Of a DNA stretch of 64,000 nt, positions 1-64,000 are shown piece after piece (position 1 is the stretch's first letter; each line of letters starts with the position of its first letter). The notes beneath the pieces were generated by a model. That model did no database searches. It saw only the letters and a program-made list of their open reading frames with translations, and was not told the origin of the DNA. The stretch comes from Candidatus Eiseniibacteriota bacterium (GTDB taxonomy: Bacteria > Eisenbacteria > RBG-16-71-46 > DASYSL01): positions 45,891 to 109,890 of the forward strand of contig JANPEF010000153.1 in assembly GCA_031431875.1 (NCBI GenBank). The letters run 5' to 3'. The position numbers and the translations under genes were made by a program.

Positions 1-35
1 GCCGTCGGCGCACGCGGATTCGCGGGAGGCAGACG

Positions 36-1196
36 ATGAAGGTGCTCATCGCAGGCGGCGGCACCGGGGGACACATCTACCCGGGCATCGCGGTCGCCGA
101 GGAACTGAAGCGCCTCGACCCGACGATCGAGATCCGGTTCGTGGGTGGAGATCGCGGTCTCGAGGGCCGGGTCGTTCCCGAGGCGGGCTTCGAGCTGGTC
201 ACCATCGGCGCCCGCGGCCTGCCGCGCCGCGCGCCGTGGAAGGTGCCCGGCGCGCTGCTGGCCAACGCCGGGGCGTTCTTCTCGTCGATCGGCATCGTCA
301 ACTCGTGGCGCCCCGACGTCGTGCTCGGCACCGGCGGTTACGTCTCCGCGCCGGTCGTCGTCGCGGCGTGGCTGGCCCGCCGCCCGGTCGTGCTGCAGGA
401 GCAGAACTCGATTCCCGGCCTGACCAATCGCCTGCTCGCCCGCGTCGCCGACGAGGTGCACCTGGCGTTCAGCGAGTCGCGCGGCTGGTTCGCGCGCAAG
501 GACCGGCTCAAGCTGTCGGGCAACCCGGTGCGCCGCGAGATTCTCTCGGGCGAGCGCAAGCCCGCGCTGGCGCGCTTCGGCTTGGCCGAGGGCCTGCCCA
601 CCGCGTTCGTGTTCGGCGGCTCGCGCGGCGCGCGGCGCATCAACGAGGCGACGCTCGAGGCCATCCAGAAGTTGCGCGGCCACCTGGGCGCGCAATTCAT
701 CCTGCAGACCGGCAAGGAGGACTTCGCCTGGGCCAAGGAAAAAGCCGAGGCGCAGGGCCTGCCGGTGACGGTCGTGCCGTACCTGACACACATCCACGAG
801 GCGTACGCGGCGGCCGACCTGGTGGTCTGCCGCGCCGGCGCGATGACGCTGGCCGAGATCGCCGCCTGCGGCGTGCCATCGATCCTCGTGCCCTATCCGT
901 TCGCGGCCTACAACCACCAGGAAGTGAACGCCCAGAACCTGGCCGAGCGCGGCGGCGCCGTGATGATCAAGGACGGCGAGCTCACCGGCGAGCGGCTGGC
1001 GCACGAACTGTCGCGCCTGCTCAAGGACCGCGAGACCCTGATCCGCATGTCGGCCAACGCGCGCCGCTTCGCGCGCCCGGACGCCGCCCAGCGGATCGCC
1101 CGGAGCCTGACCGAGTGGGCGGCCGATGCGGCCGGCAAGCGCGCGGCGCGCGACGGCCGGGGCGTCGACACCGCCGGCGACGAGACCGGGGACTGA
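36..1196 (+). CDS. murG: Undecaprenyl-PP-MurNAc-pentapeptide GlcNAc transferase
   Basis: N-terminal AGGGTGGHIYP motif, GGSRGA and RAGAMT motifs, dcw context. Confidence 0.97.
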   Translation: MKVLIAGGGTGGHIYPGIAVAEELKRLDPTIEIRFVGGDRGLEGRVVPEAGFELVTIGARGLPRRAPWKVPGALLANAGAFFSSIGIVNSWRPDVVLGTGGYVSAPVVVAAWLARRPVVLQEQNSIPGLTNRLLARVADEVHLAFSESRGWFARKDRLKLSGNPVRREILSGERKPALARFGLAEGLPTAFVFGGSRGARRINEATLEAIQKLRGHLGAQFILQTGKEDFAWAKEKAEAQGLPVTVVPYLTHIHEAYAAADLVVCRAGAMTLAEIAACGVPSILVPYPFAAYNHQEVNAQNLAERGGAVMIKDGELTGERLAHELSRLLKDRETLIRMSANARRFARPDAAQRIARSLTEWAADAAGKRAARDGRGVDTAGDETGD

Positions 1197-1197
1197 C

Positions 1198-2574
1198 GTG
1201 TACGGACGCGCGCGCAAGATCCACTTCATCGGGATCGGCGGCTCGGGGATGAGCGGCCTCGCCGAGGTGTTGCTCACCATGGGCTACCAGGTCTCGGGAT
1301 CGGATCTCAAGACGACCGAGGTGACCGATCGCCTCGTCGCCGCAGGCGGGCGCGTGTTCCCCGGGCATCACGAGCGAAACGTCGAGGGCGCGCAGATCGT
1401 CGTCTACTCGAGCGCCGTGCAGGCCGACAACCCCGAGCTGCGCGCCGCCATCGCCCGCGGGCTGCCCGTCATCCCGCGCGCCGACATGCTGGCCGAGCTG
1501 ATGCGCATGAAGTACGGCATCGCCATCGGCGGGGCCCACGGCAAGACGACGACCACGTCGATGGTGGGCGCGATCCTGCTCGAGGGCGGGCTCGATCCGA
1601 CGATCGTCGTCGGCGGGCGCGTCCATGCGCTCAAGACCAACGCGCGGCTGGGGCACGGCCAGTTCCTCGTCGCCGAGGCCGACGAATCCGACGGCTCGTT
1701 CGTCCGCCTGTCGCCGGCGATCGCCGTGATCACGAACCTCGACGAGGAGCACCTCGACCACTACGGCTCGATGGCGGGCCTCGAGTCCGCGTTCGTCGAG
1801 TTCGCGGAGCGCGTGCCGTTCTACGGCCTGGTCGTGCTGTGCGCGGACAACGCGCGCCTGATGCGCCTGGCGCCGCGGATCAGCCGCCGCACGCTCACCT
1901 ACGGGATCGAGCATGGGACGATTCGCGCGAAGGACCTCGTGCTGTCGCCGCAAGGCGCGCGCTTCACGGTGACGTGGGGCGAGCGCACCGTGGGCGTGAT
2001 CGAGCTTCCCGTGATGGGCCGCCACAACGTGCTCAACGCGCTGGCGGCGATCATCGTCGGCGTCGAGCTCGAAATCCCGTTCACCCACATCGCGCAGGCG
2101 CTGTCGCGCTTCGGCGGCGTCGGCCGGCGCTTCGAGAAGAAGGGCGAGGCGGGCGACGTGATGGTGGTCGACGACTACGCCCACCATCCGACCGAGATCA
2201 TGGCGACGCTCGCCGCCGCCCGGCAGCTCGGCCGCGGCCGCGTCATCGCCGTCTTCCAGCCGCATCGGTTCAGCCGCACGCGGGCGCTGGCGCAGGAGTT
2301 CGGCGCCTGCTTCGGCGACGCGGATCACGTGCTGGTGACGGATGTCTATCCCGCGGGCGAGCCGCCGATTCCCGGCGTCACCGCGGAGCTCATCGTGGGG
2401 GCCGCCCGGAGCCACGGGCACAGGAACGTCGTCTACGCGGGGGACCTGGCCCGCGCGGAGGCTCTGCTCAGGGAGTTGGTGCGCCCCCATGATCTCGTCC
2501 TCACGCTCGGGGCCGGCGATGTCGCCCGGCTCGGCGATCGTGTCCTCAAGTCGGTGGCGGAGGTACGGCGATGA
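1198..2574 (+). CDS. murC: UDP-N-acetylmuramate--L-alanine ligase
   Basis: GTG start at 1198; IHFIGIGGSGMSG, GAHGKTTT P-loop, EADESD, DDYAHHPTE motifs. Confidence 0.97.
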   Translation: MYGRARKIHFIGIGGSGMSGLAEVLLTMGYQVSGSDLKTTEVTDRLVAAGGRVFPGHHERNVEGAQIVVYSSAVQADNPELRAAIARGLPVIPRADMLAELMRMKYGIAIGGAHGKTTTTSMVGAILLEGGLDPTIVVGGRVHALKTNARLGHGQFLVAEADESDGSFVRLSPAIAVITNLDEEHLDHYGSMAGLESAFVEFAERVPFYGLVVLCADNARLMRLAPRISRRTLTYGIEHGTIRAKDLVLSPQGARFTVTWGERTVGVIELPVMGRHNVLNALAAIIVGVELEIPFTHIAQALSRFGGVGRRFEKKGEAGDVMVVDDYAHHPTEIMATLAAARQLGRGRVIAVFQPHRFSRTRALAQEFGACFGDADHVLVTDVYPAGEPPIPGVTAELIVGAARSHGHRNVVYAGDLARAEALLRELVRPHDLVLTLGAGDVARLGDRVLKSVAEVRR

Positions 2575-3431
2575 GCCGCTCGGCCTACACGGGGCGCGCG
2601 CTGTGGAGCGCGCCGAATCCGGCGCGCCGGCGCGGGCTCAAGCCCGGCTGGATCATGCTGCTCGGGCTCGCGGTGTGCGGCGGCCTGTGGCTGTCGCGCG
2701 ACCGGCTGGCGAAGACGCCGCCGTACCGCGCGCTGTTCATCGTGCGCCAGGCCTCGGTCGACGGGGCGGTGTACCTGGGCGAGGACGAAGTGCGGCGCGC
2801 CGCCGGGCTCGACCGTCCGCTCGACTTCCTCCGCACCGACCTGGGCAAGGCGCAGACGAGGTTGGCGAAGTCGCCACGCGTCGCCTCGGCCCGCATCGAG
2901 CGCGCACTGCCGCGCCGGATCGTGATCGCGATCACCGAGCGCCGTCCGGCGGCGATCGTCCGCGGTGGGCGCATGTTCGAGACCGACATGCGCGGCGTGA
3001 TCCTGCCGCCGCTGGTCTCGGGCGTGATGCCCGACGTGCCCATCGTCTCGGGCGTGAAGGTGGCCGACGCGCGGCCCGGGAGGACGATTGCCGACCCGCG
3101 CTACGCGCGCGCGCTGCGTCACCTCGCGGCGTTGGCGCGTCCCGAGGTGGGGCTGTCGAACCCGGTCTCGCAGATCGACGTCTCCGATGCGAGGCGCACC
3201 GTCGTCACGCTCGCGCCCGACGGCATCGATGTCTACCTTCCGGCCGAGCCGCCGACCGTGCGCACGCTGTCCGCGCTGCGCGTCGTGCTCGCCGACCTGG
3301 CGTCGCGGAGCCTGTCCGCCTCGTCGATCGACCTGATGGACGACGAAGTCGTCGCCGTCCGTCCCGTTCCCGTCGCGGCCGCCGCCGCCGACACGCTGCA
3401 GTCCGTCACCCGTGAACCCAGGAGGGGGTGA
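2571..3431 (+). CDS. ftsQ: Cell division protein FtsQ/DivIB
   Basis: N-terminal TM then POTRA-like segment (IERALPRRIVIAITER); between murC and ftsA; ATGA overlap with murC. Confidence 0.85.
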   Translation: MSRSAYTGRALWSAPNPARRRGLKPGWIMLLGLAVCGGLWLSRDRLAKTPPYRALFIVRQASVDGAVYLGEDEVRRAAGLDRPLDFLRTDLGKAQTRLAKSPRVASARIERALPRRIVIAITERRPAAIVRGGRMFETDMRGVILPPLVSGVMPDVPIVSGVKVADARPGRTIADPRYARALRHLAALARPEVGLSNPVSQIDVSDARRTVVTLAPDGIDVYLPAEPPTVRTLSALRVVLADLASRSLSASSIDLMDDEVVAVRPVPVAAAAADTLQSVTREPRRG

Positions 3432-3435
3432 GTCG

Positions 3436-4668
3436 ATGTCGCAAACCCGCACCTATGTCGGTCTCGATATTGGAACCACGAAGATCTCGGCGATCATCGC
3501 CGAGATGGATCCCGAGACACGTGACCTCAAGATCGTCGGCGTCGGCATCAGCCCGTCCGAGGGCTTGCGGCGCGGCGTCGTCGTCAACCTGGAGAAGACA
3601 GTCGCCTCGATCGCGCGCGCGGTCGAGGAGGCCGAGCGCATGGCCGGCGTGCAGATCAAGGGTGTCTACGCGGGCATCGCCGGCGACCACATCCGCTCGA
3701 TCAACTCGCGCGGCGTGATCGCCGTGTCGCGCCGCGACAACGAGATCTCGCAGGCCGACGTCGACCGCGTGGTCGACGCCGCCAAGGCGGTGGCCATCCC
3801 GATGGACCGCGAGATCATCCACGTCATCCCGCAGGAGTTCATCGTCGACGACCAGGACGGGATCAAGGACCCGATCGGCATGTCGGGCGTCCGGCTCGAG
3901 GCCGAGGTCCACATCATCACGGGCGCGGTCACCTCGGCGAAGAACATCTGCAAGTCCATCCAGCGCGCCGGGCTCAAGGTGCACGACCTGGTGCTCGAGC
4001 CGCTGGCCAGCTCGCATGCCGTGCTCGGCCCCGACGAGCGCGACCTGGGGGTGGTGCTGCTCGACATCGGCGGCGGCACGACCGACGTCGCCGTGTTCTT
4101 CGAGGGCTCGATCCGCCACACGGCGATCGTGCCGCTGGGCGGCGCGTCGGTGACGAACGACATCGCGATCGGCCTGAGGACGCCGATCGAGCAGGCCGAG
4201 CGCATCAAGATCGAGCACGGCTGCGCGCTGGCGGCGATGGTGCAACCACACGAGCGCCTGACGGTGCCGGGCGTCGGCGGCCGCGCCGACAAGGACATCA
4301 CGCGGCACCTGCTGGCCACCATGATCGAGCCGCGCTTCGAGGAGATCTTCATGCTGGCGGCCAAGGAGGTGAAGAAGAACCACTTCGCCGACCTGCTGGG
4401 CGCCGGCGTGGTGCTCACCGGCGGGAGTTCCCTGCTGCCGGGTGCGATCGAACTGGCCGAGCAGGTGTTCGAGATGCCCGTGCGGCGGGGGATCCCCTCG
4501 GGGCTCTCCGGCCTCATGGAAAACGTGCGCGATCCTCGTCACGCCACCGGCGTGGGGCTGATCCTGCACGCGGTACTGAACGAGGGCGGGGACTCGCCGC
4601 ACCAGCCGAAGCCGGCCGGCCTGCCGGTCCCCGAGGGCCTGAAGCGTTTCTTCGCGGAGTTGTTCTAG
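3436..4668 (+). CDS. ftsA: Cell division protein FtsA
   Basis: [18 protein letters not shown] motifs, C-terminal amphipathic helix (LKRFFAELF); ATG 3436 after GGAGG. Confidence 0.97.
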
Positions 4669-4732
4669 GTCGGCTGGCGGCCGATTCACGGATGCACAAG
4701 GGCCCGGAGAGGCCCGGAAGGGAGACAAGGAC

Positions 4733-6004
4733 ATGTTCGAACTCGAGGTCGACATCCAGCCGTCCGCCATGATCAAGGTCGTCGGAGTGGGGGGCGCCGG
4801 CGGGAACGCCGTCAATCGCATGATCGCGTCGGGACTGCGCGGCGTGGAATTCCACATCGCGAACACGGACATCCAGGCGCTGACCGGCTCGATGGCCCAG
4901 CGCAAGTTGCAGATCGGACCCAATCTGACGAAGGGCCTGGGCTCGGGCGGTGACCCGATGGTCGGACGCCGCGCCGCCGAGGAGGACGAGCAGGCGATCG
5001 CCGACATGCTCGAGGGCGCCGACATGGTGTTCATCACCGCCGGCATGGGGGGCGGAACAGGCACGGGCGCTGCGCCGGTCGTCGCGCGCGTGGCGCGCCA
5101 GCTCGGCGCGCTCACCGTCGCCGTCGTGTCGCGTCCGTTCGAGTTCGAGGGCCGTCGCCGTGGGCGCCAGGCTGACGACGGCATGAACGAGCTGCGGCAG
5201 GAAGTCGACACGCTGATCGTCATCCCGAACCAGCGCCTGCTGCACGTCGTGGGCAAGGACACGCCGCTGACCGAGGCGTTCGCGGTCGCCGACGAGGTGC
5301 TGCTCAAGGCGACGAAGGGCATCTCGGACCTGGTCACCGTGCCGGGCCTGGTGAACCTCGACTTCGCCGACGTGAAGTCGATCATGGCCGCGCAGGGCAA
5401 CGCGCTGATGGGCACGGGCCGCGCGTCCGGCCCCGATCGCGCCGCCACCGCCGCGCACCAGGCCGTGTCGAGCCCGCTGCTCGAGGACGTGTCGGTCGCC
5501 GGCGCGCAGGGCGTGCTGCTCAACATCACGGGCGGGCGCGACCTCACGCTGCACGAGGTGAACGAGGCGTCCAACGTCGTCATGGAAGCGGCCGGTGTGG
5601 ATGCCAACGTGATCTTCGGCGCGGTCATCGACCCGACGCTCGACGGCGAGATCGTGATCACCGTCATCGCCACCGGCTTCGGCACGGCGGCCTCGCGCGC
5701 GTCACAGGCGCACGGCACGTCCACCAGCCGCGATGCGCGGCCGACGCCGCGCGTGCCGTCGTTCATCAGCACGCCGCGCGAGCACCTGCCGCCGGTTCCC
5801 CCGATGTCGCGCGCGTTCGCCAGCGCCGACGAGGTGCCGAGCCCGGTCGGCGCGCCCGAGGAGGACGCGATCGAGCTGTCGAGCGAGGAATCGCGCCGCC
5901 CGGCCGGATGGCGCAATCCCGAGAGCACGCTGCGCCGCCCGTCGCGCATGGGCGGCAAGGACAACTACGACGTGCCCGCGTTCCTGCGCAAGCTGCGCGG
6001 CTAG
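4733..6004 (+). CDS. ftsZ: Cell division protein FtsZ
   Basis: GGGTGTG tubulin signature, NLDFADV, C-terminal core peptide DVPAFLRK. Confidence 0.98.
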
Positions 6005-6036
6005 GTTTGCCGGCGTCGATTCAAGGGGAGGACATC

Positions 6037-7677
6037 ATGGCGTTCTGGTCCGGGCTCAAGGGCCTCGGTAGGAACCGGCACTACCATCGCGGCATCGTCC
6101 ACTACAACCGTGGCGACTATGCGGCGGCGGTGGCGGCGTTCGAGGAGGCGCTGGCATCGATGGACGACGAGGCGCCCGAGCGGAGCCTCGGCACGTTCTA
6201 CGCGGCAGAGGCCCGGGCGAACCTCGGCCTCGCGCGCTTCCAGAAGGGCGACGACGCGCGGGCGGAGGAGGATTTCCGGCAGGCGCTGGCGCACAATCCG
6301 AACTACGCCGACCTCCATTACTACGTGGCGCTGCTGTGCGAACGCACCGGGCGTCCCGCGGAGGCCGCGGCGGCGCTCGAGTGCGCGCTCGGCATCAACG
6401 CCGAGTATCTCGAGGCGCGGCTGCTCTACGCAGTCGTGCGCGCCCGGATGGGCGATGCGGCCGGGGCGCGCGGGGAGCTGGCGCGTGCGGTGGCGCTCGG
6501 CTTCGAGCTACCGCCCGGATTGTCGCTCGAGCCGAACTCGCCACTGGGCCCGCCCGAGTGGCAGGCGCTGCGCTCGCGTGCCACGCGGCGGAGCGAGGCC
6601 GCACGGCAGGTTGCGACCGCGCACGAGAAGGCGCAGCAAGGCGAGCGCGAGGCGGCCATCGAGGCGCTGGCGCGCGCCGCGGAAGCCGAGCCGAAGTTCG
6701 CCGACATCCGCTGCCGGCTCGCGGCGCACCTGGCCGATGCCGGGCGCCACGCCGAGGCGGTGCGCGAGCTGACGGTCGCACTGGCGATCAACCCGCGCTA
6801 CCTCGAGGCGCGCACGCGCCTCGGGCTGTCGCTGCTCCTGCTCGGTCGCCCGGCTGACGCCGAGTCGGCGTTCGCGCTCGCGCTCGAGGTCGCCCCGGGG
6901 GACGCAGACCTCCTCTACTTCACCGCCGCGGCACGCTTCCGCAGCGGCGACCTTGCGGGCGCCGAGCGGGCGCTCGACGAGGCGCTCGTGCAGCGGCCCC
7001 ACCTGGCGCGGGCGCATCGCCTGCGCGGCCTCTGCCTGGCCGCACGCGGGCGTCCCGACGAGGCGCTCACCGCGCTCGCCCAGGCGCTCGAGGGCGGGCG
7101 TGAACTGCCGCAGGCGGCGCTCGACCTCGGCGCGCTGCTGCTCGCGCGCGGTCGCGCGCGCGAGGCGGCAAAGGAGTTCGAGCGCGCGCTGCACTGGCTA
7201 CCCGATCGCGCCGACGTGCATTACGCGTTGGCCTGCGCGTTTCTCGCCCAGGGCGAGGCCGACGCGGCCGACGCACGCTTCGCCCGGGCACTCGAGCTCG
7301 AGCCGAATCATGCGGCCGCGCGCTTCCGCCTGGCCCAGGCACATGCCGCACGCGGGCGCTGGATCGACGCGCGCGTCGAGCTCGTACGGGCCGCCGCGAT
7401 CGTGCCGAAGTGGGCCGACGTGCGCCACGCGCTGGGGCAGGCCTGTGATCGTCTCGGCGACGCGGGGGCGGCCGAGCAGGCGTACCGCGAGGCGCTCTCG
7501 CTCAACGCCGCCTTCACCGAGGCGCGTCTGGCGCTGGCCGGCATCCTCGCGCGGCGCGGATCGCCCGAGGCGCAGGAGTTGATCGCCGGTGCCCGAGCCT
7601 ACGATCCGCTCCACCCGCGCGTGCGGGCGATGGACGAACACACGTTGCCGGAGTTGCTGGAGGAAGGCGTCTCGTGA
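6037..7677 (+). CDS. Tetratricopeptide repeat protein (546 aa)
   Basis: Many TPR-like helical repeats; ATG 6037 after GGGGAGG; no signal peptide. Confidence 0.85.
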   Translation: MAFWSGLKGLGRNRHYHRGIVHYNRGDYAAAVAAFEEALASMDDEAPERSLGTFYAAEARANLGLARFQKGDDARAEEDFRQALAHNPNYADLHYYVALLCERTGRPAEAAAALECALGINAEYLEARLLYAVVRARMGDAAGARGELARAVALGFELPPGLSLEPNSPLGPPEWQALRSRATRRSEAARQVATAHEKAQQGEREAAIEALARAAEAEPKFADIRCRLAAHLADAGRHAEAVRELTVALAINPRYLEARTRLGLSLLLLGRPADAESAFALALEVAPGDADLLYFTAAARFRSGDLAGAERALDEALVQRPHLARAHRLRGLCLAARGRPDEALTALAQALEGGRELPQAALDLGALLLARGRAREAAKEFERALHWLPDRADVHYALACAFLAQGEADAADARFARALELEPNHAAARFRLAQAHAARGRWIDARVELVRAAAIVPKWADVRHALGQACDRLGDAGAAEQAYREALSLNAAFTEARLALAGILARRGSPEAQELIAGARAYDPLHPRVRAMDEHTLPELLEEGVS

Positions 7678-7692
7678 AACGGGGGTCCCGTC

Positions 7693-7773
7693 ATGCAGGA
7701 TGATCGCCTGGTGCAGCTCTGCCGCTTGCTCGCGGCGCTCTACCTGATCGTCGCCGCCGCGCCGCTGGGCTGA
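7693..7773 (+). CDS. Possible 26-aa hydrophobic small protein (MQDDRLVQLCRLLAALYLIVAAAPLG)
   Basis: ATG 15 nt after TPR gene stop, GC-typical codons, hydrophobic C-half; weak RBS; overlaps 3' end of opposite gene. Confidence 0.25.
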   Translation: MQDDRLVQLCRLLAALYLIVAAAPLG

Positions 7774-9308
7774 GGGGCCGCGTCTCCGCTCGTGCGCCGG
7801 CGGTAGAATTCCATGCCCGTGGGCTGGCCCGGCACGGAATACGGCACGGCGACATAAGCCCCGGCGACGCTCGCGCGATCGCCCTCGTCACGAAACGGGG
7901 GCGCGCCGCTGGCGAATGCCTGGTTGGCGTCGAGGAATCCCTTGCGCACGACGAGCCAGTCCGGGCTGCGCCGGCGCACCACGTCGGCGTACCAGCCCGT
8001 GCCCGCGGCGCGCGACGTCGCGACGTCCGGCGCCACGAGTCCCACCTCGTCGATCATGCGCAGCTTCGCCTGGTAGCCAATGTGCCCCAGCGGCTCGAGC
8101 AGGACCGAATCGCCGGGCTTCGCCAGCGTGCGTAGCGCCACGCCGGACTGGTAGAACGAGATCACCTCCTGGCGTACGCGCTCGACGAACAGGTTGTGCA
8201 GCAGGATCGAGTCCGACACGAGGTAGAGCGCGAGGCTGGCGTACAGCAGCCGGTGTTTCGCGATCCGCTCGAGCCCGATGGCCGCGGTGAAGAACCAGCC
8301 GGCCGTCGGGACGACCGCATACCAGAAGAAGAACGGGACCCCGAGCAGGAAGTACGACGCGAGCACCGCGAGGCCCGCCAGGGCGACCAGCGTCGATGCC
8401 TGCGGCGCGCGCCGCTCGCGCCAGTACGTGGCGAACCCCAGCAGCGCGGCCGGCGCGGCGACGAGCGAGAAGGGGAGCAGGTTTGTCCCCTCGCCGGTCG
8501 CGGGCCAGCGCCCCGAGACGAACAGCGGAAACAGTCCTTCGATCCACTGCAGCCCCGCCAGCGGTCCCGGCGTGCCGTAGACAGCGGCCTTGGCCAGCAT
8601 GCTCTGCGGGAACGGCGACCCATAGTACGCGCCGAGCGCGAGCGCCCCCCCGGCGATCATGCCGAGCGCGATCATGCGCCCGCGCCACGAGGCCCCGAGC
8701 CCGAGCACGACTGCCGCGATCATTCCCTCCGGGCGCACCAGGGCGAGGAGCCCGAGCAGCACGCCCGCTCCCGGGAGCCGGGCGTGGAGGGCGGCGCCCG
8801 TGGCGAACAGCAGGCACAGGAACAGGCTCGTCTCCATGCCGAGGATCGCGTTGGCGGCAAAGACGGGGCACACGGCGAAGAACAGGGCGAATGCCCACGC
8901 CGCGACGGCTCCGCGCTCGCGGTGCAGCAGCGCGGCAGCCAGCCCGAGCGCCGTGAGGTCGAATGCGACACCCGAGACGCGCGCGAACAGGAGCGTGTCC
9001 TTCATCACCACCGCCCCGAGTGCGAGCCACGCGGTCCACAGCGGGGACGAGAAGCCGAACACAGGCTCGCCTGCGTTGTAGACCGGGCCCAGGCCGTGGG
9101 CCCAGTTTTCGGCGTAGCGGAATGTGATGTAGGCGTCCTCGGCCGCGAACGGGATCCGTGCGGCGCTGAGCATACGCACGACGAGCCCGAGCAGGAGCGG
9201 CACGAGGTAGGGGGAACGCAGATTCCAGGGGTCGAGCCCCGCGAGCAGGGCGGGGGAGGCTTCGGCTGGGGCGGGGGAGGCGCGCCGGGCTCGATCAAGG
9301 ATCGCCAT
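7740..9308 (-). CDS. Polytopic membrane protein, GT-C-like glycosyltransferase family
   Basis: EDAYITFRYA...GEPVFGFSSPLW loop after first TM, GMETSLF and RPEG motifs, more than 10 TM segments. Confidence 0.7.
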   Translation of the reverse strand: MAILDRARRASPAPAEASPALLAGLDPWNLRSPYLVPLLLGLVVRMLSAARIPFAAEDAYITFRYAENWAHGLGPVYNAGEPVFGFSSPLWTAWLALGAVVMKDTLLFARVSGVAFDLTALGLAAALLHRERGAVAAWAFALFFAVCPVFAANAILGMETSLFLCLLFATGAALHARLPGAGVLLGLLALVRPEGMIAAVVLGLGASWRGRMIALGMIAGGALALGAYYGSPFPQSMLAKAAVYGTPGPLAGLQWIEGLFPLFVSGRWPATGEGTNLLPFSLVAAPAALLGFATYWRERRAPQASTLVALAGLAVLASYFLLGVPFFFWYAVVPTAGWFFTAAIGLERIAKHRLLYASLALYLVSDSILLHNLFVERVRQEVISFYQSGVALRTLAKPGDSVLLEPLGHIGYQAKLRMIDEVGLVAPDVATSRAAGTGWYADVVRRRSPDWLVVRKGFLDANQAFASGAPPFRDEGDRASVAGAYVAVPYSVPGQPTGMEFYRRRTSGDAAPQPSGAAATIR

Positions 9309-9449
9309 GGGACAGGAAGCCTAGGCGGTTGGCGGGCCGAAAGCAACCGGTTGACGCCGGCCGCGTAGAGCGGTTGTCTTGACCCGATACGACTCGACCC
9401 GGACGCGCGACCGCGCGTCCGGCCGGATGCCCCCGGAGGAGGAAGCACG

Positions 9450-10250
9450 ATGCCCGCGATGCACGAAGTGGAGTACGAGATCCTCGGCGATGACCTGCAG
9501 TTCGTGAAGATCGAGCTCGACCCGCAGGAAGCCGTCGTCGCCGAAGCCGGCGGCATGATGTACATGGAAGACGGCATCGCCATGGAGACGATCTTCGGCG
9601 ACGGCTCGGCGCAGCAGGCGCAGGGCGGCCTCATGGGGATGCTCATGGGCGCGGGCAAGCGTCTGCTCACCGGCGAGTCGCTGTTCATGACCGTGTTTGC
9701 CAACCAGTCGCCGGGCAAGCGCAAGGTCGCCTTCGCCGCGCCGTACCCGGGCAAGATCATCCCGGTGCACCTGGCCGAGCTCGGCGGTGAAATCGTCTGC
9801 CAGAAGGACTCGTTCCTCGCGGCGGCCAAGGGCGTGTCGATCGGCATCGCGTTCCAGCGGCGCCTCGGCGTTGGCCTGTTCGGCGGCGAGGGGTTCATCA
9901 TGCAGAGCCTCAAGGGGGACGGTCTCGCGTTCCTGCACGCCGGCGGCTCGATCGAGGAGCGCACGCTCGCCCCCGGCGAGATCCTTCGCGTCGACACGGG
10001 TTGCATCGTCGCCCTGGCCAAGGGCGTCGACTACGACATCGAGATGGTGAAGGGCGTGAAGTCGTGGATCTTCGGCGGCGAGGGCCTGTTCTTCGCGACG
10101 CTGCGCGGGCCGGGCCGGGTGTGGATGCAGTCGCTGCCGCTGTCGCGTTTGGCCGGTCGCATCTTCGCCGCCGCGCCGCAGCAGGGCGGTCGAAAGGAAG
10201 AGGGCTCGATCCTCGGTGGGCTGGGCAACCTGCTCGACGGGCGCGAGTAG
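9450..10250 (+). CDS. TIGR00266/AIM24 family protein
   Basis: [36 protein letters not shown] motifs; GGAGG RBS. Confidence 0.9.
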
Positions 10251-10604
10251 GTGCGCCGAGCGCTGCTGGCGGCGGCCTTGCTGCTGCTCGGAGCGGGCTG
10301 TGGTGCACTGGACGGGCAAAAGTTCGAACCGTCTTCGGAGGAGACACGGGTCTCCGGCGTTCTCGCGGGGCCGGTCCGGCGTCGACCGGAGGACTACACG
10401 GAGGTGATTCCGGTGCAGACCGGACCAGGCAGGATCGAGTCCATTCTCCTGCCCGACAAGGTCGCCGGGCAGCGCCCGACGGACGCGTGGATCGAGCTCT
10501 ACCGGGAAGCGATGGCCATGACACCGGGCGATCAGCTGGTGGCGACGGGATCCCGGGATGCCGACGGATTCCTGATCGTCCAGGCACTGGAGGTCAAGAG
10601 ATGA
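10251..10604 (+). CDS. Small lipoprotein, paralogue of downstream gene
   Basis: Signal peptide with lipobox LGAGC; shares motifs with 10601..10954. Confidence 0.7.
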   Translation: MRRALLAAALLLLGAGCGALDGQKFEPSSEETRVSGVLAGPVRRRPEDYTEVIPVQTGPGRIESILLPDKVAGQRPTDAWIELYREAMAMTPGDQLVATGSRDADGFLIVQALEVKR

Positions 10605-10954
10605 TGAAGGCGCACACCCTGATGTTCACGCTCCTGCTCGTCACCGCCGGTTGCGGATCGGACAAGCAGGCGGCCGAGCCGCTCTCGGACGCGACACACG
10701 TGTCGGGCACGCTGACGGCGATCAACGACCAGCGCCCGGTCGACGGCGGCGTGACGCTCACGCTGCAGACGAGCGCGGGCAAGGACGAGCCGGTCTACGT
10801 CGCCTCGATCTTCACCGGCCAGCCGCCGACGACGGTCGTGCTGGCGCTGCAGCAGAAGGTGAACGAACTGAAGATCGGCGATCGCCTGACGGCGACCGGC
10901 GCGCGCGACGCCGAAGACCGGTTCAACGTCGAGCGGATCGAGATCCTCGAGTAA
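10601..10954 (+). CDS. Small lipoprotein, paralogue of upstream gene
   Basis: Lipobox VTAGC; ATGA overlap with the previous gene; followed by hairpin. Confidence 0.75.
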   Translation: MMKAHTLMFTLLLVTAGCGSDKQAAEPLSDATHVSGTLTAINDQRPVDGGVTLTLQTSAGKDEPVYVASIFTGQPPTTVVLALQQKVNELKIGDRLTATGARDAEDRFNVERIEILE

Positions 10955-10980
10955 GCGCATCACGACTTGTCGCCGCAACG

Positions 10981-11015
10981 ACGAAGGCCCCGCTCGCTCC
11001 GAGCGGGGCCTTCGT
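10981..11015. terminator. Perfect 16-bp inverted repeat between convergent genes
   Basis: ACGAAGGCCCCGCTCG-CTC-CGAGCGGGGCCTTCGT between lipoprotein stop and rpmB stop; no long U tract. Confidence 0.65.
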
Positions 11016-11037
11016 GACATCGGGTGATGCGTCGGAA

Positions 11038-11247
11038 CTAGGCGGCGGCGGGTTTGCGGACCGCCTTCTGCACCTTGCCGGCCTTCAGGCAACGGGTGCA
11101 GACCTTCATCTGCTTCGCACGGCCCTGGACCAGCGCACGCACGTTCTGAAGGTTGGGGTTCCAGACCCGCCGCGAGATGTTGTGGGCATGGCTGATGCGG
11201 TTTCCGCGCATCACGCCTTTCCCGCACAGATCACAGGCACGAGCCAC
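11038..11247 (-). CDS. rpmB: 50S ribosomal protein L28 (Zn-ribbon form)
   Basis: CDLC...GNRISHAHNISRRVWNPNLQ...CTRCLKAG; AAGGAGG RBS, GTG start. Confidence 0.96.
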   Translation of the reverse strand: MARACDLCGKGVMRGNRISHAHNISRRVWNPNLQNVRALVQGRAKQMKVCTRCLKAGKVQKAVRKPAAA

Positions 11248-11319
11248 TTCGTCCTCCTTGCTTCAACCAAACTGCCGGGGCAACGCCGGGGCGGCCCGGC
11301 ACGAAACGTCTGACGAGCC

Positions 11320-11349
11320 AGATTAGCACGCTTTCGACGGACGTGTAAA
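11320..11349 (-). promoter_or_regulatory. sigma70-type promoter of rpmB
   Basis: TTTACA-N18-TAATCT with extended -10 TG. Confidence 0.6.
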
Positions 11350-11370
11350 GGCGCGCAAACCGTTGCCGTT

Positions 11371-14097
11371 TCAGCGGATGAGCACGAAGCTCCCGCGTTG
11401 GGTCGCCCCCCCGCCCGCGACCGAGAAGAGGTAGATGCCGCTGGTCACGTCCTGCCCGTTGCGCGAGATCAGGTTCCACGACGCCTGGCCGTCCTCGGGG
11501 GTCTCGACCTGCGGCTTCCCGTTGGTCTGCAGGTCGGTCGGCCGAATGGTCTGCACCAGGTCACCCGCGACGGTGAAGATGCGCAGCGTCCACGCACCCG
11601 GTGGCAGGTTCAGGAAATCGACGTGCGTGCCGGTGGGGTCGGTCGGGCTGGGCTCGAGGTCCCACGACGCGCCGCCGCGATACGGGTTCGGCACGACGAA
11701 CACCTTCTTCTCCGTGCCACCCGAGGCGGTGGCGGCGCCGGCCTGCGGCGCCACGCCGTCGGCCTCGCGCGCGACACGCGCGCTCTCGCGTCGGCGCAGC
11801 GTCCCCGCCGATCCGTCGGCGCCGGGCGCCCCGGTCGAGTCGACGGCGGTGACGGCGTAGAAGTAGGTGAAACCGTTCGCCACCTCGGGATCCTCGTAGC
11901 GATAGCGGCCGACGGGATAGTGCGGAACGCGCGCATCGGCCGTGACGCGCACGCAGCGGCACGTCGGGTCGTAGGCGTCGCGTCGCCCGACCGAGACGAT
12001 CGTGTCGCCACTTGCCGGATCGGTCAGCGGCGCGATGTCGGCGGGCACGAGGCGCAGACCCGACTCGCGATCGAGCAGCACCGGCGCGATCGGGCGCACG
12101 CCGTCGAGCACTCCGTCGAAGTCCGTGTCCGTCGAATCCCACAATGGCGCGTACGGATCGAACACCGCCAGGTCCGCGAGCAACTCCCACTGGTCTTCGG
12201 CCGGGCCGGTCGTCCCGCGCGGGCGTGTCCAGCCGGCGGCGCGGTATACCCGGTAGCCGCGCACGTCGAACTTGCCCGCGTTCGGATCGAGGCCCGCATT
12301 CGTGCGATCACCGACGTATTCGCTCGCGTTGTCCCACTCGATCGTCACCTTGCGATTGCCCGGCGTGGTCCGCACGTTCGGGCCCTGGGGCGGCAGCTCG
12401 ATGCGCCAGCGCCGCGGCAGCTTGCCCTTCACGCCCGTGCAGTAGTCGCAGTTGTCGAAGTTCGCCCAGAAGATCTCGTGGTCGGTGACCGTGCGGCCCG
12501 TGCCCGTCGAGTCGGCGTTGAAGTGACAGTCCTCGACCACGATCTCGGTTCCCCGGGGCGCGGTGACGGGCGTCTCGCGGCCGTTCTCGGGTGGCACGGG
12601 CGTGCCTGGCGGGGGCGTCTCGTAGCGTCCGCGGTAGGCCTTCTGGATGGCGAGCGCGCCGTCGTACACCGCACCGTAGCGCGCACGGTTCGGCACCGAG
12701 GGATTGGCCGGATCGCGCGCCGGTGCGCTGTGATCGACCGGGAAGACGCTGAGCGCGACGGTGGCGAACACGCGTTGCCCGGGGACCAGGCGGGGGAACG
12801 GCCCGATCGAGACCAGCGCGGTCCAGTCGGCGACGCGCCGGCCGTCGGGACTCTCCGGGTCGAGGCAGATGCCACGGCGGCACGGGCCTCCGGCGAGCGC
12901 GTCGTAACGCTCGAGGTCCACCGAGGGTGGTCCGCCCTGCGTGAACGGGATCCCGGGAAGGAAGAACTGCTTCGCGCGGAAGGCAATCGTCCGCGGGGCG
13001 GTGCCGAACTCGAGGTCGGTCGTGTGATCGAGCAACAGGAACGTGCTCGCGCCCGGCGAGAGCCCGCCGTCGCCATCGTCGTCGATCACCGTGAAGCCGC
13101 GGGTCGAGATCGAGCTGCGCACGCAGAAGCCTCCGGTGTGGTTGGGATCGGTGCGCGGATCGTAGCGCGGGTCCTCGCGGTCGATGACCTCGGTCAGCGT
13201 CTGGTTCGGCACGGCGGGCTCGATCCTGTCGTCGCGCCAGTAGCCCTCGCGCGCCAGCGGCCCCACGTCGGGATCGACGAAGAAACCGACGTACACCGAG
13301 TCCAGGACCGCGGTCCCCGCGTTCGTGATCTCGTAGGTGACCGCCGCGGCGTCCTCGACGTCGGGTCCGGTGAACGAGTGCACCGTCTGGCGCACGCGCA
13401 GCCCGAGGGGCAGGTGTTGCTCGGCGAAGTTCGCGTTGGTCGCCTGCGGCGTGTCGTCGCTCATGGAAAACGTGTACGTGCGCTGGCCGATCGCGGCGTA
13501 GTCCTCGTCGATCGCGCCGTCGCCGTCGTCGTCGCGCCCGTCGAGGAACTCCTCGTCGTAGCGCCCGTCTCCGTCGTCGTCGACCTCACGCAGGCCCTGC
13601 GGAGTGCCTTCGTACGATTCGTAGATGCGGTCCACCGGGTCGAGCGTCGGCGGCCGCCACTCGGTCGCCTGGCTCACGCGGTAGCGACGGCCGGCGTCGG
13701 CCTCGCCGGGTCGGACGGCGCCGACCCACAGCCCCCAGTAATAGAGGTACTCGACGCCCGACGGGCCCGGCCACTGGGCCGCGGGGTCGGACGACAGCGC
13801 GGGGTAGGCGTTTCCCATGACGCCGATGTTCGTGGCCTTCATCCACAGGCGGCCGGCCGAGGTGATGCGGCCGGGACCGCCGATCTCGGGCACCGCGTGC
13901 GGATGCAAGGGCGTGCGCTGGCGCGGTGCGTCGCCGGCCGTCGGGGCGGGGCCCGGCGGGATCGCGGGCACCATCGCGGGCAGGCCGTCGAGACCGCGGC
14001 CGCGCGCGAGCCCGACCGGGAGCCCCATGGCGAGCCCGACTCCGGCCGCGAGCACCACAAGGAATCCGCCGAGGCGCGCCCCGGGCGAACACCTCAC
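11371..14097 (-). CDS. Large secreted protein (908 aa) with DxDxDG Ca-binding loops, FN3-like module and FlgD/T9SS-like C-terminal domain
   Basis: GTG at 14097 overlapping upstream TGA; hydrophobic N-terminus; DDDGDG repeats; YFYAVTAVD; VVPNPY...IFTVAGDLV...WNLISRNGQDVTSGIYLF tail. Confidence 0.8.
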   Translation of the reverse strand: MRCSPGARLGGFLVVLAAGVGLAMGLPVGLARGRGLDGLPAMVPAIPPGPAPTAGDAPRQRTPLHPHAVPEIGGPGRITSAGRLWMKATNIGVMGNAYPALSSDPAAQWPGPSGVEYLYYWGLWVGAVRPGEADAGRRYRVSQATEWRPPTLDPVDRIYESYEGTPQGLREVDDDGDGRYDEEFLDGRDDDGDGAIDEDYAAIGQRTYTFSMSDDTPQATNANFAEQHLPLGLRVRQTVHSFTGPDVEDAAAVTYEITNAGTAVLDSVYVGFFVDPDVGPLAREGYWRDDRIEPAVPNQTLTEVIDREDPRYDPRTDPNHTGGFCVRSSISTRGFTVIDDDGDGGLSPGASTFLLLDHTTDLEFGTAPRTIAFRAKQFFLPGIPFTQGGPPSVDLERYDALAGGPCRRGICLDPESPDGRRVADWTALVSIGPFPRLVPGQRVFATVALSVFPVDHSAPARDPANPSVPNRARYGAVYDGALAIQKAYRGRYETPPPGTPVPPENGRETPVTAPRGTEIVVEDCHFNADSTGTGRTVTDHEIFWANFDNCDYCTGVKGKLPRRWRIELPPQGPNVRTTPGNRKVTIEWDNASEYVGDRTNAGLDPNAGKFDVRGYRVYRAAGWTRPRGTTGPAEDQWELLADLAVFDPYAPLWDSTDTDFDGVLDGVRPIAPVLLDRESGLRLVPADIAPLTDPASGDTIVSVGRRDAYDPTCRCVRVTADARVPHYPVGRYRYEDPEVANGFTYFYAVTAVDSTGAPGADGSAGTLRRRESARVAREADGVAPQAGAATASGGTEKKVFVVPNPYRGGASWDLEPSPTDPTGTHVDFLNLPPGAWTLRIFTVAGDLVQTIRPTDLQTNGKPQVETPEDGQASWNLISRNGQDVTSGIYLFSVAGGGATQRGSFVLIR

Positions 14098-16406
14098 CGC
14101 GACGCCCCCGGGCCCCGTCGTTCGCCTGCGGGCAGGGGCTCGACGCCGAGCACGCGCATGACCGCGCGCACCGCGACGCGCGCCTCGTCGTGGTGGAACG
14201 AGTGCAGTGGGAAGCCGAACCACACCACCTCGCCGTGCTCGCTGCCGTAGTAGTGGATCGCGTTCGGCCGGCCGTCGCTCAGGGCGCCCGGGCCGACGCC
14301 GCTGTAGTCGCGGGCCTGCAGCAGATAGAGCGTGTCGAGCACCGCGCGCTGGCCGGCGCCCGTGCCCTCGGTGATCACGTTGGGCTTCGAGACGTACCAG
14401 GTCTGGTTGATCGAGCGCTGGTTCACGTCGGGATTCGCGCCGCGGAACGTGTCGAGCGTGAGCTGCGGCAGGTCGGACCAGCGCACCGCGGTGCGCTCGG
14501 CGCCCGGTCCGATGCGCGGGTCGTGGGCGCGGTCGGTGTCGCTCGCCGGCCCGCGGAAGGCGGGCAGGAAGGGGATCGCGCCGCGCAGCTGCTCGAGACG
14601 CGTGAACGAGATCGACGCCGTTCCCGCCGTGTTCAGCTCGGAGCGCAGGTGCAGGAAGTCGTGGAGGAAGCTGCCCTGGCGCAGCACGTACTGGCGCGCA
14701 TTTGCCGGCGAGTTGGTGTACGGGATGTACGGCGCCGGCGGGAGGAACCCGTAGCCGATGCAAGCCGGCGCGCCCTCGCCGAACATGAACAGCTTGCCGC
14801 CCTGGCGCAGGTATGCCGCGAGCGTGTTGAGCCGCCCGCTGGTGTTGATCTGGACGAGCGCGTTGTTCTGTCCCGAGGCGCGATGGTCGGCATACCACGC
14901 GACGACGCGGTAGCGCCCCAGGCGCTCGAGCGTGATGTCGTTCAGTTGTGCCGAGCGCCAGTCGAGCGTGTCGCAAGGCAGCCCGGCAAACGCGCCGGGC
15001 ACGCTCGTCCCGCCGACCAGGCGGTCGGGGAAGCCGCCGACGGCGAAGTGGAACGTGTCCTGCTCCGCTTCGGTCGGATAGGGGTTCGCCGGCGAGTAGG
15101 AGAGCGTTCCATCCATGTCGTCGATGACCAGCAGCGGGTTCTCGAAGGTCGGCCGGATCACGTTCATGCGCAGCGTGAACAGCGACACGAACCCGAGGTC
15201 GTCGCGCGCCTCGACGTACATGAAGTGAGTCCGTGTCGTGTCGGCGCTGCCCGCGAAGGGACCGACGCCGGCGGTCGTCTCGGCGAGCGACCACGTGCTC
15301 CAGCGGTGGATGTCGAAGTCGTCGGCGCGCGGCGTCTCGTCGGTGATGTCGCCGCCGACGAGATCGAGCGCCCAGCGGTAGCCCGTGATCGTCGAGCCCG
15401 TGTTCGCCTGGCCCGACCAGCGGAAGCCGACGCTGACGCCCTCGGGCACTTCGATCGTCGGGATGCGCGACGGATCGAGGCTGATCCCGCCGGTCGTCTG
15501 CGTGCGGCTGAAGAACTCGTTGGCCAGCGTGATGCGCGGTCCCAGGTTCTTGAGCTGCGGGCGGAACAGCAGGACGTTGGCGTCGCGCAGGAAACGCTGC
15601 GTCGTCGCGCCCGCGCCGTCGATGGCGACGACGGCGAACACGTGCAGCGCGTCGACGGACAGTCCCGCATAGGCGCGCGACACCGTGGTCGCGTCGTAGG
15701 TCTCCCAGCCGACGAAACCCGTCAGCGCCTCGCGCGCGAAGTACTCCTGGAGCCGGGCGGCGGTGACGAGTTCGGGCTGGGTCGGGCGGATCGCCGTGGC
15801 GAGCACGAGGCGGCCGCGGTAGCCGACCGGCCCGGCGCCGTCGATCGCATCCGAGTCGACGCCCCGCCAGCGAATCGTCACCGACGTGCGCGTCGAAGTG
15901 GGCTGCTGGCGGTTCGGGATCGGCGCCGTGATGAACGCCTCGGGCGACACCGTGCGCGAGGTGAACGAGCGCGAGACCCGCGGTGAGGCGTCGCCGGCGC
16001 CGTCGATCGCGCGCAGCACGAAGGTGTGGGCGTCGCGCGAGTAAGCCACCGTGCCGGCCAGTGGCACGGGGCTCGACGGCGTGGTCGAGGGCAGCGCGAG
16101 GTTGAGCGTGAACTCCTTCGTCGCGATCCACGCCGTGTCGGTGTCGGGCAGGGGATCGAGCGCGTACTCGAAGCGCTCGATGCGTCCGTCCGGATCGTAG
16201 CCGGACCACGAGAGGTCGACCTGGTAGCTCGTCTCGCTGAGCGGGCGGGGCGCCGCGGTGAGTCGCACCTCGGGCCGCAGGTTGGGCAACGCGGTGCCCC
16301 CCGGATCCGATCCACAGCCCGGAGCGGCGACGACGACCGCGGCCAGGGCGGCGGCGGTCCACAGGAGTGCAAGGGTCGAGAGGGTCGGGCGCGCGGTGTC
16401 CGGCAT
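14094..16406 (-). CDS. Large probable lipoprotein (770 aa) with three Ig/FN3-like repeats
   Basis: Signal peptide ending VAAPGC; repeated W-x-G...Y-x-W/Y-ALD...H-x-F-x-V-x-A-x-D pattern three times. Confidence 0.75.
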   Translation of the reverse strand: MPDTARPTLSTLALLWTAAALAAVVVAAPGCGSDPGGTALPNLRPEVRLTAAPRPLSETSYQVDLSWSGYDPDGRIERFEYALDPLPDTDTAWIATKEFTLNLALPSTTPSSPVPLAGTVAYSRDAHTFVLRAIDGAGDASPRVSRSFTSRTVSPEAFITAPIPNRQQPTSTRTSVTIRWRGVDSDAIDGAGPVGYRGRLVLATAIRPTQPELVTAARLQEYFAREALTGFVGWETYDATTVSRAYAGLSVDALHVFAVVAIDGAGATTQRFLRDANVLLFRPQLKNLGPRITLANEFFSRTQTTGGISLDPSRIPTIEVPEGVSVGFRWSGQANTGSTITGYRWALDLVGGDITDETPRADDFDIHRWSTWSLAETTAGVGPFAGSADTTRTHFMYVEARDDLGFVSLFTLRMNVIRPTFENPLLVIDDMDGTLSYSPANPYPTEAEQDTFHFAVGGFPDRLVGGTSVPGAFAGLPCDTLDWRSAQLNDITLERLGRYRVVAWYADHRASGQNNALVQINTSGRLNTLAAYLRQGGKLFMFGEGAPACIGYGFLPPAPYIPYTNSPANARQYVLRQGSFLHDFLHLRSELNTAGTASISFTRLEQLRGAIPFLPAFRGPASDTDRAHDPRIGPGAERTAVRWSDLPQLTLDTFRGANPDVNQRSINQTWYVSKPNVITEGTGAGQRAVLDTLYLLQARDYSGVGPGALSDGRPNAIHYYGSEHGEVVWFGFPLHSFHHDEARVAVRAVMRVLGVEPLPAGERRGPGASR

Positions 16407-16417
16407 GGCGATTCATC

Positions 16418-16426
16418 AGTCTAGCA
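16418..16426 (-). promoter_or_regulatory. Extended -10 promoter of lipoprotein operon
   Basis: TGCTAGACT ending 11 nt before ATG 16406. Confidence 0.5.
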
Positions 16427-16448
16427 CGCCGATCGGGGGACTGGGCTG

Positions 16449-16457
16449 TGCTAACGT
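16449..16457 (+). promoter_or_regulatory. Extended -10 promoter of recG
   Basis: TGCTAACGT 9 nt before ATG 16467; no SD. Confidence 0.45.
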
Positions 16458-16466
16458 GATGCGGCC

Positions 16467-18593
16467 ATGCCCGTTCCCGCACTCCACCGGACCCTTCGCC
16501 CCGAGCGAACCACGCCCGTCCAGTTCCTCCCCGGCGTCGGGCCACGCCGTGCGGCGCTCCTCGAGAAGCTGGGCGTGCGGATTCTCGACGACCTGCTCCT
16601 GCACGTTCCACGCGAGTACCTCGACGCGCGCCAGGTGCGGCCGATTGCGAGCCTCCGGCCGGACGAACTGGTGACCGTCGTCGGCGTGGTCCAGGGGCAC
16701 GAGCTCCGCAGCGCGCGGGGCCGCTCGGACCTGCGCCTGCGCGTGGTCGACGCGAGCGGAGTCCTCGGCGTCATCTTCTTCGGTCAGGGATTCCTCGCCC
16801 GGGCGCTGCCCGATGGCGCGACCGTGGCGCTCATCGGCCAGCTCACTCCGGGGCCGGGACGCACGTTCGCCAACCCGCTGTTCGAGGTCCTGCCCGACGA
16901 TGCGACCGCGCAACTGGCCGCCGGCCGCATCGTGCCGCGGCACGCCCTCACCGCCGGCATCTCGGGGCGACAGCTGCGCGCGTGGATCCGCGCCGCGCTC
17001 GACGCGACCGCCGAGGATCTCGCCGCCGCCGAGCCGCTGCCCGCGCCGTTGCGCGCGCGGCTCGAGCTGCCCGGCCTTGCCGCCGCCCTCGAAGCGGTGC
17101 ACTTCCCGCCCGACCTCGTCGCCGCCGAGCGCGCCCGTCGCCGCCTCGCGTTCGACGAGCTGCTCGCCGTGCAGCTGGTGCTCGCGGTGCGGCGCCGGGC
17201 GCGCGAGGAGAGCGGCGTCGGGCTCGTCACCGCGCGCGGGGTGGCGCGCGCCAGGGCCGCGATCGCGGCGTTGCCGTTCGCGCCCACCGGGGCGCAGAAG
17301 CGTGCCGTCAACGAGATCGTCCGCGACATGCGGGAGCCGCGCTCGATGCACCGCCTGCTGGTGGGGGACGTGGGCACGGGCAAGACCGCGGTCGCGCTGC
17401 TGGCCGCGGCCTGCGCGGCCGAGGCCGGCTTCCAGGTCGCGTTCATGGCGCCGACCGAGATCCTGGCCGAGCAGCACTTCCGCACTCTCGGTGCGCTGGG
17501 TGCGGCGGCCGGGCTGGTCGTCGCACGCTGGACCGGTTCGACCGGCGCGGCCGAGCGGCGGGAGCTCAAGAAGCGCCTCGCGCTCGCGCCCGACGATCCG
17601 CATCGCGTCGACGTGCTGGTGGGCACGCACGCACTGCTCGAGCCCGAGGTGCCGCTGCCACGCCTGGGCCTGGTCGTCGTCGACGAGCAGCATCGCTTCG
17701 GCGTGCGTCAGCGCGCCGCGCTCGCGGGCAAGGGCACGGGCTTTCCCGACGTGCTCGTCATGACGGCGACGCCGATCCCGCGCACGCTCGCGCTGGCGCT
17801 GTTCGGCGACCTCGACGTGACCGTGCTCGACGAGCGGCCGGCCGGGCGCCAGCCGATCGGGACGCGCGTCGTCGACGAGGCGCGGCGCGAGGATCTGTAC
17901 ACGTTTCTCGCCGCCGAGTTGGCCCGCGGTCGCCAGGCCTACGTCGTCTACCCGTTGGTCGAGGAGAGCGAAAAGAGCGAGTTGCGCGCGGCGACCGCGA
18001 TGATCGCGAACCTGGCGCAGCACCCCACGCTGGCCGCGTTTCGCTGGGCGCTGCTGCACGGCCGCATGAAGCCCGCCGAGAAGGATGCGGTGATGAAGGA
18101 GTTCGCGGCGGGGGCGATCGACGGCCTGGTGGCCACGACCGTCATCGAGGTGGGCGTCGACGTGCCCAACGCGACCGTGATGGTGGTCGAGCACGCCGAG
18201 CGTTTCGGGCTCACCCAGCTGCACCAATTGCGCGGCCGCGTCGGCCGCGGCGCCGAGCGCTCGACCTGCATCCTGGTGGCGGGCCCGCGCTCCTCGGCCG
18301 AGGCGAGGGGCCGCCTCGCGCTGCTCGCGAGGAGCGACGACGGCTTCCACCTGGCCGCGGAGGACCTGCGTGCGCGCGGCGCCGGCGAGCTGTGGGGCGC
18401 GCGGCAGACAGGGCTTCCCGAGTTCCGGATCGCCGACCTGGCGCGTGACCTCGACCTGGTCGAGACCGCGCGGGATGCGGCGCAGGCCATGATCGCGGCC
18501 GACCCGCAGCTGCTTGCGCCCGGGCACGCGCTCCTGCGCGAGCGCCTGCTCCGCAAGTTCGCCGAGGAGCTGTCGTGGCGGGCGACCGGATGA
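16467..18593 (+). CDS. recG: ATP-dependent DNA helicase RecG
   Basis: [52 protein letters not shown] motifs. Confidence 0.97.
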
Positions 18594-18934
18594 GCGGCTG
18601 GCGCGTCGATTGCCCGGGCTGCGGCGAGCCGTCGCTGCTGCCGGCCGCGCTGGCTCGGGAGGGTGCCCGGGTGCGCTGCCCCGCGTGCGCGACGGTGTTC
18701 GCGGCGGCCGATCCCCTGGCGGTCGAGGCCTGTCTGCTGGCGATGGAGGCGTGGTTGGCGCAGGAGCCCGGCGGTCGTGGTGCGCTCGCTCGGGCCCGCG
18801 ACGAGGAGCGCTTCTGGCGCGATCACGGCGCGTCGTTCCTCGACTGGCGCGAGGGCGAGGGGGCGGAGTGGTCGGCCGAGACCGCGCGCGCCGCTCTGGC
18901 GCGCGTGCTCGGGCCCGGCGCGAGCCTGTTCTAG
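18590..18934 (+). CDS. Small zinc-ribbon protein (CPGC...CPAC)
   Basis: ATGA overlap with recG; two CxxC pairs spaced like MJ0042-type fingers. Confidence 0.65.
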
Positions 18935-20190
18935 CGCGTCGCGGCCTGTCCCCGGCCGGCGACGAGCCCCAACCCGATCAGCAAGAGCGCGCCGCCGGCG
19001 AGCGTCGCGGCCTCGCCGAAGGCGTGCACCATTGGTGCTGCGAGCGCGGCGGTGACGAGGAACGCGGCCCGTGCCAGCGCATCGCGGGCCGCGAAGACGC
19101 GGGCCCGCAGATCCTCGGCGACGGCCTCCTGCAACGCGGTCTCGCTGAGGAAGAAGACCGGCGCGGCGAAGAATCCGCACACGAATCCCGCGGCCGCCAT
19201 CCACGGCAGCGTGGGTGCGAATGCGAAGCCGAGCAGCCCCGCACCGGCGCCGAGCAGGCCCGTCGCCAGCGCGCCGCCGCGCGAGCCCGTCGCCTCGGCC
19301 GCGCGCCCGCGTTCGCGGCGGAGCGCGATCGCCGTCCCGATCAACGCGCCGATCGCGAGCGCGCCAAGCAGCAGCCCCAGACCGGTGACCGCGGTCGAGC
19401 CGCGTTGCACGTGGGCTGTACCCGCGACGTGCAGAACGCCGCCGGCGACCCAGGTCGCGATCGCCGCGACGAGCGGCCCCCGCGCCCGCGGCGTTCCCAG
19501 CGCGACACGCCACCCGGTCGCCACGTCGGACGCCGCGTGACGCCAGGGTGCGGCGTCCGCCGCGATCGTCGGCGTCGCGCCCGATCCGACGCGGTCCACG
19601 CCCGCGCGCAACAACCCCGCCAGCGCGAGCACGCTGACGCCGTAGGTCAAGGCATCGAGGTAGAGCGCCGTCGCCGGTCCGAAGCGATCGACCAGTGGAC
19701 CGCCGAGTGTCGTGCCGAGCAACGTCGCCACGACGCCACCGAGCACGAGGATCGCGTTTCCCGCCGCCAGGGACTCGGGCGGCACGAGGCGCGGCGGGAG
19801 AGCCGAGCGCGCGGGCAGGAAGAATGCATTGAGCGTGAAGGCAAGGGCGACGAGCGCGAACACCGGGGCGAGCGAGCCGCTCGCCAGGTAGGCGAGTGGG
19901 ATCGCCGCGACGACGAATGCGCGCAGCAGGTCGGTCACCAGCAGCGTGCGCACCAGCGAGGTGCGATCGACGATCGCGCCGGCCCACGGCGACACGAACA
20001 GCGACGGGCCCATCATCGCCCACGCGAGCACGGCGAGCGCGGCCGCGGGATCGGTGCCGTGCGCGGCGGCGTGCGCGGAGAACAGCGCGACCAGGGCGAG
20101 ATAGTTGAAGCGATCGCCGGCGATCGAGACGACCTGACCGACCAGCAGGAAACGAAACGGCGGGCGCGAGAGGGCGGTGGCGACGCTCAT
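18931..20190 (-). CDS. MFS transporter (DHA3/H+ antiporter-like)
   Basis: About 12 TM segments, GAIVDRTS motif-A-like, RARVFA; ATGA overlap with upstream GT. Confidence 0.85.
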   Translation of the reverse strand: MSVATALSRPPFRFLLVGQVVSIAGDRFNYLALVALFSAHAAAHGTDPAAALAVLAWAMMGPSLFVSPWAGAIVDRTSLVRTLLVTDLLRAFVVAAIPLAYLASGSLAPVFALVALAFTLNAFFLPARSALPPRLVPPESLAAGNAILVLGGVVATLLGTTLGGPLVDRFGPATALYLDALTYGVSVLALAGLLRAGVDRVGSGATPTIAADAAPWRHAASDVATGWRVALGTPRARGPLVAAIATWVAGGVLHVAGTAHVQRGSTAVTGLGLLLGALAIGALIGTAIALRRERGRAAEATGSRGGALATGLLGAGAGLLGFAFAPTLPWMAAAGFVCGFFAAPVFFLSETALQEAVAEDLRARVFAARDALARAAFLVTAALAAPMVHAFGEAATLAGGALLLIGLGLVAGRGQAATR

Positions 20191-21305
20191 CCGGCCGCTG
20201 CGCGGACCTCGTGGTAGTAGGCCTCGAGGCGGGCGGCGATGACGTCCCAGCCGAACGTCTCGGCGCGCAGACGTCCGCGTGCGGCGAGCGCGAGCCGGCG
20301 GGCGGGGTCGCGCAGCAGCCGCGCCAGCGCCTCGGCCAGCGCCTTCACGTCGCCGGGCGGGACCAGCACGCCATCGTCGGGGGTGGCGACGACCGAGCGA
20401 TATCCGGGGATGTCCGAGGCGACGAGCGGCCGGCCGGCCGCCATGGCCTCGAGCAGCACGATGCCGAACGACTCGTTGCGCAGCGCCGGCGAGACGACGA
20501 CGTGCGCCGAGGCATACCACGAAGGCAGTTCGGCCGCGGGGACCGCGCCGGCGAACAGGACGTGCTCGCGATCGGGACCCGACAGCCGGCGCTCGAGCCA
20601 CGGGCGCAGGAACGACGACCCCACGACCACGAGCCGCGCTTCGGGCACGGCGCGACGCAGGCGCGGGAACGCGTCGAGCAGCACGGGAAGTCCCTTGCGC
20701 GGATCGAGCCGGCCGACGAACAGCACGTTCAGCCGCCCGTCGGCGAGCGCGGGCAGGGGCGGCACGTCGGGGTGGAAGCGCCGCACGTCGACGCCGTTGG
20801 GGATGATGCGGTACTCCCCCGGGAAGTGGCGCTCGACGAACGAGCGCGCGGTGGTCGACACCGCGATCCGGCCGCGCAGCCGGCGCCAGTGCTCGTCGAG
20901 CGGCCGGCGGAACAGACGGAACAGGCGGCTGTCGTCGCCGGCAGCGTGAAAGGTGCCGACCACGGGCGCGTCGGCCGTCTCGCCGGTCAACAGCGGCAGC
21001 GTCGGCGTGAGCGGCTGGTGCACGTGCACGAGGTCGAACGTGCGCTCGCGCCACAGCGCGCGCAGGTCGCGGCGCAGCATGGGACCGATCGTCAGGTCGA
21101 CGAAGGCGCCCTGGAACGGCACCAGGATGCTGGTGCCGACGCGCACCACCTCCGGCGGATCGGCGCCGCGGTAGCCGGGCGGGCGCCCCGTGACGACGGT
21201 GACCTCGTGGCCGCGTGTGCGCAGTTCGGCCGCGGTGTGGGCGACGTGCTCGGTGACGCCACCGAAGCGCGGATAATACGACTGGCTGACGAGGGCGATC
21301 TTCAC
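20187..21305 (-). CDS. GT4 glycosyltransferase, PimA-like
   Basis: GGVTEHV N-terminus, FVGRLDPRKG, ESFGIVLLEAMAAG; GTG start overlapping upstream TGA. Confidence 0.85.
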   Translation of the reverse strand: MKIALVSQSYYPRFGGVTEHVAHTAAELRTRGHEVTVVTGRPPGYRGADPPEVVRVGTSILVPFQGAFVDLTIGPMLRRDLRALWRERTFDLVHVHQPLTPTLPLLTGETADAPVVGTFHAAGDDSRLFRLFRRPLDEHWRRLRGRIAVSTTARSFVERHFPGEYRIIPNGVDVRRFHPDVPPLPALADGRLNVLFVGRLDPRKGLPVLLDAFPRLRRAVPEARLVVVGSSFLRPWLERRLSGPDREHVLFAGAVPAAELPSWYASAHVVVSPALRNESFGIVLLEAMAAGRPLVASDIPGYRSVVATPDDGVLVPPGDVKALAEALARLLRDPARRLALAARGRLRAETFGWDVIAARLEAYYHEVRAAAG

Positions 21306-22177
21306 GCGGGCTCTCCCGCTCCGTCGACGCCGGTCCCGGCACCCGTGAAGAACGGACGGAACAGGCACCACTCCCCGGGGCCCTCGGCGAGCACGGCCTC
21401 GAGCCACGAGGCGACCCGGGCATGCAGGCGGGCTTCGTCGAGCGGTCCGGATCCAGATTCCTCCGGCGTGTCGAGCGGGGTGAGTGCAATGAGATAGCGG
21501 GCGGAGTCCGCCGGATCGCGCCGGCAGCGTCCCGCCACCAGGCGGGCGCCGAAGCGTGCGGCAAGCCGGGCCGGACCGCGGGGGAGCGCAACGCGCCGAC
21601 CGGCGACGGCGGCCGGGGCGGTCGCCGTGACGACGTCGCCATCGACCAGCAGCGCGACCACCGCGCCACGACGCAGCGCGCGAGCGAGTCGCACGGGGGA
21701 GGCCTCGGGCCCGACGACCTCGATCCCCAGTCGCTTTTTCGCCCGGCGCAGCGCGGGGGTCCACTCGGCCCTCATCTGGACGCCGGCAACCGCGACGACC
21801 GAAAGCCCCGCGGCGGCGAGGGCGGCGGCGCCCCATTCCCACTCGCCGACATGCGCGGCGACGAGCACGGTGCCCCGGCCCTCGCGCGCGGCGGCGACGA
21901 GGGGGGCGAGGCCCGCGATCGAGGTGCGGGCCGCGACGTCGGAGCGGTTCATGCCCAGCAGGCGCAGCCAGCCCAAGAGCGAGGTCACGTAGCGGATGAA
22001 GGGGCGCTCGAGCGGAAAGCGCGCGGCGAGTGCGGCCCGGTTGGCCCGAACGGCCGCCCGACGTGGGGAGTCGAGCGCACACCACGCGCGGCCGACGACT
22101 CCCGCAACCACCGCATCAGAGGCGGGGGCAAGGAGGGAGGCGGCACGGGAAGCGAACGCGAGCGAGGGAAGGACCAT
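21302..22177 (-). CDS. Lysophospholipid/lipid A-type acyltransferase (HtrB/PatA family)
   Basis: HVGEWEW motif, VALLVDGD, LPRGPARLA. Confidence 0.8.
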   Translation of the reverse strand: MVLPSLAFASRAASLLAPASDAVVAGVVGRAWCALDSPRRAAVRANRAALAARFPLERPFIRYVTSLLGWLRLLGMNRSDVAARTSIAGLAPLVAAAREGRGTVLVAAHVGEWEWGAAALAAAGLSVVAVAGVQMRAEWTPALRRAKKRLGIEVVGPEASPVRLARALRRGAVVALLVDGDVVTATAPAAVAGRRVALPRGPARLAARFGARLVAGRCRRDPADSARYLIALTPLDTPEESGSGPLDEARLHARVASWLEAVLAEGPGEWCLFRPFFTGAGTGVDGAGEPA

Positions 22178-22235
22178 GGATCGCGAGTGAAGCGCGGCCC
22201 GGGGCGGGCGTCAACCAGCGATTCCCCGGGGCCGT

Positions 22236-23828
22236 CTACAGGGAGGAGGTCAGGCGCAACTCGACCCCGCGAAACGCGGGGACGTCATAGCAGGTGCCGG
22301 CCGTGCAAGCGAGTCCGCCGCGGCGGCTGCCGATCAGCAACGTGGCCTCGTGGCCGCGCGCGATCGTCGCTCCGATGACGGCGGCGAGAAACGTTCGCGG
22401 TTCCCCGGGGCGGTCGCCTTCCTCCTGGAGGGGATCGGTCGAGCGCTCCCAGGCAAGCCCCAGGCTGCCCAGTCCGGCGCGTTGCACGCCCACTGCGACG
22501 AGGTCGTCGCGAAAGCCGGTCGACGGCGCGCGCGTCGCGTTCTGCCGCTCCAGATCAAAGGTCGCGGACCAGGGCCCCGCCATCGTCACCGAGCCGGCCG
22601 TGCCGAAGACTTCCCGCCGCGTGATGAACACGAACTCGTCCTCGCCGCGCTCGTAGAATGCGGTGGCCTCGCCTCGACCCCACAGCAAGCCGGCCTCCGC
22701 TCCTGGCACGTGCAGCTCGAAGTACTCGCTGACGAATCGCGGCGTGCGCGAGCCGAAGCGTCCGTCGGAGCGCGACAGGTTGACGGTGAAGGCGCCCCAC
22801 TGCGGCGACGTCGCGATTCCTTCCAATTGATAGCCCTGCTCGCTGGAGGCGTTGAGCACGTGCGTATTCCGGTTCAGCAGCGGAAACGCATGCTCGCGAA
22901 CGAGCGAGGGCGGATCGTTGGTGCCGAAGCGGAAGTCGCGGTAATCCTTCCACTCGGCGGCAAGCGCCACGGGGCCGGCCAGGAAGTTGAGCCCGGCGTA
23001 CAGCGCGTGCGGTGTCCCTTCGTCGGTGCGGAAACGGAACCAGTCGCCCGCCGTGCCGTCGGTCTGTGCGTACTCGGCGTACACCGGAAGCGCCAGTCCC
23101 GTGACGCCGAAGGCGCGCAGGGGATCAATCTCGATGAATCCCGTCCCGTGCGACCGGTCGGTCGTGCCGCCCGGGGAGGCCAGGACATCGCGCAGGTAGG
23201 CCGCGCCGGCGCGTGCCCAGGGCCTTGGGGCGATCTCGACCTGGCCGCCGGACACATCCCCCGGATTGCGGTCGACCTCGAGCGCCTCGGCGAGACCCGG
23301 AGAGATCGTGCCGCCGCCCGGCGCGCCGGCGAGCCCGCGCCCGGAGACCCATCCGACGCGGCCTTCGACCAACGCCCCGTCGACGTCCCGGGACAGCGCG
23401 TACCGCGAGTCCGGGCCCGGCGGATCCAGCACGACGGCGGGCACCTCGAACGAGCGATGAATCAGGCCGCGGCCGAGGATCGTGTAGACGTTGCCGACCC
23501 GCCCGCGGAACGAGGCATCCGTCCCGGTCGCACTCCACTCGGCGAAGCGCTGGGTGATGGTCGCGTATTCGAACTGGTCCTGGCTGTTCCGGTCGGTCTC
23601 GAAGCGCAACCCGAGCCGCAACGACTCACGCGCGTAACCGAGAACGAGTCCATCGTAGAGATCGGTGCGGTCGGTGGGCTGCGTGATGTCGAAGGGATCA
23701 GAACCAACACGCATCTCGAGCAGGTTCGAGACCGCGAGCTGTGCGGCTGCCGGCGGGACGCAGGTGGCCAACGCGAGCAGGAGGACGAGCGCAATCCGGC
23801 CGCTCGCGACGGCTGCGGAACCAGCCAT
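22236..23828 (-). CDS. Outer-membrane beta-barrel protein, DUF6029-like
   Basis: Signal peptide; GNVYTILGRGL, NDPPSL, C-terminal GGLACTAGTCYDVPAFRGVELRLTSSL; family assignment from recall. Confidence 0.7.
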   Translation of the reverse strand: MAGSAAVASGRIALVLLLALATCVPPAAAQLAVSNLLEMRVGSDPFDITQPTDRTDLYDGLVLGYARESLRLGLRFETDRNSQDQFEYATITQRFAEWSATGTDASFRGRVGNVYTILGRGLIHRSFEVPAVVLDPPGPDSRYALSRDVDGALVEGRVGWVSGRGLAGAPGGGTISPGLAEALEVDRNPGDVSGGQVEIAPRPWARAGAAYLRDVLASPGGTTDRSHGTGFIEIDPLRAFGVTGLALPVYAEYAQTDGTAGDWFRFRTDEGTPHALYAGLNFLAGPVALAAEWKDYRDFRFGTNDPPSLVREHAFPLLNRNTHVLNASSEQGYQLEGIATSPQWGAFTVNLSRSDGRFGSRTPRFVSEYFELHVPGAEAGLLWGRGEATAFYERGEDEFVFITRREVFGTAGSVTMAGPWSATFDLERQNATRAPSTGFRDDLVAVGVQRAGLGSLGLAWERSTDPLQEEGDRPGEPRTFLAAVIGATIARGHEATLLIGSRRGGLACTAGTCYDVPAFRGVELRLTSSL

Positions 23829-23830
23829 CC

Positions 23831-24412
23831 TCACCGGGACGAGTCCGCGGGAGCCGTCGCCCCCGCGGTCGCGGGCAGCGTGTCCGCGGGCGCGATGACG
23901 GGCGGCAACAGCGCCTCGATGGCGGCGGCCACGGCCGCGCCCTCGCCGGGCCGGTAGCCGGTGAAGCGCCGTACGATCTTGCCGGTGGTGTCGATCAGCA
24001 CGGCGTTGGGGACTCCGCGTACCTCGAAGCGCTCTTGCAGGCGGCCGTCCTCGTCGAAGACGATCGGGTAGGTGAGGCCCATGCGGGTGACGAACGGGCG
24101 GACCCGCGTGGCGTTGCGCGGCCCGTCGACCGAGATGCCGACGACGGTCAGTCCCCGCGCGGCATACGCTTCGTGCACGGCCTGAATTTCGGGCAGCGAG
24201 GCGAGGCACGGCTTGCACCACGTCGCCCAGTAATCGAGCAGGATCGGTCCGCGCCGCCGCGCCGCGGCCAGCGGCAGACGCGTCCGCTCGACGGTGGTGA
24301 GGACGAGGTCGTCGATCGCCGCGCCCGTCGCACGCGCGTCCGGGGTGGGAACGAAACACGTCACGATCAGCACGGCAACCAGCGTCCGAAGCCGGATGGG
24401 GTGACGGCTCAC
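23831..24412 (-). CDS. TlpA/ResA-like thiol:disulfide oxidoreductase
   Basis: Signal peptide, YWATWCKPC active site, GVPNAVLID cis-Pro loop. Confidence 0.92.
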   Translation of the reverse strand: MSRHPIRLRTLVAVLIVTCFVPTPDARATGAAIDDLVLTTVERTRLPLAAARRRGPILLDYWATWCKPCLASLPEIQAVHEAYAARGLTVVGISVDGPRNATRVRPFVTRMGLTYPIVFDEDGRLQERFEVRGVPNAVLIDTTGKIVRRFTGYRPGEGAAVAAAIEALLPPVIAPADTLPATAGATAPADSSR

Positions 24413-25314
24413 TGCAGGGCGACCACGCGACGGGTCACCACGGTTCCGCCGCTGGCGGCTCGCAGCCAGTAGGCGCCCGCCGCCCTGCGGCTCCCGGTCT
24501 CGTCGAGACGGAAGACGACGCGCGCGGTCCCGCCTGCAGCGATGCCGTCGAAGAGCGTGGCGACTCGCCGTCCTCGCAGGTCATGGAGCGTCACCGTGAC
24601 TGGAACATCGCCGCCCTCGGCGTCGGGGGGAACGCGCACGTCGACTCGGAGCGCCTCGCGGAACGGGTTGGGTGTGCCGGTGAGGGACAGCATCGGGCCG
24701 ATGGAAAGCGGGGCATCGACCGTGCTGGTCACCAGCGAGTCGACCGCCCCGCGGATCTGGTCGAGGTGGTAGCGATTGCCGTGGGCCCACAGTGTCGAGG
24801 CGTAGTAGCGCACGATCCCCTGCTTGCTGATGACCGCGTAGTTGTCGTACGCCGGGACTCCGCCGTACAGGGTGTTGAGGTCGCCCCCGGTGGCCGAGCC
24901 GCCGAGCATCAGGAGGGGATAGGTCGTCCCCGTCGAGTTCTTGAACTGCTGTACCTGGGCGGTCGTTCCGTTGAACATGTCGACGCCCAGCACCTGGACC
25001 TGGCCGGGCGCCGCGCTCTGGTAGTGCTGCCAGAGGTCCAGCTCGACCGACGGACCGTCGGCCAGGCAGAAGGGTCAGCTATAGCCGAGGAGGAAGAGGA
25101 CGACGACCTTGCCCGAGAAGCTGGCCAGGGAGACCGGGCCTCCCCCCAGCTCGGTCTTGGTGAAGTTGGGGGCGACCGAGCCGTGCACCACGGCGGCCGC
25201 GGCGGCGGGGATCCCCGCCGGGGGGACCGCAGCCGATCCCAGGATGAGTCCCAGGGCGAGGAGCGGGCCGGCGACGAGTCGGTCGGCGGGTCGAGGACGG
25301 CGGTGGGGGCTCAT
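24409..25314 (-). CDS. Probable selenoprotein: exported redoxin (UPFC) fused to FlgD/T9SS-like C-terminal domain, 301 aa; TGA at 25075..25077 read as Sec
   Basis: ORFs 25075..25440 and 24409..24993 are in frame across one TGA; reads APNFT...GKVVVLFLLGYS-U-PFC...VQVLGVD; SECIS-like hairpin; tail TPNPF...LHDLRGRRVATL...AGAYWLR. Confidence 0.8.
25045..25063 (-). promoter_or_regulatory. Bacterial SECIS-like hairpin
   Basis: GGCCGACG-GUC-CGUCGGUC, 8-bp stem starting 11 nt after the UGA, G first in the loop. Confidence 0.6.
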
Positions 25315-25509
25315 GACGGGGCTCCGGGCTCGGGAATTCGTACGGTTGATCCTGCGATCTGCCGAAGGTACGGGAGGGCAGTGGGCATTGTGACTCCGTC
25401 CGCCCTCGGGCGTCCGGTTTCGGCTCAAGCTCCTTTGCAACGTGCCGATGACGGATGCGTCGGGGGAATGCGCCCCCGAAAACGGTTGCGATTCAGGGAG
25501 GAAACCGCC

Positions 25510-26652
25510 GTGGTCGTCGTCAGCTACTCGGGCAAGGAAATCAACGCCAAGCTGGTCTATTACGGCACCGGGCTTTCGGGCAAGACGACGAACCTCGAGG
25601 CCATCTACGAAGCCGTCCCCGACAACAGTCGCGGGAAGATGGTGTCGATGAAGACGCAGTCCGACCGCACCCTGTTCTTCGACCTGCTGCCGCTCGACCT
25701 GGGCGAGGTCATGGGGTTCAAGACCCGCTTCCTCCTCTACACGGTTCCGGGCCAGGTCTTCTACAACGCCACGCGCAAGCTGGTGCTCAAGGGTGCCGAT
25801 GCGATCGTGTTCGTCGCCGACTCCGAACGCGGCAAGATGGACGAGAACAAGGAGTCGCTGTCGAACCTCCGCGCCAACCTCGCGGAGTACAAGGTCAACC
25901 TCGACGACCTGCCGTGGGTGCTGCAGTACAACAAGCGCGACCTGCCCGACGTCTACACGGTCGAGGAACTGAATCGCGAGCTCAACCCGAGCAACGTCCC
26001 CTGGGTCGAAGGCGTGGCCACCAAGGGCACGGGCGTCCTCGAGACGTTCCGCCTGGTGAGCCAGATGCTGCTCGAGCGGGTGACCAAGGACCTGCGACGG
26101 TCGCCCTCGACGACCGGCGCGCGCGAGGTGCCACGTCCCGCACCGGCCCAGTCGCCGAGTGCGCCGCAGGCGGCCTCGGCCGGTCCGGTGGCGATGCCGT
26201 CGTCGCCCCCACCGCCGACGTTCCGCGCGACTGCCGCTCCGGTCGCGCCGCAGGCTCCGAGTCCGTTTGCGCCGCAGCCGGTCGCCGCCGCACCATTGTC
26301 GCCGCTGCCTGCCATCTCCATGCCGCAGGTCCCCGGCCTGGTCACCGGATCATCGCCCTTCACTCCGTCCAGCCGGGGAGAGATCGGGACGCACCCGGCC
26401 GCAGACCGTGCCGACCGGAACGCGCCTGCCCCACCGCCGCTGCGCAGCATGCAGAAGGAGGGCCCCGGGCCGGTCATGGACCTCGGGACGAACTTCCAGC
26501 GCAACATCCAGTTGCCCACCGAGGAGCGCCTGGCCCGTCCGGCGGTCGCGAGCGAGCCGCTGGTGGTGCCCATCACGCTCGACGGCTCGGTGCGGGAGAT
26601 CGTCCTGCGCATCGTCATCGAGCAGAAGGAGCGCGTCGACCGCGCCGCTTGA
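25510..26652 (+). CDS. mglA: MglA-like small GTPase with Pro-rich C-terminal extension
   Basis: EINAKLVYYGTGLSGKTTNL, DRTLFFD, TVPGQVFY, QYNKRDLP; GTG 25510 after GGGAGGA. Confidence 0.85.
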   Translation: MVVVSYSGKEINAKLVYYGTGLSGKTTNLEAIYEAVPDNSRGKMVSMKTQSDRTLFFDLLPLDLGEVMGFKTRFLLYTVPGQVFYNATRKLVLKGADAIVFVADSERGKMDENKESLSNLRANLAEYKVNLDDLPWVLQYNKRDLPDVYTVEELNRELNPSNVPWVEGVATKGTGVLETFRLVSQMLLERVTKDLRRSPSTTGAREVPRPAPAQSPSAPQAASAGPVAMPSSPPPPTFRATAAPVAPQAPSPFAPQPVAAAPLSPLPAISMPQVPGLVTGSSPFTPSSRGEIGTHPAADRADRNAPAPPPLRSMQKEGPGPVMDLGTNFQRNIQLPTEERLARPAVASEPLVVPITLDGSVREIVLRIVIEQKERVDRAA

Positions 26653-26731
26653 CACCCTGCCGTACCGGGGGCCAGACTCGCAGGGCGTGCCGGGATCTTC
26701 CCGGTGCGCCCTGAGTGCTTTCGGAGGAGCG

Positions 26732-27313
26732 ATGCGTTCGTCCTGCGCCGCCACCCTGTTCGTGCTTCTCCTCGTCGCCACGCCCGGGCATGCCCAGGGC
26801 GGGGCGGGCTTCCCGTCGACGGCGATCCCGTCGAGCGAGTCGTACTCCACGCCTCGGTCGACGAATCTCCTGCCGCGCTCGATCTTCGATCCCTCGCGGC
26901 TGACCATCTCGAACTCGATGGTCTTCGGCTACAGCTCGGGCGGATACGGCTTCAGCCCCGGCTCGGCCGGGCTGTTCACCTCGAGCCTCGGCTACCGCAT
27001 CGCGAACAACGCCGCCCTGCACGTCGACGTCGGCGCGCACATGAACCCCGCGTTCGGCGGCGGCGGCACCGAGAAGGGGATCTTCCTCCAGAGTGCGGCG
27101 TTCGACTGGCGCCCGACGCGCAACTCGCTGCTTCGCGTCGAGTACCGAGACATGCGCTCGCCGCTGCAGGCCGGCTACGGGTACGGCAACGCATACGGCT
27201 ACGGCAACGGCTACGGAACGGGGCTCGGCGGGTGGGGCACGCCTTACGGCGCCAACCTCGGCGCGGGAGCTCCGCTCGGCGGCGGCCTGCCGGGCGATCC
27301 GCTGCGCAACTGA
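26732..27313 (+). CDS. Exported hypothetical protein with beta-strand core and Gly/Tyr-rich tail
   Basis: GGAGG RBS, signal peptide ending GHA-Q, alternating beta pattern, GYGYGNAYGYGNGYG. Confidence 0.7.
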   Translation: MRSSCAATLFVLLLVATPGHAQGGAGFPSTAIPSSESYSTPRSTNLLPRSIFDPSRLTISNSMVFGYSSGGYGFSPGSAGLFTSSLGYRIANNAALHVDVGAHMNPAFGGGGTEKGIFLQSAAFDWRPTRNSLLRVEYRDMRSPLQAGYGYGNAYGYGNGYGTGLGGWGTPYGANLGAGAPLGGGLPGDPLRN

Positions 27314-27317
27314 GCGC

Positions 27318-28154
27318 GTGACGACGCGACCGCACTCCCTCCTCGAGACACGACTGCGGGGCCTGCGCGCCGAAGGGCGCGCGGGCCTCGTGCCGTTTCT
27401 CACCGCCGGCTATCCCGACCGCGCGATCAGCGCGCGCCTGCTCGTCGCCTGTGCGCGCGCGGGGGCGACCGCCATCGAACTGGGGCTGCCGTTCTCGGAT
27501 CCGCTTGCCGATGGCCCCGCGCTGCAGGAGGCCGCGCAGGTTGCGCTCGACGGTGGCACCACCGTGGCGCACGCCCTGGCGCTGGTGCGCGACTTCGCCG
27601 CGACGCCCCAGGGTGCTGCCGTTCCCATCGTGATCATGACCTACGCGAACCCGGTGCTCGCCTACGGGTTCGAGCGCTTCGCTCGCGATGCCGCCGCCGC
27701 CGGCGTCAACGGCGTGATCGTGTCGGACCTGCCGCTCGAGGAGCGCGCGGACGTGTGGGCCGCCTTTGCCGCGGCGGGACTCGACACGATCCCGCTTGTC
27801 GCGCCGACGACGGCGGCCGCGCGCGTGCCCGGGATCGCGGCGCGCGCCTCGGGCTTCGTCTACTGCCTGTCGCGCACGGGAGTGACCGGCGATGCGCGTG
27901 CCTTCGCCGGCGAGCTCGACGACCTGGTGCGCGCTGTGCGTCTCCACACCGACGTGCCGATCGGCATCGGCTTCGGCGTCGACGACGCGGCCAAGGCGCG
28001 CTTCGTCGCGCAGCGGGCCGAGGCGGTGATCGTGGGGGCGGCGGTGGCGCGGCGGATCGCTGTGGCGCGGGCGGCGGGGGGCGATGCGGTCGTCGCCGCC
28101 GTGGAGGCGTTCGTGGGCGACCTCGTCGCGGCGGTGGCGGGAGCCCGGCCCTAG
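27318..28154 (+). CDS. trpA: Tryptophan synthase alpha chain
   Basis: FLTAGYP, ELGLPFSDPLADGP, MTYANP, SRTGVTG, IGFGV. Confidence 0.96.
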   Translation: MTTRPHSLLETRLRGLRAEGRAGLVPFLTAGYPDRAISARLLVACARAGATAIELGLPFSDPLADGPALQEAAQVALDGGTTVAHALALVRDFAATPQGAAVPIVIMTYANPVLAYGFERFARDAAAAGVNGVIVSDLPLEERADVWAAFAAAGLDTIPLVAPTTAAARVPGIAARASGFVYCLSRTGVTGDARAFAGELDDLVRAVRLHTDVPIGIGFGVDDAAKARFVAQRAEAVIVGAAVARRIAVARAAGGDAVVAAVEAFVGDLVAAVAGARP

Positions 28155-28179
28155 CGGTCACCGGGCCGCCCCCGGCGCA

Positions 28180-28216
28180 CAAAAGAGGGGAGCCGCGACA
28201 ACCGCGCGGCTCCCCT
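28180..28216 (-). terminator. Intrinsic terminator on the minus strand
   Basis: 12-bp perfect stem AGGGGAGCCGCG/CGCGGCTCCCCT, 7-nt loop, followed by CTTTTGT on minus. Confidence 0.8.
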
Positions 28217-28271
28217 GTTCAGTGTGACCCTTGCCACCCGGATCCTTCCAGGCGCCGTCGTTTCCGTCGGC

Positions 28272-28334
28272 CTAGCGCAACCACCAGAACAGGTCGGGCC
28301 AGGTCCACGCGAGATGATCGAGTTCGTCGAACAT
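28272..28334 (-). CDS. 20-aa Trp-rich peptide MFDELDHLAWTWPDLFWWLR
   Basis: GGAGGG RBS 5 nt upstream of ATG, GC-typical codons, own promoter and terminator; below ORF-track cutoff. Confidence 0.6.
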   Translation of the reverse strand: MFDELDHLAWTWPDLFWWLR

Positions 28335-28389
28335 CGTCGCCCTCCGTGAGACGGAATCGAGCGGAAGCGTTTCTCCCGCTCCACCCTCG

Positions 28390-28417
28390 TCATCGACCGG
28401 GCGGCGGGGGACTTGAG
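28390..28417 (-). promoter_or_regulatory. sigma28 (FliA)-type promoter
   Basis: CTCAAG-N14-GTCGATGA (TCAA-N15), same form as the csrA promoter. Confidence 0.55.
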
Positions 28418-28472
28418 TGCAATCTGCGATTGGCTTCGAAATGATTCGAGGACTGTCTCCGAATGCGTTGTC

Positions 28473-30680
28473 TCAGAGGAACTTGAGGATCACGATCGTG
28501 CGGTCATCGGCCGGTCCGTCGCGGTGCCAGTCGGCGGCGGCGGCGAGCGCCCGGGCGGCAATCCGATCGGCCCGGAGGCCGCGATCGCGAGCGAGGACCT
28601 GGCCCAGGCGTTCGGGGTCGAACGGCGTGTCGCCCCGGAGGGCGTCGGTCAGACCGTCGGTGTAGAACGCGATCAGGCTGCCGCGCTCGAAGGTCCACTC
28701 GATCTCCTCGTAGGTCTCGCCCGAGGAGACGCCGAGGATCAGCCCGCCGTGCTCGACCTCCTCGTGGCGGCCGTCGGGGTGGACGACGATCGGCGGGTTG
28801 AGGCCCGCGTTTGCCCACGTCAGCGTGCGCCGCCGCGCGTCGAGCCGCGCGTAGGCGAGGCAGACGAACTTCTCGGGCTGGTGCAACTGCACCAGTTCCT
28901 CGTTGACGCGGACGAGTGCTGCGCCGGGGGCGAGGTCGTCGTCGACGCGGCTGCGCAGCCCTGCCTGGACGCCGGCGAGCAGCAGTGCCGCCGGCAGACC
29001 CTTGCCGCAGACGTCGGCGATCGCCACGCCGAGCGTGCGCGGGCCGAGCGGGAGGAAGTCGTAGTAGTCGCCGCCGATCTCGCCGGCCGGCACGGTCGCG
29101 CCGGCCAGGTCGACGGTGGGGAGCACCGGTGCGGTGTGCGGCAGCAGGCGCTCCTGGATGCGGCGCGCCAGTTGCACGTCGCGCTCGAGCCCGGCGCGTT
29201 CGACCAGGCGATCGTGGAGCACCGCGTTCTCGACGCGTGCCGACGCCTCGCGCGCGAACGCGGCCACCTGCTCGCGCTCGCCGGCGTCGAACCATGGACC
29301 CGACAGGCGGGGCCCGAGCGCGAGCACGGCGCGGCAGCGATCCTCGGCGAACAGCGGCACCAGCAGCGATGCGCCGTCCTCGCCGAGAGCGAGCTCGCCG
29401 GCCGTGAGCGGCGCGCGCGCCAGCGACAGCCGCTCGATCGCCGCCGCGGGCGGCGGATCGGCGAGGCGGCCGTGGCGCCTCGAGGCCTCGCCGTGCAGCG
29501 TCGCGAAGCGTGCAGCGCCGGCGGGGGAGACGGCGAACACCGCGCAGTGTTCGAGCCCGAGCGCGCGCACCAGCTCACCGGCCGCGTCGTCGAGCACCTG
29601 CGCCAGCGGCGCGAACGTGGCCGCAGCACTCACCGCGCCGGGTGTGCCGGGCTGCCGCGGCCGCTCGAAGCCAAAGCCGGCGCGCGGCCGCCCGCGCGGC
29701 AGCAGCGCGCCGCCGTCGAACACGCGATGGACGACGGTCGCGTAGCCGAAGCCCGCGGGCACGAGCAGAAGCCACAGCCCCGCGAAGTCCTCCCCCGGCC
29801 ACGCGATTGCGGGCGCGACGTTCTTGGCCAGCGTCAGGAGTGCGAGCGGCACGAGCCCGAGCGTGACGCTCCACACGAGTGCGGTGAGACGCGGACGATG
29901 CTGCGCCGCAGCGCGCCGGTACCCGCCAACGAACGTGACGACGGCGGCGAGCACGGCGCCGCAGAGGAACAGCGCGGCGAGCGCTTCGTAAGCGCCGCCC
30001 GCGAGGAAGCGCGCGGCCGGCGCCGGCGCCATCCCGGAGCGCGACGACAGGTCGAGTCCGACGGCGAGGCCGAACAGCACGATGGCGCCGCCGTATCCGA
30101 TCGCGGCGAGGCCGCGGCCCAGGCGTCCGGGTTGACCCTCGGGAAAGCGGGCGAAGAAGTCGACGAGCGCTGCCGGTAACAGCAGCGTGGCGAGCCCGCG
30201 CAAGGCCTCGAGCGCGGGGCCGCCCGGCGGACCGGCGAGCCACGCCGGTGCGACCGGATGGGGGGCGAGCGCCAGCGCGGCCGAGAACGCGAACAGCGCG
30301 AAGGCGAGGACCAGGCGATCGCCGCGCGCCGCCAGGGCAACCGCGCCGACCAGCGCGAATGCGGCGGCGAGCACGAGAGTGACGATGGAACGGGCGCGTT
30401 CACTGGCGGCGGGTGCGGTGGCCGTGAGCGTGACCTCGCGATCACCGATGCGCGCGACGTAGGTCGCACCCGGAACGGCCGGGGGCGGGGCAGCGAGCCG
30501 GTCACCCACGGCGATGTCGGCGCGATCGGCCGCCCCGCCCCGGGTCACGGCCATGACGCGATCGCCGCGCAGGCGCACGCCCCAGCTGCCGCGCGACGGC
30601 AGCTCGAGCGCGACGGCGAGCACAATCAGTCCCGCCACAATGCCGTACCCCCACACGGAGGCCCGGAGGGAACGCGTCAT
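28473..30680 (-). CDS. Membrane-bound PP2C/SpoIIE (RsbU-like) phosphatase with PDZ-like, multi-TM and GAF regions
   Basis: IGGDYYDF, IADVCGKG, YTDGLTD, DDRTIV motifs; about 7-8 TM; AGGAGG RBS. Confidence 0.88.
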   Translation of the reverse strand: MTRSLRASVWGYGIVAGLIVLAVALELPSRGSWGVRLRGDRVMAVTRGGAADRADIAVGDRLAAPPPAVPGATYVARIGDREVTLTATAPAASERARSIVTLVLAAAFALVGAVALAARGDRLVLAFALFAFSAALALAPHPVAPAWLAGPPGGPALEALRGLATLLLPAALVDFFARFPEGQPGRLGRGLAAIGYGGAIVLFGLAVGLDLSSRSGMAPAPAARFLAGGAYEALAALFLCGAVLAAVVTFVGGYRRAAAQHRPRLTALVWSVTLGLVPLALLTLAKNVAPAIAWPGEDFAGLWLLLVPAGFGYATVVHRVFDGGALLPRGRPRAGFGFERPRQPGTPGAVSAAATFAPLAQVLDDAAGELVRALGLEHCAVFAVSPAGAARFATLHGEASRRHGRLADPPPAAAIERLSLARAPLTAGELALGEDGASLLVPLFAEDRCRAVLALGPRLSGPWFDAGEREQVAAFAREASARVENAVLHDRLVERAGLERDVQLARRIQERLLPHTAPVLPTVDLAGATVPAGEIGGDYYDFLPLGPRTLGVAIADVCGKGLPAALLLAGVQAGLRSRVDDDLAPGAALVRVNEELVQLHQPEKFVCLAYARLDARRRTLTWANAGLNPPIVVHPDGRHEEVEHGGLILGVSSGETYEEIEWTFERGSLIAFYTDGLTDALRGDTPFDPERLGQVLARDRGLRADRIAARALAAAADWHRDGPADDRTIVILKFL

Positions 30681-30764
30681 CGTTCCTCCTGACAGGAGCC
30701 CGTGCGGGGGCGGGGATCACCCTGCCGCCTGCGGGCGTGGCTGTCAAGGACGCGGGAACTTCCC

Positions 30765-30793
30765 CTCAAGCCCGCCCCGTGGGCTGCCGATCA
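30765..30793 (+). promoter_or_regulatory. sigma28-type promoter of csrA-flgM
   Basis: CTCAAG-N15-GCCGATCA (TCAA-N16), close to TAAA-N15-GCCGATAA. Confidence 0.65.
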
Positions 30794-30854
30794 CCCGGGC
30801 GAGGGGCGGAAGGGCCTGTGGACCCGATTCCGCCCCCGACCAGGGAGGTCCATC

Positions 30855-31121
30855 ATGTTGGTCCTGACAAGGAAGTTGGGCGAGAACATCCGCATCGGGG
30901 ACGTGATCAAGATCACGGTCCTCGAAGTGCGCTCGGGCCAGGTGAAGCTCGGCATCGACGCGCCGCCGGAAGTGAAGGTGCATCGCGAGGAGATCTATGC
31001 GCGCATCCAGGCCGAAAATCGCCGGGCCGCAGCGACGTCGCCGGAGGCTCTCCGTGACGCCGCCCGGGATCTCCCCTGGTCGGCCGAAGAGCGCGGGCCG
31101 AAAGGACCTTCTCGACCCTGA
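30855..31121 (+). CDS. csrA: Carbon storage regulator CsrA (long, flagellar-associated type)
   Basis: MLVLTRK...IRIGD...[16 protein letters not shown]; C-terminal extension. Confidence 0.95.
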
Positions 31122-31158
31122 CCGCCGCGATCCGGTTCGCGGCCCGGGAAAACGGACC

Positions 31159-31356
31159 ATGAACCAGGACTCCAATCGCTCGCCCCGACTCGCCGTGCTG
31201 TCCCTCGTCGAAGCGATCGGCACGCCCGCCGCAGCCGTCCGTGCGGACCGCGTGCGCGCGGCGCGAGCCCGCGTCGACGGGGGCTACTACGATCGCATCG
31301 ACGTCCGCCGAGCGCTCGTCGCCGCCCTGCTCGACCAGCTGGTCGCATCGTCCTAG
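31159..31356 (+). CDS. flgM: Anti-sigma28 factor FlgM-like protein (65 aa)
   Basis: VRADRVRAARARVDGGYY...RRALVAALL matches the FlgM C-terminal motif; fliA nearby. Confidence 0.65.
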   Translation: MNQDSNRSPRLAVLSLVEAIGTPAAAVRADRVRAARARVDGGYYDRIDVRRALVAALLDQLVASS

Positions 31357-31394
31357 CACCCACCGCACCTGCCGCCCGGTCCGCCGCACCTTTC

Positions 31395-31403
31395 TGCTAG
31401 ACT
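31395..31403 (+). promoter_or_regulatory. Extended -10 promoter of kinase-regulator pair
   Basis: TGCTAGACT 9 nt before ATG 31413; no SD. Confidence 0.45.
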
Positions 31404-31412
31404 GCGCGCGCC

Positions 31413-32642
31413 ATGGGCGCGCCCGCCAGGAATTCCACCCGCTCTCCACGAACTGCCGACACGAACGGGCCAGAGGCCGCGTTCGACGCCGAGTGCAACG
31501 CGCTTGCCGGCCTCGGAGACCTGCTCTCCGACGGCCTCGTCGTGTCCGATGCCGAGGGCAAGGTCCGCTACGCCAATCCCGAAGCCCTGCGCATGCTCGG
31601 CGCCACCGCGACGTGGGTGCGCGCTCGGGTCACGGGCGAGGTGTTGCGCACCGCGGTGCCGGGCGCCGATCCGCTTGCCGACGCGAAGGCGGGGGAGCCG
31701 CAGGTCGAGGAGACGCTGCTGCTCACGAGGGCCGGCAACGAGGTGCCCGCGCGCGTCACGTTGCGGCGGCTCGCCTCGGGCGGCGCGTGCGCGGCGCTCC
31801 GGGACCTGACGCAGGACCAGCGGCTGCAGCGCGAGCTGCGCCTGCGCGAGCGCCTCGCCACCGTCGGCGAGCTGGCCGCCGGCGTCGCGCACGAGATCCG
31901 CAATCCGCTGGCCGGGATCTCGTCGGCGGCGCAGGTGCTGCTGACGCGCTTCGAGCCGCGTGACGATCGCCAGAAGTTCTGCCGCGTGATCATCGAGCAG
32001 GTCGACCGGCTCGATCACACGGTGACCAGCCTGCTCAAGTTCGCGCGGCCGCCCGAGCCACAGTTGCGCCCGACGGTGCTGCCCGACGTGATCGAGCGCG
32101 TGCTCACGCTCGAGGCCGAGCGCCTCGCCGAGGGCAAGGTCGCGGTCGAGCGCCGCTACGCCGCCCGCGTGCCGACGCTCTACCTCGACCCGGGCCTGAT
32201 CGAGCAGGTGCTGCTCAACCTGGTGCAGAACGCGGTCCAGGCCATGCCCGGGGGCGGTTCGCTCACGTTCGAGCTGGGCCTCGCCACGCGACGCACGCGC
32301 GGGGCGGAGCGCTCGCGCGGTCGCCGGACCCTCGACGCCTCGCCGGCGACGGCGGGGGGCGAGGCCGCGCGGATCGGCGGGCCCGACGAGATTCCGGTCG
32401 TGCGGCTGCGGCTGCTCGACACCGGCCTGGGCGTGCCGAAGGAAGTGCTGCCCCGCCTGTTCGATCCGTTCTTCACCACGAAGGCCTCGGGCACCGGGCT
32501 CGGGCTCTCGATTTCGCAGTCCATCATCCAGGAACACGGGGGAGCGATCTCGATCGCCAGCCGCGAGGGACGCGGCACCACCGTCATCATCGAGTTTCCG
32601 CTGGAGAAACGACATGGCCAGAGACGAGAAGACGCTCGCTAG
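31413..32642 (+). CDS. Cytoplasmic PAS histidine kinase (NtrB-like)
   Basis: PAS, AHEIRNPL H-box, NLVQNA, FDPFFTTK..GTGLGL; no TM. Confidence 0.92.
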   Translation: MGAPARNSTRSPRTADTNGPEAAFDAECNALAGLGDLLSDGLVVSDAEGKVRYANPEALRMLGATATWVRARVTGEVLRTAVPGADPLADAKAGEPQVEETLLLTRAGNEVPARVTLRRLASGGACAALRDLTQDQRLQRELRLRERLATVGELAAGVAHEIRNPLAGISSAAQVLLTRFEPRDDRQKFCRVIIEQVDRLDHTVTSLLKFARPPEPQLRPTVLPDVIERVLTLEAERLAEGKVAVERRYAARVPTLYLDPGLIEQVLLNLVQNAVQAMPGGGSLTFELGLATRRTRGAERSRGRRTLDASPATAGGEAARIGGPDEIPVVRLRLLDTGLGVPKEVLPRLFDPFFTTKASGTGLGLSISQSIIQEHGGAISIASREGRGTTVIIEFPLEKRHGQRREDAR

Positions 32643-34122
32643 CACGACGGGCACCATCCTTGTGGTCGAGGACGAGCAGGCACAGCGCGAGACGCTGTGT
32701 GCGTTCCTCGGCGAGGAGTACACGATGCTCGAGGCGGGCAACGGCACGGAGGCGCTCGCGCACGTCAGCGAGAACCCGGTCGACCTGGTGTTCCTCGACC
32801 TGAGGCTCGGGCGCGAGGATGGTCTCGAGATCCTCAAAAAGCTGCGCGCCGAGGCGCCCGGCCTGCCCGTGATCATGCTCACGGCGCACGGCACGCCCGA
32901 GCATGCGTTCACGGCGTACCGCCATGGCGCCGTGCACTTCATGTCGAAGCCATACAAGCTGGATGAACTGAAGGAGCGCGTCCGCTACGAGTTCGAGGCC
33001 GCCGCCTTGCGTCGCGAGAAGGAAAACCTCGAGGGGGTGCGCGCCGAGTTCGCCGGCCAGCCGCTGCTCGGCTCGAGCCCGGAGCTCAAGCGCGTGCTGG
33101 AGCAGATCACCAAGATCGCGCGCCTCTCGACCTCGACCGTGCTGATCCGTGGTGAGACGGGCGCCGGCAAGGAACTCGTCGCGCAGCAGGTGCACGTGCA
33201 GAGTCCGCGTGGCTCGGGCCCGTTCGTCGAGCTCAACTGTTCGGCCGTTCCCGAGAACCTGCTCGAGTCCGAGTTGTTCGGCTTCGAGCGCGGCGCGTTC
33301 ACCGACGCCAAGCGCACCAAGAAGGGCGTCTTCGAGATGGCCGCCGCGGGCACGCTGTTCCTCGACGAGATCGGTGAGATGTCGCTGGGCCTGCAGGCCA
33401 AGCTGCTCAAGGTGCTCGAGTCGAAGACATTCCGCCGGCTCGGCGGCACGGCCGACATCACGGTCGACACGCGCGTCGTCGCGGCCACCAATCGCGACCT
33501 GAAGAAGGAGGTCGAGCTCGGCCGCTTCCGCGAGGACCTCTACTTCCGGCTCCAGGTGATTCCCATCGAAGTGCCACCGTTGCGCGCCCGGGCGAGCGAC
33601 ATCCCGATGTTGTTGCGCCACTTCATCGATCGCTTCTCGCGCGAGGTGGGCCGCATGCCGGCGCGCCTCCATCCCGAGGCCGAGCGCCTGCTCGTCGGCT
33701 ACGCGTGGCCCGGCAATGTGCGCGAGCTGCGCAACGTGATCGAGCGCATCGTGCTGCTCGAGAGTGACGAGGAGATCCGGCCCGAGCACCTGCCGTCCGA
33801 GATTTCGCGGCCGGCGGCGACGGCGAGTGTCGCGGGTGCGCCGGCGGCGACCAGTGCGGTGAGTGCGAGTGCCGGTGGTGGTGGTCCTGGCGGCGGCTCC
33901 GCCGCCGGGACATCGGTGGGTGCGGTGTGGTTCTCGCCGGGCGTCATCATGCCCCTGGCCGAGGTCGAGATGCGGGCGATCCAACACGCGCTGGGCTGCG
34001 AGCGCGGCAACAAGACGCGCGCGGCACAGGCGCTGGGAATCTCGCGCCAGACGCTGCGCACCAAGCTCAAGGAGCACGCCCTCGAAGAGGCGGCCGAGGG
34101 GGTGGACGAGGGCGGCGACTAG
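32614..34122 (+). CDS. sigma54-dependent response regulator (REC-AAA+-Fis HTH)
   Basis: REC, GETGAGKE, GAFTDA, FLDEIGE, WPGNVRELRN, GNKTRAAQALGISR. Confidence 0.95.
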   Translation: MARDEKTLASTTGTILVVEDEQAQRETLCAFLGEEYTMLEAGNGTEALAHVSENPVDLVFLDLRLGREDGLEILKKLRAEAPGLPVIMLTAHGTPEHAFTAYRHGAVHFMSKPYKLDELKERVRYEFEAAALRREKENLEGVRAEFAGQPLLGSSPELKRVLEQITKIARLSTSTVLIRGETGAGKELVAQQVHVQSPRGSGPFVELNCSAVPENLLESELFGFERGAFTDAKRTKKGVFEMAAAGTLFLDEIGEMSLGLQAKLLKVLESKTFRRLGGTADITVDTRVVAATNRDLKKEVELGRFREDLYFRLQVIPIEVPPLRARASDIPMLLRHFIDRFSREVGRMPARLHPEAERLLVGYAWPGNVRELRNVIERIVLLESDEEIRPEHLPSEISRPAATASVAGAPAATSAVSASAGGGGPGGGSAAGTSVGAVWFSPGVIMPLAEVEMRAIQHALGCERGNKTRAAQALGISRQTLRTKLKEHALEEAAEGVDEGGD

Positions 34123-34162
34123 TTCACGGCCGATCGGCCAGCTTGTGTCCATGATGTCACGA

Positions 34163-34192
34163 GGGGCGTCCCGCCGGGAGGCGGGGCGCCCC
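34163..34192 (+). terminator. 13-bp GC-rich hairpin after kinase-regulator pair
   Basis: GGGGCGTCCCGCC-GGGA-GGCGGGGCGCCCC then GAGTCGTTTT; U tract offset. Confidence 0.45.
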
Positions 34193-34319
34193 GAGTCGTT
34201 TTCCCTCCGCACGCCCTCCGGACTGCACTCCATCGCATCGTCCTGCAATCGGTTGCGCCGCCGCGCCGCGGTCGACCGCGACCGCCCCGGCCCGGTTCCG
34301 TTCCGCCTTCGGCGGGGAA

Positions 34320-34335
34320 TGGCACAAAGCGTGCA
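34320..34335 (+). promoter_or_regulatory. sigma54 -24/-12 promoter
   Basis: TGGCAC-AAAGC-GTGCA with GG-N10-GC spacing, upstream of 34389. Confidence 0.75.
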
Positions 34336-34388
34336 CTTTCCCCGGTTGCACGACCACCATCCACAGCGCAGGGAACGCGAGGACACCG

Positions 34389-34757
34389 ATGCCGCACATC
34401 CTGATCGTCGAAGACGAGCACGCCACCGCCTGGGCCCTCGAACAGGGGCTCTCGGACGAGGGCTACTCGATCGCCACCGTCGACAGCGCCGAGAAGGCGC
34501 TGGCTGCGGTGCGCGAGCGGCGTGCCGACCTCGTGATCACGGACCTTCGCCTGCCGCGCATGGACGGAGTCGAGCTGGTGCGCCGCCTGATGGGAAGAAA
34601 GCACGCCGCGCCGGTGATCGTCGTCACCGCATACGGCACGCAGCAGACGCTGCGCGACCTCGAGGATGCGGGGATCCATGCCTGCTTCCCCAAGCCCTTC
34701 CGCATGGAGCAGCTGCGGAAGAGCGTCAAGGCCGCGCTCGACGAGGCCGGCGCGTGA
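34389..34757 (+). CDS. Single-domain response regulator (CheY-like)
   Basis: ILIVEDE, ITDLRLP, TAYG, KPF. Confidence 0.92.
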   Translation: MPHILIVEDEHATAWALEQGLSDEGYSIATVDSAEKALAAVRERRADLVITDLRLPRMDGVELVRRLMGRKHAAPVIVVTAYGTQQTLRDLEDAGIHACFPKPFRMEQLRKSVKAALDEAGA

Positions 34758-34999
34758 GCGGCGAGGATGCCGTTGCGGTCGCCCTCGATGGACTCGAGGG
34801 GGAGGCGCGCCTCGTGCTCGCGCTCCTCTTCATCGAAGGCTTGAACGAGGCCGAAACCGCCGCCGCGCTCGACCGTCCGGTCGCCCACGTTCGTCGGCTC
34901 GCCGGGCTGGCGCAGGGAGCGCTGGCGGCGGCACTCGCCGGTGCGGCCCGCCGGACGGCCGGTCCCACGCTCGCTTCAGGGAGGAAGCATGCGCCGTAA
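34754..34999 (+). CDS. Stand-alone sigma70 region-4-like HTH protein (81 aa)
   Basis: GTGA overlap; gapless alignment by eye to region 4 of the neighbouring FliA. Confidence 0.6.
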   Translation: MSGEDAVAVALDGLEGEARLVLALLFIEGLNEAETAAALDRPVAHVRRLAGLAQGALAAALAGAARRTAGPTLASGRKHAP

Positions 35000-35246
35000 C
35001 GCCGCAACGTCGACCGAGAAGTCGACCGAGAAGTCGACCGAGAAGAAGCCGTTGGCCGCGCGTCTCACCCAGGTGCGTCGCATGGTCGAGCGCGTCGAGG
35101 CGGAGCGCGTCAAGTTCGAGGACGTCGGCCTGACGCGCCTGGCGCAAGAGAAGGCCCGCGAGAAGCGCTACTGGCAGTTCGTCCAGGCCGTGCTCGAGCT
35201 GCAGCCCTGGATGGGCCAGACGCCGAGCCGGCACACGGTGCACTGA
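34989..35246 (+). CDS. Small helical hypothetical protein (85 aa)
   Basis: AGGAGGAAG RBS, GC-typical codons, STEK x3 then charged helix. Confidence 0.6.
   Translation: MRRNAATSTEKSTEKSTEKKPLAARLTQVRRMVERVEAERVKFEDVGLTRLAQEKAREKRYWQFVQAVLELQPWMGQTPSRHTVH
35009..35044 (+). repeat. 12-bp tandem repeat x3 (GTCGACCGAGAA)
   Basis: Three exact in-frame copies encoding STEK. Confidence 0.85.
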
Positions 35247-35523
35247 GCAACACGAGGACGATCGGACCGCATGGACGCGGTCGCACGGTTCCGCAGGGAC
35301 GCGGGACGATCCGGGCCCGGGAGCGTGACTCCCGGGCCCGACCATTTTCTGGCCGCACGACACGGGGACGCGCGATTCATGTTCAGTCGGCCGGGTCGGC
35401 GGCCGACAACCGTCCAGCTCTCTCCCGCCGAAGGCGGGAGAAGCGATTTTGGTCAAGTTCATAACTCCTAGTCACATAAGCCGTTCACGCATTCACTTCA
35501 GATTGCCTCACGGCCGTGCGCCG

Positions 35524-35539
35524 TGGCACGCGCCTTGCG
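35524..35539 (+). promoter_or_regulatory. sigma54 -24/-12 promoter of flhG-fliA operon
   Basis: TGGCACG-CGCC-TTGCG, near-perfect consensus. Confidence 0.85.
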
Positions 35540-35595
35540 TTTTGCCTCCGCGACCGACCCATCCGGGGTCGGGACCACGAAGACGGAGAGCGACC

Positions 35596-36483
35596 ATGGC
35601 CGACCTCAAACTCGTTCCGCCCGCCCGCACCTCGCGGGGCACCGCCCGCAAGGGGGACGCCCGCGAGCACTTCGTGGCGCTGGCTCGTCCGACGGTGCGC
35701 ACGATCGCGGTGACCAGCGGAAAGGGCGGCGTCGGCAAGAGCACGGTCTCGGCGAACCTGGCCGTCGCTCTGGGCGAGCTCGGCGCCCGCGTCATCCTGT
35801 TCGACGGCGATCTCGCCCAGGCGAACCTGGACCTGTTGCTCGGCCTGTCGCCGCGCTGGGACCTGGGGCATGTGCTGCGCGGGGAGAAGACGCTCGACCA
35901 GATCGTGGTCGAGGGACCGCATGGCGTCCGCCTCGTGCCCGCCGCTTCGGGTGACCGCGATCTCGCCGACCTCGACGACTTCCGGCGCGAGGGCCTGTAC
36001 CGCGAACTGTCGCGCCTGTCGGTCGACGCCGACCTCGTGATCATCGACACCGCCTCGGGAGCCTCGCACCTCACCTCGTCGTTCGCCCGTGCGGCGTCCG
36101 AGCTGGTGGTGGTGACGACGACCGAGCCGACGTCGTACTCCGATGCGTACGGCCTCCTCAAGGTGCTCGTCGCCCAGGGCCTCACGGGCACGCCGAACGT
36201 CCTGGTCAATCGCGCGCCGTCGCTCGAGGAAGCCGAGGAGGTTGCACACGACCTCGCCTCGCTGACGCGCCGCTTCCTCGATCGCAACGTGAACTCGCTT
36301 GGCGCCGTGCCCGACGACCCCGCGGTCGGGCAGGCCGTGCGTCGCCGTCGTCCCGTCGTCGAAGCTGCTCCGAACAGTCCGTCCGCCCTCGCCTTCCGCA
36401 CGCTGGCGGGTCGGTTGTGGGCCCGTCCGTCCGATCCGCGTCCGCAGGCGCTCTCCGGCGAGCGCCTGCGCCTGTCCGCCTGA
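35596..36483 (+). CDS. flhG: FlhG/FleN-family MinD-like ATPase
   Basis: SGKGGVGKS, DGDLAQANLDLLLGL, EPTSYSDAYGLLK; directly before fliA. Confidence 0.85.
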   Translation: MADLKLVPPARTSRGTARKGDAREHFVALARPTVRTIAVTSGKGGVGKSTVSANLAVALGELGARVILFDGDLAQANLDLLLGLSPRWDLGHVLRGEKTLDQIVVEGPHGVRLVPAASGDRDLADLDDFRREGLYRELSRLSVDADLVIIDTASGASHLTSSFARAASELVVVTTTEPTSYSDAYGLLKVLVAQGLTGTPNVLVNRAPSLEEAEEVAHDLASLTRRFLDRNVNSLGAVPDDPAVGQAVRRRRPVVEAAPNSPSALAFRTLAGRLWARPSDPRPQALSGERLRLSA

Positions 36484-36503
36484 ACCGTCCGAGGAGATCG
36501 CCC

Positions 36504-37580
36504 ATGCCCCGTCTCTCGTCGACTCCGTCGCGCGCCCCGAAGGGCACGCCCCGCCTCACCCTGGTCAAGGGCGGCCGCGGCAAGCCCGTCCGCTCCGCGG
36601 CACTCCGTCCGGTCAAGGCCGTCGCCCGTACGACGAAGGCGACGACCGTCGCGGCGAAGCCGCCCCAGGCGAAGAAGTCGACGAAGCTCGTGCCGGCAAA
36701 GGCGGCCAGGCTCGTGCCGGCCAAGGCGCCCGTGGCGCGCGTCGCGCCGCACACGGCGATGCTGCGTGCGCCGCTGGCGCTGGTGCCCAGGAAGCCGCTC
36801 AAGGGCGCGGCCGAGATCGCGGCGGCGCGGGCCCGCGCGGCGGCGGCGAATGCGGCCGATCCGCCGGTGCGCGTGGCGCGCGAGAAGCTGCTCGAGCGCT
36901 ACACGCCGCTCATCAAGTACGTCGTCGAGCGCCTGTCGGTCGGGCTGCCCAAGAACGTCGACCACGACGACCTCATGTCGGCCGGCATCCTGGGCCTGCT
37001 CGATGCCTACGACAAGTTCGATGCGTCGAAGGGAACGAAGTTCGAGACCTACGCGGTGTGGCGCATCAAGGGCGCCGTGCTCGACCAGCTCCGCGCGCTC
37101 GACTGGGCGTCACGCTCGATCCGCCGCAAGGCGCGCGAGGTCGAGGCCTCGACGCGCCGGCTCGACCAGCGTCTCGGTCGCGCGGCCTCCGACGAGGAGG
37201 TCGCCAAGGAGGCCAAGATGCCGCTGGCCGACTACCACCGGCTCATGGACCAGGTGCGGGGCGCGGTGCTGCTGTCGCTCGACGAGACGCGCTCGCCCGA
37301 GGAGGGCGACTCGCTCGGCCTGGCCGAGCTCATCGAGGACCCGAACGTGCCGGACGTGCTGGCGCGCATCGAGGAGGAGGAGACGCGTCTCGTCCTGCTC
37401 GACACGCTCAACCGCCTGCCCGAGCAGGAGCGCATTGTGGTCGCGCTCTACTACTACGAGCACATGACCCTGCGCGAGATCGGCGTCACGCTCGGCATCT
37501 CCGAGTCGCGCGTGTCGCAGGTCCACTCACGGGCCGTCGTCCGTCTCAAGAGCCGCGTCCGTCGCGCGCTCGCCGCCTGA
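36504..37580 (+). CDS. fliA: RNA polymerase sigma28 (FliA/WhiG) with long basic N-terminal extension
   Basis: DDLMSAGILGLLDA, FETYAVWRIKGAVLDQLR..DW, GISESRVSQVH; GAGGAG RBS. Confidence 0.92.
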   Translation: MPRLSSTPSRAPKGTPRLTLVKGGRGKPVRSAALRPVKAVARTTKATTVAAKPPQAKKSTKLVPAKAARLVPAKAPVARVAPHTAMLRAPLALVPRKPLKGAAEIAAARARAAAANAADPPVRVAREKLLERYTPLIKYVVERLSVGLPKNVDHDDLMSAGILGLLDAYDKFDASKGTKFETYAVWRIKGAVLDQLRALDWASRSIRRKAREVEASTRRLDQRLGRAASDEEVAKEAKMPLADYHRLMDQVRGAVLLSLDETRSPEEGDSLGLAELIEDPNVPDVLARIEEEETRLVLLDTLNRLPEQERIVVALYYYEHMTLREIGVTLGISESRVSQVHSRAVVRLKSRVRRALAA

Positions 37581-37587
37581 GGATCCC

Positions 37588-37998
37588 GTGACCCTGCCCC
37601 TGCCGAACCCTGACTTCGAGCCCGTGCCCCGGGAGACCGGCGATCCGGCGTTGCTCGCGCTGGCCGGGCGCCTGCGCGCGCGCGGCGACGCCGCGAGCAT
37701 TTCGCTGGCGGACGAGCTCACGGCCGAGGCCCGGCGCCTGGGTGCCGAACGGGACGCCACGCTCCAGCGCATGTTCGAGAGCCTGGCGGTGAACCACGAC
37801 GTCAACAACGCGCTGGTCGGGATCTTCGGCAACGCGCAGCTGCTGGGCCTGGGGCCCGCGGGGCAGATCCCGGGCGTCGCCGACCGGCTCGCCGTGATCA
37901 CGCGCGAGGCGAACCGCATCAAGCAGGCGGCCCTGCGCATCGCGGAGCTCAAGCAGGGCCTGCTCGCGCGGCCGCTCGATGACGGCGGTGCGGCGTGA
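37588..37998 (+). CDS. Stand-alone HisKA-type domain protein without ATPase domain
   Basis: NHDVNNALVGIFGNAQLL H-box followed by second helix and stop. Confidence 0.7.
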   Translation: MTLPLPNPDFEPVPRETGDPALLALAGRLRARGDAASISLADELTAEARRLGAERDATLQRMFESLAVNHDVNNALVGIFGNAQLLGLGPAGQIPGVADRLAVITREANRIKQAALRIAELKQGLLARPLDDGGAA

Positions 37999-39104
37999 GC
38001 CCGCGCGCGAAGGGAACCAGGCCAGGAGCGAAGTCGACCCGTCGCACGCCCGCCGCGGGCGAGGGTGCGGCGGCTCGGCTGGCCGCGCTGGCCGACATCG
38101 TTGCGCTGGTGCGCGAGCGCCCCGACGCGGACGACGCGCTCGGCCGGGCCCTCGATCGCCTCGGCGAGACCGTGGCGTTCGAGAGCGCGACCTTCTTCCT
38201 GCTCGATGACGTGAGTGGCGAGCTGCAGCCGGTCGCCACGCGCGGCGCACACGTCGACCTGATTCCGGAAGTGCGCTTCGACCTGGGCGTCGGACTGTCG
38301 TCGTGGGTGGCGCGCACCGGCCGACCGGTGCTGCTGTCCGACCTGCGGGGCGAGGCGCGGCCCGACGCAGTCGATGCGCCCCGACACGGCTCGTTCGTGT
38401 CGGTGCCGATGGTCGTCAACAGGGTGTCGATCGGCGTGCTCAACGCGGGCAGCCGGGAGCCGGGAGCGTTCAACGAAGCCGATCGCGACCTCCTGGTCGC
38501 CGCCGCCGCCGCGCTCGCCGCGCCGATCGTGGCCCGCCGCGCTGCGCGCGACGCCGACCGCCGGCCGGGCGCCGATCCGGCGACGGGCCTGCTCAACCGG
38601 CTCGCCTTCGAGGAGCGCGTCGCCGAGGCGATCGAGCGCGGCCGTCGCTACGCCGAGCGCTGCGCCATCGTCGTCCTGTCGTTCGACGGCCTGGCCGCCC
38701 TGCGCCGCACGGCGGGGCTGACCGTGGCTGGCGAGGCGCTGGTCGCGATTGCCGGGCTGCTGACGGCCCGGGCGCGGCAGAGTGACCTCGTGGCCCGGCT
38801 GGTCCCCGACGACGCCTTCGCGCTGCTGCTGGCGCACCAGGGCGCCGACGCCGCAGGGCGTGCCGTCGAGCGGCTCGCCGCGACGATCGCACGCCACCCG
38901 TTCGCCGATCTTCGCCGCTGCACGCCGGGCACGGGCGTCGCCCTGTGGCCCGTCGCGACCGGCCCCGGCGCGGATGGATTCGCCTCGGCCGCGACCTGCG
39001 CCCAGGAACTCGTCGCCGCGGCGCTCGCCGCCGCGCGCGTCGACGCCGCGGTGGATGCATCCGCGGATCCCGTGGTGCCGCCCGCCCCCGCGGAGGCCGC
39101 GTGA
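37995..39104 (+). CDS. GAF plus degenerate GGDEF domain protein
   Basis: GAF; DPATGLLNR; RQSD I-site; VPDDA replaces GGDEF. Confidence 0.8.
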   Translation: MSPRAKGTRPGAKSTRRTPAAGEGAAARLAALADIVALVRERPDADDALGRALDRLGETVAFESATFFLLDDVSGELQPVATRGAHVDLIPEVRFDLGVGLSSWVARTGRPVLLSDLRGEARPDAVDAPRHGSFVSVPMVVNRVSIGVLNAGSREPGAFNEADRDLLVAAAAALAAPIVARRAARDADRRPGADPATGLLNRLAFEERVAEAIERGRRYAERCAIVVLSFDGLAALRRTAGLTVAGEALVAIAGLLTARARQSDLVARLVPDDAFALLLAHQGADAAGRAVERLAATIARHPFADLRRCTPGTGVALWPVATGPGADGFASAATCAQELVAAALAAARVDAAVDASADPVVPPAPAEAA

Positions 39105-40819
39105 ACCTGTCGGCCGAGGGTCTGGCGATCCCGGGGCGCATTCTCGTCGTCGACGACGAACCCGCCGTCGCCGAGGTCTTCCGCGACTACCTGACGCTCA
39201 TGGGCGGCCACGAGGTCGAGACACGCTCGTCGGGCGCGCTCGCGCTCGAGGCGTTCGAGGCGTTCGAGCCCGAGGTCGTGCTCACCGACCTCAACCTCGA
39301 TCGCGACATGTCGGGGCTCGACCTGATGCGCCGGCTCAAGGCGATGAACCCGGACGTGCCGGTCATCCTGGTCACCGGGCAGGTGTCGATCGCCTCGGCG
39401 ATTGCCGCACTGCGCGAGGGCGCCTACGACTACATCACGAAGCCGTGCGACCTCGAGGAACTGGGCCAGCTCCTCGGGCGCGCGCTCGCCTCGCGTCGCC
39501 TGACCGAGACCAACCGCAAGCTGATGTCGGAACTGAAGACCGCGAACGAGATCCTGTCGCGTCACGAGTCGGAGCTGCGCGAGCGGATCCACGTCGCGAC
39601 GTGGCGCATGCGCACGCTGTTCGAGCTGTCGAAGGACATCGCCCGCGACCTGGGGATCGAGTTCCGCTCGCGCGTCATCTCCGAGAAGGCCCGCCAGATC
39701 ACCGGTGCGGCGAGCTCGGCGTTGTTCATCGCCGGCGAGGAGGACGGCATCTTCCGGGCCCGCGCCGTGTCGGGCTTCGAGGGACCCGGCGGCGGGCCCG
39801 AGGGCCTCGTCTTCCGTTCCGAAGAGGGCCTCAACGGCGTCGTCGCCGCGAGCCAGACGCCGATCCGGCGCGGCGGTCGCGTGCACGCCGAGGGGCTGGG
39901 CCTGCCCGTGCCCGCCGGCGAGCCGTGCGAGGGCGTGCTCGTCGTCCCGCTGGTGGCCGACGCGCGCGTCGTGGGCACGCTCATGGTGATGGGGAAGGCC
40001 GGCGGCTTCACCCAGGACGACGAGGACTTCCTCGCCCTGTTCGCCTCGTCGGCGGCCATCGCGCTCACCAACTCGATGCTGTTCGAGCAGACGCTCGAGC
40101 TCGATCGCCTGAAGTCGGACTTCGTCGCCGTCGTCTCGCACGAGCTGCGCACACCGCTCGCGGTGGTGCTCGGCAACCTCGAGCTGCTGGGCGACGAGCG
40201 GTTCTGGACGCTCAACCCGCAGCAGGGGCAGTTCCTCAAGAGCGCCACGACGAACTCGCACCGCCTGCTGCACCTGATCAACGACATCCTCGACTTCTCG
40301 AAGCTCGAGAACTCGAGCCTGCCGATGACCCGCTCGCCGAACGAGCTGTCCGAGGTCATCAGGCAGACGGCGGAGAACCTGGCCCGCCTGTTCGAGGAGC
40401 GCGAGCTCAACCTCAAGCTCGACCTCGCGGCCGACCTGCCGCTGGCCGAGATCGACGAGCAGCGCATCGCGCAGGTTCTCACCAACCTGATCTCCAACGC
40501 GATCAAGTTCTCGCCCGCGGGCGCCCCGGTCGAGGTCACCGTGCGGCACGAGGACGGGCAAGCCGTCGTACGCGTGAGCGATCACGGCGAGGGCATCCGC
40601 CGCGAAGACATGCCGCGCCTGTTCAAGAAGTTCTCGCAGCTCGACTCGCGCTCGACCCGGAAAGTGGGCGGCACGGGGCTCGGGCTGGCCATCTGCAAGG
40701 GCATCGTCGAGGCGCACGGCGGCCGCATCTGGGCCGAGAGCGAGCCCAACGAGGGCAGCACGTTCATCTTCACCCTGCCCCTGGCCGCCGACGCGGCCGA
40801 CGCGGCGCAGGCGGCCTAG
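39101..40819 (+). CDS. Hybrid histidine kinase REC-GAF-HisKA-HATPase
   Basis: ILVVDDE...LTDL; SHELRTPL; NLISNAIKFS; GGTGLGLAI; GSTFIFTLP. Confidence 0.93.
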   Translation: MNLSAEGLAIPGRILVVDDEPAVAEVFRDYLTLMGGHEVETRSSGALALEAFEAFEPEVVLTDLNLDRDMSGLDLMRRLKAMNPDVPVILVTGQVSIASAIAALREGAYDYITKPCDLEELGQLLGRALASRRLTETNRKLMSELKTANEILSRHESELRERIHVATWRMRTLFELSKDIARDLGIEFRSRVISEKARQITGAASSALFIAGEEDGIFRARAVSGFEGPGGGPEGLVFRSEEGLNGVVAASQTPIRRGGRVHAEGLGLPVPAGEPCEGVLVVPLVADARVVGTLMVMGKAGGFTQDDEDFLALFASSAAIALTNSMLFEQTLELDRLKSDFVAVVSHELRTPLAVVLGNLELLGDERFWTLNPQQGQFLKSATTNSHRLLHLINDILDFSKLENSSLPMTRSPNELSEVIRQTAENLARLFEERELNLKLDLAADLPLAEIDEQRIAQVLTNLISNAIKFSPAGAPVEVTVRHEDGQAVVRVSDHGEGIRREDMPRLFKKFSQLDSRSTRKVGGTGLGLAICKGIVEAHGGRIWAESEPNEGSTFIFTLPLAADAADAAQAA

Positions 40820-40882
40820 CTGTCGCAATCCCAGGCGCACGATGCGCCCCGGGCCCCGGCCCGGCATGCTCACGGAGGAGCC

Positions 40883-41125
40883 ATGACCCATCGCACGTTG
40901 ACCGGAAAGAAGAAGCCGCCGATCCGCAACCCATGGGGCCGCTCGACGTCCGCCCGTGCCGTCCGCGGGCGCAGCCCCATCCGCTCCGTCGCCTCCGCGG
41001 CGGCCGAGCGCGGCGAGCGATTCGGCGCCAACGCCGGCAAGGGCAGCCTGGCCGCGCTGCCCTGGGCGCTGGCGCTGCTCGGCGCGAGCGCCGTGCTCGC
41101 CGCGGCGACCGTGCTCGGGCGCTGA
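40883..41125 (+). CDS. Small basic protein with C-terminal TM (80 aa)
   Basis: GGAGGAG RBS; Lys/Arg-rich N-terminus; hydrophobic tail. Confidence 0.55.
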   Translation: MTHRTLTGKKKPPIRNPWGRSTSARAVRGRSPIRSVASAAAERGERFGANAGKGSLAALPWALALLGASAVLAAATVLGR

Positions 41126-41234
41126 TCCGACGCCTCGCCGGGCGCGGAGGAAGCGCGTTGCCCGCACCGCCGCATCCATGCGAACCTGTCGGCGAACTTC
41201 CGTGAGTACTGCGACCCGAACTGGAGATCCCCCC

Positions 41235-42173
41235 ATGCGCATCCTGGTGACCGGTGGCGCCGGCTTCATCGGCTCGAACGTCGTCGATCGATTCGTCGAA
41301 CTGGGCCACGAGGTCGCGGTGCTCGATGACCTGTCGACCGGCCGCCGCGAGAACGTGAACGCGAAGGCACGCCTGTTCGAGGCGTCGCTCGACGACCGTC
41401 CCGGGGTCGAGCGGATCATCGGCGAGTTTCGCCCCGAGATCGTCGACCACCACGCCGCGCAGATCGACGTGCGGCACTCGGTGATCGACCCGATCGCCGA
41501 TGCGACGACGAACATCCTGGGCGGCATCGGCGTGCTCCAGGCGTGCGTGAAGCACGGTGTGCGGAAGTTCATCTACGCCTCGACCGGAGGCGCGCTCTAC
41601 GGCGAGGGCAGGCAGTTGCCCGCGACCGAGGACCATCCGTGCCACCCCGAGGCGCCGTACGGGATCTCGAAGTACGCGCTCGAGCACTACCTGTATTTCT
41701 ACCGGCTGGTCCATGAACTGGACGTGACGGTGCTCCGCTATCCCAACGTGTATGGCCCGCGCCAGAACCCGCACGGTGAAGCGGGCGTCAACGCGATCTT
41801 CATCGGCCTCATGGTCGAGGGGAAGCGGCCGACGATCTTCGGCGACGGCGAGCAGGTGCGCGATTACGTCTACGTCGGCGACGTCGTGCGGGCCAACGAG
41901 CTGGCGCTGACGAAGGGTTCGGGCGAGACCGTGAACCTGGGGTGGGGGCTCGGCGTGTCGGTCAACGACATCGTACGCATCCTGGCCGGGCTGCTCGGCA
42001 CCACCGAGCCGCCCATCTACGCCGCGCCGCGCGCGGGCGAGGTGCAGCGCATCTACCTCGACGCCTCGCGCGCGAAGGCCGTCCTCGGCTGGGAGCCGCA
42101 GGTGCCGTTCGGGGCCGGACTGGCGAAGACGCTCGAGTGGTACAAGGCGGAGCGGGCGGTCGGGCGGCGGTAG
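41235..42173 (+). CDS. NAD-dependent epimerase/dehydratase (UDP-glucose 4-epimerase-like)
   Basis: TGGAGFIGS, YGISK (YxxxK), RYPNVYGPRQ, RDYVYV. Confidence 0.92.
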   Translation: MRILVTGGAGFIGSNVVDRFVELGHEVAVLDDLSTGRRENVNAKARLFEASLDDRPGVERIIGEFRPEIVDHHAAQIDVRHSVIDPIADATTNILGGIGVLQACVKHGVRKFIYASTGGALYGEGRQLPATEDHPCHPEAPYGISKYALEHYLYFYRLVHELDVTVLRYPNVYGPRQNPHGEAGVNAIFIGLMVEGKRPTIFGDGEQVRDYVYVGDVVRANELALTKGSGETVNLGWGLGVSVNDIVRILAGLLGTTEPPIYAAPRAGEVQRIYLDASRAKAVLGWEPQVPFGAGLAKTLEWYKAERAVGRR

Positions 42174-42459
42174 CCGACCACAGGTCGGGTCGGTCGGCGG
42201 TAGGCTCGTGCCGGAACTCGTCCGTGGCGGGCGGCCGGAACGCCAGGTCGAACGCGAGCCAGCCGAGCTTTGCGAACGGGTCGGTGAGGAACACGCCGAT
42301 CACGAGCATGCCCACGCTGCCCCAGAGCAGCAGGTCCCACGGTGGCGTGGGCCACGTCTGCCACGCGATCCCCAGGAACACGACCGCGAACAGCCCCTCG
42401 AGCACGATCAGGTTCAGGGTGAGCGAGCCCAGGAACCACCCCGGCTGCCCGGCGCTCAC
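41962..42459 (-). pseudogene. N-terminally truncated DUF983-like membrane protein fragment
   Basis: GWFLGSLTLNL...TWPTPPW...WLAFDLAFRP resembles the C-terminal half of DUF983; no Zn-ribbon; frame runs 212 nt into the opposite gene. Confidence 0.45.
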
Positions 42460-44063
42460 TTGCGCAAGCGGAGGCCGAGCCGCGCGATCCAGCGCCGCTC
42501 GTCGACACCCGGCTGGTGATCGACGTCGTCGATCCAGCTGTGCGCCACACCGAGCGTGAATGCGACGCCATCGCGCGGCTCGAAGCGCCCCTCGGCCCCG
42601 AGCGTGCGCGCGTGCTCGACCACACCCGACAGCGTGCTGCCGCTCGCCGCCCCCGAGTCCGGATCGAAGAACGTGCCCAGCTCGCCCTCGCCGCGATCGC
42701 TCCACAGGGCGGTCAGCGAGGCGTCCCAGTTGGCCGACGGGGAGACCCCGGCGGTGGCGAACCAGGTCCGGCTGTCGGGGCCGACCGGGTAGCCGATCGG
42801 GCGACCGTGATGGATGAAGTCCTCACCGTAAAACGTTGCATAGACGTAGTTGTAGACGCGCGAGTACTCGGCCTCGAGGCGGCCGCGGGCGCCGCGGCCG
42901 AGGGCCGTGAATGGTCGGGTCCACAGCCCGCCGAGCTGGTAGCCGATGCGCGTCGGGGAGCCGGCGGTCTTCACGTTCTGGTCGTCGAGCAGCAGCTCGC
43001 CGTGCATCGCGGCGCCCGGGGCGGGGCGCCACGTCGCGTCGAGCCCGCCCATCACGTTGTTGCGGATCGACTCGGCGGCGCCTGTGCCGTCGACCTGGTC
43101 CTCGGACAGCAGGCGCTGGACGAACGTGTAGGGCAGGAGCGAGACCACGTACAGCGGCTCCCAGTGCGACGAAGTGTAGCGCGTCGTCTCGTGCAGGCCG
43201 ATCGTGAGCGCGGGCGAGGGGAACCACTCCAGCCGATGGGCGGCGATGCGCGCATCGCGCGAGGCGTCGACGTCGGCATGCGTCGCGGTGGCGCGCACGT
43301 GACGGAACAGCGTGCCGCCGAACGACAGGAACGTGACCGGCGCCGCCTGCCGCGACCACAGCAGCGTGCCGGTGGTGCCGGGCCCGAACGCCATGCGGCG
43401 CCGTCCGGCGGTGATGTCGAATGCACGTGTGGCGAACGAGACGTACGCGTCCTCGGACAGCGCAGCGAACTCCGAGCCGGTGACCAGCACGTCGGTGAAG
43501 CTCGACGCGTCGTCGACGCGGCCGGCCCAGACGTCGAGGTGGAGGAGCAGGCCGCCGGCGGTCAGGTTCGCGCGACCGCCGAAACGCGAGCGGTCCTCGA
43601 ACTGCGTGATCTCGTCGTCGATGCCGAGCGTCGCGTCGAGGTAGCCATACAGGCGAAGCCGCATTGCGTCCTCTCCGCCGTCCGTGGCGTATTCGGGTCC
43701 CCGATCCTCGATGCTCAGCAACGGGCTCGTGTAATCGTCGCGCACGGACAGCCCAGCCTCGTCGAACTCGCGGCCGAACGCGCGCTCGAGGCGCACCAGC
43801 GAGGCATCGCCCGATTCGGGATGGAGCCGGCGCGCCCGCGCCACGTACGCCGCGACATCCCGCCGCGCCAGCGGCATGGTGTTGAGTGCGATCGCACTAT
43901 CGGCCAGGCCCGAAGCGACGAGCAGCTCGAGGTCGGCGAGCAGCGGATCACCGACCTCGATCCACTCGACGGGCGACGCGGCCAGGGGGCGCGCGACAGC
44001 GGGGAGGGCGAGGGCGAAGGCGAGCAGCAGCACGAGCGTCGCGCCCGCCCCGCGCCCGCTCAT
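42456..44063 (-). CDS. Capsule assembly Wzi-like outer-membrane protein
   Basis: Signal peptide; GRRRMAFGPG..GTLLWS, AAHRLEW, NNVMGGLD, HGELLLDD; C-terminal beta strand. Confidence 0.72.
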   Translation of the reverse strand: MSGRGAGATLVLLLAFALALPAVARPLAASPVEWIEVGDPLLADLELLVASGLADSAIALNTMPLARRDVAAYVARARRLHPESGDASLVRLERAFGREFDEAGLSVRDDYTSPLLSIEDRGPEYATDGGEDAMRLRLYGYLDATLGIDDEITQFEDRSRFGGRANLTAGGLLLHLDVWAGRVDDASSFTDVLVTGSEFAALSEDAYVSFATRAFDITAGRRRMAFGPGTTGTLLWSRQAAPVTFLSFGGTLFRHVRATATHADVDASRDARIAAHRLEWFPSPALTIGLHETTRYTSSHWEPLYVVSLLPYTFVQRLLSEDQVDGTGAAESIRNNVMGGLDATWRPAPGAAMHGELLLDDQNVKTAGSPTRIGYQLGGLWTRPFTALGRGARGRLEAEYSRVYNYVYATFYGEDFIHHGRPIGYPVGPDSRTWFATAGVSPSANWDASLTALWSDRGEGELGTFFDPDSGAASGSTLSGVVEHARTLGAEGRFEPRDGVAFTLGVAHSWIDDVDHQPGVDERRWIARLGLRLRK

Positions 44064-45157
44064 GCCTGCGGGCCGATCGAGTCGACCGCAATCCAGTCGC
44101 CGCGCCGCGCCGACTCGCGCACGGCGTCGAGCACGCGCTGGTTCCTCCAGCCGTCCTCGAACGTGGCCGCGCCGGGGACACTGGTCTTGCCGCGCTGCAG
44201 CGCGTCGCGGATCGCCGCGGCATAGGTGAGGAACGCGCGGGCCCACGGCGTGTCGGGGACCTTCGATCCGGCGGGGGGCAGCGGGGCGTCGTCGCAGACG
44301 ACCTCGCTCCACGCCTCGGCGCCGTGCGCGCGCGACCACAGCGCGCCGCTCTCGCCGATCTTGAGCGAGCCCTTCGAACCGTGGATCGCGATCTTCGAGT
44401 CCGTCTCGCGCACCGCCGCGGCGAGGTGCATGCTGACTTCGCCGCCGCCGGCGAGTCGGCCCCACAGCACCGCGTAGTCGTCGGAGGTGACCGGTCGTGG
44501 CTCCCCCGTGTTGGGGTCGGGGCGCGTCTTGATCATGGTCGCCAGGTGCCCGCGCACCTCGACGATCTCGCCGAGCAGCGCGCGCACCGCGTCGACCGTG
44601 TGCGAGCCCAGCGCGCCGAGCACGCCGCCGCCCTGGGCCGCGTCGGACCACCAGCTCCAGGCTCGCGCGGGGTCGGCGCGGAACGGACCCTCGAGCCGCA
44701 CCTCGACGTTCCACACGTTGCCGACGAACCCCTCGGCGATCATCTCCTTCATGCGCACGCGCCGCGGGTTGAAGCGCAGCTCGTGGTCGAGCAGGTGCAG
44801 CTTCCCGGCGCGCTGCGCCGCCTGCCACATCTCGTAGGCCTCCCCGGCGTGGAGCGCGGTCGGCTTCTCGCACAGCACGTGCTTGCCGGCCTTGAGCGCG
44901 GCCAAGGTCTGCGGCAGGTGCTGGTGCGGTGGCGTCGAGACGACCACCAGCTCGATCTCGTCAACCTTGAGCATGCGGTCGAGGTCATCGAACGCACGAC
45001 GCACCCCGAACTCCTGGGCCACGTCGTAGGCGCGGGTCATGTTGCGCGACAGGAGGCCGACGATCTCGACGCCGGGCGTGGCCTGGAAGCAGGGGATCTG
45101 GGTGGTGCGGGCGAAGCCGGTGCCGAGAATCCCGACGCCGATCGTGCGGTCACTCAA
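44060..45157 (-). CDS. Gfo/Idh/MocA family oxidoreductase
   Basis: GILGTGFA, GKHVLCEKP, GGGVLGALGSH. Confidence 0.92.
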   Translation of the reverse strand: MSDRTIGVGILGTGFARTTQIPCFQATPGVEIVGLLSRNMTRAYDVAQEFGVRRAFDDLDRMLKVDEIELVVVSTPPHQHLPQTLAALKAGKHVLCEKPTALHAGEAYEMWQAAQRAGKLHLLDHELRFNPRRVRMKEMIAEGFVGNVWNVEVRLEGPFRADPARAWSWWSDAAQGGGVLGALGSHTVDAVRALLGEIVEVRGHLATMIKTRPDPNTGEPRPVTSDDYAVLWGRLAGGGEVSMHLAAAVRETDSKIAIHGSKGSLKIGESGALWSRAHGAEAWSEVVCDDAPLPPAGSKVPDTPWARAFLTYAAAIRDALQRGKTSVPGAATFEDGWRNQRVLDAVRESARRGDWIAVDSIGPQA

Positions 45158-45203
45158 GGGGGTCGCTCCAGGGAGGAAGGGAGGGGTCGAAAGCCGTCGC
45201 GGC

Positions 45204-45212
45204 AGACTAGCA
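45204..45212 (-). promoter_or_regulatory. Extended -10 promoter of oxidoreductase operon
   Basis: TGCTAGTCT. Confidence 0.4.
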
Positions 45213-45338
45213 TAGAGCCGCGGCGGAGCCGGATGTGTGGGTCGGTAAAGTATTTGGGAAGAGCGTGTTGCCGGTGTTGCCTCATCCTGGACACGAGAAA
45301 GAGGGATCCCTCCGCCCTGCGGGCGTCGGGGAGCACTA

Positions 45339-45347
45339 TGCTATCCT
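45339..45347 (+). promoter_or_regulatory. Extended -10 promoter of valS
   Basis: TGCTATCCT 73 nt before ATG. Confidence 0.45.
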
Positions 45348-45420
45348 GCAACCGACCTCGACGACCCAGCGCGACGGAGGCGGGACCCCCGCCTCCGTCC
45401 GCATTTCCACAGGAGTAGCG

Positions 45421-48129
<2,709 letters not shown>

Positions 48130-48207
48130 ACGTTCCGGGCTCGGCGGTCGACTCCTGGGGCGAAGGACGCCCATCCACGTCGCCCGCCCACCGGACCCGG
48201 AGGAACC

Positions 48208-49587
48208 ATGCACGGAAGAACATCTCGTACTGCTGCGGCCGTCGTCGCCGTGGCCCTGGCCGTCGCCCCGGTCGCCGGTGCGGCTCAGGCGGCTGCGCGC
48301 GACGTCACGGTCACCGTCTACAACTCGAACCTCGCCCTGGTGAAGGACGTGCGCTCGCTCGACATCGGCACGGGCCGCCAGACGATCCGATTCGCCGACG
48401 TCTCGGCGCAGATCGACCCGACTTCGGTCCACCTGTTGCCCAAGGGCGGCGGGGGGCTCACGGTCCTCGAGCAGAACTTCCAGTACGACCTGGTGTCGGC
48501 CGAGCGCATCCTCGACCGCTATCGCGATCGCGACCTGAGCGTTCTCGGCAAGGACGGGAAGACCACGAACGGCACGCTGCTCTCCTATGACGGCGCGAAC
48601 CTCGTGCTCGATCGCAAGCCCGGCATTGCGATCATCAACCGCGCCGAGGTGAAGGAGATCCAGTTCTCCGACCTGCCCGGCGGGCTGATCACCCGCCCCA
48701 CGCTCGTGTGGCTGCTCGACAACGCGGGCGCGGGGAAGCGCGACGCCCAGATCAGCTACCTGACGACGGGCCTGTCGTGGCACGCCGAGTACGTCGCGGT
48801 GATCGCGCCCGACGACCGCTCGCTGTCGTGGGCCGGCTGGGTGTCGCTCGAGAACAACTCGGGCACGAGCTATCCCGAGGCGAAGCTCAAGCTCGTCGCC
48901 GGCGACGTGAATCGCGTCCAGGAGGAGATGGGTCGGATGGTCAAGGGCGGCCGTGTCGAGTACATGACCGATGCTGCCCAGGCGCCGCAGTTCCAGGAGC
49001 AGTCGTTCTTCGAGTACCACCTGTACTCGCTGGCTCGCCCGACGACGTTGGCCGATCGCGAGACCAAGCAGCTGTCGCTGTTCCCCAACGCGTCGGTGCA
49101 GTCGGACAAGATGTACACGTTCGACCGTTCGCGCGACGCCACGAAGGTGCGCGTGACGATGGAGTTCCGGAACACGCAAGGCGCCGGCCTGGGCATGGCG
49201 CTGCCCAAGGGCAAGGTCCGCGTCTACAAGGAGGACAAGTCCGGCGCGCAGGAGTTCGTCGGCGAGGACCGCATCGATCACACCGCGAAGGACGAGGCCG
49301 TCCGCGTCACCGTCGGCGACGCGTTCGACGTGGTCGGCGAGTACCGCCAGACCGACACGCGCCGCATCAGCGATCGCGAGACCGAGACCTCGCACGAGAT
49401 CAAGATCCGCAATCGCAAGGAATCCGAGCGCGTGACGGTCAAGATCATCGAGAAGACGTGGGGCGACTGGCGGGTCATGACCGCGTCGCAGGACCACGTG
49501 AAGAAGGATGCGACCACGCTCGAGTTCACCGTCCAGGTGGCGCCGGGCGAGGAGAAGATCGTGACGTACACGGTGCGGAGCAGGTAA
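48208..49587 (+). CDS. DUF4139 domain-containing exported protein
   Basis: VTVYNSNLALVKD, NFQYDL, SYLTTGLSWHAEY, LPKGKVRVY, FVGEDRIDHT. Confidence 0.88.
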   Translation: MHGRTSRTAAAVVAVALAVAPVAGAAQAAARDVTVTVYNSNLALVKDVRSLDIGTGRQTIRFADVSAQIDPTSVHLLPKGGGGLTVLEQNFQYDLVSAERILDRYRDRDLSVLGKDGKTTNGTLLSYDGANLVLDRKPGIAIINRAEVKEIQFSDLPGGLITRPTLVWLLDNAGAGKRDAQISYLTTGLSWHAEYVAVIAPDDRSLSWAGWVSLENNSGTSYPEAKLKLVAGDVNRVQEEMGRMVKGGRVEYMTDAAQAPQFQEQSFFEYHLYSLARPTTLADRETKQLSLFPNASVQSDKMYTFDRSRDATKVRVTMEFRNTQGAGLGMALPKGKVRVYKEDKSGAQEFVGEDRIDHTAKDEAVRVTVGDAFDVVGEYRQTDTRRISDRETETSHEIKIRNRKESERVTVKIIEKTWGDWRVMTASQDHVKKDATTLEFTVQVAPGEEKIVTYTVRSR

Positions 49588-49736
49588 CACCGGCCAAAGG
49601 CCGGGCTGGATCGCGGCGAGGCCCGCGGGACGGCCAACCGGGCAGCGCGGCCCAGTTCACCTCGCTTGGGACGGGTCGATGAAGCAGTCCGGCCGGGTCG
49701 CACGTCCCGTAGGCCGCGCCGCCCGTCCCCGACCCG

Positions 49737-49745
49737 TGGTATCGT
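49737..49745 (+). promoter_or_regulatory. Possible extended -10 promoter of kinase gene
   Basis: TGGTATCGT, identical to the element before uvrB. Confidence 0.35.
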
Positions 49746-49809
49746 CGTCGTCGCATGACGACTCGCCGCCGGCTCCCCCCGCCGCTGTGTGCGTTCGGGA
49801 AGGGGGGAC

Positions 49810-52179
49810 ATGGGAGTCGATCGCGAGGCAGTGTCATCGGCCCTGGGTGATCGTTACCGCCTGGGGCGGGAGATCGGTCGGGGCGCCTCGGCCACCGTGT
49901 TCGCCGCCGAGGACCTCCACCTCGGGCGCTCCGTCGCCGTCAAGGTCCTCGAGCCGGAGCTGGCCCGGACGGTCGCGGGTGAACGATTCCTGCGCGAAGT
50001 GCGCATCGAAGCCCGACTCCAGCACCCTCACATCCTGCCGCTGATCGACTCGGGGGATGCCCGGGGCCTTCTCTACTGCGTCTATCCGCTGGTCGAGGGG
50101 ACGACGTTGCGCGAGCGCATGACGGCCGTCGGCGCGTTTCCGATCGACACCGCGCTCCGTCTCGCGGAGGAGGTCGCACGTGCCCTCGAACATGCGCATG
50201 CCCACGGCGTCGTCCACCGCGACATCAAGCCCGAGAACATCCTGCTCTGTGACGACCAGGCGATCGTGTGCGACTTCGGTATCGCTCGCGCCCTGATGGA
50301 TGCCGCGGACTGCGGGCTCACGCAGACCGGAGTCTCGATCGGCACCCCGCGCTACATGAGCCCGGAGCAGGCCGCGGGAAACGAGCGGCCCGATCCACGC
50401 AGCGACCTCTACAGCCTGGGGTGCGTGCTCCACGAGATGCTCGTGGGCCGGGCGCCGTTTACTGCCCCGAGCGCGCGCGGTTTGCTCCAGCAGCACATGG
50501 TAGCGGACGCGCCGCGCGTGCTCGACTCGCGCCCCGAGATCTCCATCGCTGTTGCGGCACTGGTCGACCGGTGCCTTGCGAAAGCACCCGCAGACCGTCC
50601 CGCCTCGGCGACCGACCTGGCCGATGAGCTGTGGCGGGTACGCGCGGGAGATTCGCGGGAACCGGTCGCGGCGGGCGGGTGGCCGCTGGGCAGCCCGCGC
50701 AGGACTCGCGCCATCGTCGTCGGCGCGGTGCTCGTGTTCGGGGTGGGAGCCTGGCTTTGGCCCGACCTCTCCGGTCGACTCGACACCTTCGACGCGGTCG
50801 CTGTCCTGCCGCTGCGCAATCTCACCGGCGACGACGAACAGGAGTACTTCGCCGACGGGGTCACCGAGGCGTTGATCAACCACCTCTCGCGGATCGAGTC
50901 CCTTCGGGTCATCTCGCGGACTTCCGCGATGTCGCTGAAGGACTCGAGGGATCCCGTTCCCGTCCTTGCCCGCCGCCTCGGAGTGAGCGCCGTCGTTGAG
51001 GGCTCGGTCGCGCGCGTCGGGGATCGGATTCGGGTTTCGATCCAGCTCGTGCGGGCGGATCCGGAGAAGACCGTGTGGTCCCACACCTATGATCGCGACG
51101 AGCGGGACATCCTCGACCTGCAGGGGGATGTCTCCCGATCGATTGCGGAAGCGATCCACGTCCGACTCACGCCTGAGGAGAAGTCGTCGCTTCGGGCGAC
51201 CGCGCGTGTCGTCGATCCGGTCGTTCACGAGGCGTGTCTCAGGGGGCAATACCTCCTGCACACCCGCTTCGACATCGCCGCGTACCGACGTGCAAAGGGA
51301 GAGTTCGAACGGGCGGTCGATCTCGATCCCACCTACGCGCCGGCATGGGCCGGGCTTGCGGACGCCTACTACAACCTGTCGTCGCTCGGCATTTCGGCTG
51401 ATGAAGCAATGCCACGCGCTCGCGCCGCAGCGGCCCGGGCCCTCGAACTCGATTCCACCTTGGCGGAGGCCCACGTCGTGGTCGGACTCGTGAGCTCGCA
51501 GTACGAGCTGGATTGGATCGGGTCCGAGCGCAGCCTCCGCCGCGCGGTGGCACTCAATCCCGGCTCGGCATTCGCCCGCGCGTCGCTGTCGTTGGTGCTC
51601 TGCGAGTCGGGCCGGCTCACGGAGTCCCTGCGCGAGATTCGCCGCGCCGTCGAACTGGATCCACTCTCCCAATACTATGCCGTCGGCGAGGGAATAATCT
51701 TGTTCCGGGCGCTCCGGATCGACGAGTCGCGCACGGTCCTGCGGCGTGTGCTCGACGAACACCCCGACGATGGAGCGGCGGCGGCCGCCTTGTCGGCAAC
51801 CTACGAACTCTTGGGACAACTGGACAGCGCCACCGTGCTCGCCGAGCGGGCCGTCCCGGCATCACCCTACTTCCTGGCGCAACTGGGGCGCGTACATGCC
51901 CGCGCGGGAAGGCATGCCGAGGCGCGGAAAGCGCTCACCCGGTTAGGCCGGCCCGAGGGGTCTGCCCACGCCATGATCCTGTTTCAGCTTGGCGAAACGG
52001 ACCGCGCATTCACGCTCTTCGCGCGGGCACTCGAGGAGCGCGACGAGAACTTCATCTATGCGCTACGGACCGACCCCAACTGGGAGGGCATTCGCGCCGA
52101 TCCTCGCGGTCGGGATCTTTTGCGCCGCATCGGGCCGCAGGACGGGGGCCCACTCGACCCCTCCTGGACCTTGAACTGA
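49810..52179 (+). CDS. Ser/Thr protein kinase with TM, TolB-N-like domain and TPRs
   Basis: GRGASATV, VAVK, HRDIKPEN, DFG, GTPRYMSPEQ; AVLPLRNL...YFADGVTE; TPRs. Confidence 0.92.
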   Translation: MGVDREAVSSALGDRYRLGREIGRGASATVFAAEDLHLGRSVAVKVLEPELARTVAGERFLREVRIEARLQHPHILPLIDSGDARGLLYCVYPLVEGTTLRERMTAVGAFPIDTALRLAEEVARALEHAHAHGVVHRDIKPENILLCDDQAIVCDFGIARALMDAADCGLTQTGVSIGTPRYMSPEQAAGNERPDPRSDLYSLGCVLHEMLVGRAPFTAPSARGLLQQHMVADAPRVLDSRPEISIAVAALVDRCLAKAPADRPASATDLADELWRVRAGDSREPVAAGGWPLGSPRRTRAIVVGAVLVFGVGAWLWPDLSGRLDTFDAVAVLPLRNLTGDDEQEYFADGVTEALINHLSRIESLRVISRTSAMSLKDSRDPVPVLARRLGVSAVVEGSVARVGDRIRVSIQLVRADPEKTVWSHTYDRDERDILDLQGDVSRSIAEAIHVRLTPEEKSSLRATARVVDPVVHEACLRGQYLLHTRFDIAAYRRAKGEFERAVDLDPTYAPAWAGLADAYYNLSSLGISADEAMPRARAAAARALELDSTLAEAHVVVGLVSSQYELDWIGSERSLRRAVALNPGSAFARASLSLVLCESGRLTESLREIRRAVELDPLSQYYAVGEGIILFRALRIDESRTVLRRVLDEHPDDGAAAAALSATYELLGQLDSATVLAERAVPASPYFLAQLGRVHARAGRHAEARKALTRLGRPEGSAHAMILFQLGETDRAFTLFARALEERDENFIYALRTDPNWEGIRADPRGRDLLRRIGPQDGGPLDPSWTLN

Positions 52180-52194
52180 TTCGTCCCCGCCTCA

Positions 52195-52203
52195 TGGTAT
52201 CGT
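52195..52203 (+). promoter_or_regulatory. Extended -10 promoter, probably leaderless uvrB
   Basis: TGGTATCGT ends 6 nt before ATG 52210; no SD. Confidence 0.55.
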
Positions 52204-52209
52204 CCGACC

Positions 52210-54621
52210 ATGTCCGCCCCATTCCGCATCCACCGTCCGTACGAGCCCAAGGGGGACCAGCCCGAGGCGATCGCCGCGCTGACCCGCGGCGTGAAGCGGG
52301 GCGACCAGCACCAGGTGCTGCTCGGCGTGACCGGCTCCGGCAAGACGTACACGATCGCGAACGTGATCGCCGAGATCGGGCTGCCCACGCTGGTGCTCAG
52401 CCACAACAAGACGCTGGCGGCGCAGCTCTACGGCGAGATGAGGACATTCTTCCCCGAGAACGGCGTCGGGTACTTTGTTTCTTATTACGACTACTACCAG
52501 CCCGAGGCCTACGTTCCCGCCACCAACACCTTCATAGAAAAAGACGCGAGCATCAACGACGACATCGACCGCCTGCGGTTGTCGGCGACGTCGATGCTGC
52601 TCGAACGCCCGGACGTGGTCATCGTCGCGTCGGTGTCGTGCATCTACGGCCTCGGTTCGCCCGAGGAGTTCCGCGGGCTCATGATCGACCTGTCCGCGGG
52701 GCAGAGGGTCGACCGCGAGCAGCTGCTGCGCAAGCTCATCGAGATCCAGTACGCGCGCAACGAGTACGACTTCGCGCGCGGCACCTTCCGCGTGCGTGGC
52801 GAGGTGATCGAGATCCGCCCGGCGTACGAGGAACACGCGGTCCGCGTTGAGTTCGACGACGACGTCGTCACGCGCATCTCGGTCGTCGATCCGACGAACG
52901 GCCACGTGCTGCGCCGGCAGGACCGGCTCGCACTCTACCCGGCCAAGCACTTCGTCCTGTCGCGGAAGAAGATCGATCCCGCGCTGGGGGGGATCCGCCG
53001 GGAGCTCGACGAGCGCCTGGGGGTGCTCGAGGGCGAGGGCAAGCTGCTCGAGGCACAGCGCCTGCGCAACCGCACCGAGTACGACCTCGAGATCCTCAAG
53101 GCCATCGGCTACTGCCCGGGCATCGAGAACTACTCGCGTCACCTCTCGGGGCGCGGGCCCGGGGAGCGGCCCAGCTGCCTCCTCGACTACTTCCCGCGCC
53201 CGTTCCTGCTCGTCGTCGACGAGTCGCACGTCACCGTGTCGCAGGTGGGGGGCATGTTCGAGGGCGACCGCTCGCGCAAGCAGACGCTCATCGACTACGG
53301 ATTCCGCCTGCCGTCGGCGCTCGACAACCGGCCGCTGCGCTTCTCCGAATTCGAGGCGATGACCGGTCCCGTCATCTATGTCTCGGCCACGCCGTCGACG
53401 TTCGAGATCGAGAAGGCGGGGGGCGTCGTCGTCGAGCAGATCATCCGGCCGACCGGGCTCATCGACCCCGAGATCACGGTTCGCCCGATCACCGGCCAGG
53501 TCGACGACCTGCTGGCCGAGATCAGGAAGCGCGTGGACAGGAACGAACGCACGCTGGTCACCACGCTGACCAAGCGCATGGCCGAGGACCTGACCGACTA
53601 CCTGCACGAGATGGGCGTCCGCGTGCGCTACCTGCACTCGGACATCCAGGCGCTCGAGCGCGTCGAGATCCTGCGCGGCTTGCGGCTCGCCGAGTTCGAC
53701 GTATTGGTGGGCATCAACCTTCTGCGCGAGGGGCTGGACCTGCCCGAGGTGTCGCTGGTCGCCATCCTCGACGCGGACAAGGAAGGCTTCCTGCGCAGCG
53801 AGCGATCGCTCATCCAGACGGCCGGACGCGCGGCGCGAAATGTCGCCGGTGACGTCATCCTGTACGCCGACACGATCACGGGCTCGATGGCCCGTGCGAT
53901 CGAGGAGACAAATCGGCGCCGCGAGGCGCAACGCGCGTACAACGTGGAACATGGGATCACGCCAAGATCCATCATCAAATCCGTCGAGGACGTGATGCGC
54001 ATCACCGCCGTTGCCGACGCGCGCTTCGTCGCCGACGGTGGCGACGACATGCAGGCCCCACCGACCGGCGCCTCGGGCGCGCCCGGGAAGAAGTACGCCG
54101 TCGGCCGCGGCCGGCGCGAGCCTGGGGGTGCGCGGCCCACGACTGCGGCGGCTGCGGCACGCCTGACGCCTGGCGTGGCGCCGGAGGCAGTCGCTCCGCT
54201 CCTGCGACATGACGACACGATCGCGATGATGGCGCTGCTCGAGCGCGAGATGCTGGCCGCGGCGCGGGGGCTCGAGTTCGAGAAGGCGGCGAGCCTGCGC
54301 GATCGACTCGAGGAACTCGCGACCCAGGCGATGTTCGCCGGCGCGATCGACGTCGAGGAGGCGTCGCGCGCGGTCGGTTCGCAGCGCGCCGCCGCGCGTG
54401 CGGTCGCGGCTTCGTCGGACGAGCTCGTGCCCGGCGGCGCCGGCGCGGGCGCACGCCGCGCCGCCGAGGCCGATCGCCGCAGCCGCACGAAGCGCCTCGC
54501 CGACGGCCGCCCCATCCGCGGTGCCAATGCCGACATCGTACCGGGTGAAGACCCGGTTCGCCGCGCGCAGAGGAAGCCCAAGAGCATGGTCCCGCCGCGC
54601 CTCAAGCGGAAGCTGCGATGA
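52210..54621 (+). CDS. uvrB: Excinuclease ABC subunit B
   Basis: [43 protein letters not shown] domain (FEKAASLRD). Confidence 0.97.
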
Positions 54622-55523
54622 CCACGACACCGCGCAAGGCCCACACGCCGGGGGCCGAGGCGGCCGCCGGCTCGCGCGCGCTGGTGCGGCTGGCCCTGGC
54701 TGAGGACGTGGGCACCGGAGACGTCACGACCACGGCGTGCATCGATCCGGGGCTCGCCGCCGAGGCCGTCATCGTCGCCAAGGCGCACGGCGTCCTGGCC
54801 GGGATCGATGTGGCCCGGCTGGTCTTCCACGAGGTCGATCCGGCCGTCCACTTCGAGGCGTTCGGCGTCGACGGCGACGTCGTGACGCCAGGCCTCGAGC
54901 TCGTGCGCCTGAACGGTCCGGCCCACTCGATCCTGGTCGGCGAGCGCACGGCGTTGAATTTTCTTCAGCAATTGTCGGGCGTGGCGACGCGCACACGTGC
55001 CTTCGTGGAGAAGCTCTCGGGGACGTCGACCGTGCTCCTCGACACGCGGAAGACGACGCCCGGCATGCGCCTTCTGGAGAAGGCGGCCGTGCTCGCCGGC
55101 GGGGGCGCGAACCATCGCGTCGGGCTGTTCGACATGGTGCTGATCAAGGATAACCACATCCGCGCTGCCGGCGGCTTGATCGAGGCGGTGCGCCGCGCCC
55201 GCGCCGAAGCCGCCCCCGGGCTGCTGGTCGAGGCCGAGGCCGCAACGTTCGCCGAGGTCGAGGAGGCCTGCGCCGTCGACGTCGACCGCCTGCTGCTCGA
55301 CAACATGAGCCGCAGCGAGGTCGCGCGGGCACTGACCTACATCGATGCCCGCCGCGCCACGCCCGATGCGCCGCGCCGCCCGCTGGTCGAGGTGAGCGGC
55401 GGCATGACGCTCGAGACGGTGCGACCGATGGCCGAGCTGGGCGTCGACTTCATCTCGGTCGGCGGGCTCACGCACTCGGCCCCCGCGCTCGACCTGTCGC
55501 TCGAGATCGTGCGCCTTGGCTGA
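54618..55523 (+). CDS. nadC: Quinolinate phosphoribosyltransferase
   Basis: [42 protein letters not shown]. Confidence 0.96.
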
Positions 55524-56346
55524 CGCGTCGGAGGCGCCCGTGTTCGTGCTCGTGCTCGACGCCGTGTCGTCGACGAACGACGTCGCGTTCGCCGAGGGGC
55601 GTGCGCGGCTCACAGAGCTGCGGCCGCTCGGCGGCATCCCGGCGCTCGCCGTGCGCGCCGCGCGACAGTCGGCCGGCCGCGGGCGCGTGGGTCGGACGTG
55701 GGAGTCGCCCGCGGGCAGCGGGCTCTATCTCTCCCTCTACCTGAGTCTGGCGTGGACGGCGCGGCAGGCAGCCTGGCTCACGCTTGCGGCCGGGCTGGCC
55801 ACTCGCACGGCGTGCGTCGAGTCGCTCGGCGGTGTCGCCCCCGACCTCAAGTGGCCGAATGATCTCCTCGTTCCCGACGGCAGCGGCCGGAAGCTCGGCG
55901 GCATCCTGGTCGAGACGCGGACGCAGGGGGGGCGCGTGGAGGAAGCGGTGGTGGGGATCGGCGTGAACCTCGTGGCGCCAGACGGGGGCTCTGCGCCTGG
56001 GCTCGCGGTGCTTGCCGGCTCCGTGGCCGAACTGGGGAACACTGTTCCGCCTTCGGCGGAACGACTGACCACGCGCATTCTCGCGGCGCTCGCGCCCGAG
56101 CTCGCCGCGATCGAGCGCGATCCCGGCGCCGCGGGCGCAAGTCTGGTCGCCCGCGCCCGCGAGGCATCATCCCTGTGGGGCCGCACCGTGCGTTTCGAGC
56201 GGGCCGGTGCGATCGTCGCGGGCACGGCCCGGACCTGGGCCGAGGACGGCGGCCTCGAGATCGTGTTGCCCGACGGGGCAACCACCGTCGTGCATGCCGG
56301 CGACGTCGCAGTGACGTGGGACCGCGCGGCCGGGGCGACGCCATGA
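55516..56346 (+). CDS. birA: Biotin--protein ligase (no N-terminal HTH)
   Basis: SSTND, QSAGRGRVGRTW, KWPNDL, KLGGILVE. Confidence 0.9.
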   Translation: MADASEAPVFVLVLDAVSSTNDVAFAEGRARLTELRPLGGIPALAVRAARQSAGRGRVGRTWESPAGSGLYLSLYLSLAWTARQAAWLTLAAGLATRTACVESLGGVAPDLKWPNDLLVPDGSGRKLGGILVETRTQGGRVEEAVVGIGVNLVAPDGGSAPGLAVLAGSVAELGNTVPPSAERLTTRILAALAPELAAIERDPGAAGASLVARAREASSLWGRTVRFERAGAIVAGTARTWAEDGGLEIVLPDGATTVVHAGDVAVTWDRAAGATP

Positions 56347-57305
56347 GCGAGGGCAACCTGTTCCCGCCCGATCTTCCGCCCGCCGAGGGCAGCGTCGCCG
56401 CGCACACGAGCGGACGCCCGCCACGCCCCGATGACGAGCTCGAGGCCGAGGGCGCTGCGCGCGCCCGCGCCGACCGCGCCGACGCCGCGACGCGCCGCGA
56501 TGCCGATCTCGCCCGCGCGGGCGGGGGCGCCGGCGACGACTCACTTTCGGACGAGGAACTCGCGCTCGACGCCGACGCGCCCGCGCTGTCGATCCTTCAT
56601 CACCTGGATGAACTCAGGACCAGGATCCTGCGATCCGTTGGCGCGATCCTGCTGGGCGCAGGAGTTGGCTGGTGGTTCTCGGGGACGGTGCTCGAGTGGT
56701 CGATCAAGCACACGGTCGGCACCGTCCTCGTGCTCGACCCGATCGAGTCGTTCAGCGAGCGCTTCAAGCTGGCGCTCGTGCTCGGTGGCTGCGTCGCACT
56801 GCCGCTGGTGCTCTACCAGGCGTGGGCGTTCGTGTTACCGGGGTTATTTCGTCGGGAGCGGCGGCTATTGTTGCCACTCGTCGCGGCTTCGCTCCTGCTC
56901 TTCTTCTCCGGGGCCACCCTGGCGGTGTTCGTCGTCGTCCCTCTCGTGCTGGAAGCACTCGAGGTGTTTCTCACGCCGTCGATGCACCAGCAGATTCGGC
57001 TATCGAGCCTGCTCGGATTCCTCTATAACCTCGCCTTCGCCACGGGGGTCGTCTTCCAGCTTCCGCTCGTCGCCGGCGCCCTGGCCGCGCTCGGTCTGGT
57101 GACCTCGGGCTGGCTCGTCCGGCAGTGGCGCATCGCCCTCGTCAGCATGCTCATCGTGAGCGCGCTCATCACGCCGGGCGATGTCGTGTCCGCGCAGATC
57201 ATCCTCGGCATTCCGCTCGTCGCGCTCTACGCGCTGTCGATCGTGGTGGCGTGGATCATCGAGCGCCTGCGCAACAGGTCGAACCCCGGCGAGGAGGCCG
57301 CGTGA
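56343..57305 (+). CDS. tatC: Twin-arginine translocase subunit TatC
   Basis: HLDELRTRI, YQAWAFVLPGL, FQLP, ITPGD, LYALSI. Confidence 0.92.
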   Translation: MSEGNLFPPDLPPAEGSVAAHTSGRPPRPDDELEAEGAARARADRADAATRRDADLARAGGGAGDDSLSDEELALDADAPALSILHHLDELRTRILRSVGAILLGAGVGWWFSGTVLEWSIKHTVGTVLVLDPIESFSERFKLALVLGGCVALPLVLYQAWAFVLPGLFRRERRLLLPLVAASLLLFFSGATLAVFVVVPLVLEALEVFLTPSMHQQIRLSSLLGFLYNLAFATGVVFQLPLVAGALAALGLVTSGWLVRQWRIALVSMLIVSALITPGDVVSAQIILGIPLVALYALSIVVAWIIERLRNRSNPGEEAA

Positions 57306-58639
57306 CGCCCGTCAAGAAGACCCGCCGCCCCTCGACCGCCGGCCCCGCGCTGCTCGCCGTCGACGTCGGCAACTCGGAGACCACGCTCGGCGTGTTCCAG
57401 GACGAGCACGTCGTGCTCCACTGGCGCTTGCGCAGCGTGCCGCGGACGGCCGACGAGACGCACCTGCTCCTGCGCCAGCTCATGGCGCCCGAGGCGATCG
57501 ACCTTGCCGGCCTGCCGTCGGTGCTGTGCTCGGTCGTGCCCGCGGTGACGAGCGATTTCGCCGCCGGCCTCGAGCGCCTGACGGGCCTCGCGCCGGTGAT
57601 CGTCTCCGCCGCCACCGTGCCGTCGATGGCGATCCGCTACAAGGATCCCGCGGCCGTCGGGGCCGATCGCCTGGCCAACGCGATCGCGGCCCGCGAGCTG
57701 TGGGGCGCACCGGCAATCGTCGTCGACCTTGGCACCGCGACGACGTTCGACGTCGTCGGCGAGGACGGCGACTTCCTCGGTGGCGCGATCACGCCCGGCA
57801 TGGCGACCGCGGCCGAGGAGTTGTTCCGGCGCGCGGCGCGCCTGGGGCGCATCGAACTCAAGCGCCCCGATCACGCGATCGGCACCACGACCGAGGAGAG
57901 CCTGCTCTCCGGAATCGTGCTCGGGCATGCCGCGATGGTCGACGGCATGGTCAGCCGCCTGCTCGCCGAACTGGGCGGTCGCGCCGCGGTCGTCGCCACC
58001 GGCGGCCTCGCGTATCTCATCGAGGATGAAGTTGGCACGCTCGAGCATGTCGATGCGGCGCTGACGTTGAAGGGCCTGCGGCTGATCCACGAATCCGTGG
58101 CGCGGCCCGAGTCGCTCGCGGCATGGGTCAAGAAGCAGGAGACCCGACGGACGGCCCGCGCGCGCACCGTTGCGCTGCTCGAGCGCGAACGCGACGCCGA
58201 AGCCGAGCGCACCGCTGCGGCCGAGGAGATCGACGAGGACGAGGTGATCATCGTCCATGGTCCGACCCCGCGCCGGGAGATTGCGCGCGAGCAGAGCGAG
58301 CGCCCTGCGCGTCCCCCCCGTGGCGAACGAGCCGAGCGGGTCGAACGGTCCGCGGTCCCGCCGCGCAAGTCCCGGTCCGAACCCAAGCCCCGACCGCAAC
58401 CCGCTCCGCGTCCGGAGCCGGCGCCGCGCGCTGCGCGACCCGAGCGGGACGCACGTCCGGAGCGTGCATCGCGTGGTCGCAAGGCGAAACCCGTCCCCGC
58501 GCCCGTCCCTGCGCCGCCGCCGTCGGCCGCTCCTGCGGCACCGGCCGCTGCCTCTCCGGGCGCGGCTTCCGCCGCGCGAGATGACGCAGGTCGCAAGCGC
58601 CGTCGCGGCCGTCGCGGCGGCCGCCGTTCGCGCCGCTAG
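57302..58639 (+). CDS. coaX: Type III pantothenate kinase with long disordered C-terminal tail
   Basis: AVDVGNSET, GADRLAN, VDLGTATTFD, GGAITPG, VATGG. Confidence 0.9.
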   Translation: MTPVKKTRRPSTAGPALLAVDVGNSETTLGVFQDEHVVLHWRLRSVPRTADETHLLLRQLMAPEAIDLAGLPSVLCSVVPAVTSDFAAGLERLTGLAPVIVSAATVPSMAIRYKDPAAVGADRLANAIAARELWGAPAIVVDLGTATTFDVVGEDGDFLGGAITPGMATAAEELFRRAARLGRIELKRPDHAIGTTTEESLLSGIVLGHAAMVDGMVSRLLAELGGRAAVVATGGLAYLIEDEVGTLEHVDAALTLKGLRLIHESVARPESLAAWVKKQETRRTARARTVALLERERDAEAERTAAAEEIDEDEVIIVHGPTPRREIAREQSERPARPPRGERAERVERSAVPPRKSRSEPKPRPQPAPRPEPAPRAARPERDARPERASRGRKAKPVPAPVPAPPPSAAPAAPAAASPGAASAARDDAGRKRRRGRRGGRRSRR

Positions 58640-58645
58640 TCGCAC

Positions 58646-60223
58646 ATGGCGCGCCGCGTGCTGTTCGACGACGCCGCGCGCGCCGCGCTCGCCCGCGGCG
58701 TCGAAAAACTTGCCACCGCCGTCGCGGTGACGCTGGGGCCGTCGGGTCGCAACGTCGTCCTTGCCCGGCCTGACGGCTCGATCACGATCACCAACGACGG
58801 CGCGACGGTCGCCCGCGAGATCGAGCTGCCCGATCGCTTCGAGAACCTCGGCGCGCTCCTCGTGCGCGAGGCCGCCGAGAAGACCGGGCAGGACGTCGGC
58901 GACGGCACGACGACCTCGGTCGTTCTCGCCCACGCGCTGTTCCAGCGCCTCGCCGCCGCCGTCAACGCAGGCTCCGCACCGAATGCCGTGCGCCGCGGGC
59001 TCGACCGCGCGGTGCTGGCCGCCGTCGACTCGCTGCGCGGCCAATCCCGCCCGTTACTCGAGGAAGCCGACCGTGCCGCCATCGCCGCCGTAGCGGCGGG
59101 GGGCGACGCCGTGCTGGGACACCTCGTGGCCGAGGCTCTGGCCAGGGTCGGGCCCGGTGGCACTGTCCTGGTGGAAGAGGGACATGGCACCGTGTCGCGC
59201 GTGCGCTTCACCGAGGGCCTGCGCTTCGAGCGCGGCTGGGTGTCTGCGTACTTCGTCACCGCGGCCGAAGAAATGCGAGTCGACCTCGAGCGCCCGCTCG
59301 TGCTGCTCGCCCGCGCCCGCCTCACCGCGGCAGCGCAGGTGCTGCCCGCCGTCGAGCGGGCAGTCGCCGCGCATCGCCCGCTGCTCGTGATCGCCGACGC
59401 GATCGAGGGCGAGGCGCTGGCGCTGCTCGTCGTCAACCAGCTGCGCGGCGGCGTCCGCGCCTGCGCGGTTCCCACGCCCGACAGCGGCGACCGTCGCGAC
59501 GCCTGGCTCGCCGATCTTGCGGCGATCACCGGCGCGCGCATCCTCGGCGACGAGGCCGGGCTCGATCCCGCACACCTTCCCGCCGACGCGCTGGGCGAGG
59601 CACGCCGCGTGCATGTCGAGCGCGCGATGACCACGCTGTTGGAGGCGCCAGGCCGTCGTGCCGCCGTGCTCGACCATGTCGCCGCGCTGCGCCGCGCCGA
59701 GGCGACCGCGCACGGGCGCTTCGATCGCGAGCGCATGGCCGAGCGCGTCGGGCGCCTCGACGGCGGCCTCGCCGCGATCGAGATCGGCGCGGCGAGCGAT
59801 CTCGAGCTGCACGCGAAGAGCGGTCGCGCCGAGGATGCCCTCAGCGCGCTGCGTGCCGCGCTCGCCGAGGGCATCGTGCCCGGCGGGGGCACGGCCTACG
59901 TGCGCGCCGTCGCCGCAGTCGAGGAGCATGCGCTGACCAGTGTGACGGGCGACGCGCGCTCGGGCGTGCGCGCGGTGATGGGCGCGCTGGTCGAGCCGAC
60001 GCGCCGTATCGCCGAGAACTCCGGCGCCCCGGGCGGGCCGGTGGTGGAGCACGTCCGCGCCGGCAGCGGGACGTTGGGCTACGACGCGGTGCTCGGCCGG
60101 CACACCGACCTGGTGCGGGCGGGGATCGTCGATCCGGTCCGCGTCCTGCGGGTTGCGCTCCAGAATGCGGCCTCCGTGGCGGGCCTTCTGCTCACCGCGG
60201 ACGCCCTGGTCGTGGAGGACTGA
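58646..60223 (+). CDS. groEL: Divergent chaperonin GroEL paralogue
   Basis: TLGPSGRNV, ITNDG, GDGTTT, EDAL, GIVPGGG, GIVDP; no GGM tail; no groES adjacent. Confidence 0.85.
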   Translation: MARRVLFDDAARAALARGVEKLATAVAVTLGPSGRNVVLARPDGSITITNDGATVAREIELPDRFENLGALLVREAAEKTGQDVGDGTTTSVVLAHALFQRLAAAVNAGSAPNAVRRGLDRAVLAAVDSLRGQSRPLLEEADRAAIAAVAAGGDAVLGHLVAEALARVGPGGTVLVEEGHGTVSRVRFTEGLRFERGWVSAYFVTAAEEMRVDLERPLVLLARARLTAAAQVLPAVERAVAAHRPLLVIADAIEGEALALLVVNQLRGGVRACAVPTPDSGDRRDAWLADLAAITGARILGDEAGLDPAHLPADALGEARRVHVERAMTTLLEAPGRRAAVLDHVAALRRAEATAHGRFDRERMAERVGRLDGGLAAIEIGAASDLELHAKSGRAEDALSALRAALAEGIVPGGGTAYVRAVAAVEEHALTSVTGDARSGVRAVMGALVEPTRRIAENSGAPGGPVVEHVRAGSGTLGYDAVLGRHTDLVRAGIVDPVRVLRVALQNAASVAGLLLTADALVVED

Positions 60224-60354
60224 CGCCGCCAAGTGCGCTCCGAATCGACGCTTCCCAAAGCCGGACGGATTCGTTAGGGTACCCGCTCGTGCCCCCGTGA
60301 CCGGGTGGCCACCCCATCCGCGTCGTTCTCTCCGGGAACCCAGGGTCCTTGCTC

Positions 60355-61134
60355 ATGAATCGGAAGATCGAGCTTCGTCCGTCGGTCCGTCGCCTCGCCG
60401 CCCTGCTCGGTGGCACCCTCGTGCTCGCCGCGACCGGATGCGTCTCCTACCGCGCCCACATCAACGTGTTGCCCGACGGCAAGCTCGAAGTCGAGGAGCG
60501 GGCCGAGCTGCTTCCCGGCATTGTCGATTCCGTGCACCTCGATCCCAAGCTTGCGTGGACCGCATTCGAGGCCACGACGCAGGCGCGCGGCGGCACGTTC
60601 GCCAAGGATCGCCCCGACTCGCTCACGGGCGCGACCGCGAAGTATCCGCTCGACGAATGGTCCGAGCTCGGCATTCGCGGCCAGGCGTTCAAGGGTTACG
60701 ACGAAATCGAGCGCCGTACGCGCCCGGCGAACGTCCAGTCCGAGGTCACGGACCAGTACTTCTTCACGCGGACGACCCTCACCTACAAGCTCGAGCTGAC
60801 CGAGCCCTCGGGGGCCACGGTCGACTCGACGCTGCTGGCGATGGTGCCCACGGCGAAGGGCGAGCTCGTGATGACCGTTCCCGGCTCCATCCTCAAGACC
60901 AACGCGCCGACGAAGAATGGCAACACGCTCACCTGGCCACTGGCCTACGGCCAGGAGATCGAGGCCGAGGTGAGCTACCAGCAGATCCAGTGGGTGGCGA
61001 TCGTGTCGGTGATCCTGGTCGTGATCTTCCTCGGATACCTGCTGCTCAGCGGCATGCGCGCGATGCAGTCGCGCAAGAAGGCCGCTCCGCCGGCCGCTCC
61101 GCCGGCCGCCAAACCCGCCGCGAAGTCGGCCTGA
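60355..61134 (+). CDS. LppM/DUF3153-like lipoprotein with C-terminal TM
   Basis: Lipobox LAATGC; VTVPGSILKTNA..GNTLTW; C-terminal hydrophobic helix. Confidence 0.65.
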   Translation: MNRKIELRPSVRRLAALLGGTLVLAATGCVSYRAHINVLPDGKLEVEERAELLPGIVDSVHLDPKLAWTAFEATTQARGGTFAKDRPDSLTGATAKYPLDEWSELGIRGQAFKGYDEIERRTRPANVQSEVTDQYFFTRTTLTYKLELTEPSGATVDSTLLAMVPTAKGELVMTVPGSILKTNAPTKNGNTLTWPLAYGQEIEAEVSYQQIQWVAIVSVILVVIFLGYLLLSGMRAMQSRKKAAPPAAPPAAKPAAKSA

Positions 61135-61150
61135 TCCGACCCGAGGGGTC

Positions 61151-62257
61151 GTGACCACACAGCGTCCGCCCGATCTCGTCGCGCTCACCTCGCGGCTCGT
61201 CGACATCCCCAGCGTGTCGGGCGACGAGGGCGCGCTCGCCGATTACATCGTCAACGAGTTGCGACCGCAGTGCCCGCCGTGCGAGATCTCGCGCCGCGGG
61301 CACAACGTCGTCCTGCGCGGCCCGCAGCGGCCCGAGCGGCCGTCGATCATCCTGGCGGGACATCTCGACACCGTGCCGCCGGCCGGCAACGAGAAGGCCC
61401 GCCTGCGCGACGATCGCCTGTACGGCCTCGGCACGTCCGACATGAAGTCGGGCCTCGCCGTCATGATCGCGCTGGCGAAGACCGTCGACTGGCTCCAGGC
61501 CCGCGCCAACCTCACGTTCGTGTTCTACGAATGCGAGGAGGTCTCGCTCGAGCGCAACGGCCTGCGCAAGCTGTTCCCCGAGATGCCCGCGCTGGCCGCC
61601 GCCGACCTCGCCATCCTGCTCGAGCCCACCGACGCGACGGTCGAGCTGGGCTGCCTCGGCACGCTCAACGCGAAGATCACCGCGCGCGGCCGTGCCGCGC
61701 ACTCGGCGCGCCCGTGGCTCGGCGAGAACGCGATCCTGAAAGCCGTGCCGTTCCTCGCCCGCTTTGCCGCGCTCGTGCCGCGGCCGGTCACGGTGGGGGG
61801 CGTCGAGTTTCTCGAGACCTTCCAGATCACGACCGCTGAGGGCGGCCGCGCGCGCAACGTCATCCCGGATGCATTTGCCATGAACGTGAACTTCCGCTAC
61901 GCGCCGACGCGCACGCCCGCCGAGGCCGTCGCCGAGCTGCGCGGCATGGTGCCCGAGGGGTTCGACTTCGACCTCGTCGACGCCGCGCCCCCGGGAGTCG
62001 TGCGCAGCGATCACCCGCTGATCGAGGACCTGCTCGGACGCTTCGCCCTGACGCGCCGCGGCAAGCAGGCGTGGACCGACGTGGCGCAGTTTTCGGAGCG
62101 CGGTGTTGCGGCAGTGAACTTCGGTCCTGGCGTGCCCGAGCAGGCGCACCAGGCCGAGGAGTTCGTGCCCGTCGCGAACCTTTCCCGTGCATACGGGGTG
62201 CTTTTCGATTTCGTCTCGCTCGCCCCCGCGGCCCAGGCCGAGCGCGAACCCGCATGA
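61151..62257 (+). CDS. dapE: Succinyl-diaminopimelate desuccinylase
   Basis: AGHLDTVP, GLGTSDMKSG, CEEV, AAHSARPWLGENAI, AWTDVA, NFGPG...AH. Confidence 0.9.
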   Translation: MTTQRPPDLVALTSRLVDIPSVSGDEGALADYIVNELRPQCPPCEISRRGHNVVLRGPQRPERPSIILAGHLDTVPPAGNEKARLRDDRLYGLGTSDMKSGLAVMIALAKTVDWLQARANLTFVFYECEEVSLERNGLRKLFPEMPALAAADLAILLEPTDATVELGCLGTLNAKITARGRAAHSARPWLGENAILKAVPFLARFAALVPRPVTVGGVEFLETFQITTAEGGRARNVIPDAFAMNVNFRYAPTRTPAEAVAELRGMVPEGFDFDLVDAAPPGVVRSDHPLIEDLLGRFALTRRGKQAWTDVAQFSERGVAAVNFGPGVPEQAHQAEEFVPVANLSRAYGVLFDFVSLAPAAQAEREPA

Positions 62258-63444
62258 ACGACGCGGGCCGGCCGGCCAACCCGGTCCTCGCACGCTTCGC
62301 CACCTATCCCTTCCTCGAACTCGAACGCCAGAAGGCCGCGGCCCGCGCGCGCGGCGTCGACGTCATCGACCTCTCGATCGGCGATCCGCGCGAGGTGACG
62401 CCCGAGTTCATCGTCGAGGCTCTCAGGAGCGCTGTGCCGGCGCGATCCGGATATCCGACGGTGGCGGGGCCTTTGACTCTGCGGCGCGCGATGGCTTCGT
62501 GGATCGCCCGGCGGTTCGGGGCTGCGCTCGATCCGGAAACCCAGATCTTCCCCGCCAACGGCTCGAAGGAAGCCGTGTTCAACGTGCACCTGGCGCTGGT
62601 CGATCCGACCGGGCCCAGGCGGCGCGTCGTGTTCGGTGCGCCGGCGTACCCGGTGTACGAGCGCGGGGCGGCTCTGGCGGGGGGCGTGCCGACGGTCTTG
62701 CCCCTGGAAGAGTCGCGCGGGTACTTGCCGGATCTTGCGGCGGTGCCGGCGTCTGTCTGGCAAGAGACCGCGATCCTGTGGCTCAACTACCCGCACAACC
62801 CGACTGGAGCGCTCGCTTCGCTCGCGCTGTATGAACAAGCGCTCGAGCTTGCTTCGCGACATGGCTTCTGTGTCGCGAGCGACGAGGCGTACTCGGAGCT
62901 CTGGTTCGGCGCCGCGCCGCCCGTGTCGCTCCTGTCCGTCGGCACCGACCGCGCGCTCGTGTTCCAGACCCTCTCCAAGCGTTCGGCCATGACCGGGTTT
63001 CGTTCGGGCTTCGTGGCGGGGGACCCGCAGCTGATCGCGACGTTCCGCGCGCTGCGCCCGAGCCTGGGCGTGGCCACGCCCGATTTCGTGCAGGCTGCCG
63101 CCGAGGTGGCGTGGAACGACGAGGCGCACGTTCTGGCGCTTCGCGCCGGCTTCGCTGCGCGGCGCGCGGAAGCGCTCGCGTTCTTCGCCGGCGCGCCATC
63201 GCGAGCCGGCTACCGCGTGGTGCCGAACGAGACGACGTTTTACCTGTGGGTGGCGGTGCCGGTGGGCGTCTCGTCGTCGGTGGTGGCGACACGCTGGCTC
63301 GCCGAGGCCGGCGTCGCGGTCGTGCCCGGGGAGGCCATGGGGGACGCGGGCGCGGGATTCGTGCGCATTGCGCTCGTGCCGCCGATCGAGGATTGTCGCC
63401 GGGCGTGGGAGAGGCTGGCGCACTGGATGGGAGAGCAACAATGA
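62254..63444 (+). CDS. dapC: Succinyldiaminopimelate aminotransferase
   Basis: NGSKEAVF, LNYPHNPTG, SDEAY, SLSKRS-like TLSKRSAMTGFRSG; between dapE and dapD. Confidence 0.85.
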   Translation: MNDAGRPANPVLARFATYPFLELERQKAAARARGVDVIDLSIGDPREVTPEFIVEALRSAVPARSGYPTVAGPLTLRRAMASWIARRFGAALDPETQIFPANGSKEAVFNVHLALVDPTGPRRRVVFGAPAYPVYERGAALAGGVPTVLPLEESRGYLPDLAAVPASVWQETAILWLNYPHNPTGALASLALYEQALELASRHGFCVASDEAYSELWFGAAPPVSLLSVGTDRALVFQTLSKRSAMTGFRSGFVAGDPQLIATFRALRPSLGVATPDFVQAAAEVAWNDEAHVLALRAGFAARRAEALAFFAGAPSRAGYRVVPNETTFYLWVAVPVGVSSSVVATRWLAEAGVAVVPGEAMGDAGAGFVRIALVPPIEDCRRAWERLAHWMGEQQ

Positions 63445-64000
63445 CCGAATCAGAGATCGCCGCACTCCAACAAGCCGTCGAGGCCGTGTGGCCTGACTCC
63501 GCCGCGCGCAAGTCGCCGGCCGGCCGCGATGCCGGCCGCGCGGTGCTCGCCGCGCTCGATGCCGGGACGATCCGTGTCGCCGAGCCCGTGCCTGTTGTCG
63601 CGGGGGCTGCGCCCGACGCCCCGTCTGCCTGGATCGTCCATGCCTGGGTCAAGCAGGGGATCCTGCTGTACTTCCAGAACGAAGAGATGACCGAGTCCGA
63701 CATCGGCCCGTTTCACTTCCGGGACAAAGTCCCGATCAAGTCCGACCTCGCGGCCGCCGGCATCCGCGTCGTGCCGCCGGGGGTCGCACGCTACGGCTGC
63801 TTCCTCGAGCCGGGCGTGATCGTGATGCCGGGCTACGTCAACGTCGGCGCGCGCGTCGGCACCGGGTCGATGGTCGACACGTGGGCCACGGTCGGCTCCT
63901 GCGCCCAGGTCGGGCGCGGCGTCCACCTCTCGGGTGGCGTGGGGATCGGCGGCGTGCTCGAGCCGCCGCAGGCGCAGCCCGTCGTGATCGAGGACCACGC
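63441..64000 (+). CDS. dapD: Tetrahydrodipicolinate N-succinyltransferase (runs off window)
   Basis: WVKQGILLYF, DKVP, RVVPPG, MVDTWATVGSCAQVG, HLSGGVGIGGVLEP. Confidence 0.95.
   Translation, partial: MTESEIAALQQAVEAVWPDSAARKSPAGRDAGRAVLAALDAGTIRVAEPVPVVAGAAPDAPSAWIVHAWVKQGILLYFQNEEMTESDIGPFHFRDKVPIKSDLAAAGIRVVPPGVARYGCFLEPGVIVMPGYVNVGARVGTGSMVDTWATVGSCAQVGRGVHLSGGVGIGGVLEPPQAQPVVIEDH

Follow-up and report, generated by a model that had tools for sequence, protein, structure and literature searches.

The 20-codon open reading frame that converges on trpA in the window (the whole 64,000-nucleotide stretch of Candidatus Eiseniibacteriota DNA analysed here) belongs to what, judged from sequence, is an unannotated and new class-wide family of micro-proteins, with a gene architecture like that of small RNAs and a place in the sigma-28 regulon. 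We give a probability of roughly 0.6 to the best explanation as a whole, that this is a stand-alone, sigma-28-driven small-protein gene, gated by CsrA, the product of which acts on the adjacent phosphatase. What has the textbook look of a 'WW leader plus terminator' is here a protein-coding mini-gene and not an attenuator, and the peptide of the window is a polar-headed local form in a family that is found class-wide in the uncultured phylum Eisenbacteria. At 17-25 residues, such proteins are missed by gene callers, and this one could be a candidate new micro-protein regulator of PP2C signalling.

The short ORF (sORF; MFDELDHLAWTWPDLFWWLR, 20 codons plus stop, 28272..28334, minus strand) is defined by its translation and by a frame conserved in homologues, with the start ATG at 28334 and the stop TAG at 28274..28272. 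Four of the 20 codons encode Trp, including the tandem TGG TGG at 28286..28281, and the encoded peptide, which is acidic (net charge about -3) and not hydrophobic, contains W12-P13-D14 and ends in R20. A Shine-Dalgarno sequence, GGAGGG (28340..28345, minus strand), lies 5 nt before the ATG, contains a GGA and, in the consensus fold, pairs in part with codons 8-9. The sole terminator of the region in a consensus scan is intrinsic, with a 12-bp GC stem followed by CUUUUGU (28179..28216, minus strand; stem 28216..28186, then CTTTTGT in the DNA); it starts 55 nt past the ORF stop, shares its hairpin with the 3' end of trpA, and has a counterpart at the equivalent place in the homologues. The genome has a single trpA (27300..28154, plus strand; TIGR00262, 221 bits), whose end at 28154, on the opposite strand, makes the two genes convergent. 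The sORF is itself single-copy, in a genome of 70% G+C. The sequence-only reading had singled out the ORF with its strong GGAGGG ribosome-binding site, the four Trp codons with their tandem pair, the terminator 55 nt later and the orientation towards the 3' end of trpA, and each of these features is present, the terminator being oriented with the minus strand.

The trpL leader of E. coli is an ORF of very few codons, in which tandem Trp codons come shortly before the stop, and leader peptides in general conserve only their regulatory codons. A Trp-sensing leader at the present locus, in which stalling at the tandem Trp codons would alter the terminator and hence antisense transcription into trpA, would explain why the tandem Trp is the most invariant part of the family and lies 2-3 codons before the stop, as in trpL, with a terminator following and with trpA convergent in family f1 (that of the window) and in f4, and one gene further off in f2. 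Beyond the terminator, however, there is no co-directional gene; a competing antiterminator was not seen by eye in the minimum free energy (MFE) folds of 13 homologues, in which the terminator is an independent hairpin; and the residues that flank the tandem pair (D, I/L, F, L/I and R) are kept at the amino-acid level while their codons change synonymously. Such regulation would, in addition, run the wrong way, as read-through under starvation would oppose trpA. Furthermore, the place of trpA is taken by an uppP-like gene in families f7, f14 and f16, and by an unrelated gene in one further genome (G004). Because this neighbour varies between families, adjacency to trpA represents inherited synteny in part of the clade, and not a defining link; trpB lies on another contig than trpA. 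Sensing of Trp by a leader is hence hardly probable, and the earlier suggestions of a trp attenuator, possibly a stranded one, and of a Trp-sensing switch give way to that of a peptide conserved for its amino acids.

Searches in relatives bear directly on this conservation. A blastn search with the 321-nt intergenic stretch against 40 relatives gave matches in five genomes, four from the genus of the window genome and one from another, in each of which the 20-codon frame is intact and lies just after the phosphatase gene (peptides MMDHLMDFAFSWPDLFWWLR, MMDHLMHLAFSWPDLFWWLR and MFERLVQLAFSWPDLLWWFR). With blastn and a covariance model, both of which are blind to frame, the locus was recovered with the same frame kept and the ORF intact in five other reference genomes (G001, G002, G004, G005 and G007), and a back-translated pattern added about 12 further metagenome loci. 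Across 13 distinct ORF sequences, all four Ala codons (GCG, GCC, GCA and GCT) are used at position -13, the stop is TAG or TGA at a constant position, the sole indel is an in-frame deletion of 3 nt, the ATG is retained, and synonymous differences occur among the C-terminal codons. For the metagenome loci, which were found with the back-translated pattern, the conservation of the C-terminus is in part a circular result, but the frame-blind set behaves like the pattern-derived loci. The peptide does not account for all of the sequence conservation, some of which stems from selection on RNA structure, considered below. The substitution pattern nevertheless marks the ORF as what appears to be a genuine conserved coding mini-gene, beyond chance. 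Pattern matches in Gaetbulibacter, Yeosuana and Roseobacter, and at loci L038, L043 and L048, lie inside longer frames and were set aside as chance. A protein database search with a 40-aa query returned no match but the query itself, and a search of viral contigs returned none.

Four loci on high-GC metagenome contigs, encoding frames of 36 aa (L044) or 40 aa (L047, L049 and L064), share the end [SC]WPDLFWWLR-stop with the sORF and are otherwise unrelated. A tyrosine integrase gene lies about 120 nt downstream in the three longer cases and about 1.1 kb downstream in L044, and an identical core of 20-23 nt, GACCTGTTCTGGTGGCT, is common to the integrase-linked and the host copies. We considered whether these frames represent a wider family of soluble peptides, and rejected this in favour of the simpler explanation of attP-like sites that carry a spare sORF 3' end. 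It is likely, from the shared core and the adjacent integrase genes, that an integrative element carries this spare 3' end in its attP, which would make the mini-gene an integration target in the manner of tRNA genes. Locus L064 (2001-2839) also holds an SLT gene and many small ORFs.

The family extends well beyond these close homologues. A tiny ORF with a strong Shine-Dalgarno sequence lies downstream of every phosphatase orthologue that we inspected in other genera (MRDAFRLFGWGEWSDIFWWIRH, MLLFEFYWADIFWWIRR, MDPVILGLLIDIFWWLHR, MEFGILGLLIDIFWWIHR and MDSEVFGLLIDIFWWLRR), and a family pattern, consisting of GGAG, an ATG within 18-48 nt and D-x-F-W-W-x-[RKH], with neither frame nor stop imposed, matches 41 of 206 genomes of the phylum, compared with 0 for a reversed-pattern control. 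In the loci fetched, the ATG proved to be in frame in 30 of 30, and the stop followed directly after [RK]R in 29 of 30. The 41 genomes are a lower bound, as a GTG-started variant with D-L-L-W-W was found by eye in one further family. Members are 17-25 aa long and end in D[ILF][FL]WW[LI][RK]R-stop; at least 10 families share the motif D-[ILF]-[FL]-W-W-[LI]-[RK]-R, the codons of which vary synonymously, and WW is its sole invariant feature family-wide. Conservation is concentrated in the last 8-9 residues up to the stop, and the N-terminal part varies in length and sequence. For 11 family members, no Pfam-A or NCBIfam profile matched at E up to 10, and the family motif was not found in a literature search. 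Two genomes are unusual. In G084 (L157, G084:C41, about 2178-2246 of the locus), the sORF stop TAG is replaced by TTG, and the frame stays open through a 60-codon spacer into the downstream gene for a PDZ-multiTM-GAF-PP2C protein, which is either natural, as a fusion or read-through, or due to an error in the sequence. In G074, there are two diverged copies of the micro-protein gene (C113:7660-7726 and C215:3960-4026), with the products MFWISLAAVLVFDIFWWIRR and MWIILSVAALAFDIFWWIR....

Outside family f1, the N-terminal segment is strongly hydrophobic (mean Kyte-Doolittle 1.2-3.2; for example, MLLGVLALMITLDLFWWLRR), and fits a putative mini-transmembrane helix, with WW at the membrane interface and basic residues at the end. 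The same segment is polar or aromatic in family f1 (-0.6 to 1.2), and in the window peptide, with a mean of -0.47 and four acidic residues, a membrane-insertable hydrophobic segment is absent. The proposal, made from the window alone, of a membrane-interface micropeptide thus comes closest to the evidence: it agrees with the hydrophobic, WW-ended relatives, but not with the polar N-segment of the window peptide itself. As the latter lacks the hydrophobic segment that defines the family, its mode of action may differ. The concentration of conservation at the C-terminus could also be read as a sign of nascent-peptide arrest, in which the last eight or so residues, still within the exit tunnel when the ribosome reaches the stop codon, would exert regulation in cis, as TnaC does. 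The arrest signature of TnaC comprises W12, D16 and P24 before the stop. Conservation of the last 8-9 residues right up to the stop beside a variable N-part is what such a mechanism would produce; yet the TnaC signature is absent, as is a conserved downstream gene in cis, the hydrophobic N-segments resemble membrane helices and not arbitrary spacers, and in family f11, where the phosphatase gene does lie downstream, a terminator-like hairpin separates it from the sORF. We therefore assign very little probability to arrest.

The promoter places the gene in a regulatory context. Sigma-28 recognizes the consensus TAAA/TCAAG-N14-15-GCCGATAA. About 50 nt upstream of the sORF ATG lie a -35 element of the sigma-28 (FliA/WhiG) type, CTCAAGT (28411..28417, minus strand), of which CTCAAG is invariant in all 17 close homologues, and, 14 nt after TCAAG, a -10 element delimited by homologue comparison, GGTCGATGA (28390..28398, minus strand; consensus GCCGATAA). 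In the close homologues, CTCAAG(T) is followed after 14 nt by GCCGAT(A/C/G)C and, 4-6 nt further on, by a conserved hairpin; CTCAAGT-N14-GCCGATAC is invariant among them, and at the -10 position most homologues have GCCGATAC, GCCGATCC or GCCGATGA. The window promoter reads CTCAAGT-N13/14-GTCGATGA, and its -10 element, GTCGATGA, has only 6 of the 8 positions of the GCCGATAA consensus. Motifs of this type also precede the flagellin genes of flagellated genomes of the same order (G012 and G010; CTCAAGTTTCGGTCATCGCGGCCGATGA and CTAAAGTTCCTGCGAGTAATGCCGAAAA), and the pair formed by csrA and a flgM-like gene in the window itself (CTCAAGCCCGCCCCGTGGGCTGCCGATCA, 30765-30793). Among loci from distant families, 16 of 34 have a strict motif within 300 nt upstream, compared with 2 of 609 background windows (Fisher p about 1e-20), so that a strict match is absent in about half of the distant members. 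Upstream of the sORF, inspection found no sigma-54 or sigma-70 promoter, and no conserved antisense promoter was seen at the locus. A gene for a FliA/WhiG-family sigma factor (36417..37580, plus strand; TIGR02479, 252 bits against a cut-off of 189.6), the true start of which is probably later in this frame, lies 8 kb from the sORF; mere co-occurrence with FliA is uninformative, as FliA/WhiG is nearly universal in the phylum. The predicted sigma-28-dependent transcription of the sORF is well supported by sequence.

A further motif of the sigma-28 type, TCAAGCTCCTTTGCAACGTGCCGATGA, occurs at 25425-25451, upstream of a gene for an MglA-like GTPase. The latter opens a co-directional block of mglA-like gene, small OMP-like ORF and trpA (25552-28154), which is syntenic with the sORF-phosphatase pair in several families, and the mglA-like gene and the OMP-like ORF are odd company for the genome's only trpA.

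The transcript is under constraint as RNA as well as through its peptide. We aligned 12 different transcripts over the stretch between the predicted start and a point 28 nt beyond the stop, and evaluated them with RNAalifold and with pair counts: 95% of cells in the predicted helices are paired, compared with 39-50% in slid controls, changes on both sides occur in eight pairs, and the observed values were reached by 0 of 500 shuffles. The 5'-terminal hairpin P1 (GGAGCGGGAG-AAACG-CUUCCGCUC, 28359..28382, minus strand) stands at the predicted transcript start, with 98.8% of cells paired and G-C/G-U alternation. The long-range helix P2 joins 7 nt 5' of the Shine-Dalgarno sequence (UUCCGUC, 28350..28356, minus strand, just upstream of it) with 7 nt 3' of the stop (GACGGAA, 28262..28268, minus strand, 4-10 nt past the stop codon), and five of its seven pairs covary between RNA types; helix P4 covaries as well. 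The predicted helices further include a hairpin at the start codon, and one formed by the WPDLFWWLR codons, the outer pairs of which take in the base after the stop and undergo G-C to C-G swaps. Downstream, hairpin P5 (CGCCUGG-AAGGAU-CCGGGUG, 28235..28254, minus strand) presents a GGA in its loop in the manner of a CsrA site. Its loop, A(A/U/G)GGA(U/C), is conserved across eight type-A RNAs, and its stem shows compensatory change (G-C to A-U in L050); P5 is absent from type-B RNAs. Overall, GGA is enriched about 2-fold relative to shuffles (8-12 motifs compared with 3.6-5.4 expected); the window RNA has 8 where 4.3 are expected, including one in the P5 loop and one at the Shine-Dalgarno sequence. 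The GGA loop of P5, the GGA at the ribosome-binding site and the general enrichment are hallmarks of CsrA-regulated mRNAs such as hag (PMC13443453), and CsrA probably gates translation of the sORF. The gene is thus under two constraints, one on the peptide and one on RNA structure.

These same features could mean that the RNA is the main effector, a sigma-28-dependent small RNA that would titrate or be bound by CsrA in the manner of CsrB or RsmZ, with the ORF secondary, or the transcript dual-function at most. Such a role would account for the 8-12 GGA motifs, for the conserved A-N-GGA-N loop of P5 with its covarying stem and the GGA at the Shine-Dalgarno sequence, and for covariation in P2 and P4; csrA lies behind the same type of promoter 2.5 kb away, with a fliW-csrA pair elsewhere in the genome, and there is a weak Rfam match to McaS (E=0.4). 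McaS is a CsrA-binding, dual-function small RNA. The score of this match is 24 bits against a gathering threshold of 42, however, and Rfam gave only sub-threshold matches in all (McaS/IsrA, 24.4 bits). The covariance model built on the window RNA reaches genera g1 and g3 only, with nothing but chance matches inside genes beyond them, because the RNA leaders differ between families; P5 is missing from type-B RNAs. The peptide motif, by contrast, is common to families with unrelated RNAs and leaders, the 5' UTRs of which range from 50 to about 280 nt. As the motif spans the class and the RNA model only two genera, the peptide is the older and more general feature. We regard the RNA as the main effector as unlikely, the two roles not being exclusive. 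Less probable by far, to the point of being scarcely credible, is a type I toxin-like membrane peptide with a structured mRNA that would lock its translation. The mRNAs of hok and aapA1 have a comparable locked architecture, and the tiny ORF here sits in a stable mRNA, in which a long-range 5'-3' helix encloses both Shine-Dalgarno sequence and ORF and the former is partly paired along with the start; but an acidic, non-hydrophobic peptide from a single-copy gene, held in strict chromosomal synteny with a signalling gene and with no conserved antisense promoter seen, fits such a toxin poorly. A micro-protein gene whose mRNA is itself probably regulated remains our preferred account.

Two observations concern the leaders of flagellated relatives. 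The sORF in L110, L112 and L114 (genomes G010, G014 and G012) is preceded by a conserved 5' leader of 230-280 nt, several stretches of which contain GGA; this leader may be a separate regulatory RNA element. The flagellin 5' UTRs of G010 and G012 (L059 and L060) share GGGUAYGGAAACCC and CACGGAYGGUG, as well as a Shine-Dalgarno sequence with GGA, in what looks like the two-site CsrA arrangement of B. subtilis hag.

The neighbour upstream of the sORF encodes a 735-aa membrane phosphatase (28473..30680, minus strand; Pfam and hydropathy), and ends at 28473, 138 nt before the sORF ATG. The protein is laid out as a first transmembrane segment, a weak PDZ-like stretch, about seven further transmembrane segments, a GAF domain (360-485) and a SpoIIE/PP2C domain (548-734); from hydropathy and the positive-inside rule, its N-terminus is predicted to be cytoplasmic, the PDZ periplasmic, and the GAF-PP2C part cytoplasmic. 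The sORF lies downstream of the PP2C gene in families f1, f2, f4, f14 and others, whereas in f11 it precedes that gene on the same strand and in f7 the two are divergent. The phosphatase gene is thus the constant neighbour of the sORF through three arrangements, with other neighbours changing. In flagellated f2 genomes, the pair resides inside a cluster of flagellar genes; those for flagellin, FlgL and FliW lie within 10-25 kb. This gene neighbourhood points to the phosphatase as a candidate target of the micro-protein. One form of such recognition would make the peptide C-terminus a ligand of the phosphatase PDZ, as in the peptide recognition of DegS. PDZ domains bind free C-termini, and the phosphatase family has a PDZ after its first transmembrane segment, which exceeds the cut-off in the G084 orthologue (37 bits) but falls short of it in the window (16 bits). 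The predicted topology, however, puts the PDZ in the periplasm, whereas the basic RR end of the peptide should be cytoplasmic, which argues against simple recognition of the C-terminus, and the window peptide lacks an export signal. We accord this form of recognition little probability; the contact proposed is with the phosphatase at the cytoplasmic face of the membrane.

Divergent from the phosphatase gene, csrA (30855-31121, plus strand; 90.7 bits) and a flgM-like ORF (31159-31356, plus strand), which matches at E=0.05 only, follow the promoter at 30765-30793 (context 30765..31356), 2.5 kb from the sORF. Peptide conservation and linkage to trpA or csrA had been proposed as a check on the sequence-only reading; the peptide is indeed conserved, whereas what it is linked to is the upstream PP2C phosphatase gene together with the sigma-28/csrA-flgM module, and not trpA in particular. 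This joining of csrA to a weak flgM-like ORF behind a sigma-28-type promoter is found in a genome without a flagellin partner for FliW.

FlhA is absent in all ten family f1 genomes, and flagellin is absent in those searched, with the exception of a 44-residue flagellin-like N-terminal fragment at a contig edge in G002 (G002:C26:1-132), in a genus that lacks FlhA; this may be contamination or an unassembled flagellin gene. A tblastn search of the window genome (G000) with the proteins of relatives found neither FliS nor flagellin. The genome keeps FliW followed by a second csrA (contig C115:16876-17700), and genes for FlhG-like and FliA proteins. The family thus lacks FlhA, flagellin and FliS but retains FliA, a FlgM-like ORF, two CsrA proteins, FliW, the phosphatase and the sORF, which argues for a regulatory rather than a structural role: the sORF belongs to a regulatory layer that survives flagellum loss. 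This loss coincides with that of the hydrophobic segment of the peptide. A relic or mimic of flagellin was also considered, in view of the peptide end LFWWLR, the flagellin end LLALFR in relatives, and the retention of FliW without flagellin; it was rejected because flagellated relatives have both flagellin and the sORF. The locus offers a way into the question of how loss of the flagellum rewires a sigma-28/CsrA/FliW module.

Together, these findings suggest a scheme in which sigma-28 would switch on the sORF from the promoter about 50 nt before the ATG, and transcription would end at the intrinsic terminator, to give a structured mRNA of about 200 nt and from it a 20-residue peptide. CsrA, itself gated by FliW, would probably control translation via the GGA at the Shine-Dalgarno sequence and those in hairpin loops. 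The functional part of the peptide would be the invariant C-terminal D-L-F-W-W-L-R, and the peptide could dock at the cytoplasmic membrane interface on the phosphatase, in or next to its transmembrane region. The analogies of SpoIIE and of HsbR-HsbA-FlgM (PMC6482189) suggest that this enzyme could set the activity of FlgM and sigma-28; docking would modulate this partner switch and form a feedback loop. Extended to its full reach, the scheme becomes an export-independent sigma-28 checkpoint, in which the micro-protein binds the PP2C phosphatase and closes a FlgM/sigma-28 loop that is gated by CsrA and FliW and outlives the flagellum. We offer this fuller version tentatively, and think it improbable in its entirety; if it were true, a protein of 17-25 aa would be a previously invisible component of the sigma-28 regulatory core.

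Among known systems, trpL and TnaC resemble the sORF in being very short ORFs with tandem Trp near the stop, followed by hairpins and a terminator; they differ in that the sORF has no downstream regulated operon, encodes a peptide conserved as protein, is not universally linked to trpA and has a sigma-28-type promoter. The sigma-28 small RNAs of the E. coli flagellar regulon, UhpU, MotR, FliX and FlgO, are derived from UTRs, depend on Hfq and act by base-pairing (PMC10578931). The sORF shares with them a short transcript, a sigma-28 promoter and a place in the late flagellar regulatory layer, but these RNAs lack a conserved ORF, whereas the sORF has one, stands as a gene on its own with CsrA-type GGA hairpins, and belongs to a genome that lacks flagellar structural genes. 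The hag mRNA of B. subtilis, which belongs to the CsrA-FliW-Hag partner switch, has a sigma-D promoter and GGA in both a leader hairpin and the Shine-Dalgarno sequence (PMC13443453). The sORF likewise combines a sigma-28-type promoter with GGA in a hairpin and at the Shine-Dalgarno sequence, in a genome that encodes CsrA and FliW, but its product is a 20-aa peptide and not flagellin, with which it coexists in flagellated relatives. In Pseudomonas, the PP2C HsbR, a response-regulator fusion, acts with HsbA and FlgM in a partner switch (PMC6482189). Here, too, a PP2C is encoded near flgM and sigma-28 components, and could provide a phosphatase route to sigma-28 that is free of export; unlike HsbR, however, it is an integral membrane protein with PDZ and GAF domains, no STAS partner was identified, and the Pseudomonas system has no known micro-protein. 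In E. coli, the small membrane protein MgrB modulates a membrane signalling enzyme, PhoQ, and thereby feeds back on its own regulon. Prli42 tethers the Listeria stressosome upstream of the PP2C RsbU (PMC6614362, PMC9840623). The family described here has no sequence similarity to either, is shorter, at 17-25 aa, has a sigma-28-type promoter and a PDZ-8TM-GAF-PP2C phosphatase as its proposed partner, and in the window occurs in a version without the hydrophobic helix. With MgrB and Prli42 it shares a tiny size (<50 aa), a single hydrophobic helix with an aromatic or basic interfacial end, a gene that lies beside its proposed target pathway or is controlled by it, and a history of having been missed by annotation.
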